Positions 1-64,000 of a stretch of DNA of 64,000 bases are shown here, piece after piece. A model generated the notes under the pieces. That model was not told the DNA's origin. It did not search any database and saw only the letters and a program-made list of their open reading frames with translations. Source of the stretch: Negaprion brevirostris (Eukaryota); the NCBI GenBank assembly GCA_030324005.1, contig JARDVH010000149.1, positions 21,486,036 through 21,550,035 on the forward strand, read 5' to 3'. Both the position numbers and the translations under genes were made by a program. Position 1 is the stretch's first letter; each line of letters opens with the position of its first letter.

Positions 1-13750: not shown

Positions 13751-14531
13751 TGTTGCCATTCACTCAGGGATAATTCTTTCCCTATTCAGAAAAGTCATAG
13801 CGGTTGACAAAGCCATCCTGTTTTTCAATCAGTATTGCAAAATCTGTCATAGAAACCTTATCAATTTCAGCCTCAGCAAATGTCAGCACTCATATTTGCC
13901 TGTGGATTTGAAATCCCGCAATAGCAGCAATATTTACAGCGTCAAAAAGATAAAACAATTTACAATATCTGTCTTATACTCTAAAATTTCAGGTTAGTAT
14001 GAGATCAACTGTGGTCAAATGCACTACATTGTCTGATCAATAGCAAATGTGACCAAGACAGATCTCATGGATTTCTCAGCAACCCAGCCAGATGTCAGTA
14101 ACAAGTTATCAAGTCTCGATGAAACTGCATATCTCTCACCGGGGATTCCAAACTTTTCATTTTTGAAGATCAAGGCTGTGAATTCCCTCGAGGCTGCTCA
14201 GTTTGGATGCCTCAATGACTGCACACCACCTAGTATTTCAGAACTGTCTCCTGAGACATGGTTCCTTGGATTTCTGAATTGCACTCCAGCTGCCACAATC
14301 TCGCACAATTTTAAACCTTTAGTTGCTGGCTAGCTTCACTAGGCTAGCATTGTCCCTGGACTTCAACAAAATCGAATCTCCCCAACTATGCCAAGCTATA
14401 AGTTGTTCCTAGGAATTCTTCTGAGAGCTAATCCATTCTAACACAGAGCCAGTGACTTTCTAACACCTTAGCTCTCCAGAACTCATCCTAAGTCCTAAAT
14501 ACAAGAGCTATCAAACAACTACTGGGACTAG

Positions 14532-14822
14532 AGGCGGCATGGTGGCACAATGCTTAGCACTGCTGCCTCACAACACCAGGGACCTGGGTTCGATTCCCAG
14601 CTTGGGTCACTATCTCTGTAGACGTTGCATATTTTCCCCGTGTCTGCATGCGTTTCCCCCGGGTGCCCCAGTTTCCTCCCACAGCCTGAAAGATATGCTG
14701 GCTAGGTGCATTGACCCAGACAGGTGCCAGAATGTGGCAACTAGGGCAATTTCGCAGTAACTTCATTGCAGTGTTAATGTAAGCCTTACTTATGACTAAT
14801 AAATAAGCTTTACTTTTTACTT
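14532..14822 (+). mobile_element. HE1-like V-SINE (alternative tail) inserted into an LTR-like sequence
   Basis: GGCGGCATGGTGGCACAATGCTTAGCACTGCTGCC head, GGTTCGATTCC B box, tail CAGTAACTTCATTGCAGTGTTAATGTAAGCC...TAATAAATAAGCTTTACTTTTACTTT. Confidence 0.9.
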
Positions 14823-15499
14823 TCTCCTGATGCCCACAAAACCAGCTAACGGAAATACTTTTGCTGCCTGGACCCCGCTAACTGCAGCAACTTTTCAGTT
14901 CTTTCCCCAGCTGCAAAACACTCACTTCCCCATCCAACGCAGATACATTAAAACCCTTTCTTGAGCTCCAACCATCTCCATGACAACATAGCCCTTCAGG
15001 GTTGACTGTTCTTAAAATAATTGTAACTTTAACTCCAAAAACAAAATCGTCTGCATTCTGCAGTCTTTAAGGTATTTGACAGTATGTATACTAATTTTAA
15101 TCACAGTATTGATTTAGCAAAATTTTCAGACGTCAATTGGTCTAATATTTGTTTTGTATTGTTCTAAACCTACCTACAAGAACGTGACTTTCCTACTGTA
15201 TGTTTTATGTTGCTCAGAACTTTGTTACAAATTTGCAGCAGTTTTTCTTAAGTTTGTGTAATTTTTGAACTCCTTACTGCTCCTACTGCATGGCAATTGT
15301 TTCATTTCAAGGAACACATAAACCAAGCCCATGTAGATTCCAGAACCCACCAGTATAATACATTTCATATTTGCTACAGGAAAATTGCTGTTGGAGCTGA
15401 ATTCTGAAAAAAATAACCCTTGCCATTTATAGAAGATTTGCTCATTATCATAACTAAAGCTGTTATATGAAGCTTGTAAAGGATTTCATCCATACATAG

Positions 15500-15900
15500 G
15501 ANNNGGAGTGAGAACAGGCAATTCAACTCTTCGAGCCTATTCCATCATTCTACGATCATAGCTGATCTCTATCTCATCCTACCTTCACTTACCTGCCTTT
15601 TCCCCATAGCCCTTTGTCCCATTTTGGTCAAAAATTCATTTATCTATCTCTTGAATCCATTGATTGATTCCGCATCCATTGACTCTGGGGCAGTAAGTTC
15701 CATAGATTCACAACCCTCTGTGAGAAGTAGCTTCTCCTTATCTCTGTCTTGAACCTACCCACTCTTACTTTACAACTATGACCTCTTATCCTAGACTGTT
15801 CTAGAACATTTGGTTAACATTTACTTTATCAATCCCGTTAAGTATTTTATATACCTCAATCAAATCCCTCCCTCCCCATTCCTCTGTACTCCAGCGAGTA
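15500..15900 (-). mobile_element. CR1 LINE 3' fragment
   Basis: Reverse strand gives SQRVVNLWNLLPQS-like sequence (TTCCATAGATTCACAACCCTCTGTGAGAAG on +) and a CR1-type 3' UTR. Confidence 0.8.
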
Positions 15901-18900
15901 AAAGAGATAATAACTAAGTAAAAGAGATAATAACAACTGTTGCATTTAGCCAATGCAATCCTCAGCAACTTGGACAAGTTAGAATCAGGTATAGATATGC
16001 TGGTACTGTTAGACTAAAGGAAATTTTAAATGCTACAAGCACAATTTTGCAATTTACTTTACAATTGATTAAATGTTCTGCAGTAAAATAAGGAACTTGA
16101 CTATAACAAAATAACTGCTCAATGATTGGAACTTTTTGTTTTAAAGTTTAGTACTTAGTCTGTTAAACTGCTCCCTTTATTTTAAAGTATTTTGTTCTTA
16201 GATTGTGAAATTCACACATTTTTCCAACCTATTGTCCAAAGGAAAGTTCATTCAATGTCTCCAAGGAGGGTTTTTTCACTTATGCAAGATAATTCCACAA
16301 TAATTATCTACAGGTAATCAAGTCTTGTTTGTGCAACATAGAATGGATGGTCAGTAAAATGTAAATTGTTCGTGAAGAGATTGACATCAGAATTCCCCTA
16401 ATTTAAAATTTAATGCAATTAAGGAAAAAACTGCAAGTTTTTCAAAAATTATACAGTTCTGCTGACTTTTCACTTCCCTGTCAGGTATGTTGATCAGTCA
16501 TGTTGTACCTACGTTATCTCTCATTACCAGGAACTGGATCTAGCTCCAGCAAATATTGTTTTTGTGGTTTTGCGAGCTTGGCTCTGAGCTTTAGTTTGTT
16601 ATTTGTGTATGTGAGTCAAGCAGTGGACTGTACTTTTGTTCCCATATGTGTACACATTTGTCAGTTCACTTTACTTCTGTGTTAGACTGGCCACAGCAAA
16701 TGAGATTGATGCTAAAATGTACGGAAAGTAATAGGTGTACACAAAGTTACAATGAAACTGGAATGCGCGCACACAACTGGAGTGAGGAATATACTTAAGC
16801 AAGAGCAATAGTCACATAACTGAAGCTGACTAATTGATTTTCTTACTATTATTAATTTGTATTATTTGACTAGTACTTATTCAAATTTTCTTTAACATTT
16901 TTATTTGATCAATTTACCAGCTGCTTTGGAATATAGAAAGTATTTATTTGCAAAAGTGAAGAGATGGCAATAAAACTGCATTGAATACTAATGTGGCTTC
17001 ATGCCATCAAGTTTGTTGAAGCCCATACGTAGGTTAGTGCAGCTGAAAGGTGCAACTTTATAAAATGCAAATTAGTTTCCATAAGCAGCAATAGGTATAC
17101 AAGCTGCAAAATCTGACCGCAAAATATTTTTCCAATGCAGAATTGCATAGTTTATTAGAAGCTGAAGACAGTAGTTATAATATTTTAAAGCTTTCCTATG
17201 CAGATGATGAGACGAGCTGTTTTTCATCATTTGTCAACTGCTTAACACATCTGCCAACGTTATCCTGGTGTGCACAAGCAAGACAGGATTTTAAAAATGC
17301 ATGCATGTGGATTAGGGTCAAGCCCTGTATTTTTCTAATACAGCAGGTTCGCTGATACAACTGCAGAAGTAGATCTAACCAACAGCAGTGAGATGCCTTA
17401 ATTGAGACATGCTGTCAAAGTGACAAACACATTTGCATAAAGTGTATTTATTTTCACTGTAACGGTCTGCAGTTTGCTGTTGGTTGAACATTCTTAATCA
17501 GCTTTCTGTAACCGAGCCTGCTGAAAGCTGTCCTATACACTGTGCTCTTCTACATTGCGTGACAGTTTGTCTAAAGGGGGAAGGGACAGAAAGCTGGAAT
17601 TTTTATGCTGCTGTTTTTGCCATTTTTCTATTAAATCAGCAGGCACATTTACAACCCAAATGCCAGTGGACTTCTTTGCTTGGAGAGAGCACATGAAGAA
17701 GGAATGCTATTACTATTGCCTTTACCTCGCATCTATACATATAGCTGAAAACTGTGACTGTTGAAAACAGTTTTCCATTCTGCAGGTCTGTCGTATGTGT
17801 TGTGATCTGCATATCAATATTCTTTGAAAATTAGACATCGCTTTTCAAAAAAGAGACGAGCTTCAAGAAAATGGGTGCTCACACTTCAGGGAGAATATGG
17901 GCAATAAATAGCTTACCTTTTACCATTTGATTCAGCAATCTCCAGTGCATGTGTATTGTGGAACAGTAAGGTAGCGACTTTGTTTGGCCTTTGAAAAATA
18001 TTTTAGCCAAATAGTTCAGGGTGTACCCACTCCAGTTTTGGAGCCATAATTATCTTCAACAATATTTTACTAATTGATATGAGGTCTGGGAAATTTCATG
18101 ACTGAAATACAGAATTTCATCAGCAACTTGTTTAGAATTACCTACTTCAGCATAAAATGATCCCTAGGTGTCTTGTAACTTAATTCTTTTTCTCCTGGCC
18201 AATCCCCAGTTGAGTTCCACCTCAAAAGAGCAGTACACTTTAGATGCTACTATTGTAGGTCATTAATACAGTGGTCGAATTCCACACTTCCATAAAGCAA
18301 AACAAAAATCATTTGGAGGAGGAGATGTACTCGACAGTGACAAAACTGTAGAGGACCAACTGGATGTGGTCTCCCTCAAGTGCTATTCACACACTGAAGA
18401 GCTAATGTTGACTTATCTCAACCACATCTGATAATTAAATGAACTTTGGGGGCTTCCTGTGAGAGGAGGTTATGAGGGAATTCTCCCTTAATGAGGGTAA
18501 AATGGAAGGTTCAGTCATCACTGAGTTGTTACAGCTCTTGTGTTCAACTTGAATCTAATAATATAATGGTTCTCAGTACCCTCCTATCTGACCCTATGAT
18601 CTCTAACCTGGATAATATCTATTCTTGTGGCACTGTTAAACTAGTATCATTCAGGAAGGTCAGTTAATGCAATTCCTTGAAGAGGTATCTTCACATTTCA
18701 TTGCACTCATTTTGAGCATTACCCATGGTTGTGTCTCAAACCATGTGGTTGAGGAGATAACAATTATTATTTGAGTCCAACGAAGGTCACAGACTGAGCT
18801 ATTGCTAGTGAATTGCACTGTGTTTACTGCCTTTTAACTGGAAGCCAATAGTTTTTATTAATCAAATTCAGTAATATGGGAGAACGAGAGAGGCCAGCGT

Positions 18901-19059
18901 GTGCGTTACAGATGTGGGATTATACAGCAATTCAGATGAATACACTTCATTGAAAACTGCCTTGTTAAAAGAATGTTTCCATGATGTTAATGACATGAAA
19001 CTCATCCTAGGAACCATTGAGTTATATCGAAATGGCAACATGTAGTGTTATTTGGGGGT

Positions 19060-20000
19060 CTCATGACAACCCTGAAAATAATGCATACCTGACTGCAGGG
19101 GGGAGGGTAACTCTGTGCCTTGTGGCTTTTCAGTGACATTGTTATTGTGATGGTATTAGTATGACAATACTGTGCCTTTAAGAAATGTGTTTGAGTTATG
19201 TGCATGTGCAGGATCTGTTGTGACAGATCTTGATAGAACATTTGTTTTTATCTGAAATAAAGCTGTTCTGCTGTTTTGAGTGTTTTCCCCTGGGATTTTG
19301 CAGAGGGGGACTTAATTGGGAAGATTTATAGGTACGATCATGTGATGGGGTGAATCTAGGCTTACACAGAATATTCAAACTTTGCTGCTTTTATGTTGAG
19401 AGTGCTCTCTCTCAAGTTGGAGACTGGAATCTGCCAAGAGATAAGTCTCTTTCTTGGAGATTCTTTTGTATGAGAGCGGATCTTTCTCTGTGAGTTGCTA
19501 TTTTAGAAGCTGCAGAGAGAGAGAGATATCACTTTCTGTCTCTGACATCTGGAGAGTGGATGCTGCCAAAGACGAACTTTACTTCTCTAAAGTTTTGCTG
19601 TTTTGAAGATTCATCCTTCTCGGGAAACTGCTGTCTGGATCTCTGTCCAGAAGTGTTAAAGGCTGAAAATCCAACACCATGCGAGCATACTTGTTTTTGT
19701 AGTAACTAATTCTGAAGAAGGGTGTTATGTCTATGGAATACTGCTAAAATTGGAACAATAGAGATAGCTAGTTGTTAAACATTATATTTTGTCATGTTTA
19801 AGTATTTTAATTGGTAGAAGCTATGATAATTATTTTTGTTATAATCTAATTGTATTCTTAAATAAAGTTTGTTTTGATAAAAAGCTTCCAAGTGGGCCAC
19901 TTGTATCGTACCTGGAGTGAAACACCTTATGCTCACCCTAATGCCAAAATCAAATGTAAAACTTAGAGTCTAGGTACACTTGATAATGCACCTTGTTACA
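19060..20000 (+). mobile_element. Solo-LTR-like element
   Basis: ~0.95 kb block from TGACAAC to TTGTTACA, with internal (TC)n/(GA)n runs and AATAAA at 19861 about 140 nt before the end (U3-R-U5-like layout). Confidence 0.5.
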
Positions 20001-20796
20001 ACCCATTGAGTCCATTATGAATACTTAGCTGCGTTTCAAAAGCTCCAACCACTTATCTCAGAAGGGAAGGCTGAGTTCACGTTTTAATTAACAATTTTAA
20101 GTGGCTATTGAAGAATTAGTTATCTGATGTGGTGAGTGAACAATTTTTTTTAACATCAAATTGATCACTGAGGGAATGAAAATTTTTCAAATGAGTTCCA
20201 TGATTGAGAGTTTATTTATGCGTATGAGCAGGAACTTTCTTAGATTAACATGTTTTAGTGGCTGTGGAGATAGCATAGGGGGTGAGAGACTTTAGGGTTG
20301 GATAGGGTGGGGAAGATGGCCTAACATCCTTTAAAGCAAAAGAGCTGAATTCTCAGAGAACTTAAGCAAGCCTTCTGACCAGCTCACCTCATCAATCATC
20401 CACTTATATAGCCACTGGATTCCCTTACAGACCCAGCTGTCCAGAACAGACATGTGGTGGATGCGACTCTTAAAAGAGTCGTGTCTGCCAAGCTGGGAGA
20501 TTTCTCGAGTCGCGTTTTCCACCTCAGTGACAAAATATTGACCCAACATTTCAGGTTGTTGACTTTTCAACAGAACTTCAGACAAAACATCTGCAGTACT
20601 TTGCAATGTACAAAATTTAAAGTTCTAATCAATCAAGAGTGGGTTAGTTACCAGATTATGCAAGTTGTAAATTGTCAGCAGTTCAAATGTGTCTATGTCA
20701 CACTTATACTCTATGGCAACTCTTAAATTTGCAGCTCACTTATTTTCTGAGATTGTTCTTTTTAATCAAAATATTTTTTCTCTGATTGAAGGTTAA

Positions 20797-20925
20797 GGGT
20801 GGGATTTTCTGGCCATGCTTGCCCCAAGACCAGAAAATCCTGCCTGAGGTCAATGGACATTTGCATGCTCCACACCCCCCTGTCACCAAGATTCCCATGG
20901 TGTGCGTGACCAGCAAATTCTGCCC
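20797..20925. mobile_element. Tourist/Harbinger-like MITE
   Basis: Imperfect TIRs GGGTGGGATTTTCTGG / CCAGCAAATTCTGCCC, flanked by TAA on both sides; 129 bp. Confidence 0.7.
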
Positions 20926-21002
20926 TAAAAGCCTTTCAAAAATTCAGGTAATCAAAGTGTTATCTTTCAAAATTCTACTGTTAATCATCTTTTCAACTCA
21001 CA

Positions 21003-21317
21003 AGGCTGCATGGTGGCACAGTGCTGAACACTGCTGCCTCACAGCACCAAGGACCTGGATTCAAATCTCAGCTTGGGTCACTGTCTGTGTGGAGTTTGCA
21101 CATTCTCCTGGTGTCTGCGTGAATTTCTTCTGGGTGCTCCGGTTTCCTCCCACAGTCCAAAGATGTTTGGTTAGGTGGATTGGCCAAGCTAAAATGCCTC
21201 CTTAGTGTCAGCGGATCTAGCTAGAGTAAATGCATGGGGTTATGGGGATTGGGCCCAGCTGAGATTATGGTTGGTGCAGAGTAGATGGGCTGCACTTCAA
21301 CACTGTAGGGATTCTAT
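21003..21317 (+). mobile_element. HE1-like V-SINE with CR1-type tail
   Basis: Head GCATGGTGGCACAGTGCTGAACACTGCTGCCTCACAGC, central V-domain, tail CACTGTAGGGATTCTAT. Homologous to 5957-6287. Confidence 0.9.
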
Positions 21318-22011
21318 ATCCAGTGTAAACGTTTCATGTTTTTTAGGCAGTAGATGTTATGTCAAAATATTTTTAGAGCTGAATATCCTGCGTAGATTCC
21401 AATTTTTCTGTATTGAATATCTTTCGTAAATTCTGTTTTGTTTTAATGTTTCTCTCTTGCATATATGAAAAATTACTGAATTTTGTGCAACTGTAATTAA
21501 TTCACAGTATTCACCAAGTAACCACAATCTTATATTTTAAAATACATTGGCACATAAATAAGATTGCATTTCTCAAAGGACCTGTCTCTGATGACCTCTG
21601 AACACATGCAGCATATTGTCATAGTTAGAGAGCATCCCAGCAGTAAATACTCAAAACTGAAAGTAATACAACAGACTGTGCAACTGAACTCAGACTGCTT
21701 CTGGCTCGCTCCCAATCCACATCTCTGGAGTCATCCATTATTATTATATAATCCTTGACTGAAGGTTTCTTTGGTTGTTGGGCTTTTCATCAAAAATATT
21801 TACCATCTGTTATTCTTATAACATGGAGAACACTTCACATTTTAATTTTCAAAGTACATGTTTATTTAAGTTTTGTTAGTGAAGTTCAAGAGCAAGTTAA
21901 TTCTGAATGGAGATATCCGCGTAGACAACTAAAGATATGATAAAGTAAGTAAGTTTTCAGAAGCAGCTTGAAGGAGGCAAGAGAAGTTGAAAGTTATGAG
22001 AGGAATTTGCC

Positions 22012-22049
22012 AACCCTAACCCTAACCGTAACTCTAACTCTAAACCTAA
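22012..22049 (-). repeat. Short degenerate (TTAGGG)n-like tract
   Basis: AACCCTAACCCTAACCGTAACTCTAACTCTAAACCTAA: six hexamer units. Confidence 0.75.
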
Positions 22050-22604
22050 TGCAAAGGAAATTAGGGTTGCACAAAAAATCAGAATTGGAGGGGTTCACTG
22101 TTCTTGGAGTGCTGTAGGTTGGGAGGAGATTGCAGAGGGAGGCTGAGGCGGGACAAGGGATGGATTTGTAAACAAGAATTTTGAGCTCAAACCGTTCTTG
22201 AACCTGGAGTCAAGGCAGGTGTATGAATATTTGATACTGAGAGTTGTATTTGTTTAATCAACTAAGATCTTTCAAAAATGGTGGTTGACTTTTTTTTCTA
22301 CAGGTGTTGGAATGGAATATTTCCTGCCCCTTTTAGATTCTGATTTTTATTTGAAGGGCTAAGTGATCAAAGCATAGTGTCCTGGCATCTTTTGTAAATT
22401 GATCTCTTTCGAAAATTATCATAACCAGTAAAGGCAAGTCCTATTCGTAACTTTTAAAATGAGCTGTAATTGATTTGGAGTTGCTTGGAACTGCCTTTTT
22501 TTAAAAATGGGCATTAAAATGCTGCAAAAGTTGGCTGACAAGAGTCACCTGACTTGTTCTGTAGATTTTAGTTACCTGAAAAGGACAAAATAAACACCTT
22601 GTAG

Positions 22605-22800
22605 GATTTGATTTATTATTGTCACATATATACAGTGAAAAGCTTTGTTTCTTGTGAGTTATACAGACAAAGCATACCATTCATAGAGAAGGAAACAAGA
22701 GAGGAAATGTAATCTTACAGTCATAGCTAGGGTGGGGAGAAAGATCAGTTTAATGCAAGGTAGGCCCATTCAAAAGTCTGGTGGTAACAGGGAAGAATCA
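22605..22800 (-). mobile_element. Rex1/Babar-like LINE 3' end
   Basis: Reverse strand ends CTTTTCACTGTATATATGTGACAATAATAAATCAAATC, the recalled 3' terminus style of fish Rex1/Babar elements. Confidence 0.6.
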
Positions 22801-23585
22801 GTCCTCTCCCGAAACCATCCACAAGAGTTTCCTGACTTGAATGAATCTTTTCTGAGCAAAAGATGGTGATTGTCTCAGATCGCCACAATAAATGTCTGCA
22901 CGCAAAAACCCACATTGTGGCTAATTAACTTCAGCCCAGCACCATTGTTGAAATGGGGCTGTGAAGGACCATATAGTAAAGCAGCCATGTCGGTCGCCCT
23001 TTTTGGGGGAAAAAACCTTAAGGAATATCTGCAGAACTATGACTGCAGAGACAGCAGCAGAAAGGACAGCAACATCTGTTACTTTAAGATTAGGAGACTA
23101 GAACATCCTCAGGTCTCCAAACCTGTTCCTTCTCAGGTCAACCAGCAGTCAGCTCCTGGTAATAAGAAGTAACTAACATCATCACCTGCTGAAAATCCAT
23201 TTCTTCGAAGGAATCCTTCAGTAATCCAAATGTGTGACTACAGTGAATGAAACCACTTACATGCCCTTCAGGGGTGAAAACCCTGAATTCTTCACTAGGC
23301 ATGCAATGCTTCTTTTTTTGACCAGACGAGCCACATGCGAATCATGACTTGAAAAAATGCATTCTTTTAATCTTTAGTTTTCCTCGAGTACATGTGAGAG
23401 TGGTAAGTGAGATAGCATTAGACATTTGGAGTCCTTTATTTGAACCCACCAATAGCTGGTTACTCAAATTGACCACACTTTTGGGGTCAGAAACACATAC
23501 ATCTTGCTTTTCAAAAGGCACACTGATTACGGATAGTGAAGGAAGGGAATGGTTTCAATTTTCTCTCATCCCTGTCTGTAATAGA
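22800..23585 (+). mobile_element. LTR-like fragment
   Basis: Starts abruptly at the truncated Rex1-like element and ends ...CCCTGTCTGTAATA; LTR-like composition only. Confidence 0.3.
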
Positions 23586-24329
23586 ATGGTTAAGGTGAGC
23601 ATCTGCATAAGGGAATGTAACTATACTTACTGTTATGAAATACCAAGAAAAATTAGATGAACATCTGGCATGTGCAAATTCTTTGTTGGCTTATGATAAT
23701 TGGATATATGAAACTGCTGGTCGGTGGAAGAAATAATATTTTCAATGAAAGGTACTTCCTTTTTTACATGTCCCCTGATCAGAGATTTAAGAAAAATATT
23801 ATCTGTCAGAATAATCCTCTCTGAAATGTGCTTTTGTGGAGTTCCATTACTTGCATATATAAGATAGGCCGATAAGCTCTGTTAATATTGGACGGAGGTT
23901 ACTTACATATTGTTTCTGCTAAATGTGGTTGAATACCTCATGATTATGATGTTAAGATTGATCAAATGACTTCTGTTCAGCAACATGCTTGTGTTTTTTT
24001 TTAATTTCAAAAATTATCAAATAACCAGTTTGCCTATGTGGCTTTGAAAAAGGAATATTATGAACAAATGAAATATGTTTGTTTTTGTCAAGAAGGCAAT
24101 TTTTAATAGATGTATAAACTTGCATAATAGGATAAATCCACTGATCACATGCTCCCTGTGGGATGGCTACGCTTGAAGAATTGCCTATATCTGATCCACA
24201 GTCAGTTTAATTGTGGGCTTTGCAAATTTACACTGATATCTCATCATCAATGCAAATAATGAATGTTAGACAGGGTAATGTTGAATGACTGAATTCATAT
24301 AATGTCTTGAGTAATATCCTTCCTACACT

Positions 24330-25495
24330 CAAAATTGCAGCACCATTGGTGGCCGTGCTTTCAATTTGCTATTCCCCAATCTCTGGAATTCCTTCCAGAC
24401 ACATCTCTCTACTTTGTGTTCCTCCTTTAAGACACTTCTTAAAATCTTCACCTTTGACCAAACTTTTGGTCATCTACCCTCATGGACAGAATTTCATGTA
24501 TTTAGTAGGTTCAGCTGTCTGGTTGAAGAAGCAACCAGTGAGCTGATGGAGTATCTGAAAGGCACTTAACTGGCCCATTTCAGGCCTTCCCCAAAAGTAG
24601 AAATCAGAGGCCGGTAGCTCCCCATTACAGGCGGCATCACCAGCTAAGATATTTGCCTCCGGTAGTGCACCCCTGGAGAAGCCCATGATCACCAAGGGAT
24701 CCATAACACAGGTGAGTGCCAACAGCATGGAATCGGTAACAGGAGAGAGAGCCATGGGGTTTTGGAGGCCATGATGTGGAGATGCCAGCATTGGACTGGG
24801 GTAAGCACAGTAAGAAGTCTCACAACACCAGGTTAAAATCCAGCATGTTTATTTGGTAGCACATGCTTTCGGAGTGTCACTCCTTTACCTGAAGAAGGAG
24901 CGACATTTCAAAAGCTCATGCTACCAAATAAACCTGTTGAACTTTAATCAGGTGTTGTGAGACTTCTTATTGTTTTGGAGGCAAGCATAAAAGGAGTAGC
25001 TTTCAGCAGCCACCCACTGCCAATACCAGGTCCCTTTGATCAGGCACTAAATACTTTTGAAAAATGGACTCCCAACAATCCCCTCCAAGGGCGCAGGCAA
25101 ACCCGACAAGAAAGCCATCCCCTCACATGTAATCCCTAAATCCAGTACTAAATTTCAGAGGCCTCAAGGACAACTGGTGTCAATTGGTTTAATAATGAAC
25201 CCAATTTACAATCTGCTATGAGCAGATGAGTTTTCCCCTGTACGCCCATTCCACCTCCAGTTTAACCAAGAAACTGATGTCTGGCCTTTCCCAGTATTAG
25301 GTGAGCCCAGCCACTGTTTCCCACCACAACAGCTACATTAAATCCAGTATTTCCTTATGTGACTTAGTGTCATATTTAGTTTCATAATGCTCTTTCATTG
25401 TTTTAAAGATGCTCCTTTCATTGTTTTAAAGATGCTATATAAATATAAGCTGTTGCTATATAAATATAAAGCTAATGCTATATAAATATAAGCTT
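24330..25495 (+). mobile_element. L2-like 3' end split by a MITE-like insert (~24483-25345)
   Basis: LWNS...FKTLLKIFTFDQTFG (24366-24480) resumes at ~25345 as a 3' UTR ending in repeated GCTATATAAATATAAGC units. Confidence 0.6.
24770..24973. mobile_element. Penelope-derived foldback element
   Basis: ~75-80 bp inverted arms (ACAGTAAGAAGTCTCACAACACCAGGTTAAA... / ...TTTAATCAGGTGTTGTGAGACTTCTTATTGT) around CCTGAAGA. Confidence 0.75.
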
Positions 25496-26439
25496 ACAAT
25501 TCTAAGACGTAAGAAGGGTTTAAATGATGTATGAAGCACATAACTTGTCAACGGCCAACAGTGTATACAGTTCTTGTAAACCTTCCTAGAGAATACTAAT
25601 ACTGCCCCTCCAAAAGAGTAAAGCTAAATAGCCTGCCTCTCAGACAACCCTTTATTGAGTTGAAAGCTGTTTAAATATTGCCTGACTTATCTTTTTCAGC
25701 TTTGGACTTTACATGAAAATAATTTCGGATGGAGTTATGCTCTTCAAGTCTGGGCTCAACGTTTCTGACTGATCACATGCACTGAGCACTTAGATATTGA
25801 TTATGGTCACATTAGGTGCCATTCCTGACTAAACAAGACATTTTTCTTGTCTCTCCAGCTTCATTTTTTTATAAATCTTGCCTTTTTTAACTTGCCTTTT
25901 CCAGTCGCCCAGAAAGAAGCAAAGGAGTACTTTGGGGAGCCTATTAAGAGATCCCTAGTGCCGTGAAAATGTTCTAACCTATAATGTGTTTCATCAATTA
26001 AAAATGAAAAATTCCGTGTGAACGATATTCAACCTAGCTTTCTGAGCAAAAGTGATGTGAGGGTGCAAGTTCTTAGCGCTCTAACAATGGGGTAATTAAT
26101 TACAATTTTAAAAATAATTTTGTGAATTAACATAGTCGTAAAGTTGGGAAAGCACCAGAACAATGTTGAGAATTTCACTTATCCTGGAAAAGCCATAAGG
26201 CATTGTATGGGAACCGATGAGGAATTTCTTTATGTTCTAGTGCATGGATTGGAATATATCCACACATCAGCTTGACAGGAACATAAAGATGGAAATCATT
26301 TAATTTTTATTTGTGACAGTGCATGTAAGGTGTGGGCTGAAATGACACTGGTAAAACCTCTTTGTAATAATCTTAGCAAGACCAGTCTTCCATCATCGTC
26401 GCTCTTTATTTATGACAAGCTGAAAGCGCAGTTAGCGGC

Positions 26440-27985
26440 AACATATAAACTAGGAGCAGATCTAGGCCATTCAGCCCTTCATGCCTGCTCTGCTATTCTT
26501 AGTAATCATGGCTGATCATCAAATTCAAGATCCTTATCCTGTCTCCTCCCCCAATATTCCTTGATCTGTTTAGCCCCAAGAGTTAGACCTAATTTCTTCT
26601 TGAAATCAGACAAGATTTTGGCCTCAACTACTTTCTGTGGTAGTGAATTCCACACATTCACCAACCTCTGGGTGAAGAAATTTCTCCTCACCTCAGTTCT
26701 AAAGGGTTTACCCCTATCCTCAAACTATGTTCCCTTCTTCTAGACTCCCCTGCCATTGGGAACATTCTTGCTGAATCTACCCTGTGTAACCTGGTTAGAA
26801 TTTTATAAGTTTCTATGAGATCCCCTCTCACTCTTCGTAAGTCCAGTTAATATAATCCTAACTGACTCAATCTCTCCTTATTTGACAGACCTGCCATCCC
26901 AGGAATCAGCGTGGTAAACCTTGGCTGTATTCTCTCTATGGCAAAGACATCCTTCCTCAGATAAGGACACCAAAACTGCACACAATACTCCAGGCGTGGC
27001 CTCATCAGTGCCCTATACAATTTGCAGCAAAACATTCCTTTCCCTGTACTCAAATCCTCTTGCTCTGCATCTGCCATGCATATGCCCACCCAGCCTGTCC
27101 AAATCACGCTGAAGCATCTCTGCATCCTCCTCACAGCTCAGCTTCCCACTCAACTTTGTATCATCTGCAAATTTGGAGATAATACATTCAGTTCCCTCTT
27201 CCAAATCATTAGTATGTAATGTGAATAGTTGGAGTCCTAGCACAGATCCCTCTGGAACCCTACTTGTCACCAACTACCAATCAGAAGAATACTTATGCCA
27301 ACTTAGCTTTCTATTCATCTCAAGGGGTTGCCTGCAATTCCATGTGCTTTAAATTTACATAGTATTCTATTATGTCGAAAGCCTTCTGAAAGTCTAAAAC
27401 AAACCACAGCCACTGGTTCTGCTCGGTCAACTCCATTAGTTACATCCTCCAAGAATTCCAGTAGATTCGTCAAGTATGATTTCCCTTTTGTAAATCCATG
27501 CTGAGTTTGTTTGATTATACCACTGCCTTCCAAATGCTGAGTTATGAAATCCTTGGTAATGAACTCTTGCAACTTCCCCAGTACATGTTAGGCTCACGGG
27601 TCTATCATTCCCTGTTTTCTCTCTACCTCCCTTTTTAAATAGAGGGTTTACATTAGCTACCCTCCGATCTGTAGGAATCAGTNNNNNNNNNNNNNNNNNN
27701 NNNNNNNNNNNNNNNNNNNNNNNNNNNNNNNNNNNNNNNNNNNNNNNNNNNNNNNNNNNNNNNNNNNNNNNNNNNNNNNNNNNNNNNNNNNNNNNNNNNN
27801 NNNNNNNNNNNNNNNNNNNNNNNNNNNNTAATGTTGATTTACTTTAGCTCCTCACTAAGACTTGTTTCTCTCAAAACTTCTGGTACGTTATTCATGTCTT
27901 CCTTTGTGAAGTCTGAAGCAAAGTACGAATTTAATTTTCCAACCATTTCTTTATTTCTCATTATGAATTCTCCTGTTTCTGATTG
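26440..27985 (-). mobile_element. 5'-truncated CR1 (HER1-like) LINE, same family as 12210-13750, spans a gap
   Basis: Minus-strand ORFs give QHGFTKGKSYLTNLLEFLEDVT, VPEGSVLGLQLF, ISKFADDTKL, MRPRLEYCVQFWCPYLRKD and RNFFTQRLVNVWNSLP. The 3' tail ...CTGCTCCTAGTTTATATGTT is at ~26440. Confidence 0.95.
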
Positions 27986-28199
27986 TCGGGTACAATGTAC
28001 GGGTCAGCCCCAAAGTTTTTCGCCTGCTGGCCTAAGTGGAACCAGCTGGTTTTAAACCTCCTGCTGTTCCTTCCCTATTGGGTGAGCCTCCACTCACCTA
28101 GTCGGGGAGCTCATATTCTATGAGATCCACTGGGAGATCTATTGACCATCCCCCGTGGCCATCATAACACACTTGGAGTTCAATATCAGACAACACTTT

Positions 28200-28400
28200 A
28201 GTTTGTTACTGCTTTGTAATAACCTCAGGCCATTCCTTCATTGTCACGGGGTCAAAATCCTGGAATTTGTTCTTAATGGCACATGGAATGCAACAGTTCC
28301 AGAAGGTGGCTCACGACCATCTTCTTAAGTGTAACCCAACATGGGTAATAAATACTGGCCTTGCTAGGGATGTCCAAATTACATAAATGAATTTTTTAAA
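28200..28400 (+). mobile_element. 3' tail fragment of the same LINE family as 7480-8180
   Basis: GGGTCAAAATCCTGGAAT...CAGAAGGTGGCTCACGACCATCTTCTTAAG...TAATAAATACTGGCC is homologous to the reverse complement of 7480-7620. Confidence 0.65.
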
Positions 28401-31400
28401 ATGTTTATCATGACAGATCTGATTATGGTAATTTGCTTAACAGCACAATACAGTACAGTATGTGACTGTATTCTTTATGGGTGAACTTAGTTTTCAATCA
28501 TAAAATGATGCAAAGTCTTCCAATGTGTGGAACACAGTGTGCACACAGCCCATTTTTAGATATTCTAGGTGGCTACTTAAAACAAGCATTTGTTCCTTAG
28601 CTCATTGTCAAGGTCAATTAGGGGTGGACAATAAATGCTGTACCTGTTAGTGATGTTTGCATCCTGTGAACGAAAATCACAAAAAAATGAATGAACTACT
28701 TAATGCTTCTTCAAAATTTGTTACTTGCAAGTGGGGCAGGCGTTGCGCCTGTCCTATACAGGATTCTTCCCCTGCAACAATGAAATGAAAGTATGTTTAT
28801 GTGCTTTGAAAGTGATAAATGCTTCCCCCTAACTCCATAGTCGTTGCAATTTACCTTCTCCCCACCCTGCAACCACCCCCCCCTCTCTGAATCTTAACAA
28901 ATAGCTGCTGCCAGCAAGGCAAGCTTTGTGAAAGTGACTTTCTCGTTGGAAAATTGCCTGGCGAATAGGTGGCTGGTACTGGCAGCCCATCCCCAAATAT
29001 GGTTCAGGTACAATGGGGGCAGACAGAAATCTATCCTCTGGTGTTTATGGAGATACTGGATCTGTACTTAGCTTGTCCTCAGTAATGAGGCATGTGCAGT
29101 CTTTGGTCCATTACAGAAGCTATTGGAGCTGGAAGAGTTTCTCACAAAAGTTCCCAATTCCATAAAACCTGACTCTTAATAATTTCCTAACCCCTTTTGA
29201 AAAGTAGTAATTTAGTGCAGATCTCAATATATTTTCTTTTCCAATGTAATAATTCAAATCTATATGCTTATTCCAGTGAACTGGCCACTGGAAAATTACG
29301 TGAACCCAGCAACCTGTATGCTTTTCCATACATAATTTATTTTTAAGAGCCAAAAAGCAAGTTTTGAAATTGGGCATGCTCTTAATATAATTTATTTCAA
29401 AATATTGTTTGACATATTGGTTTTAGCATAACTTAGTAAGGCTTATTTTGTGACCGACTGTCAGTTTTTCATAAACAACGTACTTTCTTCGTTGCTTCTT
29501 AAAATACAATCTTCGCTATTGACAGAAGTGTAAACTTGGTAAGCAGTGAAATTGCACAATCTTACCTTAGATTGAAAATGCTAGGTCGTCAGCTGCCTAG
29601 TTCTTGAGAAGTTAAAAATTATGCAAGCAGTCATGAGCCAGAGGTGCCCTTGAGGGTTTTACTCTCTGAATTTCCAACAGTTGCACTTCGTTAGGAGCCT
29701 GGTGGTGTTTAATAAGGAGGTTGGACTGCTGGCACCTCCACTGCTTATTTGTTCTCGGAGGGCTCCAGGGCTGCTGCAGTAAGCAGATCGGCCAGAGCTG
29801 ATCATTACAAGGGCATACGCTGCCATGAATAAAAATGTCACAGGATTTCTGTCCTAAGCAGTGGAAAATGTCATTCCTGTCAAACAGATATTACAGGACT
29901 AGTGTGTAGTCAGTACAAATTGGTTAGTTGCATGTTTCCTGAGTTTTTGACATTCATAGATTAAGTCTGAAGAAAAAACAATGTTGACCTATTTATCTGT
30001 TATTGCTGATGTATATTTTTTTTTGCATGAAAAAGCATTTGTCAACTACTAATTAAAAATATTTCTATAAAAAGTGAAGTAAGGTGATTTGTTCATGCTG
30101 ACAGCAAGTATTTGACTAACCAATACAAGTGGGATATTGCAGGTGCTTTCTGTAATATCCCATACGTAGATAATGATACATTGATAATGAGGTTTTTTTT
30201 TAATGGCTCACAGTTTGTCCAGCCAGGCCCAGCTTTTTACCTTCTCTGTGACTAGCTGAAGGCAAAGAAATCTATACAATTTTTAAGTTAATTGATAAAG
30301 GTATCTTTGTCACTTGTTCTGTGCAGGCTGCTATTTTAGGTGCTGGACTTAATGAAGTAAATCATCTTGAGATACACTTGACACTTCATCCTCTGTTTCC
30401 TCTGGAAACATACATACCTCCCACTGACTGAGCTTAAATGAGAAAAAGCAAAAGCTGAATACTCATGGTCATCTTCTGAGCTCATGGATAGTGTATAAGC
30501 AGATTGAAGTTAAACGAGGGGGAAGAAAAGAAAGTGTCAAAGCAAATATGATGCTACCAAAAATTGCAAGCTAATAGGAGAGAACAAAGTGCATGCAATT
30601 TGTTTTCTTAGAACCGGTTCTGATTGGATTCTTTGATTATATTGTCAATGTGTGCAGGCTGTTAACACTGGCTACTGATGAGATAAATGGTGAATATCGT
30701 GCAAACTCACCTCATGGCTCTGCTTGTTTCGTTGATCTAAGTCAGCCAGCGTAATAGGAGGCAATGTAACTTTTGCATTTAAGTTCCTGTTTTGGTTGAA
30801 CTAAATTCTAACAATAAGAAAAACATTAACCATCCTTTCTGGATGTTGACCATCTAATATTTTTGATGTTTTTTCTCTCTATTTATTAACAGTAAGGTTT
30901 GGTCTCCAACAATTAAATTGGAGCTGTGCTATTTTTTGTCTTTGGGAAGATTGTTCGCAAGATCGGATGTTTGAGTTTCTGACCGTGGAGATCAGATGAT
31001 TTTTCTTCTATTGATAGGTGCTTGTTTCTGTGACATAAATCGATAAATTTCACCTCCTGGCCAGTCAGGGAAACCGGAAAAACAAAGCTAATCACTGGTG
31101 AATTTTTGCTGGAGTGGGACATCTAATGTCATTAGCTGTTAGATTGTCTTACCCTCCCTTATTTAAATGTGCAAATTTTTTGTGTGACATGTTTCTGAAA
31201 GTGAGAACTGATAATTCTTAAGGAAACTAGGGCATCTTGAACTGAGTGAATAGCACAAGCAACTGTGAATCTCCTTAACTAGTTACATTGAGGAATTGTG
31301 AAATTAGCACTGCGTGGACCAAAAGGGAGATGTGAAATAGAATGCATGAATTTGATGTCAAATCAAGTACAGAAAAAACAATGAATAGAGGGGGAAAAAA

Positions 31401-32809
31401 AGAGAGAGGGAAAAAAGAGACAAGGTTTTAGTGTAAATTTTGCATTTTTAAAATCAACAACAATCAAACACTGAAGGAATATGACTCCATAAAAGTTTAT
31501 GTTAGCATCAGAACAGTTAGCTGGCAGTCATTAATACCTATCACACAGTTAAAATGGTAATTAGATTGGGATGGGCAAGATGTAACTTACAGTGGCAAGG
31601 TTACATCTATCTATTGTGCAAATACAACCATTTTCATGCATCTCAATGGTGAACATTTAGATATTCGAATTGATCCACACATATACTTCAGACCCAAAGT
31701 TGCTCAATAATTTCTCCATAAATAGCAGCAAGTGCCATGAACTGCCTGTTATTTTCACAAGAATTGAGCCACGAATGTNNNNNNNNNNNNNNNNNNNNNN
31801 NNNNNNNNNNNNNNNNNNNNNNNNNNNNNNNNNNNNNNNNNNNNNNNNNNNNNNNNNNNNNNNNNNNNNNNNNNNNNNNNNNNNNNNNNNNNNNNNNNNN
31901 NNNNNNNNNNNNNNNNNNNNNNNNNNNNNNNNNNNNNNNNNNNNNNNNNNNNNNNNNNNNNNNNNNNNNNNNNNNNNNNNNNNNNNNNNNNNNNNNNNNN
32001 NNNNNNNNNNNNNNNNNNNNNNNNNNNNNNNNNNNNNNNNNNNNNNNNNNNNNNNNNNNNNNNNNNNNNNNNNNNNNNNNNNNNNNNNNNNCCCTTTGTT
32101 GCATGTTGTACCTCCCTGCCTTGTTGGGTTTTCTTCAGTTTTCGCATTTCTGGGATGTTTTCCCACTGGCATTTTGTTTCATTATTTTTGGTTTGGCATG
32201 CAAACATACAAGAAACAGAACAGAAAGATTACTATGTAATCTGTTAGGAATATAAAACAACCAGAGGGAAAAATTATTGCTAACTCAGGAAAAATATTGG
32301 AAAATTCCTCTCATTCCAGAGGCAGTCAAGCAAAGTGGCAGGAGATGTAGTAGCCTATACCATGGCTTTGGTTAACCAGTACTTATCCTCAATAATTGAA
32401 AATGCCCTCTTGGCATGCAAACCTGTCAAGTTTCCTTATAATGTCACACTGTACAGGGGTTGGGCATGGGTGGTTTTGAATGAACTACATAATTGAAATG
32501 AGGGACATGAGTTCCTGAAGCTACATTTGCTGGGTCATTTTGGTCAAGTCTGTCAGTGCCCAGGGACATACATTTATTGACTCCCTCCACATTGTATCTT
32601 GGACATGTGAAAGGAAAAATGTTTTTGTCACCTCCAGTTTACTGATTTAATCACTAATGCCCTTGTATTCAGCTGACACCGGGTGGTTTTTAGCTCTAAA
32701 AGAGCCAACTTGCCTTGGTGCAATTCCTGCAGGAAGAGTCCTAAATTTCCAGTTTCAGGAGGAACATTGTTGCCCATCTCCACAGTGCTTTTCTAAGCAG
32801 TTATACACT

Positions 32810-33085
32810 GTGAGTGGCAGTGATGAAGTGGTATTGTCACTGGACTAGAAACTCAGGGTAATGCTCTGGGAACCTGGGTTCAAATCCCACTACATTTAAA
32901 TTCAATAAAAATCTGGAATTAGGAGTTCAGTGATGACCACGATGATTGTCGTGAAAACCCATCTGGTTTTAACCATCTAATGTCCTTTCGGGAAAAAATC
33001 TGCCATCCTTACCTGGTCTGGCCTATGTGTGACCTCAGAACTACAGACTGTCCTTTGAAAGGGCCTGGCAAGCCACTCAGTTCAG
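32810..33085 (+). mobile_element. Second tRNA-derived SINE family
   Basis: A-box-like TGAAGTGGTATTGTCACTGG and B box GGTTCAAATCC, with a body unrelated to HE1. Degraded reverse copies appear near 42340-42580 and 51290-51490. Confidence 0.7.
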
Positions 33086-34974
33086 CGGGTAATTTGAGCT
33101 ATAATCCTGTTCAAGGGAAATGCGTTCCCATTGTGATGCAGCACACCACCTGTGCTACTACCACTTGCTCCACCAATTTTACAGAAATCATTAAATTACG
33201 GCTATATTATTGTAAAGTAAATACATTTAATTGGTTGGGAGTCACACCACTGAGTTGCCAGCATCTAAAAAGATGTGTCAGGTGGATGCCAGATACTTTC
33301 CAATGGAGTGAAAAGTAAAATTAGAGACTAATGCATGTTGGACAGTCAAGTACACTTCTACTGGGTAACAGGTTGCAACAGGTGTGTAAGTTGCTTGCAT
33401 TCTGTGAAGGAGCATTAGCAAGAGGAATACAGAGAATAGCCGAAAGACCTCAAAGACATCTGAAGAAATTATAAAGGAACTGTAAAAGTAATCTGGATAA
33501 GCATTCTCCTTTAGTATTATTTCTCACATCTCTGCTTCCTAAAATATAAGTCACTTTCATTAAATTAAAAGCTTGTTTACAGTGAATATAAACTCTATTT
33601 TGATATCAAAATCTGTGTATAATTTGTCATAGTTACTTGATGTCTTAGTATTATTCTGTGCTTCTAAACAAATAATGCACATTGCTGAACAAATTAAACT
33701 TCAAGTGTCTAAATTTCTTTTGACTGTTGTATTGACAGGCATAATGGAGTAAAAAGCAGGGTAGATCTATGACATATAGCTGAATTTAATTTTCATTGTT
33801 CCAGAAATTTGAATGATCTGAAATGCAGTCTTGACTTTTGTTTTAATATAACACACTTCAGTGAGTCTCTTTGCTATTAGGGCTGTTATTTGGCACCACT
33901 GCAGTGACCGTGATGCACAGACTGAGGCAGATTACTAATAAACCCTTACAAGCATCACTAAAAATAGACTTTTTTTCTTCAGGTTTTATTGGTAAGCTGC
34001 TCATTGTAACAATTAATTAAAATGTTTCTTGAAATGTATGACATGGTATCATTTCTGTCATGTAAATGTAATAAATGATTCTTTGCATATTTCTAATACT
34101 GAGTTTATAAACCAGAATAAAGCCTATAGAATCGCAGAGCCTCGGGGTCATTTGCAGAGACGGAACTAAGGGAAAAAAAACTTATTAGCAATTTCATACC
34201 CAAAATATAGCCTTGTCCTCGAAGGGTTTTATTAAATCCAGATGAAATCTGACCCTGTGCAGTTTGTGGATGAAGTCCCAAAGCATTGCTGGGGGGCGGG
34301 GGTGGGAAATAAATCTCAGACCATTCTTCCAATAAACTTATGCTTCATTTCCTGTTAGGTTCAATGATTGTGTGAAAATGATATTTCCACCTGTTTGTGT
34401 TCAAGACTCCCTGGATTGTTTTGCAACATAGAAGGTTATTAATATTTGTGAACATTGAAGAACACATTTTAATTTGGGAAAATTGGAACTATACATTCTT
34501 GGGAAGAAAGGTCTCATCTTTTCGTTAAGCGACATAGTTTATTCTTCCAGTGACCTTGGATAATTAAATTGACGATCTATTTTGAGATTCCATTTTGAAT
34601 TTATTTTCATCTTTAACTGGCTTGTTTTTAGCCCAAGCTATTTGGAGAGGTACTGGGTTAAAGAATTTGCTTTAAAAAAAAATGTACAAATCAAATGAAT
34701 AATAATTATGCAGTATTGGGAAAATGTACTCCTGGTCGCAGTATTGGTTAGGATTTAATGATCTCTGATTTAAGGGAATGTTTGTTGCAATAATTTATAT
34801 TTTGTCGGTATTTGTTTTCATTCTCCCATGACAAACTCTTAATGTACTGGAATACAGTAGCTGTGTTTGCTCTTGAAATGGAATAACTTTTATTATGTAG
34901 GTAAACAGACCAATAACATCTCTCAAACAGCATTGGAATGATTGCGTCTTTAGTGGTACCTGCCAGAAGCCTAA

Positions 34975-35170
34975 TATTGGCCTGGATATTGGGAGAGGTT
35001 CTTGTTGTATAGCTAGTACTGCAGATTCTTTAACCTACATCTGAACAGACAGACCTCATTTTTCTTTGCTATCTGTGTGACTGCATTTTGACAATGCAGC
35101 CCTTTCCAGCACTGGTACGGACTTTAAGGTCAGGCTGCAGTTGGATGAGGTTCTACTTCTAGCTCATGAT
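34975..35170 (-). mobile_element. Degraded Deu-domain SINE (SacSINE1/AmnSINE1-like)
   Basis: GATTCTTTAACCTACATCTGAACAGACAGACCTC...GACAATGCAGCCCTTTCCAGCACTG resembles the reverse complement of the recalled Deu core; highly diverged. Confidence 0.4.
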
Positions 35171-36754
35171 CAGTGCCCGAAGTTTCATTGACACAAGATG
35201 TGGCATAACTTGGAAATCAGGTCAGTGATCTGACCCTCACGTGTACTCACATGCTGTGTACGATAATGGATACCTGGTGTGAAACCATATTTTAAAAGTT
35301 TTCACTTAGCTCACTGGTCCGCCTGGTGACATTCGTTAAACTCAAATTATTCAGGCTGGACTTGCATTAATAATCAGTTGTCTAGAAAGTAAAACTGTAC
35401 TGTTTACTTTTAGCAATAACTTGAGTTAAACCTGCTGCACAAGCTCCTCATAGCATTATAGCTTGGATTCACCTTACAACAGTCACCTTTTTCACAGATT
35501 CCATTATTTTAGCTATATAACTGAGAACACAATCAGAATTCGGAGTAAGTATGTGTCCCAATGACTGTTTAATTACCCTGTTGCAGTTCAGGAAACTCAT
35601 CCTTTTCCCTGTTAAGGGGCATGGGATAGGAATGCACTTCTTGCATTCATTTTGTTGGCCTTGGGTTTGACAAATAATTGCATGATGTAGCAGGGGAAAA
35701 AACACTTCAACATGGGAAGCTGCTAAAAGTGGAAACTGTTTTGAACAAAGTGAAAAGAAATGGGTCAAGTGTGTCCACATTAAATAGTAGCCAAGGACCA
35801 AGTGGAGAAGAAAGAAGTGAGTGTGAATTGTACATGATTGGAAAGATTGATCCATGTTATCTTTGTGAAGGTGGAGAAAATACAGTTCCTGCATTCTTTA
35901 TCGTTGATGCTAAGCATCTTAAAACGAGACCATATTTTAGAGGAAGACTACATCAATTTTCTTACGTAAAACCTTCTGCTCCCCCTAGATGAAGTGCTCA
36001 GCTATTGTAAACACAGTCGAACGGTCTGGCTAAATCTAGTAAAACTCATCAATGAGGAACAATAAACTCCAAGTATCTTAAGAGTGTATTTCAGCTTGAG
36101 TAATTTTATTATGGAAAACCAGCATGTGCTAATACAGTATAGCTCCCAGCTTTCCTCGTATGAATATGGGATGTACTGGATGTCATCCCCAGTAATGAAA
36201 CACAGTGACATTACAATTGACAAGCCAAGCTGAATATCACAGAAATAGAACAAAATTCAAATAAATTCAGTTCAGGAAAGTTTCAATCTTTATTTGCACA
36301 AAACCAAATAGATTTAAATCATGATGTCTGCAGGAGCTACTTAATTTGATGAATACTGTACTCGTGATTTGAATAAAAATAATTGTGGTGCTCTGCAGCT
36401 TTACATGGAAGTGACACATTTTACAAAATTATGTATATGTATGTAAGGATTTCCACTGTGGGTTTTGACTGTTTGGTTTTTTATTCTTTTCTCTTACTCC
36501 ATAATTAAAAATAATGCCTTTTTGAAAGTTGGTGCAGGATAAATTATTTTAAAATATGTATAAGTTTGTTAAAGCGAGAGCCTATTGTGTCAGATCAAAT
36601 TCTTGGTATGAATACACGTATTTGAGATAATGAACTCTCAACATGAGCAAATTTCAAACCTGTATTATTTTGTAAGTTGCTTGCATGTTTGTTTTTATTT
36701 TAATTGAATTGAAGATGCTTCTGTTCTGATGTTTAAGTTTCCACTTTGATACAG

Positions 36755-36814
36755 CCAGAGAGAGTCCCTCCACCTCGCCCTCCTCCTCCAAAGATAAACA
36801 GTGCTACTTTGCCC
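36755..36814 (+). CDS. DENND1A: DENND1A proline-rich cassette exon (PERVPPPRPPPPKINSATLP)
   Basis: acag|CCAGAG...TTGCCC|gtgagt; 60 nt, phase 0-0, no stop, in the phase-0 intron after VHFGQ. Resembles a recalled alternative mammalian exon (..RPTRPPPKIQRSRP). Confidence 0.8.
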
Positions 36815-39800
36815 GTGAGTAGACAGAAGTTGTGTGTCTCTTTAATTATGTTTAACACCACCTAAGTTGCTTTGCTGACTCTACTTACCCTTTTCTTCAG
36901 TTTGTGCTCTTTGGTCTTGTAGCAAGGGATTGGATCTTTGCTCAATTTTCTCTCAGATAGGTGTGAAACTTTGCTTCTTTCTTTGTCCAGTTCCTAATTC
37001 TTCTTGTGTTTGGTGTTGATTGTGATTGGCATTAGGATAGAGCCATGGCAGAAATATTGCTCACTTCAGTTGACTCAAGAATCCTGGGTAACACCAGTGC
37101 AACTGATATGGAACACTTTAATGCCTGGATATCAGTCTCTAACCTCAACTGCATGCTTGGATTTGGCAGTTTGTGTTTAAACGCAGGAAACATGCGTGTT
37201 GTCCATGCTCAGAGGTGGCCTAACCTTTTCACTGGGCTAATTGCATATTTATAATCTACAATATTCATAAGGTATGTAGTCTTCTTAAATAGCCCCACGC
37301 TGCTGTATGCATGAGGTTCATTTCAAGGGGTATTTTGTAGGGGTGTTTTTGCAAGTATTCTGAGATGTTTTCCCATTTCTCAATGTTCAGAGCTTTTGGA
37401 AAGTTAGTTCTGTGACTTGACCAGTACATTGTTGAAGTGAATTCTGCACATTCGAATGACTACAACAGAAGAAATGCAGTCGATGTGGTGACGTAGTGTG
37501 TTACTAATCAAACAAAACATTGTCTGAGTAACATGACATACGTTGACAATGATTCCTCCACTCAGAAGCTCCTATCTCAGTCACGATAGACAGTGGAGGC
37601 TAAATTCCTCCTCATAGGGAAGAAAGGAAAATCAGTTTATTACAGGATGGTGAAATCAGAGTGTGGAAACAGGTCATCGATCAGCTTTTTGAACTACTTA
37701 AGATTTAAAATACAGAAATAACTTGATCCCAATATATAAATGATTGTGAATTGGAATTGTGTGCATTATTACACTATTCAAATGCTAGACATACAAGTAA
37801 ATTAAGAAAATATTGTTCATTTCAACATGCTCTGTTGTCTTTGAGAAGTTTTTATGGTTTATCATTTGGATGCAGAAAAATCCAACTCACTGAAATATCA
37901 TTCTTCAGACATTTTAGCCAATTGAAATATGTAGATGGAAGCAAATCCAAAGTGGCATAGAAGAAAATTATAGACAAAGCAAATTCAAAGTGGCATGGAA
38001 GGAAATTATAGACAATCATGTCAATAATTTTCATCATTGATTTCATCTTTTATACTGTAACCCACTTTAGAATTATCCTGCCTTTGAGGATCATTAAGGA
38101 ATGTGTGATGCTCAGCAAGGAAGTCACAAGCAGTGAGCTGAATTTGTGCTAACCCATTAGCTGTAGCAATAGGGAACCAACCATATTAGCTGACTGGAAT
38201 AGGGACATGTTTGACCCTGTGCCCCGGGCTCTGCAATTTGCTCTTAATCCAAAGGACCAAAAGGACAGTTGCATAAATATTAGCTGAGATTTGATTTGAA
38301 AAGAAAAGCAAAAGCCAAAATGGTATCAATTAAAGAAATGAAAATTAATGGACTCCTGTCCTTTGTATAAGAGTCGTCATTATCATTGATTTTTACTATT
38401 TGCTCCAGTGTCTCAGCCAGCAGTGGATTCTGCACATTCTGCCAACCCTCACTTGCACATCGCAGCAGGGCAAATGTCATGCTTCTGCAGTACCATCACA
38501 TCAACATATATAAAACCATTCTGATTTATTAGGTAAGGTATAGTGGGATGGAATGTGTGACACCTGCTCAGGTATGGTACCAAGTTTAATTTCAAACAGG
38601 TATAAACAGCTGACTTTGTGCATTATATCAGAAGGTCTGAAAATTTAAAATATGTAACGGTATGATAGGCCTTTGATTCATCATGAGAGGAAAGAGAGCC
38701 TTCTTTCCACAGAAGTCCATTTAACATTTTACCTTTCAGTCACGTCACCAGAAATGGCTCACAACCTCATTGCACCCAGATCTTTTTGAGTTCTGTTTCT
38801 GCATTCATGTGCCTGCCACGTCCCACTAATAACTCTGCTGTTTCACACATGCTTTTAGTAAACGCTGTAGTGGCAGTACTGAGATTTGGAATTAAAATTG
38901 AACAAGATGAGCAGGAACAATCACAGTCATTCCTTGTTGATATAAACATTACATTCACTTTCCTTACACCAACTTGGCTGCTGCAAACATAAAGTCAATT
39001 CGTTATACCAACTCTGAGTCACCTAATATGGTTATATTAGAATATAGTCTACCTGTTAGTAAAACAACTTTTTTTTAAAACTGCAACCTCACTTTATTAA
39101 AATGAGTGCAGGGTGTGATGTGGAATTTTTTCAGTTTGATATTAATACCAATGAAAATCATGTGAATTAATCATAAAGATATCTTGCAGCACTTAATATG
39201 GTGCACACAGCAACCCTCCAGTGTCATTTCAGGAATAGTCAAAGGTTCTCTTCCTCTATAGTTTCATTTCTTACTGACATGTCCCCTTTTATAAGTAAAA
39301 TTAATTTTTTTTTAAGTATAAAGATGTTCATGTTGCACCTTATCAACATTTAAGGAGTCCTTGGAATAAATTAAATCTAACCATATGATGTGTTACTGAG
39401 TCAGAAAGGACTTATTGTTCATTAATGTTGGCACCACATAAACTCAGTGAGGTATAGAGCTGCATTATGTAGTGCAACACCCTACACAAGTTAAATCATT
39501 AACATCGTATTTAAAAAAATCAGTGATATTTATTTTCATACTTTGAAACAAAAAGGTCAGTGTTTTGTGATTATAGATTTAATAATAGTTAATCTCTGCA
39601 AATTTTGAATCTTTTCTAAGTACAAATTTGTTATGTAAAAGTGCCGTGCTATTATGTTGCTGCATGCATCATAGTTGCTGCTATTTTGAACATAAGCTTG
39701 AATTTTATGTTTAATGATTAAATGTGAGCAGTTGGGTCTAAAGCAAATTCAGCTTTGCCCAGTTGGATTTGTCAGGTTCAGAACACTGTAGGGAATCTGC

Positions 39801-39869
39801 TTTTTTTTCTGACTTTCCACTGTAGTCCCTTTAGGCTATGGCTCCAATCCTTTTTTGCATTTCTCCCCA

Positions 39870-40340
39870 GATATATCTGGTGTTGCTGACACTAGTGGGG
39901 TAATCGCTGGCTTTTCAAAGCTCTGGCGGAAAGGTGAAAGTATTAGCAGCACGATGACAGGCAAGCTTCACGCATCACCTTCCAGCTCAAGCTTAATTAA
40001 ACAGCCTCTTTTCTCTTTTTTCCTTCTTCGTTCTATCATCCCTAATGAAGCAGTCTTTTCCATCGATCCTGCTGATTGCCAGGCCTCTCCTTTTGTTTGT
40101 TGGCACTGAGCCATTCAGCTGCGGTCTGACAGCTCAGCTCTGCTAATTAGCTCTGTTGTTCTTTTCCCCCATGTTTCTCCCTGTTGCAAGTTCAGGCAAA
40201 CTTGCCATAAACTTAATCCTTCTGTTCCTACCAATGGGTTCACATGCTTAAGCTGTCTCCATTGTGTGGAAGGGCAGCTTTGTCTGGGGACTGGCCCCCT
40301 TCTCAGCAAGTTCACAGCCTGACCTTTCCTGACCCTTTAC
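39870..40340. promoter_or_regulatory. Candidate conserved non-coding enhancer
   Basis: No repeat recognised; retained CpGs; TTAATTAA (39993), palindromic GCTAATTAGC (40142), TGACAG twice and CAGCTG. Conservation not tested. Confidence 0.4.
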
Positions 40341-43300
40341 TTTTCTTCAGTAGAACTGGCTACACTGAGGTCATGGTTTGAACACCCTCCCCCTCACTGC
40401 TAAACTTTTGTTGTATTCTACACAGAGTTAAATCCATGAATGCTTCAGTTAATTTACTTTGTTTTTTTTAAATTATAGAACACAGTGAATGTAGAATGGG
40501 ATCTTTTCCATGATTGATGGGATGTTGCTCACATATCTTTTGTGATTAAGATGAGTGTTAAAAATAAATATCCTAAACAAATTTGTAACTTTGTAGATTG
40601 TTTATGGTTTTACCTTTCTAGTCCTGAACGGCAGTTGACAATACAATCAACATTCCAATCAGTAAATTTGAGAATTTGACTTTCAAGCTCCTGGCACTTA
40701 TTCTAAAACATGTCCCAGGTTTCTAGTTCAACAATTCCCACAAAGCAACATCTGTGGAATCTTTACTGTTACTTCTTCACATCGAGCCCATTAATCAGAA
40801 ATTGCTCTTTAATGGTTTTAAACCAGCTGTAATAGTTCATTTGGAAAAAAAGCTTAACTGAAACGGCTAAATATATTTAAAGACTGACATTATGTTCCAT
40901 TTTGTGTCTGTCAGTAATTGATAATCCCTTTCATTATCTTGTCTAGTTTATAAATTTAAAAAAACTAGTCCAAAGCATCTGATAGACAAAACAACGAGGG
41001 AACAAAATGAGCCACAAAAGAAGCCAGCAACACAGCAGCTTCGCACCACTGTGGTTGTGAAGTCGTGTTCCAACAAGGTTCATAAGTGGGACATACCACC
41101 TTGAAGGGGAGGGGAGGGATAAAAGCAGTGCTTTTCCCTTTGAGTAGCACAGGGCTATTGGTATGAGACATTGTAAAGGAAGCTGCTGGCTGAATCCTGG
41201 ATGTTTGAACACTTATGTAAAAGGGCAGAAGCGCATGGGGTTGGTTTGGGCACGGCATTGTGGGGGAGGGCGGGGGGCAAGATGTTGTGGGGAGGTGGGC
41301 AGGGCATTGTGGGGTAGACAAACCGGTAAGAATAAAAGAGGCAAGCTATGCCATATTCAGAATAATTTTTAATTATCACAAAGTATTTGATCTATATGTT
41401 TATAGACTGTAATGGTGTTAAACATTGTTTAAACATTAAACATTGTTTACTGGCTAACAGCTATTTTATTCTGTGATTGTAAATTTTTGGCAATAATTGT
41501 ACCTTTGGATGACAATCCTGAACATGTTTCAGCCCAGCAGCACTACATGCTACTTATTAGTTTTCTTAATTGCCTTTAAATGGCAACTGTATTAGGTGAT
41601 AACATCCAAAAACATTGGTTCCAACACTTTAATGCTTCAATATCACCAGATAAAACTGCTCTGCATTTCAACTGGGAGTAAATCAACTCTGTTTTGCAGC
41701 TCTCAGATCCCTCGCATAAGCTTTTACTCATTGAGAAATAAGACACTGCATTGATAGACTACTCATGGGTGTATGTATCTACAATTCCAAAATCCAGATG
41801 ACTGTGAGTGTAACTATTGCTTTTCAGGAATAAGTTCCATTCCTCTTATGTGATGTTAGCTCTTTTTTTTCCAATGAAGAACCCTTTTCGTCCATGTGAT
41901 ATGAAGATGCACGGTCATTTCTGTAGTTGGAATAAAGACACTTGCTCAGGAATGAACAGCTAGCATCTTTTAACACGTTACCCTTCTCGGGCTCGGACGC
42001 AGCCCTTCCCCTGTATTTCAATTTCTTGTATTACATCCCCTTTATAATTCTGGCACTTTCTGATTGGATGACGCCCCATGGGCCCCCTGCAGCAGAGAGA
42101 AATGGCAATGGGGGCAGAAAAAAGTCACATTGAGAGGGATGGCAGGGAAGGAAAAGCAGTTGTCAAAGGGAGCCTGAACCCGGGGCAAGCAAGCCCGTGA
42201 GTCAGATCTATGCACCACCTACATGCCTTCTGTTCACACATTTTAAATATTTTATGCTATAGAATGTTCCAACCACAAATGATATATTTCTTACATTATC
42301 TACCAGGTTATTAGATAGGAAATTTTACAGTAGCTGTCTTGGGATGTTGAAGATGCCGACAAGGCAATATTTATTGTTTATTCTAGTTGTTCCATGGGCA
42401 TTAATACAACCATATATGGTGGGTCTGAAGATACATGCAGACCAGATCAGGCAGGGATTATTTTCTATGATAATCCACAAATTATTAGATTTGTTGAGTT
42501 CAATTTTATAATTTGCAATGCTAAAATTTAAACTTAATCTCTAGGTGGTTACTCCAATACCATAATCACTGGGCTACCATCCTCCTTTTATTATTGGGAT
42601 TCTCCTAGTTGATGAAAGCTTATAACCAAGTTTTACTTACCAGAAAAGTGCAGTTTGGTTTGCAGTGAGAATATCAGCAACCATACTAATGTGTATAGGA
42701 GCCTTGTGAAGTGTTATTACTAGAGTCCTCAGAACCATTGGTCCACCTGATTTCTATAGCACTGCCAACAGAAAGTTTTTTGGCTTGGAAAACCTTGCCA
42801 AACTCGATGGCTGGTATAATACAAAATATAAGCTCTAATCTGAAAGCAGGCTTTTTTAAATACGATGTATTGGATTGATGCTATGTTTATTATTTCAACC
42901 GTCTACACACTATAGAGTTAACCCAATTATGCAAGATGAAAGATACTTTTTCACCATTTGCATAATGCTGTGTTATTCAGTATTAATATGTCATGGAATT
43001 CTTTGCGAGTCACTTAAGTACACTGTAGAATACTTCACTGAAAGCTGAGAATCTATTGCAATAAAGTTATCTGTGGTTTAAGAGAGCCAATATCCTGGGC
43101 TGGCTTAATGTTTAATCCAATCTCAGACTTCAGGGTATTGTATATAAGCTATGATATCATGCAAATCTGTTGCTTGAGGTACAGTGTTGGGAATCATTCC
43201 CTGATACCTACCCATTGATTTGGGGCCTCTAAATATGCACTTTTTAAGCATGCTCACAGCATGGTGAGCTTTGCACACCTTGGCTACTTTAACCGTTTCT

Positions 43301-44075
43301 GCTCTTAGTGCTCAAAGATTCCACTTTTAAGGTGACAGAATATTGGTTACATGTTACAAGCTACATGAAACATTTGTTGTATTATGCGTACAAGGAACTT
43401 GCTGTCTTTGTTTATGGATTTGTGACCCTGAATCTGTCTAAATTTTCCCATCTGCCGGGTTCAAGATGCAGGTATCTCTTAATGTTCAGTATATTTCACA
43501 TAAGTAGCATTGGTTTGATTTCACTATATTTAGGCACATGTTTAAAATAATGTTGGAAGAAGTCCTTATTAATTCAGGTATGGTGTTCGTTAGCTGATTG
43601 AACATGAGTTGTTCTGATCAGTTGAAGACGTGTTTGATGACCTACAAGCAGTTATTGGTTGGTAGCAGGCTTCCAATGTTTAAATAAGTTTAGGAAATTG
43701 TTTTTTTTTAACCCATTAGCGAAAGCTACATCATTATTTCATTGCATCTGGGTTTGACATTGGTTCATCCTCTATTTTTTACCGCCTCTACTGGGTTGAC
43801 CAAGGTTTCCTTTGAAGAATAATGAATAACAAGTTTGGCGCAGAGAATGTTGACAAACTAAAACTAAAGTGATGACAAGTTCTCTGCCTAGGTTTGTTCT
43901 GTAACTGTGTAGTCTGTCCTCAGTCTGCATATGTATATTTTCGTTATTACTTGAACTGTCTAATCTGTACTCTGGACTCTAATCTCTGGACACCTAGAAT
44001 TGTTCTTTTGAGATAATGTCTGCAATTGTTTTTAATACTAACAAGTTTCTTTCTAATATAAATGTGTGTACACAG

Positions 44076-44164
44076 GCACGTCCTCCAAGGCCACCAGTTA
44101 AGAAACCAAGGGGTAATGCGTTGCCAGTTGAGGCTCGGATATCCTCCATTTCAAGCCCAGAGCA
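44076..44164 (+). CDS. DENND1A: DENND1A coding exon (ARPPRPPVKKPRGNALPVEARISSISSPE+CA)
   Basis: cacag|GCACGT...GAGCA|gtaagt; 89 nt, phase 0-2. Similar to recalled human VRPPRPHVVKRPKSNIAVEGRRTSVPSPE. Confidence 0.92.
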
Positions 44165-47159
44165 GTAAGTATTGGCTGCCAACTTTCACAGTTAAAGGTT
44201 AATATAAAAAACTGAACATTTATAACAGTTCTTACAGTTCACACTTAAAACTTTCTATTTAATAACCCGTTTAAACCTGGCATTCTCAATTTGCAGATAA
44301 TTAAAAGTAAGCTGAGCATACTGGCCCTGAATTTAGCATATTGAATGCTTTTATTCTTGACTAAACTGCATTGTCAGATAACATGGTAGATGTGACAAGT
44401 GTTTTACTGTGCAACTTCAGTTAATATTTCTCATGTTATACTATAGAAAGAGTTGTGAGACATGTCATGTACTTCAAAATACACCTAACATGTTCATCTT
44501 AGTTAAACAGAAGTATTTTTTAAAGCCTAAAAACGTCAAAATGTTTACATATTTTGTACCAATCTTTTAACATTAATTTTCATACATTGCCTACTCCCAT
44601 ATCTCCAATGATGTTTTTCAGATTGTCTTACTGTCAGTCTTGGCGTAACAGTGTTAGCTCGGTAATGTGTGTCTGAGGTGTCCACTCACCTATGTTAGGA
44701 AAACATATCTCTGCTTTTGAGCTTGTTTTGGTTTCACTAAACATGGTAACAGATTGTTGAAATAGAAAATTGACTATTGTGATCACAATCATTCTATTTT
44801 CCACTGGTGGTGATACCAGGGTGAATAAAGCAAACTGACAATTTGTTCAGCTTTATTCTGCATTGTTATCAATAATTAATTAAAATAACAGAAGAGGTGC
44901 TGTCATGTGGGGATGCAAAAAGATCGACGTGTGCCAGACTGGGTTGTGGTCAGGAAAGAACAGCAAGCAGAATTACAAGCATGAAGTGATCTACATTGTG
45001 GTCAACAAGTTAATCTTTCAGAATTTGGTGCAGTTCAAATAATTTGGGTCTTTCTGTTTTTAAAATGATGAGAAGTTTGAACACAGAATGAAATATTGCA
45101 CCTTTCCATGTATCCCACTATTGTTCCTGTCTGCTATCACGTGAAAGGCAAGTGTATGCACTTTTAAGTGAAACAGTAGCAACAAATGTAAATGTCACAA
45201 GGAAAAGATGCTCAAATATTTATACCTAGTGACCGATGGTGTAATGGAGGGCATTCAGTTTCTTTTGACTTACCCTTGTTTTTTTTATTTTATCTGCGCC
45301 CAAATGTTGCTGTGGTGATGACAGCAAAATTGTTTGCGTTGGCCATCATTACGCCACTGAAACTAATCTCAGCTTCTGGAGATCGCACATTAACAGAATA
45401 GTACAGAAATTTAGAAATTGCTGCCAGTGATTCCAAGTTTCTTCAGAGAGCACCCACACCTTCTGTTCGCCCCCAGACCACAAACATGCCAATAAATGGA
45501 ATTGCTGAGAACTTCCACTCAGACATACTTAGTCTCCTGTAAAACCCCTTAACAATGTTGCACCTTATCGAATGAAGTGTTAACTGAGTTTTTAATGGCA
45601 CTCTAACCTCACAATTATCATGAAACACCCTGGCCATAAGAAGCTAATTTTATATTATTGGAATGTCAAATTTCTATATAATAAAAAACCCACATTTTTT
45701 TTAAAAAATCTTTATTTAACCTGCTATCTTAATCCAATTATAATTCATTTCACTATTGAAAAACTAAAGCGATAGTGTAGGATTAGAAGCACATTACTGT
45801 TTGTGAATACCCCAGTTTGATTAGCTGCCTATCTGCTCAGTGCTGCTGCTGGTCAAACAGCATGAATTAGCACCAGATTTAAACTTCCATTGGGAAAGGG
45901 AAAAACCATGCTTCGAGCCTTGCTTTACTGTTGACAACAAAATCCAGGCCAATGTTTGCTGAATCATTCTCCATGTTGGGAATCCAGTATCACCAACAAG
46001 TACTTACAGATGTAGAATAAAGTTTTCTTCTTATTAACAATTTGGGAGGTAGTGGGTTGGTGGCAGGGTAATGGGGGAGAGAGTTGGACTTACTTTTTAT
46101 TTATAAGATGTTTATGATTGCATAGGCAAGGCCTTTTCTCCATTTGTTTTCAGCCCAAACTGGCATCCACCATTACAATGCCAATAAAGATTTTTCAACA
46201 CACTGCCATTCTTCAAGCTTTTTTGAATAAAGTTGCAAGTTTGGTGTCAAATTGTGAATCATTCAATCCTTTAGGCTGCATTTATTAGAAACTGTGATGT
46301 GACTGTTCAAGCCTACTTTATGTATGACCCTTATAGCCTATTAATCTGGTCTGAATTCAAACCCAAGTTTCAGAAGTCAATACGCCATGTCCTGAACCAA
46401 TGTAGCATTCAGTTTTTCTCTAAACTCTTTCTTCAATGCACTTTTTAAACTTTCACATATTATAAGCCCATAGTCACTTACTCACATCTTTATGCAGTTG
46501 AGAATTGATTCCTGTCCACCTTCATCTTTCACAAACCAACTAAATCGAGAATTCTTGGGCCGTAGTTCTTTCAATCATCGCTTTATCATTCACAAGAATT
46601 GTGGTTCCTTGTGCCATTGAGTCAGATTTGGAATCTTCTTTACTTCACCCAATTTGAGAAACGTCCAATGTTGCAGCCTCCTTTCCTGTGACTTGAAGGT
46701 TAGTGTTCCCCATGCTCCCTGATTCATTATTGAAGGTCAGTCTGTTAGGACTAGTATCCTACTGTTTGGAATTACCTTTCAAAGTTGTTTTGCCTTGTTA
46801 CTCTCTCTGCCCCTGACTTCAAGCCACCCCTTCCTCCTACTTTAACTGTGTTTGTTAACTTCCCTCTACTTTCTGCACTGCCCTTTCTCTCCTTGCCACT
46901 TGCCACCCGCCGCCACACACACACAGCCCCCCGCCCCCCCCAAAAAATCAGATANNNNNNNNNNATCTGACTTCTGCTCAGTGCCCACATATCTGCTTTG
47001 TTAAATGTTCAGGGAAATTTATTAGCATTTCATCTGCATATTGCAGCCAATTCTATTCACCACCTGGGGAATATTTGAAGGATTCAGGGTTTGTGGTATA
47101 GAAAATTACTGTAATGGTCCTGAAGAATAGTGGTTTTAGTTATTAACAGAGATTAAAAA

Positions 47160-47550
47160 TCCTGGGACTGTTACCCCAGAGCAAAAACAGATAAGGGGAG
47201 ATTCAATGGAGATACTTAAAATCGTGAAGGCCTTTGATAGAATCAGCAGAAACTGTATCCAACGGCAGAAGGGCTGTGAACCAGAATACCTAGACTGGGA
47301 ACCAGAGACAGCATGATTGAAAAAAAAATATGCTTTGTATTGTTATGATGTGGAAAACGCTGTCTGGAGGGCGATGGATGCAGATTCAGTCACAACTTTA
47401 AAAAGGGGATTGGACATTTGGAGGAGGAAAAATTTTCTGGGCTGTGGCAAAACTCATGGAAGTGGCACTAACGTGTATCTGTTTCAAAGTACCAGTGTAG
47501 CCTTAATGGGCTGACTGGCCTGCTTCTGCATTGTATCATTCAACAATTCA
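47160..47550 (+). mobile_element. Old CR1 3' fragment
   Basis: ATAAGGGGAGATTCAATGGAGATACTTAAAATCGTGAAGGCCTTTGATAGA (RGDxxExxKIxxxFDR-like) and tail ATGGGCTGACTGGCCTGCTTCTGCATTGTATCATTC. Confidence 0.7.
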
Positions 47551-48339
47551 ATGGAAGTTGGAATCGCTATATAAATGAAAGATTTTCATATTGTATAAAA
47601 TGGAGAAGAGATAGATAACCTCATGATAATGATTTCTTCTGTCTGAAAATCCTAGTGGACAGGTTAGTTAGCTGTTAAGACAGTTCATTTAAAAGATTCT
47701 TGCCTAGTCCAGCAGAGAGTACCAAGGAATTCTTAATAGTGTTCAAACAAAATATCAGCAATTCCAGCCATGCCTTTTAGTAGTTGAATGGATTTCACTC
47801 ATGCTAAGGACCTTGTGTAAACAACACACCCTTTAAATTCACACGTCAGCTGTGCAAAACGCAAATTTTAGATTTTAAATCTTAACGATCTCAAAGACTT
47901 AGCAAGATTCTCTGGGTCAGACTAAATCCAAAACTCTAATAATTTCTGGATGTAATTCATGATATGCAGAGCAGAAATGTGCGTGATATAATAAATCATA
48001 TTTTTCCAGGGTTTTTTTGCGCAAAGCTGGCCAGTTACAATTTCCTTCCAGTTAATGGGTGAAGAGTGTAAAGGACTGAGAATATATCTGTGCAATTGTC
48101 AGTTAGAAAATAGTAGATTAAATTGATGATTACAGTAAGCGCATACATGCAAGTCAGTCAGCCAGTATGTAATAGATATGAAACTGAATTATATATTGAG
48201 ACCTAGGGCAGCCTGACTATTTCTTTTACAAAGTGGTTTATTTTCACAGAATTGTGATTCTGTATCGTGCCTGATCATTCAATCTGAGGTTCTTAATGCT
48301 TGAATTTATTTGGTGTGCAAGTGTATTTTTCTGTGATTG

Positions 48340-48960
48340 AAGCTAGATAATATGTCAGGTTAGACCGTAATTCAGCAATAAATTCTTTCTTGTTATCTCA
48401 TGTTGCCGCCATCCCAGTGGCTTTATGTTTTGATCATTGCAGCAGTAAGCCATGACAATATAGACCTGTTCTTCCAAAGCACCATTGATATGTATGAATT
48501 TAGACAGAGGACTGGACAAGACTGACAAACTGAACCCTTTATCTCTATTAACACATTTTGCACATGAAATAAACTCACTTCTCATTAAACACCAAACTGT
48601 GGCAGACACAGTTGACCTGAAAAAGAAACATGACCCAGTGCAGAAGAAAGCTAAGCTGAGTAATAATCCTGTTTCATACTGTTGGCTGTAATGCTTGCAC
48701 GTTTATTAACTCGCTCATTTTTTCATACAAACTTTAAGTAATAAGCTGCCAAACAAAATAGAATTGTGAATAGTGTTCTCTTTCGTTGGAAGGTGTGGGT
48801 TTGTACCTGCATTGGACAGGCTATGAGAGAAGCTACTCAACACAGGAAAGTAGCTTCCCTGCAGAAAATGGGCACGCAGTTAAACAGGTTACTCTTTGCA
48901 TGTTGCAGCAGCCATCTGTGAAGGCTGAGCAAAGAATACCTACCTGTTGTCCTCAGTGAG
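48340..48960. promoter_or_regulatory. Candidate conserved non-coding enhancer
   Basis: Non-repetitive block with several TGACA/TGTCA, TAAT, TTTATG/TTTATT and ACAAT motifs. Conservation not tested. Confidence 0.35.
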
Positions 48961-51900
48961 GCAATTAGATGCAACACAGAATTACCGAGAAAGGAAGAAA
49001 ACAATTCTCACAATTTATTAGGATGAAACCAGTGACGTGATTCCCAATTTTTTTAAAGTTTTGTTTAACTTGATAATCTTGTTACATCAAGAGTCAGACT
49101 CAGATATTCATTTAGACCTATTTGTTTTGTTTTTTAAATTAGTAATATTTTTAATGTCAAGTTCTTATTTTAATTTGTTTTGCAGCATATACCTTTTCCA
49201 TCATCATAAATCTTCAATTCAGCTAAGCTAAATGAGCACAGGCGTTTAAATCTTTTGAAATCAGATATTTCTTCCCTAAATATGCACATATGTTATGCTA
49301 TACTTTCATAAATTCTTAGATATTTTAATTCTGAAGGTTGTTAAATAGAATAACTTCTTTTTGTGAAATCTGAAAATAATTTAATCATCGTAAATTGCAG
49401 TCCAGTTCTGTTTAAAAACAAGAACACGTTTGTATGTATTGTCACCAAAAGCAATATTATCAAGTAACTTTAAGTTAGATGAGTGTCCCTACTTAAGATA
49501 ACCTGCCTTCAGTGTTTCCACCCATGTTATGCTTTACTTCTCTTGTGTAGCTTTACTGCCTCCTTGTGGAATAGGGCAGGCAATGCAGTACAGAGTAACT
49601 TGAAAGTAAGTGTTTTAATAACAATTATTATTCTGTTATTTTCTTCTATTTTACTGCACTTATCAAGTAGAAATAAAATTGATGTCGCTTAAAAGGTCTG
49701 TCTGTGGGGATATAACTTAATGGTTCACATTCACTTTAAAACAAAATTAAATCTCCATTCAAAACTTAAACTTTGCATTGTGCTTGCCTTATAGTCTCAA
49801 TTAATTTAATCAATGTATCGTATTTAAGATGATGCAACCTTTCAACATTATTTGCTCTTAGATATAACATTTGACACACAAAATATTGAGAATTTTATCC
49901 ATTCATATTTCGAGAGTCCCTATGCACTGATTATGTATTAGAAATCAGTGAGGGCTGTAGTTTTAAATTGATAGTAACCTACTAATAATTGATTCCATGT
50001 AGCTCTTTAATTTGACAGTGGAAACAATCTCCTCTAAGGTTTTGTAATATTTTTAATTAGGACTGAACATTGGCCTCTGCTGCACTGGTCAGGTAATTTA
50101 TAATTGAGCTCCATTAGAAAAGGGTGTGGAAGGATATACCCCAATGCATTAAAATTTACATATTTTGTTAGCATTTTACCATTACTTGTATATAAAACTA
50201 TATGAATATCATTAATATTTAGCAAACAATTCACCGCTTCGGACATATATGAATTCCGATGAGCTGCTAGTTCCTTTGAGACAAAGTGCTGTAGAGGTTA
50301 ATACATTCAGCATGCAAAATCTACTTTTTTAATTGATGCATTTCAATTAAATGTTTCATTTTGCTTCCTGGTGTAATGTTAATAGGGCTAAATGCACTGT
50401 ATTTTTTAATAGAAATCTTTAGAATGAATTGGGAGGGAGAAGCTCTCAGTTATATTTCTTCTTTGTCACTCAAGGCACTTGGGTAAATACACAGCAGCAA
50501 GATGTGAAGGCCATGCAATCTGAGAGAGCAACANNNNNNNNNNNNNNNNNNNGCAACTTTCGTTTCTTCACTGCCTTTAATGTAGCAAAATGTCCCAGGG
50601 ACGTAAGAGTGCAGATATCTCTAAATGTTGAAGAGCGGGGGATGTTTACCGTGAGTCGGGGGAGAAGTCATGGAACAATCTGAAAACAAGGATGAGAACT
50701 TCGAAATTGAGTAATTGTTAAGCAGGAACCAATGTTGATCAGCAAGAATAGGGCTGATAGGTGAACAGGCCTAGTGCAAGCAAGGACACAAGCTAGAGAG
50801 TTTTGAATGGCCTTAAGAAATTTCTTTGTTTCTGAGGTTCAGAGTTACAGCAACATCTTCAGATTATTTTCAGGTGATATTGTCTTTTGAACTCTAGATA
50901 CCTTGGCTGCTAAACTCATGCTTTCATTAAACTACCTTGTTTGTTCAACTTTCTTAACACAATATTGCAGTGAAGTTCTTAATTTCATGCATCACTTTTT
51001 GTTTACAGCACGCAAAGGATGCAAGATATTCTTCAGGGTTCTTAAAGGATTATCAAAGGAATCCACTTATTTCTTCTCAGTTAGCCCACATCATTTACAT
51101 GTTACCTTTCCATCACTCACCTTCGGGGCATTTCACTTCCTTGCTATTCCCTCTTGTTCGTTAGATTCATCTGAGGCTCCCAGCCTTAGTGTGGCTAATA
51201 TTGTGTTTATGATGCCGTGGTATGTAGGTAGATCCAACATGGCCACTCTTATTGCAAAAGTAATTATCTGTGTAACTGAATAGATCACTTCAGAAAACAT
51301 CAAGAGTTAACCACATGATGTCACAAGCAGACCAAACATGGTAGGATATGAGTGAAGGAGTTGGGATACTAACAACAATCCAGCAGCTTTCATAGCCTTT
51401 TTTCCCCTCTGATGCCTGCCTAAAATTACTAGCTTTGTGAGTTCAATTTCAGAATTTGTGTTGGTGGAATTTGAAGTTAGAGCAATGGAATATTGAAGAA
51501 CAATTCATGTGTGACATTGGGGCCCATGAGCTGCATTTCCTGATAAGTTGTGAATTCTTCATGGTGTCCTATCACACAACACCAGTCCATTCTATAAAAT
51601 AGAGTGGATCTTATTGTGAATGGTTACATTGCAGTGTGTACAATGTAAGAAAATTGCTATGTGGCAGTCGGCTTCTATATGAGTTGATGCAAAAACTGCA
51701 AGTAATCCCAGAATTTGTTTATTTCATTCAATATTTAAAGTATAATAGGTAAAAAAATGTTTCAACAATACAAACTTTAAATTAACAGAATACAAACAAT
51801 GTCTACAAATGAATTGGCTCATCAACCCTTTGATCAGTATAGAAAATATTGACTGCGCTTCAGGTCTCTGCATACATTGAAGTGGCAACATGCCTGTGCA

Positions 51901-52710
51901 AAAGGGCATCCTTTGCTGCACAAAAATTAGGCACCAGCAGTAAAATGAGGTGTGTTGGGATGCCACAGAGCCTTACAGCACCAGCTCTTGCTTCTGATTG
52001 CTCATATTCCATGCTGCCAGGTTTGGAGACCAGCCACTTCCACAGCGGGGGAGAAAAACAATCATAGAGACACACAAGGTAGTGGCAAATTGCAGAACGA
52101 CTTTGGCAAAAGCCCAGAAACAATTTGCCTGCCTTCCCTCAGCCAGAAGATGCTACATTACACAAGAGGACCAAAGGAAGTGGAAACAAATTAAAATAGA
52201 TTTCAGTTGACAACAATTGAAATGGTTGTGGTTTTATTCCCAGTCAGCCTTTGAGAAAATTATAAATATAAATTATTATTTTTAATGAGTGCTCCCAAAA
52301 TGAGAACACGTCAGCTGAAACCCTTTTAAAAAAATGCTTGTTATTTTGTTAAAACAATCTCTAATTGAAAATTTAATTAATTTTATCATTTGTTCTTGTT
52401 TTGTTGCAATTGTAAATGTCAATAATTTTATCAACAGCCAGTAAATTTAAATAGATTAGTATATTGTTAAGTTGCTGTGTGCCTTGAATATTTCTAGGAT
52501 AGTATGAAAATACTTATGCATGAAACGTGAGTTCAGAACACTCTTTGTGAGCATGATTAATTCTCTATGATAATGTAGTAATAAAGTCCTGAATTTTGGC
52601 ATATTCTAGACAAGCATTGTGGATCAAACATTTAGGTGACATCTTAAAGGATCCCGAATGACAGTGCATTGGAACAATGTTCTGAAGCACTGTCTTTTCA
52701 CCTTCACCAG

Positions 52711-52780
52711 GTCCGAAGCCAGCCCAAGCAAAAGGGATGATGTTCCATTTTCTGTATCAGCCATTCAGGATCTCAACTGA
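52711..52780 (+). CDS. Candidate alternative terminal coding exon of DENND1A ((Q)SEASPSKRDDVPFSVSAIQDLN*)
   Basis: Acceptor ctgtcttttcaccttcaccag|G is in the right phase to follow exon 44076-44164, giving 22 further codons and TGA. A 3'UTR-like stretch follows, ending in AATAAA at 53339. No transcript evidence. Confidence 0.45.
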
Positions 52781-53338
52781 AAATCATCATTGCAGACCAG
52801 TTAAGAACTGGATCAGAATCTTCTGTGAATCTCATGTCTGCTGTACAAAACTACCCCAAGCCAGCCNNNNNNNNNNNNNNNNNNNNNNNNNNNNNNNNNN
52901 NNNNNNNNNNNNNNNNNNNNNNNNNNNNNNNNNNNNNNNNNNNNNNNNNNNNNNNNNNNNNNNNNNAAAACTACCCCAAGCCAGCCATTAATGTTTGCTC
53001 TGAGATGGTCTTGGAGAAAGAGCAATTGTTGGTCACAAAGTGCATGGTTGACGTTTGACGCCATTGCAGAATGCAAAGCAGTTGAGAATGAAACTATTTC
53101 CGAGAAATGTAACTGAACGTGTACAACAGATTTGGTTTAGGGTGGTCCAAAGAAGGACTTGCAGCCCTCATACGTATCTCTATACCGACTATATTGCTTC
53201 ATATTTTGTACAACTATTTTTCCAAAAGAAATATTATATAGTATATAACTGTATTTATTTGATTTTGAACACTATATCCCTATAGAATAGATTGCTACCA
53301 TATTTATGCGACTTCATATCAGACAAGGTTCCTTGTAA

Positions 53339-53400
53339 AATAAAAACTAAAATCACAAAATTCCTTTTTTTTCTACTTGTGTCAATTTATTTTGTTTAGG
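53339..53400 (+). terminator. Candidate intronic polyadenylation signal
   Basis: AATAAA at 53339-53344, CA dinucleotides ~10-15 nt later, then a T-rich/GT-rich tract (ttcctttttttttctacttgtgtc). Confidence 0.4.
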
Positions 53401-55795
53401 TTTGGATTTGTCACATTTCACTTCTAATCACTCGATTGAAATTCATATTTTTATGCATTCTGGCGGTAAAAAAAACCCTCAAGATGTGGTCCTCCCTCAT
53501 TAAAATAAACCCACACCATCATAAGCTATGAAGCGAATCTTAGATTTTGTAGAGCTGTATTTGTTACATGATATTTAACAAGGAACAGCCTCTGCTGTCA
53601 TTGTTGTCACATACTAACAGTAACAGAGGACATGATAACGAGACATTAAAATAGAGGGGCAAGTCATCCACATTGTAACTCAGCCAAGGGATTAGGAGGC
53701 AAGAGCTGGTGCAGTCATGCAGAGCTGATGGCGTTTATAGCTGAGACAGACAGAAAATCTTTTTTTCTTATTTGTGGTTGTTTTCTATGTACCAGCACTT
53801 GCTGTGACCTGCCTTTCTGCAGACAGATTCCTCAGTGTGACATCCAAGCAGGTAACAGGTACTGAACGTCAAAATGGGTCACTGAATCAAATTAATTAGG
53901 AATATGGGGTGTTTTTGTGAGATTATAATTCTGTTCTTTTTTAAAGGACACTAGAAAAAACAGGTAACAAAATAAACACATTTTTCTTTAAAAACCCATT
54001 GTGACCCTGCCTGCTATAGTATGGTTTACATCACAAAGCAATTGTTTATAATATTTAGAACACTGAGCATAGAAATGTTCATTACTTTTGATTTACATAT
54101 AATTTCTGTTTTTTTACAACAACCCATATATTGAACTGGATCAATACTCAACTATGCCTATACTTAACACCTGAATGTGCAAAGTCACCAAATTAAACAA
54201 GTGTTTAAGTATTGTGCATGAATACAATTTAAAACTAAATCTGATACATGATACATTTTTAGTGGCACAATACCTGAAAATACCGTACGGAATGTTGTTA
54301 AATGTAGGAACTCCACTTTTTGAGTGCCACATAAACTATGGCCAACATCTTTGAAAATTTACACCAATTATGGTTTTGAAGTCAAAAAACTAGGGCCTTG
54401 TTTTCACACGTGGAGCATGCATTGCAGCAGCAATTTCATTCTAGTCTTTCTCCAAAACAAGGGTCTCTGTTGCTGATTGCAGTCCAACAATCCCTGCCAA
54501 AAGTGCACAAAGTAGATGTGAAGTCAGAACTGGATTAAGTTTAAATATGATGTTGACCATTGATGACTCCCCTACCTGCACTCACTATCCGGACTCCCAC
54601 ATACAAAAAATTACTGATCAAATAAAATATGAGTAAATGACCAGTGCTCAACAAATCATTTTACAACAAGGAGTCATTCAGGGGAGCCTCTCCGCATTAA
54701 GGATGGATTGACAGGTCAATGCAAAATTGGCCATATTGATCCACTGAAATTAAATAGTGGAGTCATCCCAAAAAATAATATGTTACTGGGGAGGTCAAAT
54801 TTTGCAAGGGTTTTCCAGCCCCCTTGTAACTTCACTGGAAATCTCAAATAAATGGCTGCCTACACATTTTATCCAGTTTCTCTCAAAATTATGGTGGGAA
54901 ATTCCACCTCACATTGTTTTATTTGAGAGCTATGACATGATCTGCTGACCCAAACCTCTCACATCCTGTTCCTGTCCCATTGTTTTTGGTGCAGCTGCAG
55001 AATATGTCCCTCTGATTAACTTTGCGCTAACTTGTGAGAACTGTGTCAATAAATCACAGCTGATCAAGTTTTGAGAGAAATCAAAGGGATTAGAGAGGTG
55101 TTCATTCTAAGGATTTTATTACCTCAGTTCAAGAAAGTTAATTAGAAACAAGGTAATTTTTCATTTCTGATATCTGAATAGCAAATAAGGTAGAATTCAT
55201 TTTTTGAAAACTGGTCTTCTATTAATGTGCACGTGAAATAAGGTGCAGTAGCCTCCCGTTAAATCATAACAATTCAGCTTAGTAATAAAAAACAATTTTA
55301 TGTTTTTAAAATATGAGTAGAATTTGAGGTGTTTATATATGTACATTGTCCTGCAAAATTAGGATTTTTTAATTTATTGGAGTGTAAAGATTATTTAGAA
55401 TTTATTTATTCTATATTTTATTTAGAATCAATAGTAAACTCCCTCGTGATAGACCAGAAAGTTCACAAGTTCATACTTTAGTCTGCCTCGAGTTAGTTGA
55501 CCTTATCCTAGGCAGAAGCCAGGTGCTATAATTGGCTTTAAAGATGGCAGAGGTGGTCAGGCTTCCCACTACCTAATAATCCCTAGTGGCAGTATGCATT
55601 GTGAGGTGCCATTGGTTACCTATTCTGTCGTCATACACACATGAACAGTTGTCAGATAGGTGCTGGAAGATGACAAGTGGAGTGTACCGAGCAGGGAAAG
55701 CAACTCCAGGAACAAACAGTAATGGCAAAGAAAAAAAGGGAAATTGCTTTTTTTCCAGCTGTCATCATCTGTAGTATGATGTGTATCTCACATAC

Positions 55796-56436
55796 TGTCT
55801 AACTTGTCAGCATACAGGGGCCAACATTTGAATTATTTTATTTACAGAGTATTACACAGATTTAAATGATAATTGCTAGCGCAGCTGGATATATCTGATA
55901 ATTAAAATCATGCTGTGTGATATACTTATGCTGAGTTAAGAGTTAGGAAAGGTGTGCATATTTCCTATCACATGCAGAAAGTCAATGCAGAATCCCATGT
56001 ACTTTAATGAACTGACCACCACCCATTACTTTTAAGTCATACATGAATTCAAAGCATTTCTCATTTTTATTTCTGGGCATTGTGTCTGGAAAAGTTTGCT
56101 AAGTGTTTGAAATACTAATAATGGAAAAAATTGGATTTGTGTTATCTGTCGGAAAATTATAAGAAAGTAATTTCCAAATCCTGCTAAAATCGTAGAAATT
56201 ACAAGCATCCAAATTTTAGAGTGAAATGTATTGGACTGCCAGCAAGAGACTGCAACTAAATGATGCTGAGATGGATTGGGGACAGGATGTGTAAGAATGC
56301 AGAAAGATGCCAAAATCAAAAGGTACTCCAGTAGATGTTGGAAATCCAATGTTGAAATATAGCTATTTTGTTTCTTCTTTATTTTTGTCTTAAAAGTTGT
56401 CTAATTTGTCAGCATATGGGGGCCAATATTTGAATT
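55796..56436 (+). repeat. 39-bp direct repeat pair 602 bp apart
   Basis: 55796-55834 TGTCTAACTTGTCAGCATACAGGGGCCAACATTTGAATT vs 56398-56436 TGTCTAATTTGTCAGCATATGGGGGCCAATATTTGAATT (35/39). Confidence 0.85.
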
Positions 56437-57364
56437 TGGGATCATGGCCAGTTTGACGTGTTGAATGCTGTGATTTGTGGTGAGAAAGCCATGTGATTTG
56501 GAATTGCAGAAATAAGTTCTTTCACAAACTCAGCAGTTTTTTTTCATTATCAACATTGTTGAATTTTTGTGTAAAGTGTTCCAGCATGTGAAATGTATTC
56601 ATTTAGTGCAACACTTGGCAAAATTCCATTTTATTTTCCCTTTCCTGTCAGTGTTCATGATGTCTATATGGGAACACTTTACTTCCTTTAGGCATGTTAC
56701 AAATAATCAGGCAAGATGTTTACCATCTCATGTTTCAACAGGGTGAAGCCTTTTACTCCTTTTCCATGATTTGGTAACTGTGCTTGTGAAGTGATAGTAG
56801 AAACCTAAAATTAGAAGTGTAAGTAATTATATCTGTTGTTTGCAGGGTTTCCTGTTTATTTCATGTTCTTGTACCAGCAATTATGTTTTTTATTGGTTAT
56901 TCCCAAATGAAAAAGAAGTAAAAATCATTTGCGTTATCTTATCCCAGTCATAGACCCAGTGAATTCTGATCAGTGTCCGGGATATGACAGATCAAATCCT
57001 CAAATTCTGAGATTGCATGAAGCATCGGGGTTTGCAAACCTCCGAATTTGTGTGTATTGTCATTAACAACCTCTAGAAATGCACTTGATAAGCACAACAG
57101 TGAATATGTAATGTTGGAGATGTACATGTATTTTTTAAAAATCTGAATTGTGACCAAAGCCTGCGCCAGCTACATGGGTTGCTGTTATCAGAGAGTTCAC
57201 AATGATGTAAAGTACCAAGATGTAAAGCTGATTAAGTTTGACAGTTCACCATATTTTTAGGCTGGGAAGTTCTGAATAGCTTTCAACCTTTGTTTCTAAC
57301 CTTGGCATATCACATTCTATTTCATGGTCTTCTGGACTGCATGATTTTATTTGGCTCATTGTGC

Positions 57365-57715
57365 CTACACTGGCTGTTTGAGAGAGAGCTATCCAGATAG
57401 CCTCATTCCTCATATCACAGCAAATATTTATCCAATTCTTTTTTAAAAAGTTACTATTGAATTTGCTTTAAGATAGTGCATTCCAGATCATCATCATACA
57501 TAAAGAAACAACAATTTTTCATCTTTTTGCATCAATTCATTCCATTGACACTTACTTTAAATTTGTTTCTTCTGATTACCAACCCTCCAGCCAGTGAAGT
57601 CAGTTATTCCCAATCCACTAAATTAAAACGCCTCATAATTTTGAAAATCTCCTCATAACCTTTGCTGCTGCAAGGAGAGCAATCTTAGTTTCTCTAATCT
57701 CCTCATGCAACTGAA
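57365..57715 (-). mobile_element. Old CR1 3' fragment
   Basis: CCTCATAATTTTGAAAATCTCCCTCATAACCTTTGCTGCTGCAAGGAGAGCAATCTTAG is the reverse complement of an LxSLxxRRLRGD-like CR1 segment; degraded. Confidence 0.55.
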
Positions 57716-58856
57716 ATATTTTTCAAATAATTTCTTGAGCTTATTCAGTATTCAAATTCAGCATCTTGGTTCTTGAATATTTTCGCAACTACTGACAATG
57801 GACTGCTGAATTTGCGATTTTGCTAAATCTCCATTGATTATGGCCATGTGAAAATGTATGTCCGTCCTTTTGAATAGTACAGAAATAACATGTTAAAAGC
57901 TATAGAGAAAAGTAAGCAGTCACTTTACATTATTGTCCTCGCAGTTTCTGCTGCATTTGGTGTTTAAACTCAGCATCCGGTGATATATGTGATGGATTCG
58001 CCATAGTCTTCTTCCAGCTGCTTTGTGAGACTCTTGGTGCCAGTTGATTTATACTGAGGCTTATGGCTTTGTCGTTCCTCATCTAGGTATATTGGCATGG
58101 GGGGGTGGGGGGGCGTCGGTGAGGAATTATCTACAATACATAAGTGTAACTGTTTATGAAATGCCATCAGTATTTACTGTATAGATTGTGTAATATATCT
58201 TGCACTTGGGATTGGCAAAAAAGTTGACCCTGTAAAAATTGGTAATTTTGATATTCAGAAATAACCTTGTTAATTCTTGATTACTGCCGGGAGGATGCCG
58301 TTCTGCAAGCCTTGTCTGCTCTGGATCTGGGGTGGGAGAGACAGTAAAATTCCAGCCTAAGTGTTTGCCAGTGCCCTTAAAAACATATTTCAGGCACAGT
58401 ATAAATATTTGTTTAATGTAACCAGAAAATGAGCAATTGTTTAATAACGAATGAACTCTACCTTGCCCTAGAAAATGTGTATTTAAAAAAATAAGAAATG
58501 TCTTTCTCTTGACATGTGCTAACTATGAATATGAGAATTAGTGAACTATTCATGTAAAAGGGAGCACTCAGAAGTGCCCTTCCTCATCTATTTGATGATT
58601 TAGTGTAGAGGTTTGAATAATTGAAGAATTGAACCTGCCCAATCATAAAACACATTCTGCCACATTCCCACCATGGAAAACTTGGAGTAGCACTGACATG
58701 CAATCCTTGAGATCCTTTAAACTATCTCATTTATGTAACCCTCCCCTCCCCCCACTTTCCAATATTTCATTCCGTTAATGTGTCTTGGTTTCAGATTGAA
58801 ATGTTCCTTTATCCACCCTGAAATCTTTTGTGGATTCGCCATAAGATGCTTCACAA

Positions 58857-59075
58857 ATGCTTCTTGGCCTTTTGGCTGAGATCAAGTGTCAGATCAAGCT
58901 CAAGATGGTGTGTAATGCCTTATCCTGTCAGATTGGATCTTGTTTGCCTCTCTTGAGGGGACCATGAATTGGATTCAATTGGACCTTGAATTTGGATTTT
59001 GGAGCAAGCAAGAAATGGATTCAAGTTTGCCTGGCCTTTCCTAAAGTTGGTTTTGTAACTTTAAGAACAGAGTAA
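58857..59075 (+). pseudogene. U2 snRNA-derived element (near full-length, with insertion after the branch-point recognition region)
   Basis: 58859-58889 matches U2 nt 4-34 at 29/31. Downstream are a stem IIb-like GCCTCTCTTGAGGGGAC, an Sm-site-like GGATTTTGG (58994-59002) and a stem III-like GGAGCAAGC...GTTTGCC, in U2 order. Confidence 0.8.
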
Positions 59076-59114
59076 AACATTTTTTTTACAGATGTAGTAA
59101 TAAAAGGCAAAAGG

Positions 59115-59350
59115 TAATAAATACTTCAGATCTGGAAATCTGACATAAAAATGGAAAATGTTGGAAAAACTCTGCCAATCTGGCAGCATCTGTTTAGAAA
59201 AACAAGAGCTAACGTTTCAAGTCCAATTTCCATTCTTGCAAACTCGAGAGTTCCAATTTAAAGTCATATTGGACTTGAAATATTAACTTTGTTTCTCTTC
59301 ATAGATGCCACCATATCTCTTGTGTTTTTCCAACACTTTCTGTATTTATT
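59115..59350. repeat. Second foldback (Penelope-like) element
   Basis: TGTTGGAAAA...GCATCT...AACGTTTCAAGTCCAAT pairs with ATTGGACTTGAAATATT...AGATGC...TTTTCCAACA. Confidence 0.65.
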
Positions 59351-60296
59351 ACACAATTATGATACTTGCTTACAACCACAAAAGCATTTCTATTCTTTTG
59401 ACTATTCCCTTACTATTATTGTGTTTCCAAATAACATTTTGCCTTCTCCATTGCCATGGTTAGTTTCCTGTGAGTTGTCTTTGTCACAGAGATTCCATAA
59501 TAAAAGCCTGTTTGGCAGTTGAACAACCTCCGGATCCTTCGACTGCTTTTTGACTCATTTTCCCACCCAACTTTCCAGTCCACCCCATGGACCAATCAAC
59601 TCTGGAATATCTCCAGAATGCTGCAGTGTGCTGCAGGTAGTCTAGTATTATGTTCAGAAAGTCTGAAGTTCTCAAACAAAGAAGTCAAAGAGAATTTCCT
59701 TTTGCGCCATTCCAGATGTATGACGTATCCAAGACCTTCCTCATTTATGTGAACTTCAACAATCCTCAATTTTTTTCTTAAAGTTTTATTGAAATCAAGC
59801 CCTAAAAATTGGTGATTAATACCTCTTTATAACAATGAACTCCTATTGAAATTTCACATTCTCTCACTTTCCAGTATTCTTGCTCAAGACTATTATCTTT
59901 CTAAATCATTTGGGTGTATTTTAAAGTTTAATCTCCTGGATTATGTCACTTTTTCTTGTAACAAACCTTTATCTGTCTGTTGTTCCACAATTCCTGCTTT
60001 TACTGATGAGATGTAAGACTGTAATGGAGCAGCAGTGTGTAGACAATGATTGTCCCAACCAGCAGTACAATGTTTCTAATAAAAATAAAGCCAAAAATGA
60101 AAGTAGCTAAATTATACAATAAATATTGGTTTCCCAACATGTTTATGCTTCACCTAATACATCCCTGAAGTACAGAGTGGTTTGAAAGTTGATGCTTTAG
60201 AATCTCTCAGCCTGAGATGATCTTTATATGTGGACAGTGATGTTCAGCATTTGCTCTTCATTGAGTAAATTTGAATTTTCTTCCTGTTTTCTCCAG

Positions 60297-60422
60297 CATC
60301 GTAAGGCCCACACGACACTACACAGTCTTCCTTTCTGAGGATTCCTCTGATGATGAACTTCACCATGAAGAGGACTCTATATCTGCCTTCTCTGAAAGCT
60401 TTCTCTTCACTCCTTTTGAATG
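60297..60422 (+). CDS. DENND1A: DENND1A acidic cassette exon (IVRPTRHYTVFLSEDSSDDELHHEEDSISAFSESFLFTPFEW)
   Basis: Strong pyrimidine tract + ctccag|CATC...GAATG|gtctac; 126 nt, phase 2-2. The HYxVFLSEDSSDDE motif is recalled from long DENND1A isoforms. Confidence 0.9.
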
Positions 60423-60611
60423 GTCTACTGACTCTTTCATTTATATTCTTTTGATTGAGAAACTTGTGTGTGACTGCTCATGAGTAAATGTGATTTCTAC
60501 AGCATATACCTATTTAAATACATGGCTGTATCGAATTGAGGAAAAAAATAGCAGACCACATAGATCAAGTGTCTGTAACAAACTATTGCATTCTCTTTCC
60601 TTGGTAGGTTT

Positions 60612-60903
60612 GGGTAGCACGATGGCACAGTGGTTAGCACTGCTGCCTCACAGCGCCAGGGACCTGCATTCAATTCCCAGCTTGGCCACTGTCTGTGCGG
60701 AGTCTGCACATTCTCCCTGTGTATGTGTGGGTTTCCTCCCACAGTCTGAAAAATATGTTGGTTCGGTGCATTGACCATACTAAATTCTCCCTCAGTGTAC
60801 CAGAACAGGAGCTGGAGTGTGGCAACTGGAGAATTTTCACAGTAACTTCATTGCAATGTTAATGCAAGCCTACTTGTGACACTAATAAATAAACTTTAAC
60901 TTT
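60612..60903 (+). mobile_element. HE1-like V-SINE (alternative tail)
   Basis: GGGTAGCACGATGGCACAGTGGTTAGCACTGCTGCCTCACAGCGCCAGG head; tail TTTTCACAGTAACTTCATTGCAATGTTAATGCAAGCCTACTTGTGACACTAATAAATAAACTTTAACTTT. Confidence 0.92.
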
Positions 60904-63259
60904 CACAAAACCTAAATCCTTTGCTACTGATCATTTTATTTGCTGAGAGAATTATGTAGCAGCCATTCCTGTTGATCATACAGAAATAGATTTATACACT
61001 GCCAATATTTTAGTTAATCATGTAACTGGAAATAAAAGTGCAAAGATGCTGAACTAAAATTTGATAGCCAGGAATTTGCCAATGATTATTTCATGACAAT
61101 TGCATGATGGCATGGGGGAGGTGTTTGTCAATAATATAGTATCCAGTCACTCAATAGAACTCACTTTTCAGCATTATTGCTCTCTCTCTCTTGAACTATC
61201 AAAATGAACACTTGAATTATCAAAGAATGCTAAGAGCATATTTTAAAGTTATGCTCTGATATATTTTCTGTTTGTTTGAGAAGTTCAAGTTGAATTTCTC
61301 TTCTGGTTTCTGTCTAAAATACATCAACAAGTAAATAATATTTTGTCCGTCAAAAATTAGCCACTGGACAATGCACCATTGTGGCTGTTCCAGGCATAAA
61401 TAAATTATCTGCTCGATTGGCAACTTTTGGGTTCACTGTTAGCTGGAAATTCTGACCAATGCTGAAGTTTTATTTGTGTTTTGTACCTGCAAGGACTAGG
61501 ATAGATTTCTGTTGAAGGCATACCAGTTAACGGCATATTTCAGTCAGAATTCTGTGCTAGAATGATTTTGACTAAAAATCTAAACTGCATTCTGGCCAAA
61601 GCACAACTAATTATAATTAATGTGATGGCCCAGTAGGTGGCAGTTTTGTGAGATTTCTATCTTGGTGGTAACAATGGCTGAATAATGAACCTAGTTAAAT
61701 TTTGGGAAATAGACAAAAACATTGTAACAATCATCTGAATCTATATTCATTTGTTTTCTTTTGTCTGATTAATACACAATACTTTTCTAAATAACTGCTG
61801 TGACATATCCAATATTGTATTTCAATAATGACAATTTTAACATATTACAAATAAGCAGAGAGTTGCGGAATAAGGATCTTATTCTATGAGACAATTCACT
61901 TGTGAGGTCTTCCACCTGAAGGTAATAAGCTCCGTATACTACTGTTCCTGTTTGAGTATTCTCTGCTGGCCATTCATATGTAATTTTATTTTAAATTGTT
62001 TTTGATGTACCTTTCATGATGAGTTGTAACTAAGTATGAGAGTGTTTAATGATCAGAAGGTCCTTTTGAGTTGCCTTTCATTTCCCAAAACTTTGCAATC
62101 CCTTTAGCAGGACTGAGGAATTAATTTAACATCTTAGTCTAAGATAGAAGGTATTGCAGCAGTGATTCATTAGGACAGCTGATGTGATTGGAGCTCAGCC
62201 AATGTGTGAGAATGTAACGGCTTCATTCAGGAACTGTGCGATCACCTTTTAGAAATTATAGTGGAGCATCAAAAGACATGCAACACAGAGACTGCTGAAG
62301 GTGCAAAGAGGATATACAGGGCTTACGTCTCAAGAGGGACTGCTCACTGTTGACTTTGCATATTTATACACTCTTACGACCGTGTCTATTTGCTAGTACC
62401 CATGTATTCTGCAAATCACATGGCAATATGACAAACAAAGGACTCATTCAAACCTGAGATTAACCAGGTCACAAATTGATCAGTTCTCAACCCCTAAATC
62501 AATGAGGCCTGCAGCTTTGTGCCTCCAATTAAATTTACCATGGTGTAGCTATTCTCCTCTACGTTTCTCCCTTAGTTAACTTATTCCCCTACAAAACGAC
62601 CTATGCTGCTGAAATGGCCAGTGTGCCAATTGTAAAACTATTATGCTTGATTGGGAATCAAAGTTTATGTTCACCAAAAAACTGACACATTGTGTTTTTC
62701 TTCAGACGGTAAAGTGAATGAACAAAATAATCAGGGCTGCAAACAAACCTTTAAAAATCTTTTAGGCTATTTCAAAAAATACTTAATGTTTAGTTAAATT
62801 TAAGAATAATTTTCTAAACAACATTTTTACAACATAACCTGAAAAATCAAGATTGTTTATTAAATCAAACTATTCATTCTTTTAACAAGTCAAGTAATTG
62901 GCTTAATAGAATAGGTTCCACTGGAAGGTAATACTAGCCTAAAATTACAAGGAATAGGTTGATCATCCGTCCCATCAAGCATATTCCAGCATTTACTATG
63001 GGCTGGACAAACTCATGTACTAACTTAATCGGGCACTTGCACAATGCATAACGTTGAAAATGGTGGCATGAAACCTGGAATCAATCTTCATTATAACAGC
63101 TAGAATAACAAAATAACTGCTTTATGTTCTGCGGTAAAATGGTTCAACTTTGCATTTCACAGGTTTTTAACAATAGCAAATATGAAATCATTTAATTAGG
63201 TATTCTTCATTCAGATACAAACCTAATTCTGTCTTTTTTTTTTGATGTCGCAATACCAG

Positions 63260-63503
63260 GCCTCAACCATATAAAACATTGAAGGAATCCGATATAGTTG
63301 ATGGAGAGGTTTTGAGCNNNNNNNNNNCAACTATCTTTCCCAGCCTCTCTGTGCCGGGTAGGAATATGGATGTAAACTTATTGGATGACATTTTCAGCAG
63401 TATAAAGGTTACCTCACAACACCAGCCCCTCAGCCAAGCCAAAAGTATGGAAGATCTGAGGACACCTAAAGAGGAAGAAATAGAAAATCCATTTGGACAT
63501 CAG
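63260..63503 (+). CDS. DENND1A: DENND1A coding exon (PQPYKTLKESD...NLLDDIFS...QPLSQAKSMEDLRTPK...FGHQ), contains a 10-N gap
   Basis: ccag|GCCTCAACCA...CATCAG|gtttgt; phase 2-0. PQPYxTLxESD and QPLxQAKSxEDLRxPK match recalled human DENND1A. Confidence 0.93.
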
Positions 63504-64000
63504 GTTTGTGCAAATGATTTTGTACTGTTCATATATTTTTTGACCAACTTTGGGAGTGCAGTCAAAAGTCAATTTACTTTCAGTAAGACTGGACGAACCC
63601 AGGGATGGGCAGGATTGGAAAATCCCACCCATTCTTATGACCCTTGATCCCAGTGAAGGCTCGCGGCCAGCCAATTCAGTGCCTAAATGCCATTTAATTT
63701 GGTGGGTCATCTCTAAAAGAGGCAACATGGGACGCTCATTAGCTCTCCAGCCAGCAGGCAAGACTACCCCGATTGCCTCCATTCAGTACTACCAATTAGT
63801 CTGACAAAGACCTAGAATGATGTGGTTTGCTACCAACACAATGAAGATGTAGAATAAAGGAGGGCATATAAGATGGTGATTAATGAAGAGAGAGTGAAAA
63901 CTTTAATAGCATTAGTAACTTGGAGAGAGATTGAAGGCTGAAGCTAAGGAAAGTCTTGGTATGGATGAGGAAATTTCTTGTAACTTGTCCAGCGTTGACA

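Follow-up and report, generated by a model that had tools for sequence, protein, structure and literature searches.

The stretch of DNA analysed here (the window, 64,000 nucleotides) contains part of DENND1A, and within an intron of this gene, on the sense strand and ~1.2 kb before the downstream exon, we observe a decayed SINE copy derived from U2 snRNA. The best protein matches for DENND1A come from sharks (Mustelus 91-92%, Cetorhinus 89%), with bony fish and tetrapods far lower. The copy belongs to the main subfamily of a group of elements that we term family A, and its parts and surroundings are as follows.

44112..44165, + strand: DENND1A exon upstream of the host intron (tblastn of P0011)
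58850..58859, + strand: possible 5′ target-site duplication, weak (8/10 match, score not above control)
58856..59087, + strand: whole SINE copy, family A main subfamily, 13.0% from the family consensus outside CpG sites
58856..58889, + strand: head, U2 nt 1-34 with stem I (Rfam alignment; 29/31 to the genome's U2 nt 4-34)
58878..58948, + strand: predicted new long hairpin in place of U2 stem IIa (segment z = -3.7)
58890..58901, + strand: additional 12-nt unit that repeats U2 nt 23-34 in diverged form, common to the family
58902..58917, + strand: third 12-nt unit and mutated branch-point recognition homolog (58910-58917), register from the older subfamily
58946..58962, + strand: U2 stem IIb homolog (6/6 pairs in the consensus)
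58966..59002, + strand: second insertion and Sm-site region (consensus predicted to form a G-U-rich hairpin of 13 bp)
59011..59042, + strand: U2 stem III homolog (13/13 pairs in the consensus, two two-sided changes)
59044..59073, + strand: probable U2 stem IV homolog with shortened loop (10/11 pairs, hand-set register; sequence alone not significant)
59074..59087, + strand: A-rich tail with T-run, family-typical
59085..59094, + strand: possible 3′ target-site duplication, weak
60298..60423, + strand: DENND1A exon downstream of the host intron (tblastn of P0011)

The Infernal check against Rfam that had been proposed for this locus gave a match to the whole U2 model at 58856-59086 (E = 2.9e-05), with a score of 38.7 bits that lies below the gathering score of 46; at the gathering score the window gives no match. 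The identity of 29/31 to U2 nt 4-34 reported in the initial annotation holds against the genome's own U2. The decayed target-site duplication (TSD) suggested for the flanks fared less well, as the score of this copy's pair (8/10) is 5.5 where controls average 4.7, and TSDs are real only at the level of the family. Taken by itself, the window copy is probably inert. Directly 3′ of it lies a different high-copy repeat with inverted arms (59108-59310), probably a MITE-like element; a similar hairpin at locus L181 gave sub-threshold miRNA matches in Rfam. Elsewhere in the window, positions 13578-13635 on the minus strand hold the last 60 nt of a 5′-truncated copy of a second family (B, 85%) ending a LINE-like ORF stretch, and a weak Rfam snoR53Y match at 57195-57278 (E = 0.73) is probably due to chance.

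Family A is dispersed through the genome. The window copy as query returned 2,986 candidates, and all 40 that were scored, the window copy itself apart, have 80-88% identity with most of the length matched; a second copy, the nearest to the consensus, returned 4,022 candidates with a best match of 90-92%, these counts being rough and overlapping between families A, B and C. The genome contains 246 exact matches to a 21-nt motif across the insert, compared with none to the reversed control, which at 8-13% divergence implies ~1,400-4,600 copies. The fetched loci reduced to 75 non-redundant copies, from which one wrong match and five short or gapped copies were dropped, and both inserts are common to the 69 that were aligned. 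Outside CpGs, divergence from the consensus averages 10.6% for 24 copies picked by pattern and 7.8% for 45 picked by BLAST, and the nearest copy is 4.5% away. Among the 69 aligned copies we saw no young member of the main subfamily and none with all four CpGs intact, and a hunt for masters returned 20 CpG-retaining matches, all of them diverged, with no master copy identified.

The copies are ~222 nt long and have the form of retroposons. Their 5′ ends are spread from nt 1 to ~20, with many at or near U2 nt 1, and beyond their fixed 3′ end comes an A-rich tail that frequently includes a T-run. A TSD score of at least 8 occurs in 13 of 63 main copies versus 1.89 expected from mismatched flank pairs (p = 7e-8; best 10-18 nt), and the enrichment is weak in an older subfamily (2/30 versus 0.59 expected). 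We found no shared transposon target of the Mariner-N4 kind, since 97 copies gave 9 flank-pair matches and most flanks are unrelated. At 13 of 121 family A loci a second snRNA-derived piece lies within 1.5 kb, in some cases because an insertion has divided a single copy. Families C, B and A were also observed stacked head to tail, with up to three or four elements in succession (L185 ~700-1800, L082, L126, L088, L151).

DNA runs of other organisms contain the family in abundance as well, on 2,089 contigs in organism G and 2,988 in organism H. Organism G carries the same DENND1A-intron insertion with flanks at ~98%, and the insertion is also present in organism F; no empty site was seen in F or G, and H has no upstream cover. 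One DNA run (X16), near letter-identical to the window, was excluded as support. Four runs of uncertain kind, guessed to be RNA, hold 86, 126, 140 and 37 contigs of diverged family copies, of which 23-69% continue into unrelated sequence; they show no discrete master and are uninformative on expression. We are confident that family A is an abundant and dispersed, SINEU-like short retroposon derived from U2. The snRNA-derived SINE family foreseen in the initial annotation is supported by thousands of dispersed copies with both inserts, by TSDs and A-rich tails, and by a succession of subfamilies.

The main consensus is a full-length U2 plus two hairpins born of duplication. It is collinear with the genome's U2 (L031) over the full length, apart from insertions of 24 nt and ~18 nt. 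The first insert, initially put at ~27 nt, is real and consists of U2 nt 23-34 repeated as two additional 12-nt units, in a register that is visible in the older subfamily. The branch-point recognition homolog therefore lies 3′ of the insert and is mutated there; the altered branch-point sequence had been misplaced at GTGTCAGATC. The second insertion, ~18 nt before the Sm site, had been overlooked, a single insert having been described. Of the U2 parts read as collinear, stem IIb, the Sm region and stem III are present, and stem IIa is replaced by the predicted new hairpin, whose core pairs number 19/19 in the main consensus and 17/19 in the older one and are decayed in the window copy. The Sm region read as GGATTTTGG (58994-59002) is likewise present, but its A is a minority state, with T in 54 of the 69 copies and A in 6. 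The 3′ end, which had been taken for non-U2 sequence, is probably U2-derived: none of 1000 shuffles aligns to U2 111-191 as well as stems III and IV do together, and stem IV can form 10 of its 11 pairs. The stem IV sequence by itself is not significant (313/1000 shuffles as good), and the stem is identified by its position and pairing.

The older subfamily, represented by 30 copies that are 9.3% from their own consensus, resembles U2 more closely than the main subfamily does. A tree rooted on 3 U2 genes, with 20 of the 69 main and 15 of the 30 old copies and a bootstrap not fully settled, shows the main copies as a clade (100/99) nested within the old ones. The succession is from U2 to the old subfamily to the main one, and the shared inserts together with this nesting agree with the earlier suggestion of descent from a master already unlike U2. 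Two candidate subfamily positions do not co-segregate among main copies (p = 0.30). Another type of U2, ~84% to L031, forms a tandem array with a 492-bp period in the genome (L036-L038, G000:C157:37354999-37356174; L226; L244) and may be the real gene array or a variant U2. Three further U2-like genes (L032, L033, L034) are ~81% identical to L031, two on tiny contigs and one beside a gap; L032 and L034 have an extra base before the branch-point sequence, and all three possibly come from another organism.

An RNA fold has survived this remodelling. Of the 36 U2 base pairs, 33 still form in the family A consensus; 16 of 19 changed pairs still pair, three by two-sided change, compared with 273 of 696 in decaying copies (p = 8e-5), and with stem IV left out 8 of 10 changed pairs are kept (p = 0.011), in a test that uses hand-set stem registers and one present-day U2 as a stand-in for the ancestor, and whose counts come from consensuses of one lineage rather than independent events across species. 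The fold z-score of the CpG-restored consensus (-4.2) is close to that of U2 (-4.1) and far from that of the window copy (-0.5), and both inserts lie in new predicted hairpins. RNA editing during retroposition was considered as a cause of the G-U bias and rejected, because the copies show no sense-strand A>G/C>T excess. We infer that the masters were under selection to keep their RNA fold. The splicing motifs, in contrast, are lost: the branch-point sequence is mutated, stem IIa is replaced and loop IV is cut down.

Two sister families combine pieces of other snRNAs. Family B (974 candidates; 25 copies, 7.9% from consensus; ~390 nt) consists, in order, of U1 nt 5-95 (containing a deletion as well as a foldback), U4 nt 23-47, a U2-derived double hairpin and a tail of its own. 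None of 1000 shuffles aligns as well as its U1 head to the genome's own U1 gene, and the U4 piece agrees with the genome's own U4 at 23/25 nt (0/1000 shuffles). The heads of family B are interchangeable, being U1, U2 1-35 or U1 plus U2. Family C (2,668 candidates; 29 top copies, 4.7%; ~305 nt) begins with U2 1-40 (39/40), followed by a foldback; a doubled U2 head also occurs, and TSDs are found in 3 of 24 copies versus 0.35 expected. The middle of family C aligns with family B, although a U4 origin is not significant there (199/1000 shuffles). The branch-point hexamer has a predicted pairing of 0.92 in family C versus 0.20 in U2, and the U1 5′ end one of 0.88 in family B versus 0.44 in U1. In family A the branch-point homolog is mutated and in a loop, with a predicted pairing of 0.23, so masking by pairing does not apply to this family.

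Some of these elements sit inside U2 itself. A pattern search for an A-run ahead of U2 nt 44-63 returned 11 matches, which fall at 6 places: a SINE lies at three of them (A-main L236, A-old L242, C L238), a LINE at two and a gap at one. U2 resumes at nt 39 in four of the six and at ~41-43 in two. A second U2-site pattern returned L236 again and no further family A case, so that the family A copies found at the U2 site number two. At three of the six places the U2 half behind the insertion is 3′-truncated, and those targets may therefore be pseudogenes. Nucleotide 39 of U2 is the insertion site given for Keno and Utopia in passages of PMC4640811. The presence of SINE families inside U2 at one fixed position suggests a U2-targeting retrotransposon as their mover; Keno, previously named as background only, became central through these insertions at U2 nt ~39. 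At L244 (G000:C54127), neighbouring units of a U2 array are struck at the same site, one of them by a LINE, and the next unit has an apparent bare A-run between U2 nt ~37 and 39.

Candidate partner LINEs are present in the genome. The zf-RVT domain gave 133 matches among 150 scored, and one intact ORF (L220) combines an APE endonuclease, an RT and a zf-RVT. Open or near-open ORF2 frames of 1,273-1,403 aa were observed at L220 249-4067, G000:C132 ~68660000 and G000:C133 ~34640700, with only L220 recovered as a single ORF in the fetched stretches, and some L1-group LINEs in this genome may be young. One 3′ end with poly(A) is common to 15 of 30 LINE loci; these shared-tail LINEs may or may not be of one family with L220. 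The 10-mer at this 3′ end recurs in 15 of 25 family B tails, and the family A tail is only similar. An snRNA-derived SINE occurs at 4 of 29 LINE loci versus 0.39 expected (p = 7e-4), a count made without L226, which was itself chosen for its U2 match. The shared-tail LINE is presumably of the Tx1/Keno clade. A search for its clade through homologs gave 8 matches, none of them named, and a genome search for L1 ORF1 (PF02994) gave no match with its control silent too, and so was uninformative. From the U2 site together with the domains we infer a Keno element, and a Keno-like partner, that is, a U2-targeting LINE of the L1 group, appears likely. The idea that family A is a non-autonomous Keno derivative was rejected, since it lacks LINE-derived 5′ and 3′ parts and has only a short tail motif in common; its consensus matches the 36 LINE loci compared only where a SINE copy or U2 adjoins the LINE.

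How such elements are transcribed without an internal promoter is described as an open question for snRNA-headed SINEs in passages of PMC4494074. The family A consensus has internal T4, T4 and T5 runs that argue against Pol III, an argument from oligo-T that the same passages make for SINEU. At L226, a family C head follows U2 1-38 within a U2 tandem array with a spacer matching the intact array at L036. A dispersed family C copy (L279) carries 43 nt of the array upstream flank (0/1000 shuffles, also without pattern-forced bases). Both loci fit masters that lie inside U2 genes and use the U2 promoter. A further array-flank match at L275 is apparently only its own TSD and was not counted. For family A itself, neither of two U2-gene upstream flanks was found at any of 103 copies, in a test that covered ~120 of thousands of copies in a genome with poorly assembled U2 arrays. 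Its head stops at U2 nt 34 and not 38, and the promoter evidence comes from sister family C; we lean only slightly toward U2-promoter borrowing by family A.

We interpret the window copy, with a probability of roughly 0.75, as a decayed copy of a U2-derived shark retroposon that would have been moved by a Keno-like LINE and produced by masters residing in U2 genes behind the U2 promoter. In this model, an element inserted at the Keno site would come to lie downstream of U2 nt 1-38 and of the U2 promoter, and would gain both transcription and a fresh U2 head. Masters inside U2 genes would be transcribed from the gene's promoter and would be selected for their RNA fold while their splicing motifs were lost. 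The ORF2 protein of the LINE would then reverse-transcribe the polyadenylated SINE RNA, mostly at relaxed targets. A wider version, to which we give even odds, places all three families in an independent shark superfamily of spliceosomal-RNA SINEs (U2, U2-U4-U2 and U1-U4-U2). These would acquire a promoter by Keno-site homing into U2 genes and be made as snRNA-type Pol II RNAs, their splicing-recognition ends mutated or locked in foldbacks to spare the spliceosome, and some masters may still be expressed in the form of structured, snRNP-like RNAs.

The known systems closest to these families are the crocodilian SINEUs, with which families A, B and C share a U1/U2 head, a length below 500 bp with structural changes common to the family, an A-tail with TSDs, and recurrent 5′ snRNA additions. 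SINEU-3, as described in parts of PMC4494074, is nearly all U2 with a shared structural change, poly(A), internal oligo-T and no known promoter, and a Tx1-type partner is inferred there from shared targets, in parallel with family A. It differs in having an internal ~50-bp deletion, a non-U2 3′ 40 bp and a Mariner-N4 target (same parts of PMC4494074), whereas family A carries two insertions that arose by duplication, retains stems IIb-IV through compensation, and is mostly dispersed and sometimes located at U2 nt 38/39. SINEU-1 and -2 resemble family B in their recurrent 5′ U1/U2 pieces, tandem copies and U1+U2 chimeras; family B adds the U4 piece and foldback hairpins, and the term "U4 snRNA" is absent from PMC4494074. 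Judging by the described structures rather than by sequences, family A probably arose independently of SINEU-1/2/3, and shared descent is unlikely. PMC4494074 reports that SINEU was not found outside crocodilians, and our full-text literature search, conducted outside Repbase, Dfam and subscription journals, returned descriptions from crocodilians only and none from cartilaginous fishes. Keno (Tx1 clade) and Utopia share the insertion before U2 nt 39 (passages of PMC4640811), but they are autonomous and protein-coding, whereas family A is non-coding, made of snRNA and has at most a short tail motif in common with the LINE. Processed pseudogenes of U2, whether polyadenylated or without a tail, are similar in their U2 5′ end, TSDs and A-tail (parts of PMC4494074), yet these are copies of true genes with private mutations, whereas family A copies descend from remodelled masters.

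Among the alternatives, we regard as possible but unlikely a SINEU-like history in which an L1-group LINE mobilised RNAs transcribed from arbitrary Pol II promoters or host introns, with snRNA heads acquired by template switching only and the U2-site insertions as side events. Transcription from flanks with template-switched heads is what Kojima proposed for SINEU (parts of PMC4494074), and the interchangeable heads of family B, the frequent head-to-tail tandems and the lack of any family A copy found behind a U2 promoter would all accord with it. It accounts poorly for family C, whose head ends at the Keno site, which occurs within a U2 array, and one copy of which carries the array flank.

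If the lineage had a genuine variant U2 snRNA gene of its own, with a separate promoter and a role in the cell, processed pseudogenes of it would explain the full-length U2 architecture with compensatory changes and the many copies beginning at or near U2 nt 1; such a gene could be hidden in snRNA arrays that are badly assembled, with U2 units beside N gaps or on tiny contigs. We nevertheless consider this reading, which the initial annotation had offered as an option, improbable. No copy lies closer than 4.5% to the consensus, CpGs are nowhere retained in full (0/69), the 20 CpG-retaining matches are all diverged, and the 0/103 result stands for the U2-gene upstream flank. None of the branch-point sequence, stem IIa and loop IV is intact, subfamily succession and chimeric U1/U4 sisters are SINE-like behaviour, and copies are present at the target site of the LINE.

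A Pol III SINE with internal A and B boxes gained from the duplicated U2 segment is very improbable. The tail has a T-run, and the extra 12-nt unit contains a 9-mer that we take to match the B-box consensus, which would favour it; the internal T4, T4 and T5 runs upstream should, however, terminate such a transcript, the candidate boxes are only ~20 nt apart, and a degenerate 9-nt match arises by chance about once per 20 such sequences. Finally, a single old U2 pseudogene with private damage, the case set against a SINE family from the outset, can be dismissed even though the window copy folds no better than shuffles (z = -0.5) and falls under the Rfam cut-off, because the element is multi-copy, with thousands of candidates, and both inserts are shared by the 69 aligned copies.

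The preferred reading, a U2-derived shark retroposon with masters in U2 genes, extends the SINEU-like class beyond crocodilians and brings in U4 as a further source. The promoter problem of snRNA-headed SINEs would receive a concrete and testable answer in the form of insertion at the Keno site of U2 genes. The families also document how a whole snRNA turned step by step into a parasite, its fold kept and its splicing motifs lost, and their thousands of old insertions, at least one of them common to another species, could serve as presence/absence markers in shark phylogeny.
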